Part shown: one piece after another, positions 1-60,000 of the stretch
Layout: each line of letters starts with the position of its first letter
Position numbering within the stretch: the first letter of the stretch is position 1
From: Laetmonice hystrix
Lineage: Eukaryota
Direction of reading: 5' to 3'
Length of the DNA: 60,000 nucleotides
Assembly (NCBI GenBank): GCA_965235115.1
Contig: OZ249436.1
Location: 34,164,001-34,224,000, forward strand
Notes under the pieces: model-generated
Told to the model about the DNA's origin: nothing
The model's input: the letters and a program-made list of their open reading frames with translations, nothing else
Databases searched by the model: none
Program-made: the position numbers and the translations under genes

Positions 1-256
1 AGTTCGTGCTGGTTTGGTTCAGCCAGGGTCATATCATAGTTGGTGCTGGCCTGATATCATAGTTGGCGCTGGTCTGGTTCAGCCAGGCTCATATCATAAT
101 TGGTGCTGGTTTGGTTCAGCAAGATGATATTATAGTTCGTACTGGTCTAGTTCAGCCAGCTATCATAGTTATCATATCATATCGTTAGGTAGTGTTTGTG
201 ATTGTATGGTCCAGCCATCCGCATAACACTCGAGTTGGTGCTGGTTTGATTCAGCC
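1..256. repeat. Degenerate tandem repeat, ~37-bp unit (agttggtgctggtttggttcagcc...atatcat), probably continuing past the left edge
   Basis: Recurrent agtt(g/c)gt(g/a)ctggt(t/c)tggttcagcc...atatcat at about 1, 38 (truncated), 61, 98, 134 and 232. Confidence 0.8.
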
Positions 257-487
257 TGTCGCCGAAGTCAAGGCTGATCCTTGTCTGGTTCGGTTAAGTG
301 ATACCAACTAACGACGACCTGCAAATATTGATTGTTATTATTCTCTTTAAAACAATAGTTTTAATTTTTTAAACCGTAGCTGCTCGGCGAGACCCATTTC
401 TGGTGAGGGTGACGTGTCTGGTCCAGCTGCAAGCCGTGATGTGACCGCGGACCGGCCGCGGGGCAGGGCGGGATGGGGACGGGTCAG

Positions 488-510
488 GGCTGCTGCTGCT
501 GCTGCTGCAG
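488..510. repeat. (CTG)n microsatellite
   Basis: gctgctgctgctgctgctgcag read directly. Confidence 0.85.
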
Positions 511-631
511 GTGTGGGTCAGTCTACAGGTGATACGACCCCCCGGCCAGTGGTATCATACGGACGTCATTATCTACTCCATCACATCACGCTTCATTACC
601 TCCGGCAACCGAGGGCCGTGAACTGGACCCA

Positions 632-930
632 TGTCGGTCCATATCGGCGCATCATCGTCCAGATCGGTTCATATCGGCCCATCATCGTCCATAATATCGG
701 TCGATATCCGACCATCATCGTCCATAATATCGGTCCATATCGGCCCATCATCGTCCATAATATCGGTTCATAATGGACCATCATCGTCCATAATATCGGT
801 TCATATCGGACCATCATCGTCCAGACCGGACCATTATCGTCCAGATTGGACCATATCGACTCGTCATCGTCCATATCGGCCCATCATCGTCCATATCGGC
901 CCATCATCGTCCATATCGGTCCATATCGAC
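632..930. repeat. Minisatellite, 30-33-bp unit (atcggtccatatcggcccatcatcgtccataat) decaying into ~20-bp subunits
   Basis: Visible tandem copies; the overlapping ORFs show an 11-aa period (IGPYRPIIVHN), consistent with 33 bp. Confidence 0.92.
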
Positions 931-1202
931 CACCGTTTGCATTGGTATATAACCTAGCATCTGGTCAAAATGCCCCTCTCCGCCTCGCACTGTTGACCAA
1001 AGCTCGCATGCATAGCCCATAATGAATTCCAATAAGATCGAACTGTGTCACTGGGACTATTGACAGTTGCTTGCCTCTGGAAAGAAAGCATAGTTTGCTG
1101 ACTTCTAAAAAAAGAAGCCGAACCAGCACAACATGAAACGGTGCTATTTGTCATGTCAGCATGGCCTGTTAGTCGTCTTGTCCTGTTCGGTTTTATTCCT
1201 AC

Positions 1203-2099
1203 GTATTTCAACCCCAGCATATATCGGGTGGATAAAAAAAAACGCCCCGAACTTTAAACTCCAATATTTCAAAAAGTATTGATTGTAATTCAATGAAATT
1301 TTTCTTACTATCACTTCATGATGTTGTCTCTTAGTTGTTAATGTTACAACTCAATAGCTTGGATAATATGTCCGTGGGGCTGAAAACAAAAATCATTGTA
1401 CAAAAGCGCAATGCCGGCCTAAAGCGAGTGGTAGTTGCACAAGAGTCCCTGGCCTCACACTAGAGTAGGTGGTCAATTGGTCCCCCGTTTTCACTTCATA
1501 CTGCTCTCAGTCTCTGTTTACATCCGCCAATGCACTTCCTGACCTCTGATAGGGAATTATCTTCCCATTATTGGGAAATAAGCAGCGTTCTGAACGTGTT
1601 GCTAAACGTGATAATGATACGATTCCCCTTGAACTTCTGGTTACAGTCATATCATCCTAATGTTGCAGTTTCTCTGTAGGGTTTGGCACAGTAAACATCT
1701 GGTTTTCTCTAGAACTACTAGGATTAGCACATAATTTATTATATCTAGTGGTTCACAACATTATACTTATTGTAAAACATGCAAAAACTAAATATTGAAA
1801 ATGATTTTACCCAAGGTACAACGCGGTGCATCAAACAGGTATCAAATTGGACACCTGGCAGCTGCATGATATTTGACCTAATTCCGGCATTGTGTTTTTA
1901 GACACTGATTTTTGTTTTTAGCGCCACGGGATTAATATCAAAGCTATTGAGCTGAAACTTTAACATACAAGAGATAATATCATGAAGTTATATTAAGAGA
2001 AATTTTATTGAATTATAATGCAAAGTTATTGAAATATTAAAGTTTAAAGTTCGGGGCGTTTTTTTTTATCCACCCGATATAATACTGGGGTTGAAATAC
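1203..2099. repeat. 15-bp perfect inverted repeat (pre-existing hairpin) split by the MITE
   Basis: gtatttcaaccccag (1203-1217) and ctggggttgaaatac (2085-2099) are exact reverse complements lying outside the TA duplications. Confidence 0.85.
1222..2079. mobile_element. Non-autonomous DNA transposon (MITE), Tc1/mariner-like, with ~196-bp imperfect TIRs and TA target-site duplication
   Basis: Left end TA|tatcgggtggataaaaaaaaacgccccgaactttaaact...aatgccgg (1222-1417) is the reverse complement of ccggcatt...agtttaaagttcggggcgtttttttttatccacccgata|TA (1884-2079). TA at 1220-1221 and 2080-2081. No transposase ORF inside. Confidence 0.92.
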
Positions 2100-2603
2100 T
2101 TTTTGTGTAACCCGTATAACCATAATACAACAAATGTAATGTGTTCATGGTTCTGGGCTTGGTACAACTTACATCATACACTCCGGCTTGAAGTGACGAC
2201 ATATTTATCAAGGAGTAGGAGGATTGAGCCCACTGATTGACACTCCAAGATCTATTGATGCCCACACATGGACCACTCCTGGAGCAATGTTGATGGCCCG
2301 ATAATGGTTGTACTTAGTTCTTATTACCCGTTCTAAGTCTGTCAGGCTTGGTTCCATCAGGGACGTGGGGGTCAAGCTGTCTCAAAGCAGTGTCAAAAAG
2401 GGCATGACCCAGGAGGGGGTAATGATGTTGTAGGGTTTGACCGCTGTCAATACACCATTCATCAGTTACCCCCACCCCCTCGTCCTCTAACCACACCCTC
2501 CCACCTCCAGACAGGTGAGACAAGGATATGCCAGACTGACACCTTAACAATACATACCTATGATATATAAACCCCACGTCGCCACCGGTCGCCTTCATTG
2601 ATG

Positions 2604-2653
2604 CCCCCACCCCACCCCACCCCTCCCCACCCCACCCCATCCCTCCTCCCCAC
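2604..2653. repeat. (CCCCA)n-like C-rich simple repeat; G-quadruplex-forming potential on the minus strand
   Basis: cccccaccccaccccacccctccccaccccaccccatccctcctccccacc. Confidence 0.75.
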
Positions 2654-3384
2654 CAGGGTTCAGCCTCTTAACCTGCATTCCCCATCAGTACACAACTTTT
2701 TGGGGCGCTCATAAAAAGAAAGATTCATGTTTCTTTGCATTTCTTTGAGCCGTCAGTGGGAAGAGTCAGGGAAGATGAGGGTCCACAGGACCTTAGGTTC
2801 ACCTGTTGTGTCTATAGACTCTGGCCTAAGATCTCTCCAGGTCGACAGAGGATGACTCTAGGTTCCTTCAGATTAAACATGGTCTGTCCACATACTTAAG
2901 CAGTAGTTAGAGTGGCAGACAATGCCCGTACAAAACATGACAGTCGTGTCCAGTTTCCTCGCCGTTTGCTGTGAAGTGGCCAGACCCCGCCGGTCGCCAC
3001 CAGGCTTGAAACCCAATCTCCCTGCCCTACACAATACTCGGACAGGCCCAACCCGGGTATATACCTGGCTGAATACCTGCACCCCACCCCTCCCACTCTC
3101 ACACCACTCAACTGACCGCTACCTTTCATTCCGATAGGCGACATTTTCCCATGGCTGTCCCCCCAGCGTCGCTCCATCCTTCATCCCTGCGAGCTCCTCC
3201 TCCCCCTGTCCCCCCTTTCACACCCTCTCCGTCTCTCCACCCCTACCTTCCCAACCCCCGCCTCAGGTCGTGACGTGTCCACTGCTCAGCGTCCAGTCAA
3301 ACCAAATATTTGGTCAGGCTGAGGAGACCATTGTGGTTCACTCAGGCGTGCCCGATAGTCACTCGCTACAAAGCCAGGCCGGTG

Positions 3385-3560
3385 ATAAACCTTTGATTTG
3401 CAATTATGCTAAATGGACCAATAAATCTACACCAGTCAGGTTCTCAGTCGGGAGGTGAGCGAAAACTATGGGTTGGCCTTGTTTGATGGGGCAGGAGCTC
3501 AGCAGGTATTAAAGGTTCGCCGTATAAAAGGCAGAGCGCCGTGCAACGATAGCCACAGAA
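3385..3560 (+). promoter_or_regulatory. Candidate cis-regulatory/core-promoter cluster (TCF-like ctttgat, octamer/POU-like atttgcaattatgctaaat, CCAAT, TATAAAAG)
   Basis: Motifs read directly: cctttgatttgcaattatgctaaatggaccaataa (about 3390-3423) and tataaaag at 3523-3530. No transcript evidence. Confidence 0.25.
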
Positions 3561-4861
3561 ACTCGGCGGCAGATTCAAAGTGTTGGCTTGCGAAAAGCTT
3601 CAGTTCCTAGAACTGTCACTGTCCAGCATAGCTTTGGCTGCCCCAATCTCCAGTTGGGAAGGAACTATAATTTTGATAACTCACGTACTCTGATCATGCG
3701 CTGTGGAAGGGTCGGGGAGGGAATTGCTCTGTGAGAGAAATACACTGATCTATCATTCCAGTCTATGTTTTACGGAGAGTAAACTAACAAAAATTGCTCG
3801 TACTGCAATATTTTTTTTTCTTAGGACGCTACAGCAGCTATCATATCGTGCAAAATACTCTTCTTTTCTACTAGCATGGCAATAGATAGTCTTATAAAAA
3901 TAGTTTGAGAGTAATAAGTATGAGTCTGTGTGGATGTACATACCTGTTGACCTATTGCACTGACCCTTGGAGATACGAGGCAGAGCTAGTGCAAATCTAA
4001 GCAGATACCCCCTTGGGGCAGAAATTGGAATTTGCATTCGTAATATTGGAAACACATGTAATGAAACGGAGGATTGAGGCGGCTATTTTTCTGTGTTAGC
4101 CGGGCAACCTTTGCCACGGGCGGGCAGCATAGTTTACAGGCGGGCCGGCCCAGGGCCTGGAGGGCGTATTTACAGTGGCGGCTGCCAGGAAACAGTTTAA
4201 CCTTGCCGATCATCACTCGGAGTTTCACTCTCTACATTAACCTATCCACTCGCCGTCTGCTCTTCCTCCTCTCTCTCCTCCTCCTCCTCCTCCCTTCTCC
4301 CTCCATCCTCCCCATCCTCCTGCTCGCGGAACAGGTACCCTGACCTTGGAAGTCTGACAGCGGAATGCGGAGGCGCCCAGCCTGACCCCTCTCCATCTCT
4401 CGAGGGGTAACTATCAGGGGGCCTTTGAGGAAGGGGTTGGTGATATGTAAGTGGTTCACGGGGTGGGGTTAAGGGGATATCCCTGTCCAGTATGGATCAG
4501 CTCAGGCCCCAATCGGGAGTTTATCCCCTTCTCCCTGACATTCCCGTGTCAGCCCCTGTTAGGTCCGGCCTTAGCATGAATGGCAGCAAATAGGGGTCAG
4601 CGCTACTCGTGACCTCTAGAATGCCAGGGCTATAGCTGACAAGTCGAGCAAGCTAGCAGGGTAGTGTTTAGCAACTTCTCAAGTCATCAGGGAGGTTCAC
4701 TGTAGTGGCACTTACTGACTCACAGACAGGCAGACGTAGCGATAATATAGTCTAGCTAGGGGCTCTAGGAGTAGAAGGTGTACGGAACTAAAATAGATCG
4801 TTGGAGGCCAGTGAGGGAATGATCTTGTAGCTAGTACCGCCACCAGATTGATAAACCTTGA

Positions 4862-5031
4862 AGGGGCGAAGCCAAGGACAGGGGACAGATAGGGCCCTTC
4901 CCCTTTGGCACCAATATATTTTCTTCCTTTTTTTTAATAGTCGCGCTTCATGAATTGGCCCTGCTGCCCCCTGACCCCCCGTTTAGCTTTCAATCTTGGA
5001 CCCCCTTTTTCTTTCCAATATCTGGATCCAG
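4862..5031. mobile_element. Heavily decayed short MITE remnant of the 'AGGGGCGGATCCAG...CTGGATCCGCC' type
   Basis: Left aggggcgaagccaagga and right ggaccccc(t)nctttccaatatctggatccag resemble degenerate termini of a common invertebrate hairpin-MITE type; pairing is poor. Confidence 0.35.
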
Positions 5032-8000
5032 TAATCTGCCGTATTATTGTATGCTTTGTTATTGACATCCTCGCAATGAATCGTTGATTTAGAACAATTA
5101 ATTATAGCACTGTTACCATCGTTACCATCGACACACAGTTTCTTTATGAGACCACCTTAAAGAGAATGCCAACTTCTTCCCTTATGCTCAATAAGAAATG
5201 AGATTTTCCGAAGATCTGATTCGAATCACATGGACAGAAAGAATCCCACTGAGTTCGGACAAGTATGGCGCCGGAATTCGATACCAATGAAGAAGCTTGC
5301 ATGACACAGGCATTGGCTGCTATCTCTGACAATTACTGATGGCACCGACCCAGGTTAATCTTCAACTGATCCAGCCACTGCCATCAGAGTTTAATCTGGC
5401 ACAACCTGTATGGCCGCCATTAGTAGAACGACATCGGAGATGAGCAGTGTAATATTGGAAATCTGAGATTCCAACCGATCACCTTCTACAAGCGTCACAG
5501 GCCTCATGATATATAGCAAACATGAACCGTTACTCATATTTAACTCAAAGGTTGGGAGTTGACATCAGGAATGTTATAACTACGTTGTAATGATTCCTGG
5601 TTTTATTGCTTCCAGTCGTCGTAACATAATTAATTGGAATGAACCTATATTTTTATATTATGGGAGTATGGATGTATATTTATGTCCCTTACTCCCCGCT
5701 CTCGCTGCCCACGTGACCTATATCGACTAACCTCAGCGTCCAAGGATTTAATATTGCTGACCTGACGAGTTCATTGCCATGGATGTGTATCATGTCGTAA
5801 TGGTCTATATCTGTCAGGTCGCTATAGCCCCTCCCCAGGAACCAGCCATCTTTATGATGCTACCATTTGCTCATTTTAGTACCAGCCAAAATGTAGGTTA
5901 ATTGAAATTGACATGTGATGCCACAGGGTGTTATGGGCATTTAAAGGCCATATGTCAATTGATGTATGGTAGATAATCATGCCGGTGTTACGGCTGTGTG
6001 ACACGATTTTCATGAAATGAATCCATGTCACATCTTAACTTTCCTCTCCCGTTATCATCCTCCACTTCAGAAGGTGACGCACCTCTATTTCACTCTCTCC
6101 ACATTCTAATTGGCGCGTTCTTTATTAAGTTGTCATTGAAACATTATAGAAGACATGTCTGTAAATAACTAGTTATTATGTCATGGCAGTTTCAATCTGA
6201 CAGCGTTTCTGAAGGAATGTAGTACGCACACAGATAATTGTAAAGTGTTATCACAGGGCTGGTAACAAAATGTGTAAGACTTGCAGTATTCCGTGTAACA
6301 CTGGAAGATGTGACTGAACTTTAGTTCGCAATGGTTGTATTTGAAGAATTACTACCATGGCTATTTACCTTATTGATATTGTGTTGATTGTAAACCAAAA
6401 AAGAAAGGCGACCAAGAAAGTTAGTTCTCTCCAGGGACAGGTCGTCTATAACGTATAATGCCATGGGAACCATGCCATGACGATCCTGTACGTCCGGACC
6501 GTTCCCAATGTACGCTACGTGACGTGTCCTTTAAGGATCACCATCAGTTTACCTAACAGAAGGTCCCAGAAGGAGCACTGGTGAACTTTCTACAGTATAA
6601 TACTAGGCCCTCAAAGTTCTCACCAAACATTCCGTAGTGGGATACGAAATGAATGAAACATGATCAATCTGAGGAAATGTAGAATTTACGTGAAAACGCA
6701 ATGTTGTCAGCGTTTCTTGCGAACATCTCTTCCTTTAAAAGTTGTATTTTCACAAAAGCCTCAGTGTCAGGTTATTTATGTGTGGAAGAGGATGCTGGGA
6801 AAAAACGAGTCGTATGCCAGCAGGTATAACGTTTTTAGATAAACCTTTAAATTCACAGGTGCAAAGCCTGGCCATTATCGGTCTCTTTATGCGTTTTTTA
6901 CACATTTTCTCTGCCGGTAGAATTTTATACATGGTATAATTAAAAGCAATGTGCCACATGTTTAGGTGTGTAAGGTCAAACAAAACATGCATAGCCTAAA
7001 AAAGTTAATGGGAATTGCTTGGTATTAGTCAACAGCTAGCACACAAAGGTGGAAAACTGCTCACTTGTCAACAGGGGTCAAGATGTGCTCAGCAAGGAAG
7101 GTGAGTTAGTCAGAGCAATGGAAGAAAAAAGTTAGAAACACATAATGCGGGTCAGCTGCAAGTGTCAGACCGCATTTTAATGTGAGATAAACGCGTTGCG
7201 TCACATGTGTTGGGTTACACCGAAACCCTACTCACAGCGACAAAAAAAGTTGAAATGTCATTCGTTTCTTCTTTCAACAGTCGCCCCGGGACATGTAATG
7301 GGTCACTTCATATTTCAGTGAAGGTTTTCAACATGAAATGACACGATGCATCAAGGCAGTGAGCAGTTGGATGGTGCCATTAAAAGTTCCAAGTGCAGCA
7401 TACCGCAAGAATACGCCGTTACGATGTCCCCTGGAGAAATATGCTCAGCTGGAAACAAAAACTTAGTTTCATCCGAAAAACATAAAGAAAGAAAAAAGAA
7501 AGTTACTGAGCATAATTTGTTTTATGCTGTTGCACTCATTAGCTTCTTTCAGCGTTTATGTGAGAAGTTGAAAGCTGTCGGAGGGTGAAATGTTGATAAT
7601 GGGAGATTGTTTTTTTTTGAGAGAGAGAGGCAGCACCTGTGAAGCCGTCAGCAAGGTTTCGTCCGACACAGGACCCAGCCTCAGGGATCACCGCCCGCCT
7701 CGCTCCCCACTGTTACGTGATAAAAGTCCATCACCTTGAAGTCCTTGTCACAGAGGACTTCCATATCCTCACCTTCCTAATCGTATCAAAAACCTTTGTT
7801 ACCTAACTTAAATTGAGTGCTTGGTAATGAGGAAATGGGATTATCACAATCCGGCGGATCAGGAGGGCGTTGGGAACTTCACTCTCAGCCATAGAGATTT
7901 TAATGGAAGTGTAAAGACCAAACAAGACATCAGCTGATGGGATTTTCCTAAATCTCTTATAGGTGACAGTGGTGTCTGCAATGGAGCTGAGACAGAATAC

Positions 8001-11000
8001 AGTTTCATTACATTCCTCGGTTATGATAGCAATTTGTAACAAAAAGTAAAACGGATCAAGCTGGGTCCATTAACTGAAAGTGAACAATTATCAGTGGGTG
8101 GAAATGTCCAGACAATAATAGATGCCCAGGTAAATGTCAAACAGACCTTTGTCTTTGTAACACCATAATTCACTTTTAACTTGACTTTCAGAAATAATTG
8201 GAACTTCTCTCTGAGACGTTTTCTTTGAAGTTGACACCTTGATGTCGAGGATCATGAAAGAATGATGAAGGTTTGATTGCATGACCTAGAAGAGGCCAGC
8301 CTAACATTATGGCGCCAATAAAAGAATGTTGTTCAGGGCCGACACTGAGTCCTATGACGTCTTGCTGCTGCATGTTGTATTTCTTTAAAGGTAAAAACGC
8401 TTCTTGTACGGTAAGGCCTTAAGGCCAAGGGATGTATACTGCTATGTACTCGGAATGGCCAGGAGCTAGTCTATAATATCATCTATGGAATCATTATATG
8501 TTATATACCGGTCCATAATTAGATTGACGTCAGAGTTGGCCGCACAAAGAGGGTCGTCCTCTTGTCGGCGTCACAGATGCGTTATTCAAAGTCCATCCAT
8601 TGGTATTTACAATGCATTTATTTTGATATAATGTTTCTTTCTTTTTCTCATGTGTTTTTTTTTCTTATCACATTCACCCTCATTACTTCCCTGTTTATGT
8701 GTGATAAAAAAAATACCATATATCAACCTGTGCCCCCAGCCGAGCATGCAGGTGTCGGACCTGTGAACCTTAAACAAAGACTATGGTATGGTTTGATTAT
8801 CATCTCCGACCTGACCCGGCACACACGGCGATGTTCAGGAGGAGGCTCTGCTCCAGCTCGCAATAACATTCGATAAACGTATAAAGCGTTTCCCCATCTG
8901 AATCTAACGTTATTGTGACTTTTTATATTACCCATTCGCTGAGGTTAGAGATTCGTGTGGAGTTGAGTTGGGGTCGACAAGGGAGGGGGTGTAAGGTGAA
9001 AGTGGTGTTAAACTCTACCTCTGTCCCTTAACGTGATCACAGACAGCTAAGTGACCAGCAGGCACAGGAAGGGCATCTCTATTATGAGCTGATTTCATGT
9101 CTGGTGACCACTGACTGGGCGGGCGGCGGACCTGTGCAAGTACTCTGACCCGACGCTAACCATTTACTACTGCTCGATACGACTTCCAAGAACAGGTTGG
9201 AAATAGGGCTAATTACTGGCTTTAGGAGATGGATGCGTAAAAAAAGACATGGATTTGATAGTGCCATGATAGTGCACGGTTGTGATGGAAATGGTTTTAC
9301 GGAGAGGATAGGGGGTGTACATTGAAACCAAAGTAATATAGGTTTTAGAATGGTGGCTGAACTTGTATTATACATAGATGGTTTGATAATAAAATTAGCT
9401 TTATTTTACAAGTTTATTGTACGGTATCTTTTGTTTTGTCCAAATCTACAAGGTGATCGGCATGGCTCATTATAATCAGCCGTATAATTCGACCCTAGAT
9501 TTATTGTTGAGTAGTGATTAGAATGATAACTATCTTCATTGTAGCACTGGGTATAGTGCAGGGGGCAGAAGAGTTATCTTATACCGCACATCCCCCTCCC
9601 CCCAAAAAAAGAAATGACAAGAAAGGGGTTTGAAGCCAGTGGAGGAGATAGTTAGGATAAGAGGCTAACAAGAGGAAGCATCCAAGGAAACGAGTGGTTT
9701 TCATGTTGGGCATGCACAGCAAACATAATGGGGCTGGCAGGTAGTTTGGAGGCAGTGGACGGCAGATTAAAATGGTTGATTCTCATGTTAGGGCACGGCA
9801 GAGGGGGCGTCGGCCGACATGGCACAGGGCGGGCCGGGCGGCCCATAATGGCACACCTGAGGCAAATATTTCCTACTGTTGCAACGTGAAGCTTTTGATG
9901 TGGCAGGCAATGAGTGGGAACAATGCAGGTGGTGTCATCAGCGGCTTACCTGGTCAGGTAATTATTCTCTGACAAATCCCCCGCGAAACAACCACTCCCT
10001 CCAAAGCCAAAGCTGATCTTTCTTTTGAATGTGAGTAAGATTAGCAGTAAATGGTCCTACATGCAGTCAATTATCATGTCAAAGATATACAGATACGTTA
10101 TGGAATCCTTTCAAACAGGGTAGTTATACATGCAGGTATACTATTGCAATATTCATGGATGTGTAAACTGTCTTTATACTCATATTAAAACATTTATAAA
10201 TTTGCAAGCTTTCTAAAATGAGACTTTCCTGTGTAGGCGATTGTGAGGGGTTCTGTTGTATTGAAGAAATCGATGAGTGTCTGTAAGCAGGCCCCTAGCA
10301 GACGACTGCCACCAGCGAAAATCTTATTTATTGAATTGCGTTTTTGAAGTGGAAGAATCTCAAAGTAGCCTTATGACTCTTTGTCCACTTGAGAATGTGA
10401 AACTTTATTCAGAGACAGGCTCCGTTCCAAACATAGCTCAAATAAGCACGCAATCTTCAACCTGAGTAAGAATCTCAAAAATAAGAAGTTGTTGAAATGT
10501 GTGATCTGCTAGGTAAGAAAAATATCAGTATTTATTTGAAGCTTTTCGAATTCACTTCATGTCATCAAAGAGTTGTGGAATGTGACACAAGTAGTGTTAT
10601 TTCGAGACAGTTGGGTAAGTGGCCATTGTCGTAGGAAGTCAGGCTTAAAAAACCGCTCACAAAGGAGACTGGGCTGAGGATGTGCGGCCAAGACGAAGTC
10701 GGTGTACGAACAAACCATCAGCTTCGATGGACACTAATCGAGACTATCCCTCTTCACACTCACACGCCACTGCTTTTAATTATCAAAGCCCAAAACCATT
10801 GTCTAAAACGCGGCAAATTAATGATATTAATTGTGTTGTTTCCAGCTGGATTGGCTTTGCGCCAAGACGTTGGCTGTCGAACCTGTGAGCTAAAACACAT
10901 GGTCGCGTCGTCCTCCTGTACGTGTGCCGGGGGAGCGTGTTGGTGGCGTTGACTCATAGGTGGAGCCACCGGGCCTACCGTCTCCGAGACAATGCACAAG

Positions 11001-13030
11001 GATACACGTTTAACACACACGCTGCAGTGATTAAAGTTGGGGTCTTTTGTCGCAGTCAGCTACCTTTTCATTTTGTTAGCTCATGGTCGCTTACAGACAC
11101 AATTATTAGGTAACTGGTCCATGCCTGGATATTGATTGTAACAACACTTTTTTCTTCTCTCTTTTTGAGGCGAAGGGGGTGGGGTTAGGGCTTTAGTCTT
11201 TGTAATACTACGTTAAGTCCGGTTTGACCCTTTGCGACACTATCATGGTGAAAATTCCATTCTTTGTTCGATCAGAATTCACGCCTTTATCTTCGAATAA
11301 TGTTTCTGTTTGAATCGTCGTCATGTCACGAAAGGCATGTTTTTTTGAGTGTGTAAATGTCATTGCCATGTTGGAGTTTATGACGCATGTAGGCCTATCT
11401 CACGTTATGATTGACCCGACGGCATAACTGTCAGTTAACACAGACCAGTTATATGTGGCACATAATGATCGCATGTCAGTCGATCTTACGTGGCGACGAT
11501 CTGTGTATTTAAAGTACGGTTCAACTCTTCCCCTTAAGTTAGTACACTCATTCAACAGGTTAAAACTGAAAGGTTATTTCCCGATTAATTCTGTCTAATC
11601 TGGGAGACGTGTAAGATGGCTCACTATAGGTGCTACGTGATGCTAACGTGCTACCACTGTTTGCAGGGCTCTATGGAGGACATAAAATCGGGAGGTCACC
11701 AGTGGCCCCGAGCGAGGACCACAATCTTTGTCACAGCTAGCTCAAGTTTCCTGGAAATCATGCTTTTCATGTGACCTCCAAACCCAGAAAATTGGCAGGG
11801 GGCAGGGACTGCAATCTCCATGGAAACTGATCACTTCCCTGAGTGATACTCCACACAACATCCCACCCCACCCAGCCCGCTCTGAGCTAGGAGTCCCCAA
11901 GAGATGGTATCCCTTGTACAACTAAGTAAATACTCCTGACTAGCCAGACCTCAGGTCACAATCGGCAGGCTGTCCCACGGCTGTTGGCTCCATTCCACAG
12001 TTCCAACGGGAACTTTTTCTTTTGAATTCAACCAATGAGACACAGGGATCCAAAAGGCGGGAAGAGAAGCCAGGGCCGGGAACCATGGATAGGTAATTGT
12101 GACTTAGGGGTGAGGAAAGGGGGGTAGCGGCAGACAGATGTTTTAACACTCGAGGGGCATGGAGGGCCGACCTCTCAGTGGGAGTCAGATGACAAAGGGC
12201 AGCCATGTTTTCCCTGCAGTTGCCCTCGATCATGTCTCAGTGACCCCGGCACACTAGGGAAATCTTTGGGAGCAGGCGGTGTGGCGGGCCCCGGCTGGCT
12301 GGGTCTGATAGAGTGGCTGGGCCGGGGCGAGGCGGCACTGCGGGCGGCGCCGCGCCCGGCTGTGAATGGGGACAGCCTCCAACTGGTAGGCGAGATGAAC
12401 GCGCTGGAGGAACACTCCAGGGTTAGGACCCAGACCCGGCAGAGGTCAAGGCATCTGGCCACGGCTACTATGGCTGTGTACTATGGCGGCGGGCTGGAGC
12501 AGGCTCCAGCGGGGAAGGAATGGCAGACTCCCTGGGGGTCGACATGTTAGGTACCTCCAGCAAGCGGGAAACACACACCTAACCTTTGAGTACCGCATTA
12601 CTGGCTAAATCATAACACCAGTAACACAATTTGAAGTGCAAATAAACTTCAAATGTACCAGGAAGGATTCGTCATGCAAGCAGACCATATATTGAATTAG
12701 AGATTCTCAGGTTTATGAATGTTATCGTGAAAAGTTATGTACTTTTAAATGATGATTAAAGTACAAATATACCTAAGTTTGAGAGCAATATAAATCTGTA
12801 GGGCGAACGGCGTATGCCTGTGGTTCAAGAGTATGATAAAGGTCAGAAGGCGGTGATTTCTTCTTCCTTGTTCTTTTCAATCTGTATTGGAGTAAGTAGA
12901 AAACGAAGGTGGCTGGGGGCTCATTCATTACCAGGGCCTGGCCTGCCCCCGGTGTTGGCCGGGGCTTGGCCCGCCACGCCTAACATGGTGGTGTGAGTTG
13001 TGATCGCTATCTGGGCAGGTCACCCTCACC

Positions 13031-13081
13031 TGTGTGTGTGGTGGTGGTGGTGGTGGTGGTGGGCGGCGGCGGCAGCAGCAG
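13031..13081. repeat. Compound microsatellite (TG)n-(GGT)n-(GGC)n-(CAG)n
   Basis: tgtgtgtgtggtggtggtggtggtggtggtgggcggcggcggcagcagcag. Confidence 0.85.
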
Positions 13082-16000
13082 ATCCCCATCAACAGCTGAA
13101 CCTGACCAACCGTCCCACCCCCACCTCACCGCCACCCTGCTCCTCCACTAACAAAAAACTCGCCTGATTTATCGTCGCTGCCACAAAACAAGTCCCCCGG
13201 GTTCTCCTCTTGAAACCGGGCCCCTTTTCTTATTGGTTTCAAGCCTCATGTCTGGCGTTCCTTGGAGGGAGCTAAGGTGGGTCCAGTGGGTATAACCCCC
13301 CTACCCTACCCCTCGTCTCTACATCACTGCTCTCTGACCAGCTGTGAAAGTAATCCTTGTCAGGGCACTAATAGATTGTATGGGATAAAAAACAAAGATT
13401 AAAGGATATATTCTTCTCTTACATGGATCACCATCTTTAGACATAGAATCCCTGTCTATGTGATCCAGAAGTAAAAGTAATCGTGAATTTTTATACTGTT
13501 TTTATTTGTTTTAAGGCTAAAGCTAAGAACATGTTTCAAACTGAAACATTAATTATAAAACGACCCTTATAGAATCACTCTCACATTGTGGTTCTCAACG
13601 TTTCTGTGTCAACTGTCAACTGAAAAGTGATTCAGTTTGCCCTCGTTCTTCTAAATTGGCAAAAAGCCAGAGTTTATTTTATAGCAAATCGGTGCCTTGT
13701 AAATTCCTCCGGTGAAGAACGGTTTGTGTTGTGATTCCCAGTTGGACATGTACTTTAGATCTGTACAAAAACTGTATAAAAGACAAGTGCAGTTACCGTT
13801 TGCCAGACAAGATACCATAAAAGCATTGTTACTATAGAAGAATGCAATCTGTTCAGGCACTGTGGCCATCCTATAACCTTACTATCTGTACGCGAATAGA
13901 TCAGTGTGATCAGTGGGCATCGATTGCATAAACATGACCTTCAGACTTCAGAGGGCAGAAATGGTTTCCAGTTTTTTCTATAGGCCTATAGATTTTACTG
14001 TTTGGTGCCATCCTTCAGACTGACCATTGGTGTATATTGTAGGTCTGGAGGGCCAGTGACAACTGGGTGCATGTCTGACCACTCGGTCGATGACCTGTAC
14101 CACTGCCCCCCCCCCCCCCCCCACACACACCCAGCTGTTGCCGGGTTAACCTTCGTGTACCCACCAGTCAGCCAGCCTCAAACTCCACACAACCTCTCGG
14201 CCAGAGTTTTTGTCCTCCTTCAACCCAGACGTGAGGAGAGAGGACCTATAGGTTGACATCGTTTATAGTTAGCTCTAGTCCCACATGAAACAAATGGAGG
14301 TAGAAAAAAAAACTAGAGGCGGTCAATATACAGTCCGATCTCCCTCTGCACTTCTTCATCCTTTCTTCACCCGCTTCGCGCACAGGAAAGTTTACTGATC
14401 AGTATAGAACGGCCTTCAGACTATATTCAGAGCGGGTGAGAGGATATACCATCGGACGATTGTGGAAACAATTGCGTTTATTGCATGAAAATGCAACGTT
14501 TTTCAATAGAAATGATGGCCTTTATAAAAATTCATTCATACTACAAAGTTGACCTTTGTTGAGGAGTGACCAATGGGTGTAGAAAGTTGGCAGAGATGAG
14601 CGGTGGATCTGAGGTATAGATGTAAAATCACAGATTGATCATGGCAGCCGTTGTGTTGGCCAGATACAGATTTTGTACATCGCCCCACCCGTGTAACGTA
14701 CAGTCACCGTGAGAACCTACTTTGTCTCCATATCCTCATCATTATGATGACGGAGACGCTGATCGTCACCCATCAGGTGACAGTCTCTAGACAACAGAAC
14801 GATACACAGCGAGATGGGGCGGTGGTAGTATAGGACAGGGGCTCTGTAAGGTGACGATTGCGGCTTGAGTGGCCCGCATGTCCCGGCCGGCCTGGTCGCC
14901 TGACCTGATGGGGCTATGTGCGCGCAATGCCATGTCATAGTATGCCATCTCGCCACCCATAAAAAAACTACATGCTCCTTCCTGACCCAGGAAACAAATA
15001 TTTTGCCACATACAATCACAGGGCGGGCGGGAGATTTATGCAGGCTGTGGTGGACCAGTTGGACTTGGCATGCCATCAAACACATTCCGAGGGTATGAGT
15101 TGTATGGAGGAGGGCCGTGGTGGGCCACCACCGGCCGATATACGGGACGGACGGCCGGGCGGCGACATGACACCGGCCCGCCTGGCTCACTGCGATCTGA
15201 CCTCGGTCGACATGTCGATATAAACACCACCCCGGCCGTGTTATCGTTAGGCCGGTAAACTGAGAGGATTATGACGGAACCGCGTGTTTGCGAGTTCACA
15301 TGATGCAACATGACGTGGCGGGGAGTTCGGGGGGTGGGAGGAACTTTGGTGTCGGTGTCGGGAGGTCGGGGCAGGTCATGTGAGACAACATGGCGAGGTG
15401 TCATCACTTGACCTCTTTCTCTCCATACTCAGCGACGTTCCCACTATTGTTGGCCTCTACCAACGCCAGGTAGATCGCTAAAGGCGCCATCATACGACTC
15501 GGACAATGGTGTTTACCACGTAATGTCACTAACTACAAACATAGACTATCTATGTGTGGTGTTATATACGGACCTGATGGGAAAACGGTTTGACTATATG
15601 GTCCATCCCCAAACTAACCCTACTTATCTGAATATGTATGCTCTAAATTCCAAACTGCGACATGCAAATAACTGCTGCATATATCAAACTTTTTTTTACC
15701 CCACTGTAAAATGATGTTCAAGGTGTAGGTGACTTCTTTTCAGTTGGTGGAACACCTATGTTGGGTAGCCGAGCAAATATTTGTGATGTGGTAGATATGA
15801 TAGATGTAGCGGTGCTAGACTAGGTTACTTCTTGTCAACTTTTTAACGTTCAATCCCTTTTTTTCTTAAATTTAGATAGACTTGAGTGTTATGGCGTTTC
15901 CAGTAGCAGAAATTCACGTAAAAGGATGAAGTCTGGGAACTGATACATGCAGGATGGTGCGTACATATATCAAATAACACTGTACACATCATTGAACCAT

Positions 16001-19000
16001 GTACTGTCATTGATTCTTTGTAAAATCATTTACATGCCAACATCGTGAAACATGTGATGTTAAATGATAATATGAAAAGATATATATCAAGTGAATCTTT
16101 CCAGACATTTCTTTAAAAAGCCAGTTGAGTAAAAAGAGTTTTTGGTTAGCCGTTTCTCGTGGATACGTATAACTTGCCTAACAAACGTATATATTTCCTG
16201 AAGTACTTTGATATAGAGTGAATCCTGGGCGCAGTTTCTACAAACTTAAGATACTGCTTAAGCTTAAGCTTAACGCTTCTGATTGGCTGGTCTATAAGCA
16301 GGATCTGGGCCCTAGACTGCGGTATGAAAGAATAGAACCCATTCCTTCTGTGTACTTTAGTATGTATCTTTAATAACCATGATACTGAAACAAACACGTT
16401 TGCATGTTATAGACTACAAGCCGTCATGCAGTCACGGATAAACAAAGGTTCATGTAGGCCTACATATACTTGTATAGGCGTCGCCTCGGCCCAGAGGCTG
16501 CCATGAGTCATATCTGAAGGATTTCTATAAAAATGAGTAAGACTGATATTATCATTTACATCGTCATCGATAAAGGTATGGTAATGCGCTTGTAAAGAAT
16601 TTGGCAAACATGTGGTTTAAAAAAAATACTTAAAAGAAGAGAGGAGGAGAGGGATAGCAGATGGCTGAGATCATCAAAATATAGCTGTCACACGGAGCCA
16701 CACTTCACCTGACATTGCCGTCTTTGAATGGTACAAAATGAGATCTGCACATCAAGTGGTTAGAAGTTCTCGCAAACAGCACCCACAATCCGGCACCTAG
16801 AGTAGCGGGTAATCACACCTTAAGTGCTAGTTTATCAATCCTATCTGTCATATTTGCCAGACGATTATCCTTCGTACGAATCTCAGTTTATGTGAAAATT
16901 GTTTATGGGTGTGGAATGGCGCGCTATTTTCCCGTATCTTTCCCACTTTCTTGTAAAGAAAGGTTCCATAATAGCGCTTATGATTCAAGGAAGGTCATCG
17001 GTGGCGACATCTGGGCGTTTTGTCATCCTAGCGGTCATTAGAATTTCCCGCAAATAATAGTTCATTTCGCTATAGCAAAAACCTTCAGACAGTGAAGCAG
17101 ACCTTCACTTTACAGGTAATTGTCTAAAGTGGCTGAGGCACTTGGCAAGTCGTTACGTCTGTCTGTCTGCCGTCTAGATGTTGCATCTAATGTGTGTTTT
17201 AGCCGTAATGGTTCTAGAGGCTAGCCCAGATACGCCGCACCTGTGGCAGATTACGGCACCTAAGTTGGCTACAAAACGTCGGTGAAAAGTTGGCTGCCCG
17301 CTTCGCCAAGAACTCCCCCATGACAGGCCCAACCATCAGCACCCATTAAGAATGGAGGGAAAGGGAATAATGGCCGCTGATTGTCCTGCATGTGCTTTTA
17401 TTGTCAGTCTCCACAAATATTTTGATTACTAGGCCCTGGAGTGAAGGTGGGGTGGAGGGGTGGGGTAGAGAGCCCGGGTATAATGTTGGGTATAAAAGCG
17501 AAGCAATAAGGTTCCGATTCTGGTGGTTGGTAAAGTAAAGTAGGGTGAAGCAAGTGGTGACAATTATGCTGTCAAAGATCAGGAGAGTTGAAGGCAGTGG
17601 GCCTGTGTTCTCTATGGTAATGAACAGGGGAGCTTTGACCTGGGGTTACATGTAATGGTCGGTTAGCTACACTGACTGGCATGGCCAGTGGACCACCTCG
17701 CTACAAACACACCTATTATGGTCATTACTCAAAGTTTATCAGCTTAAAAGTCCACGCCATGGCTGCGTGTGTCAGGCCCTGCCTCCGCTCATATCTTTAC
17801 ACAGAACTATATAATATGTCGGTATATGTAAGTGTGCACATCAGCGGATTAGTTGGAAGCGTTTTGGTATGGGGTTTGGCAGACAGGTTGATGATTCTTG
17901 GCCCTTGGCCTCGGTAGGCCGACAACCCAGGTGACCCATCCTAACCTACCTATACCCCCCTCACCTCCCAGCCAGCAAAGTCAGCTCCTATACTCCGTGC
18001 GGAGGGTAATTGTTACCCCCGCCTTGCCCCTACCCCTTTTATAGTTCTCAATTATGTTGTTTCTCCGTTCTCTCATGTGTGCCAAACTACTGTGGAGCTG
18101 ACCCGATCTTGTGATCCTTTTGCACCATTTCGTGGCCTGGCCTCATCCGAAGGCCCTATGATATGCCGGTGAGTGACCTCGTGACCTTAGAGCCTGCCCT
18201 TCGGTGACCTTTGGGTGTGATTATATGGCCTTGTGTCATTGTCATAGCGACACGCCAGGCGGCGGTCGTAGTGAAGCACCGCAGACATGCCAGCTATGTT
18301 GATCGTAGGAACTTTTTCTACTCCCCCCCCCCTGTGTCCGAGGTCCAGTGGTAGCAGTTACAGGCGGCCCTCACCTATAACACGCACACCACACACTACC
18401 GCGCACAATGAGTAGATGACACTCGGCCACGTCACCCATGGCATGCCCGTGTCACTGACAGGACCCTATAGTGTCGACCTCCATGTCACCAACAGACGTT
18501 CAGCAGTGTTACGCCGACACTAACATGACATTTTGGCCTGGGTTCAGTAGAAATGTCACTCACTAATCCAAACCTCGCTATAGAACCTAGATATATAGTA
18601 TAGTGACCACGCCATTCAACAACCTTCAACAGTCTTAGTGCACGTACTAAATTCTAAATTCCCCGCTACTTCCCAAACTTTGCCTGTTATATATGCGCTC
18701 TTGAAAGTTTATAATTATGCGTAGTAATAAGCTTTGTTACTAATAGTGACCTCTTTTGAAGTTAGAGTCTTCTTCAATCAATACATTACTGGTTTGTTTT
18801 ATATCTGATGTCATGTTACTGAGGTCTAATTAAGTGATTGTTAGGAACTAATACCTGGGCATAAAGTACGTCTATATCATGGTCTGGTCTAGTAGACCCC
18901 CCCCCCCCCCCATCCAGCTGAATCATCGAACTGCTATTTTGAAGATAAATACAGTCATACCTAGATATATACCTGTCAGGTACGTATAGTGGGAGGGTGA

Positions 19001-21052
19001 ACAGTTTACCTTTGCTGGGGAGAACGCTACTATAGTCTTTGGGGGGGGGGGGGGTGTCCGGCGACCCAAACCACAGAGCACTTTGTGTGCTGTTCACTGG
19101 TCACTTGATGGTCATTTGATGACCTGTGGTCACGCCAACAATTACACCCCAGTGGACAATTGCTTTTTGTCGTCCTGTGATAGGGGAGGAGGCCACCAGG
19201 AAGGACATGCTTTATACTGGATCTCTGTCATTGTGGAGAGGCACACAATGAAAAGGTAGTTTGTAGGTGTTTCTATAGGACGGAGTGTGTATGGAAACTG
19301 TATCTTTTCAACTGGGTCGTGAGGACAGGGTTGGTGAGGGTTTGGATTCAACAATACTTTGATTACTACCTTTGTTTGATTTATGACCTTCAGGTATGAA
19401 AGTTCCGAATTGTTTCCCACACCTGATCCCGGATTGATATTAAGGTCCTTGGTCAAACGTTTTTGTAGTACTATAAGACTCTACTCTCTGTCAGTGGCCC
19501 TGAAGTCGGCCTTCGTACACCAACCACCGACTCCGCCCTAACAACCGGTCAAGATATACGAGTACTTATGTGTTATCAAGACCAGCTGTGGACAGTGGAC
19601 ACCAAAGTGACCATGTCTGACTGTCCAGGGTCGAGCTACTAATGTGGCACCATGCTGGCATTTCTAGTGGCCAGGGTCAGTGAGATCAGACTTGAATACA
19701 CCACGCATGTACCACGGTAGGCCGCTGACCATCGCTTGACCACTCTCCTCCTGCACATGATAATGTGGTCAAGCGAGGGTCACAACCTGGTACCGCGTAC
19801 TGCGACCAGCCACTGGCTGCGATAATTAGAGCCTTGGGTCAGCCCATATTATCCATGGCCACTGCAACATACCTGGCGCTTGATTGCTGCATTAATTCGG
19901 GAGCTTGGTGGTCAGTGATGGAAATGATGACGAGGTCAAAAGGTCGGCAAGGTGAGGTCAAATGTGAGTGAACTGCATGTTGGGAGCTCCGGCCAGGTGA
20001 AAGGTCATGATATGTATGACCGTTAAGGTGTGAGTGTGCCAAAGAAGATACAATATTTATCCGAGGGCCCTGCTCCTGTGGCTTGATCGGTTACTCCCAT
20101 TTGAGCAATAAAAACCCCATTACTGAAATTTCATCATTTACGATAAGCTGTCCATGCAGAGTTCGGTGGTAATTAATATTTTATTAGAAATAAAAAGTGA
20201 GCTCCAGGCGAGTGATTGCATTGGAGTTGCAGTAAATGTCGGATTAATATATATTGGAGTTAAGAAGGAGTTACAGGTATAAATCAGAAGTCGACAGATA
20301 TAAAACAGCACCCGTACTGTAGCCATAGAGCCGGCAAGGTTTTTTTAAACGATAAGCTTCACATGCCATGGCGATCGGTTCTTGAGCAGGGCCTCCTCAT
20401 AATAATTACTTTAATTACAGGTGGTAATTAACCTGAAGCAGGTTTGATGCCACATCCAATTGACTCCCCAAGCAAACGATTGATGTCGGCAAGATGATGC
20501 ATGGTGGCTTCACTTGGCAAGGCGGAGGGTGGAGGGGGGGGGGGGGGCTGCGGATCTGGGCAGACATGGCCCACAAGTACAGTCTTCCTCATCAGTGGTT
20601 TCCGAATCAGCCCAGCTGAGTCCATGGCATCTCAGCTCAACTCCTGCTTCATAACTCCCACTCGATCAACGACCGAGCGATCACCGACCTGGTATCATCT
20701 AGGGAGGGGGAAAAACAAAGATTCCTGAACGATGAGCTGGGATATGGCACGTTCAGTGTTCGTTTACAGTTTATTTTGGTTTGTTCGAGAATTATAGCAT
20801 GCTGTAATGAATGATAACACACTGAAAATGTTTAATCAAACTGGTTAGCTTGGATGAAACCATCCTAATGCTTCAGAATATTTCAGTGTGATACCCTGAC
20901 TTCGGGTTTAAAGAGAAATATGTTTTTGTTCCTTGGTATTGAGTTCTCAAAGTGATAAGAGAAGATGGATCATTGTGAGATAAGGAGTGGTATGGTTGTC
21001 GTTAGTTGGAGATGCTATCTAATCTGATGGTCGAGGCTGTCACCCAACCTCA

Positions 21053-21114
21053 CCCCACCCCTGGCTGGCCCTGCGAGTACCAACCCCACCCCTGGCTGGC
21101 CCTGCGAGTACCAA
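21053..21114. repeat. Perfect tandem duplication of 31 bp
   Basis: ccccacccctggctggccctgcgagtaccaa x2. Confidence 0.92.
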
Positions 21115-24100
21115 CAATAGGGTACCTAACGTTCTGGGTACTCCAACAAGTGTGGTATACAACATCAGTCAACTGACCGTCACGATTCGCCTCACTCTAT
21201 CTAAATCAGGCCTCAGTGGGGGTAACCAACAACCACAGACACCGTTTGACGTCTAATTATCTACAAATAGCCTCCCTGTGCCTGTGGTTAAAAGTTAAAT
21301 GAAAAACGACCTTTTATTGATCAAAGAAATTGGTTAAAAAGTACAGAATAACTACACAACACGATGTGGATGTAATACAGAACGGTTCATATTGACGGTG
21401 TTTGTCAAGAAACTATTTGAATTGTATTGAGTAAATGACAAAATGTAGAACAGTCGCTTTCCATTTCTAGCCGAGTGAAGCCGAGTGAAGGCCTTTCTAG
21501 TGATCAGAGGTTGAAATCGTTCATGCAGGTTTCATTCATGTTTATTTAAACCTGTCAGGGAAACATACCGTGTTAGAAAATATTCTCATGGCATGCACTG
21601 GGGTTCGATCTACATGTTTCGCGTTAAACAGCAAGACAAGCTAAGTGACAGAAATTCAATATGTCTTCATGCAAAACCATTCAGTCTCGTGGGAAATTCA
21701 TGACATTGGCACTGTAATTTCCAAACAATAAGTTTTACCTGACTTCGAACGTAGAACAATTGGAAAGTTCTAGGATCAAGTCTGATTATAAAGCTTGAGC
21801 TATACGCAAATATATATAACGAAGCTATATAACGAAGGGCAGATTATGTCTGTTAGATGGACATTGGAGTGCACCACCATGCGCGTGTCACCTAGCAACA
21901 CCTTTTGACTGGGAATGTGGAGTTTTGGTGGCGGAGCAGGGTCAGGTTGGTGTGACTTGTAGCAGACGGGACGTGGAGAAGGTGGCTGGAGGCGGCGCCG
22001 GCGGCCACGCTCCAACCGGCCGAACACGTGTCGCGAGCAGTACACAGGACATGGACATCGACTCTTCTACTTCTCACATATATACGGTCCAGTCTCAGAC
22101 AGTACGTGTGTAAGGGGGCGGGGCAGGGAAAGAGAAAACTACTCAACAAAACCTCCATCGGGGAGACAAGGCGTAGTTTATCGTCATGTGGCTAGAGCTG
22201 CTACAAATGGTAAAACATGTCGGTGTAGAGCCAAGGCGTTTCTTTGAACATCACATATAGGTAATAAATGTCCACATATAGTAGCGACCGTACACTTTAT
22301 TTGACAAAGGTCAAAGGTTCATTGCTGCTCTCCTACTAACGGTAACTCAGTGAGTTAGCAATGGTGATGATGGTTTGCTTAGACATCAAAATAACTCCTT
22401 TTTAATATTTTAAAATATTCTTTATACATATTTAAATCCTTTCTAGAACTTCTCTACAAGCTATGGTACTATGAATGTACAAATGTAGTTGTTCATAAAG
22501 AGTTCATTGCTCATCATCTGTCCATAAGAATACTAATATGTGCATAAAAAAAATTGGCGCAAGAGTTCAACTATAGGGAAAGAAAGTTGCGATAAACTTC
22601 TCACCATCAACTGTAAGCTGTGAGGAGCATTGGCATAACTTTAGTGCCTAAGTGCACGAGGAAGGTGAATATAATTTAATGTCACGATAATAAGGCCTAT
22701 AGATTAAGTAACATTTCGTAAGTATTTTATGTACAAATAATTTGCGAATATTTTACATATAGATATGTCTTAAAAATTAGAAAGCAATTTCCGCCACCGG
22801 AGAAAGGATACGAAGCATTTAAACCTGAACCGACCGGAGTAAATGGAGCCAGCCAAGTTTATCAACTTGGACTCCACCCCTATAAACCGGACCAAGTGGT
22901 GATCGACCGACATAGCGTGCCGTCACCACAACTAGTCACTGGGGCCAGTCACCTTTCCCTGTCACCCACCGACGGTTTCCTTGACCTTCACGTCACAACC
23001 CGATCTCTATGGCAACGCACATGGCGCTGACCTTGGCCGACCTTGTAGCACGAACAAGTGGGGCCCTTATTTCAGCACGCAGTTAAAGTGACTGTTATGG
23101 TCACTCGTGTCAACGGTGATGGGCCACATCAGCCACTGGCAACAATTTGAGGTTTAACCTAGGGCAAGGTCACGGCAAGGTCGAGTCTCCTCTAGCGCTG
23201 TCTTGATGGTACAGAAGCATATTCAATTAGGTTGGTAACATGGTAATTGTAATGACAGAAATATGTAGGTGGACTATTAGAGGCATGGAGGACAGGACAT
23301 GCTTCAACTGTATGACCCGTGTATAATGGGTCTCGGTCCATGTCTCCACCTCCAACTTACATATGCAACCGCCAACGGGGATTGAGGCTATAGGGGAAAA
23401 AGCTGTTGCCGAGTGATTATGATAATTATGCATGTAGCCCTAAGCCATGCCGGGACCTCAGGTCATATTCATGGCATAATTCCAACCACCTCAGCCATTT
23501 TCCGCCTCCTGGATTTTTTCCCCAATATCATTTCCCAATCAGTTTTCCATTCGGGAGCGTAGTTTTCTGTCATTATACTTTGGACATGTTGTAATTCGGT
23601 CAGAGCGATCGGCGTTTATTAATGCACATACGATTAATTCTTTAAAAAAAATAACATTGACGTAAATTGGTGGTCAAGTTCTGGGTCAGATGTTGAAACA
23701 GAAGTATAGGCATACTTCCTGCTTAGTAACTGGTCAGTAACTGAAGTTAGAACACAAGAACGCAAAACTTGATGATAACTTCCTAACTTCCTAATAAAAT
23801 AATGATTATAATGTTTACTGTGATGATAGACATTTCCTTAGCATTCCTAGACGTAGATGCCATATATTCTTTGCCTGACAAAAAGTTATATGATTACAAC
23901 AATGGATATATTCTCATACATTATATTGGACTATACGTATTGAGTTTGACTATACTTTGATACAAGGACATACTGTTGGAGAATGATACCATATTAGAAT
24001 CTTGTTCACGTGAAAGACATCACACATAATTGAACAGTGATTGTGTCCGCCACGCCGACCATAACAAGAGTGGGAAAACGTATCGTGATACGTCATTGAT

Positions 24101-25115
24101 CACTTGTACCCTCTATACACATTGCCACAACAAATTAATGTTTCCATAGGTGAAAAAACAGTTATTTTCAGAGCAGTCAGCCAGCCCTAAAACAAGCTAA
24201 AACAAAAATGGGTGTGAAATGTTTTAAAATATGAAGCTGTCATGACCAAAAAAAGACAACGTGTTTGAGTTATTTTCAATTCTGTAATTGCGTTTTTTAT
24301 TAGAGATTAAAATTTAAAGGAGTGTAGTTTTTGATACATGCATCCAGCTCGACGCTACATGTTGTTGACAATATAGCCGTCAACTGTCAAATCGGCCGGA
24401 ACATATTGACATCCACAAATGGATTAAACAATCGTTGGTTATCAGCCTCTTGTGAAGATGCAACCAAGGGAATATGCGTCCCATCGATGTCAAGCACCAT
24501 ATTCCCACAGGAATTCAATTCTTTGATAAATACACCGGAACAGAAATAAAAATACAAAAGACTGAAGAGAAGAATGTAAAATAGAAAGAAAAATTTGACA
24601 TTGAAGTAATAGGAAATGTGACGAGTATGTCACAAGTCTAGTGGTGGTTTTGTGTGTATGTGGGAAGGGAGAATTCAAGTGGTAGAGGTTCTGCTTGCTT
24701 CTTGTATACCGTCATACATAACATCCAAATGTTATTACTTTTTATTAAATGCAGTCATTTTGAGAAAAAAAAGAAAATTCATGAAGCTTGATTCAAAGCT
24801 ATAATAAAATAACTTTGCTTATCCTTTTTTTCCTGGCCGTAAATCGTGTTTTTCTTTCTTAAATTGCAATATTGACACCGAGTGGACCTCAAGCAAGTTC
24901 ATGGCGACCATTAACCTAAGATACGATTTGGATGTGTTTGGGTGCGTGTACCGATAAGATGCATAGCCAGTAGCGTATTCTGAAAACCTGACTTAATGAG
25001 ACAGCTTCGACAGGTAAGTGTCAGGTGATTTGATATGACAGCTTACATATTTGCTATAGGTGAGCCGTCTAGGCACAAGGCAGTCCATGGAACTGCCTGG
25101 CCTCCTGTCTACATC

Positions 25116-25180
25116 AACCACCAACGACCACGCACGACCACCACCGATCACCAACGACCGCCACCGATCACCGCAGACCA
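25116..25180. repeat. Degenerate ~10-bp tandem repeat (ccacc(a/g)a(c/t)(g/c)a)
   Basis: ccaccaacgaccacgcacgaccaccaccgatcaccaacgaccgccaccgatcacc. Confidence 0.65.
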
Positions 25181-28100
25181 CATTCCTGACAGCCAAATAT
25201 AATACTGAACACCACTCGGTATAAACCAATAAATATAAAAAGTTTAGCATATTTTTAATGTGAGATTATTACAAGATACACCTAATGGAACACATTTAAG
25301 CCTACTCTGGGCCCTTTCAACAAATTTCACTTCGAAACTGCATTACTTGATCAGAAACAACCATAGGTGTTTTCCCCGACTTCTTTTCTTGTTTCTCGTC
25401 TCAAATTAATACTGGATGGACAGGAAGCAGGGACGACATCTTTGGTAACTCAACCCGTGTTGTTTTAAAGGCCTTGTATATGATACCTAACCACAGGACC
25501 AGTGCCTTCGGTGGACTTTGATACTCTTGCTTGTTTGATCATCTCCTGTTACTGGGCTTTTTGCCCCTTCCGGTCTGTTTATTTAGAAACAAAGGATTTT
25601 CCTCTCTTTTTTAAACATGACTGAATGCAGAAGGGTATTTCAAAGTTGAGTTGTTTAGAACTGCTTAAAAAAGGTCAACTCCATATTGTATGCAAGTGTA
25701 GAAACTCAGACATCTTTCCGTCTAAGATTAGTCTTGACAACTCCCCCACGACTGAGGGACTCCAGCAAGCTTAAACAACTCAGGCTAAAAAGGAATAGAT
25801 TTCAGATGTCTCCCAAAAAGATACAAAAAAAGACAGTCAGTGTTAAACAAACCAATAGCAGTGTTTTGAAGTCAGACCATGATAGGCATCAGAGCAGACG
25901 AGAGGAAAGGTTCCAAAGCGTGTACAAACAATATTTTCGTTTGTGGAGGGCGGGAAGATAACTGTGTTGACTTACTTGTTCTACCCCTTATCTGAACTGG
26001 GTCAATAAATATGAAATAAGAATATGCTCTGGAGAAGAACTGAGAAGGCAGAAGGGGAGGGCACCCCGTTTTGACCTCCGAGGGCAGTGTCAAGGTCAGC
26101 GCTGTAAGGTCAGGCTTTCATCCAGGGCATTGCCAGGGGCTGGAGGACCAGAGCTCCGTACTGGGGCAGGCTTTACGACTGACCATGGAGAAGGTGCAGA
26201 CTGAACGGTCGAGTCTTTAACGTCATGTGTGGCGTACAACCAATATCAGAGATTCTGAGCAAACGGTATAATATTATGCAACAGCATATTGGCTCTTACA
26301 GGGGAGGACTTTTAAACAAGTAGTTTCGCACTGGTTGTTGCCATTCATTGTATCCCATGCCTTTCTCTGCCTTCTATTGGGTTCAAATTTCTTTTGTGTT
26401 TTTTTTGTGTGTTCATTCTTCAAGTGTCCCTTTCATAGTTTCATTGCTGTCCTCTCACCCCTTCGTCTTTGTCTAATATGTCTAGTTCCTGTTTTCTTGC
26501 AAACTTTGCATCCTCCTATCATTTACACATGGGTTCTATATGGCGTTCTGTGTGAAAGTGTATCCCACCCTATGATTGCCATGTTACGTATCAGTGACCA
26601 GATTGATAGCCGAGTTGATTGAGAGTTATAGACGCGTTCTGCCGTCCGCCGAGATCCACCTTGTACTGGGGTATGTAATTACTGCCACATGACGGTCGTC
26701 TCTCCACGCCACAGACCGGGCCGCAATGACGCACGATTTATATAGGCGGACTTCTCCGTCAGCTACAGCTGCATGGACGTCGTTACATTACGTCCATACA
26801 AGTGCGACCTAATGGGTGACAACAGGTGGTCAACGATATCAGTGGGGCTGATGTTTTAAGGGTTGGTTGGGGTGGTATGGACGAGGGTCAGGTGGGGCCT
26901 CGATCCCCAACCCCACCCACCCCCGCCCAACTCCTGTTTCTGAGATGTCCTTTTGACTATGCTGGGCCAGGAAGATGAATGGCTGGAGTTGGCAGTGAGC
27001 GGTGAGCTGCCGCTGCCCCTGTCTGTTGTACCGGCTACAGGGGAGGCGGTGGCGGCGGCGTGGGTTGACATGTGGTATGGGGTTGTGACCTGGCGTGGCC
27101 CCAGTTTCACCCCTCTAGACCCATACATCACCGGGTCTGTCTGGCCGGGTGACACCCCACACCCTACACCATCCACCCCCTGACACAACCCCCTCCAGGC
27201 TGGACAGCAAGGTGGACAAAATAAGGCCTTAACTGTGGGAAGAGGGATCCAGCTCGAGCAACTTTTAACGGTCACTGCGGCTACCAGTTTATCAAAGTAC
27301 CTGTCACAGGCCCTCTCACTATTACCGGTGCGTTCACTGTATAGCACCTGATATACTATCACACAGGCCTAATGGGCCCCACCCCAGTTGTACTTTACTG
27401 TTTTCCCCCGGTTCAGTGGTTGTTAGGGGGGTTGGGGTGGAGTTTTACTTCTATGATACATGATATAAAAAAAGATCGCCATTCCCATGCCACCTTGTGT
27501 GTATTAAAGAGATCGTTTACAGATTTTCCATCAGGAACTGCCGGTGAGCGCGGTCTCAGCAGTATAAGCCATTGTAATGGTTTATGTACATTTTGAAAGT
27601 AGCTCGTCTATGGCAACAGTCAGTTTGTTGTCAGAGGTGAACTCGTCGCTGCCATGTGTCACCGTGGTTCACCTTGAGAAACCTCCACCGTCACCCCCAC
27701 CCCGACCCCCCGCCGGATCCATGTGTGTGTGCCCCGGACAGAGATCCAATCAAAGGGCCGGGGGTATGACACCGAGCCTTTCATCTCCCACCCCTTACAT
27801 CTACCTTTTGGCCCGGACTCTTGATCTGTGCTAGCCGGGGCTGACACAGGTGAGCACCCCCACAAAAGGCAGGGTGGTGCCGTATGAACCTGACTGCGCT
27901 GACTTGGTGGCCCTGGCAGCCTTACCTTGCCTCACATGTCGGATTAAAACATACCCCCAAAGGATGTTTCGCTCCAAAAGAGATAAGTACAGCAAAGAAG
28001 ACATTCAGGTAGACGTGTGTAGTGTTGATGGAAGGTCTTGTGTCGTAGTTGTATAATGCTACGGCTAATCTCAGTGCCAAGGGAAAGGTGTCTTAGTGCC

Positions 28101-29111
28101 AGTTTTCCCAAAGGGCGCGGCACCTTTTTGACGTGATACTGAATATTTCATGCCAGAAAGACTTCGTTTAAATTAAAAAAGCGCGAAAATAAGATGGTCT
28201 TTGTCTCTGGATTGAACTTTCCGAGCTTTTAACACCCCTACTGTTGGGGTCGCTCTCCCAACTGGCCCTGTCTATATATATTGACAGAAACAAATGATCC
28301 AAGTGAGCCTACAGGCATCTGGCAACAATTAAGTTGTCAGCGTATTACCACATGGGTAAAAATGACTAAAGCAAACGGTCGCAGGCTTGATCTTTGTGTG
28401 GCACAAGGAATGCTATAGGAGGGTGTGTATGTGTCTGTGTTTTTATCAGGGGAGTGGCGGGCAGGGGCAGTTGGAGGGATATCTTTGGGTGACCATGTGG
28501 ATATCATGCAAGCTACTGAAAACGGAGCCCGACCACCTCTACACGACAGGAAACTTCAGCACCTCTGAACTATACGTGACCGAAGTCATGCACCCTCCTT
28601 CCATTCTTCCGATTTTCACTAATAATTTACACGGAATCGTATGCTGTCGAAGCTTGAAAAAGAATTCCTTATGTGTGAAACATCGGAATGTTGCTTCAGC
28701 TAAGTTGAAGAGCCATACATCAGGACAATTAGAGAGGCCCCGGCTGTCAGGGATCGGTCAACCACTGTTCAGGTCACACAACATTAGTTAGTGGGTACAA
28801 GGTGTGTCCCTGACAACTTGACAGCCCCCATCGTCTGCTTGGGTTACCCTCGCTGGTACCCAGGGCTGGTGCCCCTATCTTACCCCTAACCTAATAGTAA
28901 TCGGGACCTGTGAACTGTTCACCAATCTCGCCACCTCTGACCTATCCCTAACCAATCAAATACTGGTCTCACCAATCGGGGCCATACGGCATGGTCATGG
29001 TGTAGATTCATTTAGTTCAGCGTTTTGTGAATTACAAAAGAGAGAGAAAGAAAAAATCATCCGTTTGAAGTTTGTGGTAATTATGGTATATGGTATGTAA
29101 TTGTAAGTGTA

Positions 29112-30853
29112 AGATTGTAGGCTAGGTACGGACGTGGGGCAATTGGTACTTGGGAATGGTGGCGAAGGGTCGAAGGGCATGGTAACAGTATGTTAGATTG
29201 TAGGATAGGTACGGACGTGGGGCAGGCTGGTACAATACGTGGGGTAATTGGTACTTGGGAATGGTGGCAGAGGGTCGCATGGCATGGTAACAGTAGGTTA
29301 GATTGTAGGCTAGGTACGGACGTGGGGCAATTGGTACTTGGGAATGGTGGCGAAGGGTCGAAGGGCATGGTAACAGTATGTTAGATTGTAGGATAGGTAC
29401 GGACGTGGGGCAATTGGTACTTGGGAATGGTGGCAGAGGGTCGTAGGGCATGGTGATAGTATGTTAGATTGTAGGATAGGTACGGACGTGGGGCAATTGG
29501 TACTTGGGAATGGTGGCGAAGGGTCGAAGGGCATGGTAACAGTATGTTAGATTGTAGGCTAGGTACGGACGTGGGGCAATTGGTACTTAGGAATGGTGGC
29601 GAAGGGTCGAAGGGCATGGTAACAGTATGTTAGATTGTAGGATAGGTACGGACGTGGGGCAATTGGTACTTGGGAATGGTGGCGAAGGGTCGAAGGGCAT
29701 AGTAACAGTATGTTAGATTGTAGGATAGGTACGGACGTGGGGCAATTGGTACTTGGGAATGGTGGCGAAGGGTCGAAGGGCATAGTAACAGTATGTTAGA
29801 TTGTAGGATAGGTACGGACGTGGGGCAATTGGTACTTGGGAATGGTGGCAGAGGGTCGAAGGGCATGGTAACAGTATGTTAGATTGTAGGCTAGGTACGG
29901 ACGTGGGGCAATTGGTACTTGGGAATGGTGTCGAAGGGCATGGTAACAGTATGTTAGATTGTAGGGTAGGTACGGACGTGGGGCAATTGGTACTTGGGAA
30001 TGGTGGCGAAGGGTCGAAGGGCATGGTAACCGTATGTTAGATTGTAGGATAGGTACGGACGTGGGGCAATTGGTACTTGGGAATGGTGGCGAAGGGTCGA
30101 AGGGCATGGTAACAGTATGTTAGATTGTAGGATAGGTACGGACGTGGGGCAATTGGTACTTGGGAATGGTGGCAGAGGGTCGAAGGGCATGGTAACAATA
30201 TGTTAGATTGTAGGCTAGGTACGGACGTGGGGCAATTGGTACTTGGGCATGGTGGCAGAGGGTCGAAGGGCATGGTAACAATATGTTAGATTGTAGGCTA
30301 GGTACGGACGTGGGGCAATTGGTACTTGGGAATGGTGGCGAAGGGTCGAAGGGCATGGTAACAGTATGTTAGATTGTAGGCTAGGTACGGACGTGGGGCA
30401 ATTGGTACTTGGGAATGGTGGCAGAGGGTCGTAGGGCATGGTAACAGTATGTTAGATTGTAGGCTAGGTACGGACGTGGGGCAATTGGTACTTGGGAATG
30501 GTGGCAGAGGGTCGTAGGGCATGGTAACAGTATGTTAGATTGTAGGCTAGGTACGGACGTGGGGCAATTGGTACTTGGGAATGGTGTCGAAGGGCATGGT
30601 AACAGTATGTTAGATTGTAGGATAGGTACGGACGTGGGGCAATTGGTACTTGGGAATGGTGGCGAAGGGTCGAAGGGCATGGTAACAGTATGTTAGATTG
30701 TAGGCTAGGTACGGACGTGGGGCAATTGGTACTTGGGAATGGTGTCGAAGGGCATGGTAACAGTATGTTAGATTGTAGGCTAGGTACGGACGTGGGGCAA
30801 TTGGTACTTGGGAATGGTGGCGAAGGGTCGAAGGGCATGGTAACAGTATGTTA
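29112..30853. repeat. Minisatellite, 83-bp unit, 21 copies
   Basis: Unit agattgtagg(a/c)taggtacggacgtggggcaattggtacttgggaatggtggcgaagggtcgaagggcatggtaacagtatgtt. ORF-track starts are spaced 83 bp apart. Three 75-bp variants and one copy with a 22-bp insertion. Confidence 0.97.
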
Positions 30854-31140
30854 CAAACAGATTGTAGGAGTGGATATTTACAATAGGCCTACTTTTCACG
30901 CAAAACGTTTTTGCGCTAAATTAAGACATCAGCGAAAATTTCTTGCCCAGGAGGCTCAATACTAGGCGCCCCCCCCCCCCAAAAAAAACAAAAGCAATCT
31001 GTTCTTCATCCCTCAGGGCGTGGGCCATGGCCCCTGCCCCCCCCCCCCCCCCCTAGATTCGGGTGTGATATGGGCCTTCTGATTGGCTGATGTTTTATAG
31101 AGCAGCAACAGGAGATGCGCCATACCGGAAGCGGAAGCGA

Positions 31141-31845
31141 GTTTAGGTTTTGCGGAGTTCTATAGGAGCTGTGTGGAGTGGGTGTAGGTGTTAATGGGGA
31201 CCGGTTTAAGATGTGAAATGGTTTAGGTTTTACGGAGTTCTACACGAGCTGTGTGGAGTGGGTGCAGGTGTTAATGGGGACCGGTTTAAGATGTGAAATA
31301 TTTGTTATGATGAGTTTAGCTTTTGCGGAGTTCTACACGAGCTGTGTGGAGTGGGTGCAGGTGTTGATGGGGACCGGTTTAAGATGTGAAATATTTGTTA
31401 TGATGAGTTTAGCTTTTGCGGAGTTCTACACGAGCTGTGTGGAGTGGGTGCAGGTGTTGATGGGGACCGGTTTAAGATGTGAAATATTTGTTATGATAAG
31501 TTTAGATTTTGCGGAGTTCTATACGAGCTGTGTGGAGTGGGTGCAGGTGTTGATGGGGACCGGTTTAAGATGTGAAATGGTTTAAGTTTGCGGAGTTCTA
31601 TACGAGCTGTGCGGAGTGGGTGCAGGTGTTGATGGGGACCGGTTTAAGATGTGAAATGGTTTAGGTTTGCGGAGTTCTTTACGAGCTGTGTGGAGTGGGT
31701 GCAGGTGTTGATGGGGACCGGTTTAAGATGTGAAATGTTTGTTATGATGAGTTTAGATTTTGCGGAGTTCTACACGAGCTGTGTGGAGTGGGTGCAGGTG
31801 TTGATGGGGACCGGTTTAAGATGTGAAATATTTGTTATGATGAGT
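31141..31845. repeat. Minisatellite, 8 copies of 92-93-bp and 79-80-bp unit variants
   Basis: Unit gtttag(g/c/a)ttttgcggagttcta(c/t)acgagctgtgtggagtgggtgcaggtgtt(g/a)atggggaccggtttaagatgtgaaat, with or without atttgttatgatga. Starts at 31141, 31221, 31314, 31407, 31500, 31580, 31659 and 31751. Confidence 0.96.
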
Positions 31846-34527
31846 GACTGGATGTCAGGGTGGAGTTGATCAGTGGAGCCTGATAACTGCCACATGCATA
31901 TTACATGCTGCGTGCTGCCGAGGCGTATATCGACCTCAGCCCATGACGGCGGCCCTCACCTATAGTACAGTACAGATCCTTCCATTCACCCTAACCGTGT
32001 CATTGTGGGCAAATTATAAACTACATTTTTATTCAGCGGGTAACCTGTTATCTGCATGATGCCCATTATGTAATCCGTGTCTGATGCAGTTATCGTGTTT
32101 TTTAGAGAGTAATCTTTTTTCCTATTTGTGCCCCACTTGCCCAAGGGAACATCCTACACCCCACCCGGCTCGCCATAAAATATGTAGCACACTAAAAACA
32201 CAACTCAATGCAGAATTATTACGGATAAAACCCAAGCGAAAATAGCCCCATTAAATTTATTTGTTTTGCTTGTTTCTGGGTTTGACACCGATCGCAGTTG
32301 GAAGCAGTTGCCCCAAGCACGTTTTGTGCCAAATGTTTCATTTATTTATCGATGTCAGTTGGCATGATTTGCACGGAGGTGAGAGGCCAGGTGCCTTTGT
32401 GAAATATGTCAGGTTTAATTCGGCATTGTGCTATTCTCGAAGTATAGCATTGGATCAATGCCGGGATTTAAAAAAACCAATACGATGGGTGTATCTGTGA
32501 AATAGTTTTACACTGGGACGGAAAGAAAGAGGCCTAGGCCTATACCATTTCCGAGTCTCTGGCAGTACAGATTAAATAGAACGTTAGTAGTAGGCCTGTA
32601 TTATGTTAGTGGTGCTAATGGTACTTAATGAGGTCTCGACACTCGTATTGTACGCTGCCATGTGTGTACAACAAAACTGATACATTGTGGGGTACCCGGT
32701 ATGCTTTTACTTGACGATCGGATAGTCTAGAGTGTGGTTATTTTGCACACGCATTCTGTAGTATTTTTAATGTTTTCTGTTTTTCTATATGTTTAAACCT
32801 GACAAGGTGTGGATATGTTTCTGCGTGGATGTCTTACAATGTAAGACTTGATCCTCGTTGACACTGGGTCGATCGTATCCTCGGCTCAGGTCAACTGGTG
32901 ACGTGTGATGGGGACGAGGAGGCTGCTTGAGGAAGAGGAAAGTTTGGCCTTAGTTTTCACCGCCCCGTCAAAGATAGGCCGATCTTGTGCTAGACTCAGG
33001 TGTGTCTGGGGTGTGGGTGTGGGTGTGAGTCTGGGTGTGACTGTCTGGATCGCTGTATATATACGGGAGGGGTTGTCAAGTCGCTAGTATATAGCAAACC
33101 GCTGTCTATGAGATATACAATGTAGGCCTATACGATGCGGTGGAGCGCATCAGGGGGAGGGGTGGGGGTGGGGGCGCCACCCAGCGCGGTCCGGAGCCAG
33201 GGGAGGTCGACCCTCACCATGTCCTCCTTAATCGGGATCACCTCACCTGCTTACCTTACACAATAGCGACTGTTTACCTACACGGGGTCCATGTGCTCAC
33301 CGCCCCACACATACACGGTGTACACCCCATAGGCCCACCCTGGTACACCAGCCAGGCATGTGGCGGAGGATAGGGGCCCCCAGCACCGTGAGGCCCCCCT
33401 ACTCAGGGGTGGAGCACTCTGCAATATACCCCTTGCCCCACCCTGCATTACCCCACTACACCAACTAATTTCCCTCCCGCTGTTTGGTAAGAAAATATGA
33501 GGCCAGCTTTCAGCATCTGTGGGGGCCATAGGATCTGGTAGTCGGTTACATTTATCTAGGCTCTTCCCTCAATCTCCCAGCCAGACACTCTACACGGCCT
33601 ACGGACCTGACATCAATTATATCAGTCTTTTTTCCCCTCAAGCTCTTGGTGCCTTTGCGCAGAAATAAGCTTTTTTAATCTTAACCCTCAACTGGGCTGG
33701 GACACTGTTGAGTGCTCTGTGCTTGTATGTCTGAGCGCAGTTTGTACGTCAGTTACAAATTACCTTACGATGGAGAAGAAGTACTTGGAAGTGGTAAAAA
33801 GACAAGCCAGCAGAATGAAGCTGGGAGGGACACTAGTGAAGGCCCAGCTACAAAAGATGTGGGGAAGACTTAATGAGTTTAGCGGGAGACGCAAAGGGAG
33901 ACGGTAAAAAGCGGAGATGGGTAGGGGTGTCTGAGATATGGACTCTGTCTCCTATAGTCCGATCAATAATACAGAGCTGTCTGAGCGGGTTCTCACCTGT
34001 TTCTATGACACGAGTAACTGCTTGTGACATAATCATCAAATCTTCATCTCGCTTGGTGGCACTGCCGGGTCCTCAGCCCACACCCGACTTGTCACCCAGA
34101 CAGGACCAACTCACAAAGAACGGTTTCTGTTACCATGACAACATGATCGAAAAAAAACCTCCCAGCCCCGGTGGTGGGGAGCGGGGAATGCAGTATTGCC
34201 ATGCAAAGTTTTCTTTTCTTAGTCAGAATAAGAGAGAGGACACGTTTTCGATCAGCACCTAAAAATAATCATGTTTGACTGAGTACCATATTATATGTGT
34301 GGAGTTATATTTCCAGGGAGGTGATTTTTAAGGAGTCCTGTAGTGGCAGGCCACTAAACTGAAAATTTATTGAATATTCAGAAATGATGTAATATTCATA
34401 AACACTTTCAGGTGTTTCACGAAGCCGACAGCATTGCTGCAATGACTAGCATCAGTTATTTGATCTTGTGCCCTCGATCTTCAAGACCGTAGCATTGTTT
34501 GGTTTTGCTAGTCACAGTAAGTGCCAT

Positions 34528-34566
34528 CTGACATTGATACTTTTTCCTTCTCTTTTCTAGGTGAGT
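34528..34566 (+). other. Candidate recursive splice site (branch point, polypyrimidine tract, TAG|GTGAGT)
   Basis: ctgac (34528-34532), 19 uninterrupted pyrimidines ctttttccttctcttttct (34540-34558), AG at 34559-34560 directly followed by consensus donor GTGAGT. No other AG between branch site and acceptor. Confidence 0.5.
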
Positions 34567-36544
34567 CAAAGGTTTCCACCCGGTTGGAATTTGACAGTGA
34601 GTACAATCCGTAATTATAGGTATTGTATTGCCTTTCCAGACATAACATTGTTTGCTGCAAGGACAAGAAGCTGTCAGTTGAACGTAGTAAAAATCCGACT
34701 CATTCCAACATTACCTGAAAAGGGTCACACAAAAAGGGAGCAGGGCAGAGCCTTAAGGCCTGTTCTGTCACACAGTCAGCCGTCGCAATTTATGTAAAGG
34801 TGACTGAAAAAAAAGCAGCAAAGATCACTGAAGACTGACAATAAAAGAAGTCTTTCTACTGTCCATATCATTGTCTCAGGTGATCCAAAGGGCCTTTCAC
34901 CATAACTCAGGAACTCTTTGTGTAAAAAAATAACACCATCTCGCGGGGAAAAAGGGAATTGGGCGGGAAAAGAGGGCAAAAAAGGAGTCAGAATAGGATA
35001 TAAACAATGGCAGCTGTTGCTCAATTATGACAGTCACAGTATATGTAGCCACAAGAAGGACAAAACAAGCCTTGTGTGAAAAACATCAGTGTCATGGTAA
35101 AATTTTGTCAGAGCTAATGAGGGGCTGGGAATAAATCTGACAAACTCACTCCTATTCAACAAAAAGGACTCTAAATGGAATGCTTGAATTGTAAACTCCT
35201 GTAATAAGAGATTATGTAGGAAATGGAATGTTAGATTAGAACCATGCAGTTTGTATATCAAATTATAGTTGATATAATGAATTAAAATCGATGGCTAAAG
35301 ATCGGAGTTTAAGATGATTTGAATCGGCAGTGAATCATTACATGTGTGGCTAGAGTAAACAACCATTGCATGTAAAATATTTTAATAGATCAATAGTCAA
35401 TATGAGCTTAAAAAAGTAAAAAAAGACAGCTCTACATTTTTCACATGATGCTGAAATGGAGACGATGTATTCTTGCTTGTGTTGAGAAGTCAGATAGGTG
35501 ATTGGGGGTATAGAGTGGGCAAGGGTCAGGGGTGTGGGGTTCCAGCGGGGGTAAGGGTAAGACCGAAGTTCAAGGTGTTGGAGACTAGGATGGTGGGGCC
35601 GTTGACAGACAAGGTGGTGGCCTTGTTGTCGACATTTACATGCTAGTTTAACCTTGACTATAACCTTGACATCAGGGTGTGGAGCAGATGTCAGACCCAG
35701 CCCGTCAACCAGCAACGCCACCACGTCAGATAGGTGGCAGCAGCGTCGGCCCCTGCGGCGGAGGCCGTCTGTCCCGTACAGATCGTCATGTCAGTGGTGG
35801 TCTACAGTTATGTGGGTAGGGCAGAGTACCTAATGATCAACTTGACCAAAGAAACTGAGATCCTCCGGATCTTACCGTGCCAGGATAATGTTTTACATTG
35901 TCACTGGTAGATTACCCTGGATTGAAATTGAGAAATGAATCATAGGGGGGGGGGGGGTACTTCTGCTGCCTGGTCTGGGCTCATTTAAAAGATGTGAGAC
36001 TTAGAACAGTGGTCTACCAGTAAATTCAGTCTGTATAAATATAAATTCTTAGAATCTAAATCCAGATAACGTTAAAAGTGAGGGTGTGTGGGGATGGGGT
36101 GTGTGGTCTCAGCAGAGAACGCGACAAGAATTGTTTTTACACGGGTTATGTCAGGTGTTTTAGAAAAAAGTTGGCTTCAAAAGACCGGAATTATCTTAAA
36201 ATGTATAATTTACTTATAGTTGTGTTGTGCCTGTATTGGTTGGTGAGATATAATGGTGTTTATGGAGTAGTTTATAGTGATTGTGTGGCAGTATTGGCGA
36301 GGACGTGAAGGGCCTGTCTCGCCAGTGTTCGGATTGTAGTCTAGCCGTTTGACTGACAGTCGTTCACCTGGAGGTGGGCAAGGGGTTGAAGGTGTCGGCG
36401 CGGGGAGCAAAGGTGCTGCCACCTCCAGTCTGGCCTCCTGTCGGCCCTTGTCAGTGCTGCTCCCGCATCAACAGTCAGAGCACAGTGGGACGGCCGCCCG
36501 CCACAGCAGCAGCAGCCAGCCAGCCACGATACTGCTGCCAGAAG

Positions 36545-36545
<1 letters not shown>

Positions 36546-36587
<42 letters not shown>
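36546..36587. repeat. (CAG)14 microsatellite
   Basis: Perfect triplet run; a shorter CAG/CAGC run lies at about 36503-36525. Confidence 0.95.
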
Positions 36588-36590
<3 letters not shown>

Positions 36591-37656
36591 GAGCCGCCAG
36601 TCATGGTGTCGCTCACATTCACCAGTACCACAGTCAGCGTAGGGACTCCACGTGCGAGCTCCCACTTCACTGACAATGTGGCTACCATTCTCTTTCTCTC
36701 GCATCACACTGCACTTACACACAGTGGGCAAATACTGTTTATTATGCAGTAGTAGTAGTATCCACTGCCCTTAAGGCATACTAATCTTATCAAAGGAGTG
36801 GTTATTGTAAATAGATAAACCGAAACTTAATAGTTCCTTTTTGAATAACTTTTCCATGATCGGCCTATGAGAACCTTTAAAGATGGCAAGGCCATTCTGA
36901 AACATGACTTTTTAAAAATATTTCTAATGACCTGTAGACGTGAGCAGACTTTCTTACCAACTTACGCCAACTTATGTTAATGAACAGACATTAATAAGAA
37001 TATTTATGAAATCGTTTTATTTCCATTAGTTATGTTTACTGAATATCAGGAACTTTCTTTGACGAAGTTAGCCAACTGGGACTATCAAACCATTTTAATT
37101 TGAACACCACTGTTCATTACTAAATGGGTTCATGCTGATTCCTGTCTTTGTTAGCTTTTTTTCAAACTCCTTGAGAAATTCAATTCACAGGGGGGAATTC
37201 TGTCCACATCTGTTTGCATTTATATAATGCATTATGGAGTTTCACAGTATTTAGAAGAATAATATTGACCAGGAGAGGGTCGTGATGGCCAAGGGTACGC
37301 GTCATTTTTTTCGTCAAGAGGGGGACTCTTGTGTGTTGGAGCGAGGTTGGATCCCGGAGTTGAAGCCCCCATTGTGTGTAGATGTTTGCTTCAGTCTTTA
37401 CACAAAACACAGCTCTGATCTGCAGTTATGGCATGCTGTGTCACAACACAATGGCTCACATGACCGAATGTATGTACAGGGCTAACATGTCATCTTGACC
37501 TACTTAAAGAGGAATCCACGCGTGTGAATTATTATGCCTGCCAAACATGCTAAAGGGCAGGGATGTCTGCGAGAAAGGGCTCGAAGTACAACACTGCATG
37601 CAGACAGGGAGCAACATATATATACATGTATATTATATTATATATGTATGGAGGCT

Positions 37657-37710
37657 GTGGTGGTGGTGGTGGTGGCGGTGCTGGTGGTGCTGGTGGCGGC
37701 GGTGGTGGTG
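37657..37710. repeat. (GGT)/(GGC)/(GCT) imperfect triplet microsatellite
   Basis: gtggtggtggtggtggtggcggtgctggtggtgctggtggcggcggtggtggtg. Confidence 0.85.
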
Positions 37711-38701
37711 AGCCGTGTGGAAGTCCCGGCCGCTATGATGTTTGCTCTCATGTCTGGCTTTGCTTGGTTCGTGTGGAGAGGTCAGCGTCAACAGCCGCTA
37801 ACAAGGTCACACCTCGACATCCTGACGGCCCACAGCACAACCTTCATGCCTCACCTGACACTAGACCTCGACACCGGTACACCTCAACGTCTTCATAATC
37901 TTTTCATGTCTCGCCTGAACTTGGAGAGTTTTTTTTATTACTCCCTTCGGACCAGGATTGTTTACAGTGGCGTTATCTGAGGGCGGTTACCGCTATCTGA
38001 CCTCCGCTTGCCAAGCTTGCTCCGGGTCGGTGACCCAGTAAAAGGTCACACGACCTCTGCTAATCAAATAATGATAATGAAACAATATACATCGTGGCTG
38101 GTAGTTGGGGCCAAATAGCGTAATGTCGGTAATTGCACACATTCAATTTAGCAGGGAATAAGCAATAAAATATGATCAAAAAAAGGTCACGGACATAGTG
38201 CTCCAAGGTTAGCCTCGATAACTATGTGGACAATGTGTGACTGAGTTACAACCGCCGCCACTGTCAGCCTGGCCATAAACTACACTATCCCCGACCGGTT
38301 TTTTTTATCTACAAAATGTCCTCACATGCATACGTTCACATATACTCTCTATCTCTTTCATGTAGATCTCTCTTTCTCTCTGTAATTACCTTAATCTTAT
38401 ATAATGTGTATTATTCCTATACGTTACAGTTTATGCTATGATATAGTGGTAGAGATGAATAAGTACATTTGGTTTATCTTAATAAAGTTTTTGTGCATTG
38501 ATAGGCCAAATAGGTCGTGCAGATCACACAATAATTGGCAGTGAATATCTTCGCCAATTTCTCTTGGTAAAGGATGGCATAGAGCCCAGAAAGTTGTTAT
38601 CAGCTTAGTGTTAAGTGGTGTCAATCGAGCCCATAGTTGTGCCATCGGGTACGTATGCAAAACAAGCAGATAAGACCGACTTTAATTGTCCAACATTGGT
38701 T

Positions 38702-39496
38702 TCCCATATCTTTAACTAGAGAGGGATCAGTTTTCTCCACAACCACCAGTAAGTCAAGGTCGCCATTGTGTTTTAAGTTTGATGATAGTGAGATAATTTA
38801 CCACTTCTAAGGATTGAGGCGTTATGATACTAATTAATAAGAATTTTTCTCTCTAAAATTATGGCGAAATGGTCGGGGTTTTAAGGTGGATAAAAAGGTT
38901 TTGGTTAAATACTAAGATATATATTTTATAGAGGCCTACATCTATCTTTCAATGGAGTTAGAGATAGTGTCCCAGAAAGGTAGCATTCAATGAACTGTTC
39001 GGAGAGGGGAAGGTTTCTTTAGTTCACATCACAGCAGTTAAATACATATTCTCGAACTGATTTTGAACTGATTTAACATTACTTTTAACCTGGTCCTGAA
39101 ATCAAAAAGCCGAATCATTACCCAAAGTGTATGTGTCAGCACTGTCATCTTTGTTCGTACGTGAGGTGATCTTGCGGAACTGTCTGGGACATAGAGTATC
39201 GTGGCGATCTAGAAGGGCAGGTTGAGGTCAGTTTATTTTGTCGTCTGTGTGTCCGTTTTGTCAAATTAACTTAACAAAGACCCACCAAATGAGCGGAAAT
39301 GGGTCTTTATCATTTCACAATAGTGTATATTGGTAGTGTATATATTGACGGACCTGGTATATAGGAGCTCTCTAGCCTTACACAGGCATTCTCTCACTTT
39401 TGTCGAGGGAGGAAGTTAAGTTTGTAACTCTTGGTGCTCATCTGGCTTGTTGGATAGATATCCCATGTTTAACTGGAGAGGGATCAGTTTTCTCCC
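38702..39496. repeat. Dispersed direct repeat pair (~28-35 bp) about 757 bp apart
   Basis: tcccata-tc-tttaactagagagggatcagttttctcc (38702-38738) and tcccatg-tttaactggagagggatcagttttctcc (39461-39495); the 28-bp cores differ by one base. Confidence 0.8.
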
Positions 39497-40563
39497 AGCG
39501 GGTATGACAAAACCCTTTCAGTTAAAAAGAGAGTTGTATACAAGTCTAAAAGTCCATTCCAACGTTATCTTAGTGCACAGTTCATATCTAGGCTTTGAAG
39601 CATGTTTACCTTTACCTCAAATGTTAAAAGTAAAGTGCCTTTATAAATCATTATAGTAAAGTACACATGTGTATTATGTATACAAGGTGTAACCAAATAC
39701 TAGTATTTACTCCAAGGTCATTTTTCTTTCAGAGTAATGGGAACCTGTAAATTGGTAGTATCTATTTATAGTATATATATGTAAGTGAAGTAAGTAAGTC
39801 CTTTTTTTGTAGTCTGACCTCGACGAGCCTGCCGGAATTAGGAACGCTCTTTGTTTTTTTTCATAGCTGCTCGTAAACAAGCGGTTCTTTCTCTTTGTCC
39901 AACTGATACTATCTCTGCTAATTTTCCACTGATGGGCCACCACAGCTGTGAATAGCATCGCCAACTCTGTAAACTCAGCCACTACTGTATGCTCAGACAG
40001 CCCTCTAAGGAAGTCGTTTTGACCTCTCCCAACACACACACGTACAAATAAAAAATAAAAAAGTCTTTGTTTAGTTTAGAAAAAAAGATTTGTTAGCATC
40101 CCATCAGTACTGTTAAGACGGCTACATAATTCATGGTAAATAGTCTTCACCCTGCCCAGCTCATCGGTCCCAGGCCGCCTAGGGCCCCGGTTCTCACCAG
40201 CCCGCGGCTTACAGCTAGCTGGCCTACCCACCTACCGACCCTAGTACATGTACCGACCTCCCTACTGGCCATGCTAGGACCCACGCCGAATTAATAAGTC
40301 TAATTAAGATGCCTGGCATGACCATCCGGGCCATATATCTTTCAGCAGGTGGTTGTAACCTTTGATTGTGTTCCCTTGTAACAAATGAATCATGACCGCT
40401 GCTTTCCCAACCTGATCTCCTGGCCGTGATGTGGACACATCAGTTAAAACGTTTGCTCGGTCAGGATTGGGTAGGCTGAGAAGGTAGCTGGGTCCCCGGG
40501 TCAATGGTTTAAAGTGAAGGGACAGGGTTGTAATTGAACACAAGGTTTGCTGGATCAATACAA

Positions 40564-41306
40564 TTATTGGACCATAGGTCGAACCCAGGAAGTCGTGGCC
40601 AACCGTTATTGGGTCACATCACATGTTGAGCCATGGAAATCAGTGGTCATTCGTTATTGGGTCAAATCACATGTTAGTCCATGAGAATCAGTGGTCATCC
40701 GTTATTGGGTCACAGGTTGAGACCGAGGTCGGGGTGGACTCCTTATTGTGTCATATGTCGGATCAAAGAAGAGTTCAAGGAAGCAGCGGTCATCCATTAT
40801 TGGGTTATTGCCTAGTTATTGGGTCACAGGTTGAGGCCCAGGTAGTGGTTGCCTAGTTATTGGGTCAGAGATCCGATCTGTGAAGTGGTAGCTCGGACCG
40901 AGGAAGCAGTGGTCATCTATTATTGGGTCACAGGTTGAGGCCCAGGTAGTGGTTGCCTAGTTATTGGGTCATAGATCCGATCTGTGAAGTGGTAGCTCGG
41001 ACCGAGGAAGCAGTGGTCATCTATTATTGGGTCACAGGTTGAGGCCCAGGTAGTGGTTGCCTAGTTATTGGGTCATAGATCCGATCTGTGAAGTGGTAGC
41101 TCGGACCGAGGAAGCAGTGGTCATCCATTATTGGGTCACAGGTTGAGGCCCAGGTAGTGGTTGCCTAGTTATTGGGTCAGAGATCCGATCTGTGAAGTGG
41201 TAGCTCGGACCGAGGAAGCAGTGGTCATCCATTATTGGGTCACAGGTTGAGGCCCAGGTAGTGGTTGCCTAGTTATTGGGTCAAAGATCCGATCTGTGAA
41301 GTGGTA
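40564..41306. repeat. Tandem array: degenerate 41-54-bp monomers (40564-40815) followed by ~4.7 near-identical 104-bp dimeric units (40816-41306)
   Basis: ttattgggtca-like anchor at 40564, 40606, 40654, 40702, 40743 and 40797. 104-bp period starts at 40816, 40920, 41024, 41128 and 41232, each containing two anchors (41+63 bp). Confidence 0.94.
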
Positions 41307-42196
41307 CGGGCCCGTGGACCATCCAGGTGGCTGTCTGTAGGACCGGGCCCAGTATATAACACGTAGTCTCGAGTAGTAGTCCAGATTGCAGGCAGGCGGG
41401 CGGTAGTAGGGCGAACTGAGGGGTCCGCTTGTAAACATAGAGTCACCTGGTCAGTGTCTGAATGTCGACCCGACTCCAGCCTCCTCTAACTGCCGGATTA
41501 CTATACGTACAACTCACCAGACGCTTTTTGGCTTGCCTATTTTTTCCTCTCAGCTTTTGGCCTTGAGAGCATTTTTTTGTTAGGCTGTACGTATGTCTAT
41601 TTCTTTTGCTATGTCGTAGTGGTGATGTTCAGGAAGATGTTAAAACCACCATGTTGGTCTATTTCCTGTGCTATAAAAGAGACTGAACTGTTTAAGCAGA
41701 GAAATGAACAGAGAAATTATAGCAATGCCATATTCTCTCATATTGGAAATTACAGTGAAATTAGCAATTACCCAGACCGCAAAGACTATTTTGTAACGTC
41801 GAAATAAGAACAGAAACCCCTTCAGAGCTTCGTTATTCTACATAAACTACCGGTTTCTTCTTATTCTTCTCGCTAAAGTAAAAGTGTATTCATAACACTG
41901 TGGCTTATAGAAGGAATAGTGAAAGATTCAAGATTTGGTTGGAGCAACGGCCCCATCAAACTCATGGATTGGAAATTTAAGAGACTTTGCCAGACTGTTG
42001 GTTGCTTTCAGACTAAATACTCGCACCACGCGAGATGAAGTAGGAATTTAGGTAAAGTGATACACGCAGGTCAAGGGCATAAAAAGGCTCGAGTTGATGT
42101 AGTTGACGAAGAGTAACTCTAGTTATTGGTGTAAGAGACTGTGATGGATACAACGTGCCAGGGTTGAGGGCCGTTTACCACATCTAGGGTGAAGTA

Positions 42197-42655
42197 CCCA
42201 TCCACTGTTATACGGCCAATGTTATATACGTGCCCCCATCCACTGTTATACGGCCAATGTTATAGACGTGCCCCCATCCACTGTTATACGACCAATGTTA
42301 TAGACGTGCCCCCATCCACTGTTATACGGCCAATGTTATAGATGTGCCCCCATCCACTGTTATACGGCCAATGTTATAGACGTGCCCCCATCCACTGTTA
42401 TACGACCAATGTTATAGACGTGCTCCCATCCACTGTTATACGACCAATGTTATAGACGTGCTCCCATCCACTGTTATACGACCAATGTTATAGACGTGCT
42501 CCCATCCACTGTTATACGACCAATGTTATAGACGTGCTCCCATCCACTGTTATACGACCAATGTTATAGACGTGCTCCCATCCACTGTTATACGACCAAT
42601 GTTATAGACGTGCCCCCATCCACTGTTATACGACCAATCTTATAGACGTACCATC
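42197..42655. repeat. Minisatellite, 38-bp unit, ~12 copies
   Basis: cccatccactgttatacg(g/a)ccaatgttatagacgtg(c)(c/t) repeated in tandem. Confidence 0.96.
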
Positions 42656-43120
42656 TCTGCTGCTGTAGGCTGAGAATATTTCTATTGTATACAAGGGCAC
42701 CTCGGATGGATCCATATTGACACGAACATTTGGTGGGATATGTAGAACGAAAGATCACAGGTAACCTCGCGGCAGACCCATCTGTCTTTATTAGAGCTCC
42801 ATCTTCACCCACTCACCCTTGTAGCAGTGCGGCAGGGCCAGGCCAGGGGCCACCGTTGCAGAGTGGAGGAGGGTTTCTGAAGGTTTAGGTATAAAAAGTG
42901 GCCACTCTCTCCAGTTAACCTTCATGGTGGAGGTGCTGCCCCTTGCACACATTGCCACCATGCAGCCACACGCAGGTCTCAGTTAGCCTTGGCCAGGACC
43001 GTGGAGAGAAGGATGGGGAGGAGGGAGAGAGGGGAGACAGGGGAGATAGGGCGGAGGAAAAAAAAGGAAGGGTGGTATACTGTCTAACTGGTGCCTTGGT
43101 GCCTGACGCATACGGTGCAT

Positions 43121-43961
43121 GTGTGCGTTGGGAGGGGGGGGGATTAGGGGTAAGATGTTGGTTTGTGAGTGTGTTGGGAGGGGGGGGGGATTAGGGGTAA
43201 GATGTTGGTTTGTGAGTGTGTTGGGAGGGGGGGGGGATTAGGGGTAAGATGTTGGTTTGTGAGTGTGTTGGGAGGGGGGGGGATTAGGGGTAAGATGTTG
43301 GTTTGTGAGTGTGTTGGGAGGGGGGGGGGATTAGGGGTAAGATGTTGGTTTGTGAGTGTGTTGGGAGGGGGGGGGTAGGGGTAAGATGTTGGTTTGTGAG
43401 TGTGTTGGGAGGGGGGGGGGGGGGGGTTAGGGGTAAGATGTTGGTTTGTGAGTGTGTTGGGAGGGGGGGGGGGTTAGGGGTAAGATGTTGGTTTGTGAGT
43501 GTGTTGGGAGGGGGGGGGTTAGGGGTAAGATGTTGGTTTGTGAGTGTGTTGGGAGGGGGGGGGGGTTAGGGGTAAGATGTTGGTTTGTGAGTGTGTTGGG
43601 AGGGGGGGGGGATTAGGGGTAAGATGTTGGTTTGTGAGTGTGTTGGGAGGGGGGGGGGGTTAGGGGTAAGATGTTGGTTTGTGAGTGTGTTGGGAGGGGG
43701 GGGGGTTAGGGGTAAGATGTTGGTTTGTGAGTGTGTTGGGAGGGGGGGGGGTTAGGGGTAAGATGTTGGTTTGTGAGTGTGTTGGGAGGGGGGGGGGTTA
43801 GGGGTAAGATGTTGGTTTGTGAGTGTGTTGGGGGGGGGGGTTAGGGGTAAGATGTTGGTTTGTGAGTGTGTTGGGAGGGGGGGGGGGTTAGGGGTAAGAT
43901 GTTGGTTTGTGAGTGTGTTGGGAGGGGGGGGGGGGTTAGGGGTAAGATGTTGGTTTGTGAG
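43121..43961. repeat. G-rich minisatellite, ~18 copies: constant 36-bp core plus variable-length poly-G
   Basis: ttaggggtaagatgttggtttgtgagtgtgttggga followed by a G run that varies between copies. Confidence 0.96.
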
Positions 43962-46900
43962 GCGCAGGAAGGGGTAAGTTGCCACATGCCACATGCATGA
44001 CCCGTTTACGATTCCCGCGGTCCTGAAGACACATGGAGGCGGACAGACCAGCTGTGATCGGTCTGTCTCCTCCACCCCAACCCTAGTACCACCCCCGGGC
44101 CCCCGCCTGGCCACGGCCAGCACCGATTAATACCTCCGTACAGCACCTAATCTCTAATCACCCAATCTGGCAGGTATTGCGCCCGACGGATAGGGAAATA
44201 AGTCCTCAGGAAGCTTCCCAGTGAGCAAGAACGTACATTTGCATTAACCATGTGTCGTCAAACAATGGTAGCGAATAATTGCCCTTCAGAATCTTTCTAT
44301 TACAGCAGAGAATGAAGCATAATATTGATATTTCATTGACCTCAAGCGCCATGGAGCGAGAGAATCTGTCTACATAATATACGCCGGGTTGTAAAGCTAT
44401 TTCCAACCAAGACCAAAACCTAGGAGCCCAGAGAATGAACGTCTTCCAGAACTTGTGTTACGCGGAGTTAACGCACGCAGCTAAAGAGGTAGCGCTGGTT
44501 TGGGGTGAAAAAAAAAAGAGAAAGAAAGCTTGCAACATGAGTGATGAGTTCAAGTAGAAATGTCACGGAGATTTATTGGTGGCGTTTGGGTGCCACTAGG
44601 CTCTGATGGTTATCTGTGCTTGTTTGCTCTCTAACCTAGCTACCAGCGGTCTCACAGCTGGATTCCGTCCTCCGCCATTCCTGCTACTTTACAGCTGACC
44701 TTACGCATTGCTAACAAATATGAATGATTCAATTTGGATTCCGAGCGGGCTGGAAGGCGAGAGGTGTTCAGAGGTTACGGCCGGAAGACAAGTGTATGAC
44801 AGAAAGATCCTCGATCTTAACACAGTGACATAAATAAGATTGACATTAAATTTAGAGGATTGACATTAATTTGGCAGGACATGCCCCGTAATGCCTTGGC
44901 CTTTAACATTGCGGGTTGTAAGTCTCAAAAGATATGTTTTCAGGAGAGATAATTATGTGTTGTTGATCTGGGCAATGGGATGATTTGCGCAAATATAATT
45001 GCCTACATAAGAAAATATTGAGTTCCTGTTGCCTGACTGATGGTTGGTGTTTAGAAAATGCTATGGTTAGTTTTTTTTTGGAGGGAGGGGGTGCTTTCAT
45101 TTGTGTAACCAGGGGATGACATCTGCGCTCTTTGGTTTTTCAAAACCTCTCCAGCTTGAATCCATGCTTTACAATAGACACTCCATGGTGTTCGTCAGGG
45201 GAGTGGCAAACACTTCACGAATGTTTTATATACTTTGATAAAAACCTGTTAATAAAGTGCGGCTATATGAGAGCAGTAAATAACATATTAGAGACCAACT
45301 TCAAGTGACAGAAATTGAAAAAAAGCTTTTAAAAAGAAACAATCTTATGCACAACTAGGATTCGACATGAATCGGAAATTTTAGTAATTTGAAGCATCAG
45401 TACTGGCGATAAGTTCTCTTGGATGAGGGTAAGATGTTTTATAAAACGGAAGAAAAAGATCTCAAAGTTTCACGGTTCTGACCTCGGTTTGATCCGAGTT
45501 ATCGTATTCTGTCTAGGTTATCGGCTCGGGGCATTGATCTTACGCTTCTAATCAGCTCACTGCCACCTATAAAGGAGGAAAGGCCAAAGACTTTCCTGGG
45601 TCAACCTTTTTTTTGCTCAACTTCAAATTTGAGCACTCGTGTTGAGACCAAAGGTGCGTGCTGAATTTCGACCTGGCCACCTGCCCCCAACTTGTGGTGA
45701 TTTGATCTTATCTCTGCAGACATTGGCCTTATCAGTCACCTTGTGTTTGAGTCGGAAGGTTTTTACAAATGGAGATCGACTTGTACATAGAAGGTTATCA
45801 AAGACCCAGGCCGCTCTGAGAGGCGGTGTCCAGGATCGACACAACCTTTTCCCTTTAGGTTTTGTGATTTTCTCTTTGCGTTTTTTGTTTTCACCAACGG
45901 CCTTGTTAGAAATGATAGGCAAAACAACATGTTAAAACTGCTCTGTGTATGGACACATGATACTTTTCCAGTACCCCCATCCGCAAAATAAAACCTCACT
46001 GGAGAATAGTATAAAGTATATGTTCCTTAAATAATATAGAAAGGGCGACAGAAAATTCAGGTTATAGAGTAAAAAGTATTCTTTGAAAAAACAAAAACCA
46101 TGATTTCAGATGTAATATATCATGCTATGCATCAGTGTACTTGAGTAGATAGTGGCAGGTCTGGTGGATATAAAGTTACAGGCAGTCTGAAGAAAATGTC
46201 AAGAGTTTGGCTGATCTGCGGTTATCAATTGGAAAGGATTTCCTCAGGGGATAAAGATACGGCATTCCCACTGAGATATTTGAGAAAATTAACGTTTTGG
46301 GCATGTGTGATTCAGAATCGGTGTGTTTACCGGTTAGTCATTGTGTGATGGGTATTGTATGTAGTCAGTGCTGTGGTGGAAGTGTGGTTGGACATGACAC
46401 TTACGTGGGGGTACAGAGTAAGGTATGGCAAAGGACGGAGGTTTGGTGGCGTCTGTTGGGGGTGGGTGGGCCTGGGGGTGGTACAGGGGGTCGTGGGGTG
46501 GGGTCAAAGCGATGTGGTATCCGTGCCCCACCTGACCGACATGTCACCCCTTGGGTCACCCAAAATGTGACCTCTGGTGGTCAGGATCACCTAGGGGGGA
46601 TACGGTGACCCCGACCCCAAACATCCCTGACCTCTTCACCTTAAGTTAGGGTCAGGGTCGGAGCCCAGCAACCCGGACCCGACCCCCACTGATCCAATAG
46701 ACCCCTTTGTCACCTGGAGGGGCTGGTGTGGATGTCGCCATGCGTTCCAGCACAATGGTGGGCGGCCATGGAGTGAGTGCCGACCTGGGCCGTGGCTGGG
46801 TGATCTACGAGTCCCACCCCTGTCTATACTGATGGGCGCATCGACCCCGATCAGACCGGGGGGCAACCTTAGGTCTGTAGTACCAACACAGGGAGGCACA

Positions 46901-47886
46901 GGGCCGGACGACTCCTTCAACATTCTGTCTACGAATATTTTATGGCCCTCTGTCATTCTTACCTGATACTTCATCTCAACCTCATCTAGAGCTCCCCACG
47001 ATTTGAAGATGTTATTGTTCTTTTCAGCAAAGATCTTGGTGGTTGTTGGGAGCAGTGAAAATGATAAGTTACAGGGATACGTTTGTTCTAGTGATAGAGC
47101 TGCACTAGAGACACCGTTGTGGGTGTAGACTTGGGAAATAATATTGGCTGGTTTTATACCGACGATTTTCTGAGACTAAAATGAATACAAACTGTAAGAA
47201 GATTGCACCGAACAAGTGTTTATGTACGTGTGTGTTTTGGGCCAGGCACAGCCTACACTCCCTTGTCTTCCGTGATTTGTTTTATTTGCAAACTCTCAAA
47301 GTCAAAGGTGATCTATAGGTTTGTACTCAATGTTGTTTGGCAATCTTTAAGTTTTCCTTAGAAACGTCTATTTTACTCCAACCCGTTTTTCTTTTTGGTG
47401 GATTAGGGGAGAAGAGGCAGGGCAGTGCAAGTCCTTAAATTCTAGTCTCTGTCAAGCTGTTGCTAAGTGACATGGCCCAGTAGGATACCTTAATTATGAG
47501 GTACACCCTGACCCAAGGAGGTCCACCGAGGGGGTGTTGGGGTGGGGTAGTACATGGGGAAGGGGGTGGGGTATAGACGGAACCCACGGCACTATCTTGT
47601 GAGTGGCGTCCTGGTAGTACACAAGCAGCCTCCGTGTTTTTGTTATCTTGTGAGTACACCATCCTTACATAGACTGATGGAGCAGGTGATTATCGACCCC
47701 CTTGTCATTTCCTACCATCCACCCCACCCCCGGTACTTGATGAGTGTCTGTGATTATCTTCCCGTTGGGTCATGTGATCCCGACAGTGTCTGGGAGGAAT
47801 GGCCGCACTACTCTGGGGGTAAAGATTGGGCATACCTTGGACGGCCATCACCGGCTCTGGGTCCCGCCGCCGGTGGTGTTGGTGGG

Positions 47887-47890
<4 letters not shown>

Positions 47891-47941
<51 letters not shown>
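47891..47941. repeat. (CTG)17 microsatellite
   Basis: Perfect triplet run. Confidence 0.95.
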
Positions 47942-47943
<2 letters not shown>

Positions 47944-50208
47944 GGTAGTGGTGGCGGTGCTCTATGGGCTGATGCTTCAACAGCCCCGGAACTCATCCTC
48001 GTCGCAGCAAGACAGCAACCCCCGCCTCCTTACGGGCTCCAGCTGCACTCTTAAAAACTCGGCATTCTACTCGAACTTTTCATCAGCCAACCTTGCGATT
48101 TAGCAGCATGCCTGAGAAACTTCAACGGGGAATCATTTATCATTTATCTTCTTTTCCCGTTTGTAGTTTTTTTTCACTCTATCTCCGGGGGAGCCGGGTT
48201 TTCTTACAAGGGCGCCTGTCGGGTGGGCATGGCGGGCATATAGGTCAGGTGGACGGGTAGATAGGGTCGTGAGGACCGGGGCCTGGTCCCCGAACACGCC
48301 GGGGACAAACCTGCCCACCACTGGCTCACTACCAGTCCCATTAGAAGCAGGCGCAAATAAGAAAATCTGTGCTGGTAGGAATTGATAAATTTGTTTACTT
48401 AAACCATACAAAATGAAAAAGAGAGGGGGGGGGGGGTCTGAAATTATTCTAGCTGTGTTTTACAAGGTTTCACTGTGGAAGGTGGTAGAGAGTGTGAAAC
48501 TGTGAGATTTATGCACGTATTTCGGATATCGTTAAGACACGGGCGGTCTCCAGCAGCTGTGGTGATAATTGGATATATTGACCTTGTGTATGATGAGGTG
48601 TCCTCCTGGTAATTACTACTCTTTAATAAAAATGTTAAGTCACTCTCTAATCGTTTGTAATATAAAGGTAAGGGATACGGTTTCTGTTGTAAGTCATTCA
48701 GATGTGTTGGGTAGATGCTATACCTGAACTTATCAGCCTGTGGGGCAGTTAAACAAATCAGGTTTGAGTGAAATATAGTCTTCTCAATAACGACGTCACA
48801 TTATGCCAGAGCTATGAGAACGCAGACGGAGAATGACTGCGAGGGACATCTGGTCAGATGATTTTTAAACACCGTTATAGCAGATGTGAACATTTTGTCC
48901 CCGGGTTCATTTAGGATGTGTCTGACCTGGTTTTTTTGGTGGTGGTCAGTGAGGTCTGATATATATGATAGAAGTCAGGGTCAGGGGGGCGGAGACCACC
49001 AGATGCTAGCTCTGGGCAGTGGTATAATAGTAAGGAGACGTGTCTGCCTGTTCTATTACAGGTCACAGGTTGGTGCCATGAGGAGTGTATTGGTGGAGGG
49101 AGTTGGCACCGGGCGGCTGGACCTTTGGTGTGGTCAGCTGGGCAGGGAGCAGGCTGCACACTGAACGGATGGCGGGCCCAGGATGTGTCAAGGTCAACAA
49201 GTATTAAATCACTCCTGGTGGTGGTAAGGTATATAATAATGACGTGGTCAGTCGTAACGAGACGTCAGCCTGTACCCTCTGTCAACATGGCAGGGTGGAG
49301 CAGGCTGGAGATTACTCACACGTGGTCGCTACTCCTTTAGATCAAAAATAGCGTCATTAATATTATTATTATTAATAATCCAGTATATCACTCCCAGCCA
49401 TGGGGACTGACACATTAAAGCGACAATTAGTCCCCCCTGGCCTGGTGTTGTCACCAAGGCCGACGCCCGTACAGAGGTGATGTGATTGGCACGTTGACAG
49501 TATGTAACATCACCTCGCCATTGTCTAGACGGTGAGAGGCCCGCCTGGAGTGACCTGACTAGGGGAGGACCTATTAATATTATAATGATTACATAGGGCA
49601 CTGGAGCAGCTGGACTGGGTCTGGTACTTAAAACACATCACACAGACACAGACACATGATATATGGTAAAATACCACCTCCCAACACATTAGGTAGATCC
49701 ATAGAATTTATTTATAATGCCATATGGTATTTCTTATGCTTTTTGATGGGCCTCAAACTCATTAAACCATTAAATTCAGGGAAGTGATCGAGAAATGGGA
49801 AGATATTTTAGTTCACTGACCTGTTTCCCCTTGAAGTACTTAAGAAATCGCGAATTAGACTTGAATTATACAACAGATTAAACTATAGTTTAATCCTATC
49901 TAACTAAATTAGCTCGTGTCCAATATACAGATATAATCCTATTGAATCTTTGATATATTCAACCCATAGGTTCAACACACTGGGGGTATATGTGTAAAGG
50001 TTCAACGTCCTAGAGTCTTATATATTGATCGTGGTAAAACTATATCAGTAATTTACATTCTGCATTTAATTAAATTGTAGAACTGTTAACACTAATCCGA
50101 GAATGGCGCACTGATATGTGGTTACATGGTTTTCTTGAAAATATAATCAGCTGCTATGAAAAGTGTTACATTATTCATTTACATTTAGTCGGGGCAATAT
50201 ACAGAGGC

Positions 50209-50248
50209 AGAACACAATTTCTAACTGATCTTCATCTCCATTTCTCTG

Positions 50249-50308
<60 letters not shown>

Positions 50309-50373
50309 CTTTTCCATCTCTATCTCTCTCTCTCTTTGATATAGAACACAATCTCTAACTGATGATAATTATT

Positions 50374-50426
<53 letters not shown>

Positions 50427-50564
50427 TTGATATAGAAGACAATCTCTAACTGATGATATTCATCTCCATCTCTCTCTCTCTCTTTCTCTCTCTCTATCTC
50501 TCTTTGATATAGAAAACAATCTCTAACTGATGATCTTTATCTCCATCTCTCTCTCTCTCTCTCT
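50209..50564. repeat. Compound repeat: four copies of a ~40-bp core (tagaa(c/g/a)acaatctctaactgatgat...tccatc) each followed by a variable (TC)n tract
   Basis: Cores at about 50209, 50336, 50427 and 50503, separated by (TC)n of different lengths. Confidence 0.9.
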
Positions 50565-53500
50565 GAGCCCTTTTTGCCTGGCCGTGCCCTTCCTTTTTTT
50601 CTTCTCGCCCCACCTTGGCCTGCTCGGCGGGGGGTCTCAGCTGGTGGCCATCCTTCATGTTTATCATTGTGTGTCGTGGCCGTGGGGTCTGATCTCGGTG
50701 GTCTGGTGACATGTCGGCACCGGGTCCCTGCCAGGGGTCACTTACTCCCTGACTTTACCTCAGCAGACCCTGTACGTTTCGCGCCCTCGCCGCCCCGGCC
50801 CCTGCACAGCTCACTGACTCCACACACAATATATCATACTCACTCCCAATTTTCTTTGAACAGCTTGATCTGTTTATGAATAAGCAAAGCGAGTTCACAT
50901 ATGCTTGATGACAACTTTGTCCTCGCCACTCAAAGCCGTTTCGCATCGCAAGCCGACAGATAGGCCTGCCCGGCGAGAAGGGATGGCTGGAAGAGAATTA
51001 TGGCCGCCGATTTTTTTCACTTCGTTATGATTAATGAATCCTGTTGCTTTGAATTAAGGCACTTTTTAAGTGACTTTCTCTCCGTGTCGTAAGAAGCCAC
51101 AGGGCTGGCTGTAAGAGGTATTAAAACCAGGGCAGCAGTGGCGGTATCACATAGCAGACCCACTGACTCATGGTGACGGGCAAATTGGTTCTCATACTCT
51201 GGCCGTCTCTCACCAAACTGCTCCCCTAAAACTTAAAAATAAGAAGACCCCCCCCCCCCTTGAAAAGGCAACGGGATAATGGCTTCCAGGTTTGTCCGTA
51301 AACTGAGTTCCGGGATGAATAAGTTGCATACCCAGAAACCCAAGTTACGGTAATGGGGTATGATGTACAACTTTTCTGCTTGAGTATGTATAGGCCAGGG
51401 TGAAGGTGGAGGTCGCAACTCTCCTCTTGCCCCTATACACAGGTTGAAGCGTGAAGGTTCGAATGGCCAGGGCAAAGGTGTTCCAACCTTGCCCCGGTTC
51501 CCAAGGTTGGGTCCGGGGGCAGGTCGGGGTGGCAGGGCATGGGGTTGGGGCCCCGTGGCCTGCAACCGGCTGGGAGGCCTGTCACAGGATGGAGGTGCCA
51601 GGCCGAATGACTGATGGCCTCACCCAACGTTATGTTCTTTGAACTTGGTCCTGCCCTTTGGGCCAGACGCAAATTTCACCAGGATTTCACAGTTTAAATG
51701 AGGCCCGGTGTCATGGCTAGGCAAAACACGGCCATGAAATTGAACGGGGCTGTAGGGTATATGATTGATCTGTATCCAAGGGAGCCTCAGTAGTGATGAA
51801 CCCAACAAACAGGATACCACTTGAGAAACGTCATCAAGGGCTCCCCAGTTCTTCCACTGAAAGAGGCTTCAAGACAAGTATCAAAGAGGATGCTCAGGCA
51901 ATAGCACGGCGGTATGCATCAAATCTAAGGGTGGCATCTTGGCTCTTTGAGTCCATGGTGGAAACATATTTTGGTTGAGATGAGGAAGGGGATGTTGATG
52001 TAGATGTAGGAGAGGGAGGGCAGCAGGGGAGACAGCAAGGGTTGGAGGTGGTGTGAGCGGGGTTAGCAGTCTTCATACTGGAACACATGGCAGGGACCAG
52101 GAGGTTACTCCGTAGTAGAGTGGTGGCACCAAGTTGTGGGGGGTAAGGGAGCGAGAGAGAGGAGAGAGGGCCTAAACTTTGACCTCTGACCTCTGACCTT
52201 TTGTACGTCAGCCAATCCAGATTGATGGTGGTGGGCCAACATCTGGTGCCTGCTGTAGAGCGTGGGGCTCGAGGCCAGCCAGGAATGCTGCCATTACCAG
52301 GGCAGATTACATGGACAGCCACCAGTGAAAAATGAGCGCCGCTTGTTTTTCGGGATGCCTGCTGAATTCTCTCACGTGTATGGAGAGAGATGGAGGGTGG
52401 GGTGCGGGTGGGGGATGGAGGGGGTGTTTTCAACTGGGAGGGGGGGCAGCAGCAGCCACCAGCGGTGGCAGTACGCTGAGGTCTCCGGGCATGATCTCCA
52501 GTACCCGTCCTGTCCCCCTTTGCCCCTTCCAGTGACTCCCTTCACCCATCGTGACCCCCACTGTCGTAGGTCCGGCAGACTTGCCTATCTCGTGTCGCCG
52601 TAACTCCAAAGGTAACCCTGAGAAGTGGTACCTCACCTGACCCCCCACTGAGACCCATACTTATTATACCTGGCCGTTCAGCAGAGCTGCCTCCGAAAGG
52701 TCAGAGGGTGAGCCCGAAACCTCCTAACTGCCCCCTTCTCCTCCAAACACCCTGTTGTATTACCACAGCTTCCAGTGTCATAACTCAGTACAGGTAATAA
52801 CCCACAACGGGGGTCGACGGGAAGGCAGGCCCGGCGCGGCTTTACCACCGCCCGTCATCTTGATGCAACCTTCAATAAGAATGGAAATATTTCATGGCAG
52901 CCACTCTCCACGCCCAAGTGGCACTCTTTTGTCTGCCGGTCGGAGGTCTCTCATTACAAATTGTGTGTGTCTGAGAGACAGTAATGTTCCTGAAGCATGC
53001 CACCGCGGGTCGGTGGGCCTCTGCTCACCTCCGTACCTCCTAATTATGTCTGGCTGTCAAATGATAATGGTTGGGTTTACCACCAAGACAGCCACAGGCT
53101 GGGGTGGGGCGTTCTGTGGTATAGGGTGATGTATGGGAAGGCAACGGTCAGCTCGAATGTTCAGACATATTATGGTGACACTCAGTAATGGTCAGGTGTC
53201 ATTGGAACCTTCATATGTCTCAGGGCAAGGAAGTATGTCACTCTCCTACTGTTCACAATGTTCAACCCCCCCCCCCTCCCCGATAAAAAACGCACAAAAC
53301 TCGATGACCGCCACATATTCTAACACTATACCAGGCTTACGGTCGAGAAGTTGGCTTGTTATTGTTACTGATTTAGCAGTGATAAGAAAAAAGGGAAGAA
53401 TTTGTAGAACTAGAAGATGTGACAGCCGTCTTGCTGTGATGGGTTATGTCAGTTATGATGGACAGATCTGGATGGTCTGTGAAGTATATATTTCATGTAG

Positions 53501-55036
53501 TGTATAGCCCATAGGTAATGACAGCACTGCTAGAATAAAGGCACCCATTAGATGAACGACTTGAAATGATTGAAATGAATAGAACCTCTCTTCTGGAAAC
53601 TGAAATTGATACTATTAACTTTAATGGTTCACCCTAAGTGAGGGGACCAAACGCTGTAACACTTTATCCTGAGGGGTTTTGTCATAACGTCTCCTGAGAT
53701 AACTTTTTGTCTCTATGCCGCAAGGGCCGTTTAATTCGAGACTAAACCAAACAAAAATAAAAGCTTACTTCAATTTGATTAAAGTTTTTTTGGGGTACGC
53801 TTATGAAAAAGAATTGTTTGGATATTCGGTTGTGACTGGTTTACAATGACCTTTTCCGAAGATGTCATTAAAAAACCGAAATATGTTCCACTTATCTTCA
53901 TGCTTTCTTTTTCTTCTTTCTCCTTCGAACTTTCGAAGCCTTGATTTCATTTTCCAAATCATACCATGTCGACTGAGTAAGAGGATCCAAAGCACACCCT
54001 GACACCGGCAGGCCAGTCGCTTATTCGATGTTATAAGATAATTATAAATCATTTTTTAAATTGAGTGCTGTGGTCCCTTAGCTAACCGTGTGAAGATTTG
54101 ATATCCTCAAGTCGCCTCTCCTCTAACTGACATCTTCTAGAAGATGGCCATGACAGGTCTGGGCCTTTGCCATGCGATGCTGGAGGCCAAAACGTCTTAC
54201 CACTGATCGGCTAACTCTTGGAGGAAAAGGTTTAGGAGCATTTCAACTCAGACCTATGTGATGGAGCCTGTCATCTTATGTGACAGCCTCCTCTGAGCAA
54301 GGCTGTTTTCGTCAAAAGAAAAGTAGTGACTGAGAAGAATCAGACCCCGCTGAGGTGATGTTTTAGTCTGTGGAACATAAGATAAATTTATGAAATGGGC
54401 ATCGAGCGGTAAAACGGCACAAGCAGAAATATTGCAGAACTTTAAAAAATGCTAAGATAGGATTTGCATCAGTACGGAGGATGGGGTTTCCGTTTTTGAT
54501 GCCACAAATCACTTTCTTTATCGGTCAGCAGTAGGATTACTTCCATGTTGTGTAGGATTCTGATTTTCGAACGGATCGACAAATGCTACCAGTAAGTAGT
54601 GGCAGAATGTGCCGTCCAGACATCTTGATCCAAAAGGGTAATAAATTAATGGTAATATCTGATTATTTTACAATTCAAATCACCATTCTGGCCAATAACC
54701 AGTTTGAGAACTGTCTTTGTGTTATTTTAATGATCCATACACTCCCTGTGTCCAAGGTCGTGGGACACCCTGTACATATAACGTAATTTGTTCAGAAGCC
54801 ATTAGTAAGATGTTCCCAGCATGAACTTTACGTTTTTAAAATATTGATTCTCTTTATATCTTTTTTCAATCAAATTGTAGAATGCAGGACATGGATGTTG
54901 AAAATGATAAAGGTCATGAATAACTACTAAATAACTACTAAAAACAAACTACACAAAGGGATACATAGTAAACCTGACAGGGCTCCGAGAACTGTTACTG
55001 TTCAAATTCTGTTTACAGGAGAATGGGGGTACGTAG

Positions 55037-55636
55037 TACGGTGGCCCAGAAGTACAAACTGCTGTACTTCACAGACAATTCCTTTGCTTCACAGTGAAAT
55101 TCCTTCAATTCACAGTGAAATTACTTGTCTTCACAGACAATTATACTTCGCTTCATTTGCACTGTCAAAGTCCTTGGCTTCACAGTAGAAGTCCAGGGGG
55201 TGTTTCAATATATGCGTCGGACCGTCCGACTGGCGAGGGACACTCCGTCGCTTGGTTGTTGGGCCTGCAATTTTTGGTCCGTCGCCGGTCGGACGGTCCG
55301 ACGCGCTTATTGAAACACCCCCTGGTCTTCGCCCTGAAATTTTTGGACTTCTCAGTTATTTCAATTCCTTGTCTTCTCAGTCAATTTCTTGTCTTCTCAG
55401 AAAATTCTTGTGAAGCGAAGGAACTGTATGTGAGGGTAAGGAACTGTATGAGAAGGCAAGGGATTTGCCTGTGAAGAACAAAAAACTCAGTGTGAAAGCC
55501 AGGAATTCCACTGTGAAGCGAAGGAATTCCACTGTGAAGCGAAGGAATTTCACTGTGAAGACAAGGAATGTCACTGGGAAGCAAAGGAAGTTCAAATTGA
55601 CTGAAGTACAACAGTTGGTACTTCTGGGCCACCGTA
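55037..55636. mobile_element. Non-autonomous DNA transposon (MITE) with ~35-bp TIRs and inverted arrays of ~21-bp subterminal repeats
   Basis: Left tacggtggcccagaagtacaaactgctgtacttca versus right tgaagtacaacagttggtacttctgggccaccgta (reverse complement, 2 mismatches). Left-arm repeats cttcacagtgaaattcc are mirrored by right-arm repeats ggaatt(c/t)cactgtgaag. Confidence 0.92.
55194..55324. mobile_element. 131-bp hairpin MITE nested inside the 55037-55636 element, 3-bp GTC duplication
   Basis: cagggggtgtttcaatatatgcgtcggaccgtccgactggcga pairs with tcgccggtcggacggtccgacgcgcttattgaaacaccccctg. GTC flanks both sides (55191-55193 and 55325-55327). It interrupts the host's 21-bp repeat array. Confidence 0.9.
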
Positions 55637-58600
55637 GTACGGCATTTTATTTCTGTATTTCCGACATAGCAAATATTACGAATCCCGTGGAAAAAAATAT
55701 ATCATTTACCTGCCATAGTTGATGTATTCCATGTATCCTATCAACATTGTTAAAACTTAGCATTCCAAAAAAACATCGCACGTCACGGCATCAACATCAA
55801 GAAATAAGCGTGTCATTTATTGAGGTCAAAGTAATGCACATTTAAAATTGTTATTTTGAATGACAAATTGAAATTTAATTTATCGTTGTGATGTACATTT
55901 GTATTTACTGTTGTAATAGAGTACCTTAACGATGTTAATTTTCAACATAATGAAATCTAGTTGACGTATAACGATATTTTGAAGTAGCAGCTTCAGTCCA
56001 GAACAATTCGTTATAAATCATGTTTCTTGCGAGAAGCCTGCATATGTCAAACTCCTGCTATAGTTTACAAATGATATACATTTGGCAAAGTCTGATTTCA
56101 TGAAGACGATATTTCGTAAATATATGTGAATTTATAAGATGAAGGCATTCGAGGGTTTTTGCCTGGCATATTTACGTGCAAATGGTGTGAAATGAAGTTT
56201 ATTGCTCAAACAATATGTCTTAATGAAATTGTCAGCTGGGTGAGGTTGCAGTGACTGGTTGATCATAGGAGCACAAAGGAGGAAAGAGGCGGCGGCAGGG
56301 AGACCGAGGTTTGGGATGCTAGAGACACTCTCTGATTAAGGCAACCACTGATAGTTCATTACAGCCTCCAATACTTCATCAACACAACCAGAGCATCAGC
56401 ACCCAGCTGACTGCCACCAGATTTTACCACTCATAGCTGTCCAGGCCCAGCGAAATGAGAACGACTAAGGAGGGTAATTAGAACTGCAGTCATTAAGGTA
56501 AATCTGACTGAAGGAATCTTGACTACTGATTTCCCCACCCCGGGCACCAAACCCTCATCAGACGTCTATCTGGAGTTTTTTTTAATCACACAAGTACTTT
56601 TTCCTCCTTCAAGAGGCAATCCTAAAGGAGTGCAGGACAATGGCAGGTTTGCACTCTGATGTAAACGGCACCTGTAATTGCGGGGATACTGAGATGGGTG
56701 TGTCAACATCACGCCATACCTTCATCATTTGCCCCCAAACAAAACTACATTTCAGGCTAACATTCTCTGTGTTCAGTCAGCACCGTCTAACGTTGCATAC
56801 AGGGGGCAACATGAGTGGAAAATATGAGACCTCTAGGGGTTTTTTTTTGAAAGAAAAAAGTGTTGATGTGAAGAGAGATCGGTGAGATCACACTTGTGGG
56901 CTCGGGTTGTTGGCATTAGACGAAAGGTATGAAGGTGGACGGGGGCCAAGCCATCGGGACACATCTTTAGACAACATCACGGCTCTTTGTGGCTGGCACA
57001 CCGGGCTGAAACCTCAGCCTGCACCCGGCTGAAACGGGATCTCCACTGTAAACAGCACCATTGTGGCACTGCACGGTGATCCAATGGCTCGTTGATTGGC
57101 ACCAGCCAGGGCTGGTTGGGTCTCACTGATTGAGGAATGGCCTTAAATAGTTGGTCTTGGTTTTACCCAATCTATACACCTCACATGTACTTTGTAGGTG
57201 GGATTTTTACATTTATATTATAATGACAGTGTTAACCTATTCCAGGTACTCAACGAGGAAATAATCAAACAATCGATGTAGAGTTTTGTCCCTTCTCTCT
57301 GTACTTCAGTAGAGGGTAAAATAAAAGTGACTTTATGACATTTCTTTAAGAGGGTCACTTATAAGGTGTCCCAAATGGGCGGACTAACAATATTTTAGCA
57401 ATGATAACACTGTGTGGTGGCAAGTTTAAAAAAAAAACATGACCACACATATCGTGTTGCGAGCGGTTATTCCTTTAAAAACAGTCCCCATACAATGGTG
57501 TTTATTTTTAAATTTGTCAATAAGAAACTGGTTAGAATAATTGTTTCAAGGTCTGCTGATATATCATAATTACTGTTCAAACTCACTGGTGGTCCTTTAG
57601 CCTACAGCCAATAAAAAAAGTATGAAATCTATTTTTTGAGTGTGAACCCCTTATGGCTGAAGCTCTTAAATAATGTTAATTTCACACTAATATGACAGTA
57701 ATGATGACCTGGTGTACCTCTTGATTCTAACCCTTACTGGCCTGCATGCCTCCTATTACACAAAGAAATCGTTTCAAAGTGTTTTAAGTATGAAATACAC
57801 TGGAAACTTACCAGGGGTACCTTGTGACCAGCTGTTCAACATCATCAGCTTCATCATTGCACGTCACCAAGTGTATCCTGTGCTGACCCTATAGTAGAGG
57901 GTAAAGGTTGGGCAGGGTATACACTTGGGGTAGAATGACCCTGGACGATTACAAACTGATCCCTCTATGTCCCAAGATGGAATGAATTTATCATCTTAAA
58001 TGACTACTGAAAGATCCATGGTAGTAATTTTCTCCCCACCCCTTCCTGCTGGTCGCCAGACCTGATCTTAATATTTGTCAGGTCAATAAGGAAAAGAAAA
58101 AAAGGTGTCGGGGGGAAAGGGGGAAGCTTGTGGCAAGGGGTTTGGTAAGCAAACAAACAGGGGTTAGGTATCTAATGAAAGGCGGCCACCATGTAACCCA
58201 ACCCATGTGTCAATTTCAGTGCGAGATGAGCTGCTGAGTGAAACTGTAGGAAAAGCAGGTCTGTAGGGCTGTGGCACAGACGGCGAGTAAATCACATGGA
58301 AAGGGATGATCAATGAGTAGGGAGGAAGGAGGAGATTTGTCAACTTGCCAGGCTGAAACAAGAGGAGAATTTGGGTATTTGAAGTGGGTGGTGGTGGCGG
58401 GCGTGGTGGTGGACAGGGTTCCATTTGAAACATCATCTGTGCCTCCCTCCACCCCCACCCCCACCCCACACACCATGGCCTGGGTGGACTGTGACATGCT
58501 ATAGACTCTGGACAGAGAGAGAGAGGAACTGGCAGTAACGTATCCCTGCGGGACAGTCGTCATGCGTACATTATGACCGCAGCCATACGTCGTGTGGACG

Positions 58601-59485
58601 TGAACGGACGCTATATTATGATGTTTGAACCTTCACTTATCCCTGATAACCGTACACCCAACCTTACTACAATCAGTCGTCGATTGGCGACATGATTATG
58701 AGTGACTGTACCATTATACTGCCGGTTCTACAAATACATTAAACAGTAAACAGTGTTTCAATGCCCTGCCTTTAGCGGCCCTTCACAATATGCCAATATT
58801 CAGGACCTCAATTTCAATGCTTATTGTATTAAACGACCTCGATCTACAGTGTGCATCTTAGGCAGTTTGAACTGATAGACATAATTCAATTTCTAAAACA
58901 GTTATCGGCATTACAAAACTTATATACGGACACCTTGAGATCGTCGGGTCTGATGTCTATAGCGCCCTATCAAGTCGGTGTGCCCTTTGCTCATCGTAAA
59001 CAGTCTTATTACCACCAGTCCTCAGGGCTGGAGGTGAGTTACATATATTATTAACATATTCTGTGGGGATGATAACATCATGGATGTTATGACGAAACCG
59101 GCACATATCTGGACACGACGCCATCCTAGGACTTTAACCAAAAGTATAGTAAGGGCCTTTTATGTGCCGCACTCGTTAGACACTGGCCTGGATTCTACAT
59201 GGGGCCAATATTAGGTAGTGTAGCCCAGTTACATAACATATATCTAGAGATACACTAAAAGATCCCGACACACCACCAGTCGAGAGACCACAGGGTGAAG
59301 TGTATACTCTGGGCCCATGTATTGGACCATTTTATAATCAGCTCGGGTCCTGATCCAAATCCCTTCATTATCCGAATTTATTCCTCATAATGATAATGAA
59401 CCTGAAAATACTAGGACTACATCGCCCCCTATACTTTCTCCCCTTACAGACCCCCGCCTCAGGATCATAATGCCATGCGAGGCCC

Positions 59486-59502
59486 GCCTCAAGAGGGCGC
59501 TG
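59486..59502 (+). promoter_or_regulatory. CTCF-like motif
   Basis: gcctcaagagggcgctg resembles the CTCF core CCASYAGRKGGCRS; motif only. Confidence 0.25.
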
Positions 59503-60000
59503 GTGTCTGTGATGCAGATTAGCTACAAGTGGTGTTGAGAGAGTTGTAGCCTTCAGTAGATAACGTAAGGGTTGGGAAGCTAGCGAGGCCCACGACACGC
59601 AGGGGTCAATCAGCGGTGTCAACAGGCCGACCGCCCGAGTATATTTGCTGATGTATTGACTTCTGACAGTGCAATGAGCACGGAATTGGTCAGAGATCAC
59701 AGGCCGGTCACCCCGGCGACACGGCCACCACCTCCGGGAATTACGGCCGTCTTGGAAAGCATGCTTCACTGGGTCGGCACTGGGCGGTGAGGCTTACCGT
59801 AAGGGACAGCAGCCGCCGTGGAGGGAGTTGGTTGGGGGCGGAGGGTACGATAACTCCAGCACATCTGGGTCACATTGGTCCGCCGTAACCCAAATTAAAT
59901 ATTGACGCCAGGTTAAACAATAGGTCAGGAGGAATGGACCTGCAGGTCAAGAAAGCCACGACCTTGTCTCACCTGCCAACCAGCCGGGGTGACCTCAGAG

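Follow-up and report, generated by a model that had tools for sequence, protein, structure and literature searches.

The window (the whole 60,000-nt stretch of DNA that was analysed) contained one plus-strand site with the sequence layout of a ratchet point for recursive splicing. By analogy with Drosophila, we considered it somewhat probable that the segment 34528-34602 would act as a ratchet point with a cryptic RS-exon of 36 nt inside a putative long plus-strand intron. A strong 3' splice site abutted a strong 5' splice site, the pyrimidine tract had TT at -5/-6, the predicted branch A was at -30, and a short exon was closed by a weaker donor, all of which were characteristics of ratchet-type sites. 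The motif was real and was far rarer than chance in a single window would allow for. Both the layout and the rarity of the site were established. The branch motif, the AG-free zone and the TAG followed by GTGAGT, which had been described in a first-pass annotation of this DNA, were all present. That annotation contained neither the second donor at 34597 nor several features resembling those of an ordinary exon, namely a donor-like hexamer at 34517, an acceptor at 34638, a 78-codon frame and an AATAAA.

Anatomy and rarity of the site

On the plus strand, the site began with CTGAC (34528-34532), a predicted branch-point-like motif whose A at 34531 was at position -30, that is, 29 nt before the acceptor G. 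A YTRAY motif within the branch range was found at 20% of the window AGs. The motif was located in an AG-free zone of 37 nt (34522-34558; the last AG upstream was at 34520-34521), and zones of at least this length preceded 10% of the AGs in the window. The zone ended with a pure pyrimidine tract of 19 nt at 34540-34558. The length and the place of this tract were as first described, but the count included the T of the TAG (18 nt plus the TAG). The acceptor AG (34559-34560, in TAG) had the top score among 7,141 AGs on both strands. It was immediately followed by GTGAGT (34561-34566), the candidate ratchet donor, which scored 6.5 bits and ranked 20 among 7,577 GTs. The candidate cryptic RS-exon (34561-34596) had a length of 36 nt, a multiple of three, and was therefore frame-preserving; it was stop-free in two of three frames. 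It was closed by a second donor, ACA/GTGAGT at 34597-34602, that was weaker than the fused one (2.4 versus 6.5 bits). As a background for this candidate RS-exon donor, a GTRAGT was present 20-100 nt downstream of 175 of the 5,755 AG positions (3.0%).

The 201-nt region of the site did not fold better than its shuffles (z -0.3), and the hairpin across the 36-nt candidate exon was not significant (z -1.05 versus shuffles). Just past the second donor, a plus-strand hairpin at 34593-34636 spanned a third, weak donor-like element (the fold of 34593-34639 had z -2.69, the only one among four short folds to stand out), TAG/GTATTG (34620-34625, -0.6 bits), which would make an exon of 59 nt. Additionally, the site was flanked by a direct repeat of 30 nt (34434-34463 and 34652-34681, 77% identity), which might be the remnant of an old local duplication; among 155 control windows, 2 scored as high. 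A copy of a splice-junction minisatellite ('mirage') was not supported, since no tandem array lay over the site. The exact 31-nt pattern of the site had no match in the JGI metagenome contigs, where animal DNA was not expected.

On both strands of the 60-kb window, this was the only site recovered by any of five motif definitions. Markov nulls were generated with 400 simulations each of order 2 and order 5. In these simulations, the loosest definition (16 of 20 pyrimidines plus YAG/GTRAG) was expected 0.13-0.29 times per window, the definition with 18 of 20 pyrimidines 0.013-0.028 times, and the one with 19 of 20 pyrimidines and GTRAGT 0-0.0025 times. When the branch motif and the AG-free zone were added, such a site appeared in 0/400 simulations. 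An empirical juxtaposition null gave from 0.46 (loosest) to 0.003 (strictest) expected sites per window, and the stricter definitions overall corresponded to 0.003-0.07 chance sites per window. Taken over all nulls, the range was 0.013-0.07 with 18 of 20 pyrimidines and 0-0.003 for the strictest definition.

The strict definitions were picked after the site had been seen. Therefore, all sites were also scored with a generic matrix to reduce this bias. The matrix consisted of log-odds from approximate metazoan frequencies and was neither trained on the species nor tuned to the site. It assigned 16.8 bits to the site and 5.9 bits to the runner-up among 595 AG/GT sites, a gap of about 11 bits. 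No block shuffle reached the score of the site (0/300 with either of two block sizes). When real acceptor contexts were permuted against the real hexamers that follow AGs, 2 of 5,000 permutations reached it (p about 0.0004).

These values bear on a rival explanation, unlikely in our estimate, in which the motif arose by chance or is unused and lies in intergenic or antisense DNA. The loose definitions yielded 0.13-0.46 chance sites per window, and pyrimidine runs are commoner in real genomes than in shuffles. Moreover, the site was drawn from a very large scan of very many windows and the matrix was a generic one, all of which counted against the ratchet reading. An antisense background of about 0.1 per 100 kb, given for a score threshold of 80% in PMC2773006, is also consistent with chance. 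On the other hand, the 11-bit lead over the runner-up and the p value of about 0.0004 in a permutation that preserved the real tracts argued against it. The branch position and the downstream donor fitted as well, although they were outside that score, and the site was neither part of a tandem repeat nor copied elsewhere in the window.

Proposed splicing steps and exon-like features

If the ratchet reading is correct, then by analogy with Drosophila exon definition of the segment 34561-34596 would come first, set by its strong acceptor together with the second donor (34597). An upstream exon, probably located outside the window, would be joined to 34561 via the branch A at 34531. This joining would restore exon/GTGAGT, which would beat the weaker ACA/GTGAGT, and a second splicing step would take out the 36 nt and the remaining intron. 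Since the second step would remove the 36 nt, the site would leave no trace in the mRNA. The donor at +37 was indeed the weaker of the two (2.4 versus 6.5 bits), as the donor-competition model demands. It has been reported that fly ratchet points need a cryptic RS-exon and that the stronger ratchet donor wins over the exon donor (PMC8605326). According to the same source, the cryptic RS-exons of flies are generally out of frame, whereas the 36-nt exon keeps the frame, which counted against the ratchet reading.

Another point against it was that the ratchet model had no explanation for the GTAAGT at 34517, the acceptor at 34638 and the 78-codon frame with its AATAAA. The donor-like GTAAGT (34517-34522, context ACA/GTAAGT, 2.9 bits) was located 44 nt before the exon start and 14 nt from the branch-like A at 34531. 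In the window background, a GTAAGT-type hexamer was found 30-70 nt upstream of 82 of the 5,755 AG positions (1.4%). On the other side of the exon, a moderate acceptor-like CAG (34638-34639, 3.8 bits) would end a 43-nt intron begun at 34597, and a downstream donor and acceptor of such a kind were present at 6/5,755 AG positions. The open frame of 78 codons (34561-34797, with the TAA stop at 34795-34797) began at the first base past the acceptor. It was followed, about 40 nt past the TAA, by AATAAA at 34840-34845, a possible polyadenylation signal with T/GT-rich sequence after it. Frames of at least 78 codons followed 7.8% of the AGs in the window, and a long frame with AATAAA within 300 nt was found at 69 of 5,755 AG positions (1.2%). 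The 78-residue frame had no Pfam match and no homologue at E<=0.001 among 1.84 billion representatives, and 0/18 candidates among longer proteins were found at E<=1.

Because a donor was located 44 nt before the 36 nt and an acceptor 43 nt after them, they could be an exon between very short introns. Accordingly, we considered an ordinary exon that opens by chance with GTGAGT, in a coding or a non-coding transcript, and judged it as unlikely as a chance motif. Such an exon could be internal and 36 nt long, possibly between introns at 34517-34560 (44 nt) and 34597-34639 (43 nt). Alternatively, it could be a last exon that carries the 78 codons and a poly(A) signal. Both putative short introns had GTRAGT donors, pyrimidine-AG ends and similar lengths, and annelid introns can be very short, with a median of 57 bp given for Capitella (10.1101/2020.05.07.078311). 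Additionally, a GTRAGT both upstream and downstream was seen at just 6/5,755 AGs, and the low frequency of a long frame with AATAAA (69/5,755) also favoured such an exon. However, this explanation would leave the GTGAGT at +1 as a separate coincidence (which we put at about one exon start in 700), and the 78-residue frame had no homologue in any search run. There was no strong acceptor upstream of 34517 (none within the top ten of the window), and each of the three frames, read by eye, had a stop no further than about 70 nt upstream of it. Moreover, the distance between the donor at 34517 and the best branch motif was only 14 nt, and the features that supported an ordinary exon had been chosen post hoc.

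The two stretches of 43-44 nt around the 36-nt exon had weak local similarity only (p=0.02 for their middles). A multi-exon coding gene with introns of 43-44 nt was not adopted and was kept as a rival only, its 5' part having neither a strong acceptor nor an in-frame start. A trans-splicing acceptor was thought unlikely, as annelids appear to be without trans-splicing according to a passage in the literature.

Compared with the plain ratchet model, an RS-exon whose expression is regulated would explain a larger share of the local features. Namely, the ratchet donor would be used in some cells, and elsewhere the 36-nt exon would be kept or the transcript would terminate at 34840. The 36 nt were frame-preserving and open in two of three phases, the 78-codon frame lay at the acceptor and was followed by AATAAA, and expressed RS-exons are known in fly Ubx and in mammals (PMC8605326). 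However, the 78-codon frame was without a homologue, the exon donor was much weaker than the ratchet donor, and the additional features were post hoc, with backgrounds of 1-8%. Expressed RS-exons were also a minority in flies, with <50 cases versus >500 (PMC8605326). We rated this possibility as very unlikely, and rated equally low a splice-or-stop switch in a spiralian in which one acceptor would have three fates, namely re-splicing from the regenerated donor and onward through a giant intron, inclusion of the frame-preserving 36 nt, or a last exon of 78 codons that ends at the poly(A) signal near 34840.

The base rates of enriched motifs in long introns, as given in PMC2773006, favoured the reading as a ratchet point whose 36-nt exon is skipped. 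A rough posterior for a ratchet point ranged from 0.34 to 0.99 and was mostly 0.6-0.9, with inputs that were guesses rather than measurements.

Genomic context and strand

The window had a GC content of about 45% and contained several minisatellites and two MITE-like elements. None of its 708 stop-to-stop ORFs of at least 40 aa outside tandem arrays passed the Pfam cut-off, and no Rfam family was found in it at the gathering threshold. Two Pfam matches, to NKAIN (E 0.0014) and to a NUMOD-like family (E 0.0088), were below the threshold and fell in low-complexity sequence. An exon scan of the window returned 13 weak candidates (9 on the plus and 4 on the minus strand), none of which was convincing. 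The Pfam (0/708) and Rfam results thus left two options for the window, a very long intron or a gene desert, and short or untranslated exons may be present in it. The earlier description of this DNA as apparently exon-free agreed with these scans, but went further than they do, since an ORF and Pfam scan would overlook exons that are short, untranslated or fast-evolving.

The window yielded no host exon, and the site could be intergenic or within a minus-strand gene. This counted against the ratchet reading, and the lack of gene context in the window favoured a chance motif. The weakness of the strand indicators was a further point against a plus-strand intron. AATAAA was counted 26 times on the plus strand and 42 times on the minus strand (p=0.07), GTAAGT 16 and 9 times, respectively (p=0.23), and the T/A skew of the window was not significant. 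Of the 51 1-kb bins that were free of repeats, 38 had more G than C on the plus strand, and only the first 5 kb were clearly C-rich. Both transcription and replication were candidate causes of this skew. Since invertebrate coding strands are described as C-biased at transcription starts (PMC3315797), the excess of G could equally indicate the minus strand.

There was no second co-oriented AG/GT site above the null, as the next plus-strand site had 4.7 bits versus a null median maximum of 7.4-8.0. A chain of co-oriented ratchet points was ruled out, because the other sites scored under the null maximum. Therefore, unless exons were overlooked, the lone site would imply flanking segments of at least 34 and at least 25 kb. 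The first-pass annotation had placed the window in a giant plus-strand intron removed stepwise. The sequence fitted a fly-type ratchet point even better than had been claimed, with the A at -30, the TT and the weaker donor. On the other hand, the intron itself found less support, given that no host exon was detected, that the strand indicators were non-significant or ambiguous, and that no second co-oriented site exceeded the null.

Several other elements were observed in the window. Within 250 nt of the site, the minus strand had the second-best AG/GT (5.9 bits, under the null maximum) and a strong acceptor (10 bits) at 34716 and 34805, 89 nt apart. At 25012-25065 on the plus strand, AG/GTAAGT was followed 46 nt on by TAG/GTGAGC with a poor pyrimidine tract, and the spacing of this pair (a donor, about 45 nt and an AG/GT) was that of the main site. 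A MITE-like element at 1220-2081 had inverted arms of 198 nt (84% complementary) with 466 nt between them. Nested inverted repeats at 55032-55641 had outer arms of 40 nt (93%), subterminal arms of 21 nt and an inner hairpin with 54-nt arms (55188-55330), and looked like a foldback or MITE element. G-rich minisatellites were located at 29237-30853 (unit 83 nt), 31141-31845 (79-93 nt), 40816-41306 (104 nt), 42197-42649 (38 nt) and 43123-43961 (47 nt), and the three largest were G-rich on the plus strand. Perfect (CAG)14 and (CTG)17 tracts, at 36546-36588 and 47891-47942, were 11.3 kb apart on one strand and could pair in a transcript.

Known counterparts and significance

The closest counterparts of the site were the ratchet points of Drosophila, such as Ubx-RP, kuz, Bx and luna. 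They share with it a pyrimidine tract fused to YAG/GTRAGT, TT at -5/-6 and a branch-like A at -30, as well as a short exon with a weaker donor (36 nt here versus about 50 nt in the fly). Of 197 ratchet points reported for the fly, 196 had TT at -5/-6, and fly branch points were located between -36 and -21, most often at -30 (10.1101/006163). Among the 539 fly sites in the S1 table of PMC6110457, AGGTGAGT was present 51 times and AGGTAAGT 37 times. The segments between fly ratchet points had a median of 16.4 kb and a range of 2.6-63.6 kb (10.1101/006163), so the segments proposed here (>34 and >25 kb) would belong to the upper part of that range. In contrast to the Drosophila sites, the exon here keeps the frame, an additional donor is located 44 nt upstream, and the site is single in 60 kb. 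Moreover, the evidence for the Drosophila sites includes junction reads, lariats, conservation and a saw-tooth pattern of coverage, whereas the present site is a candidate from its sequence.

Motif-level evidence from invertebrates other than Drosophila was also comparable. Table 2 of PMC2773006 gives a 4- to 22-fold sense-strand enrichment of ratchet-type motifs in those introns of insects and sea urchin that exceed 50 kb. Their sense-strand density in such introns was 0.48-2.2 per 100 kb in bee, sea urchin, beetle, mosquito and fly, versus an antisense density of about 0.1 per 100 kb. The sites of sea urchin, bee, beetle and mosquito resemble ours in resting on the motif in a non-Drosophila invertebrate, and one site in about 60 kb fits the densities in that paper (0.5-1 per 100 kb). 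However, those sites were found in annotated introns with a genome-wide antisense control, while ours is one site without annotation, and no spiralian was among the species tabulated there. In the long introns of vertebrates, the same paper gave no enrichment of the motif (ratio <=1.5). Vertebrate RS-exons, as described in PMC6224609 and PMC8605326, resemble the candidate exon in opening with a regenerated donor and having a competing donor downstream, and they include both cryptic kinds and expressed kinds repressed by the EJC. Our literature searches found no report of recursive splicing in spiralians (annelids, molluscs or others), the broad ones being limited to the top-ranked matches.

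The earlier statement that such a site would be notable in a non-model invertebrate was too strong, because PMC2773006 had already described motif enrichment in long introns for sea urchin, bee, beetle and mosquito. The novelty would thus be modest; judged from the sequence, the site was a good candidate of a known kind. A single candidate site adds little by itself. Were it in use, the site would represent a ratchet point from outside arthropods and vertebrates. Should the splice-or-stop switch prove true, recursive splicing would be present in a third bilaterian superphylum and would be tied there to alternative termination. Finally, a spiralian case in use, together with the enrichment in sea urchin and insects, would suggest that the stepwise removal of introns is an old bilaterian trait that was largely dropped by vertebrates.
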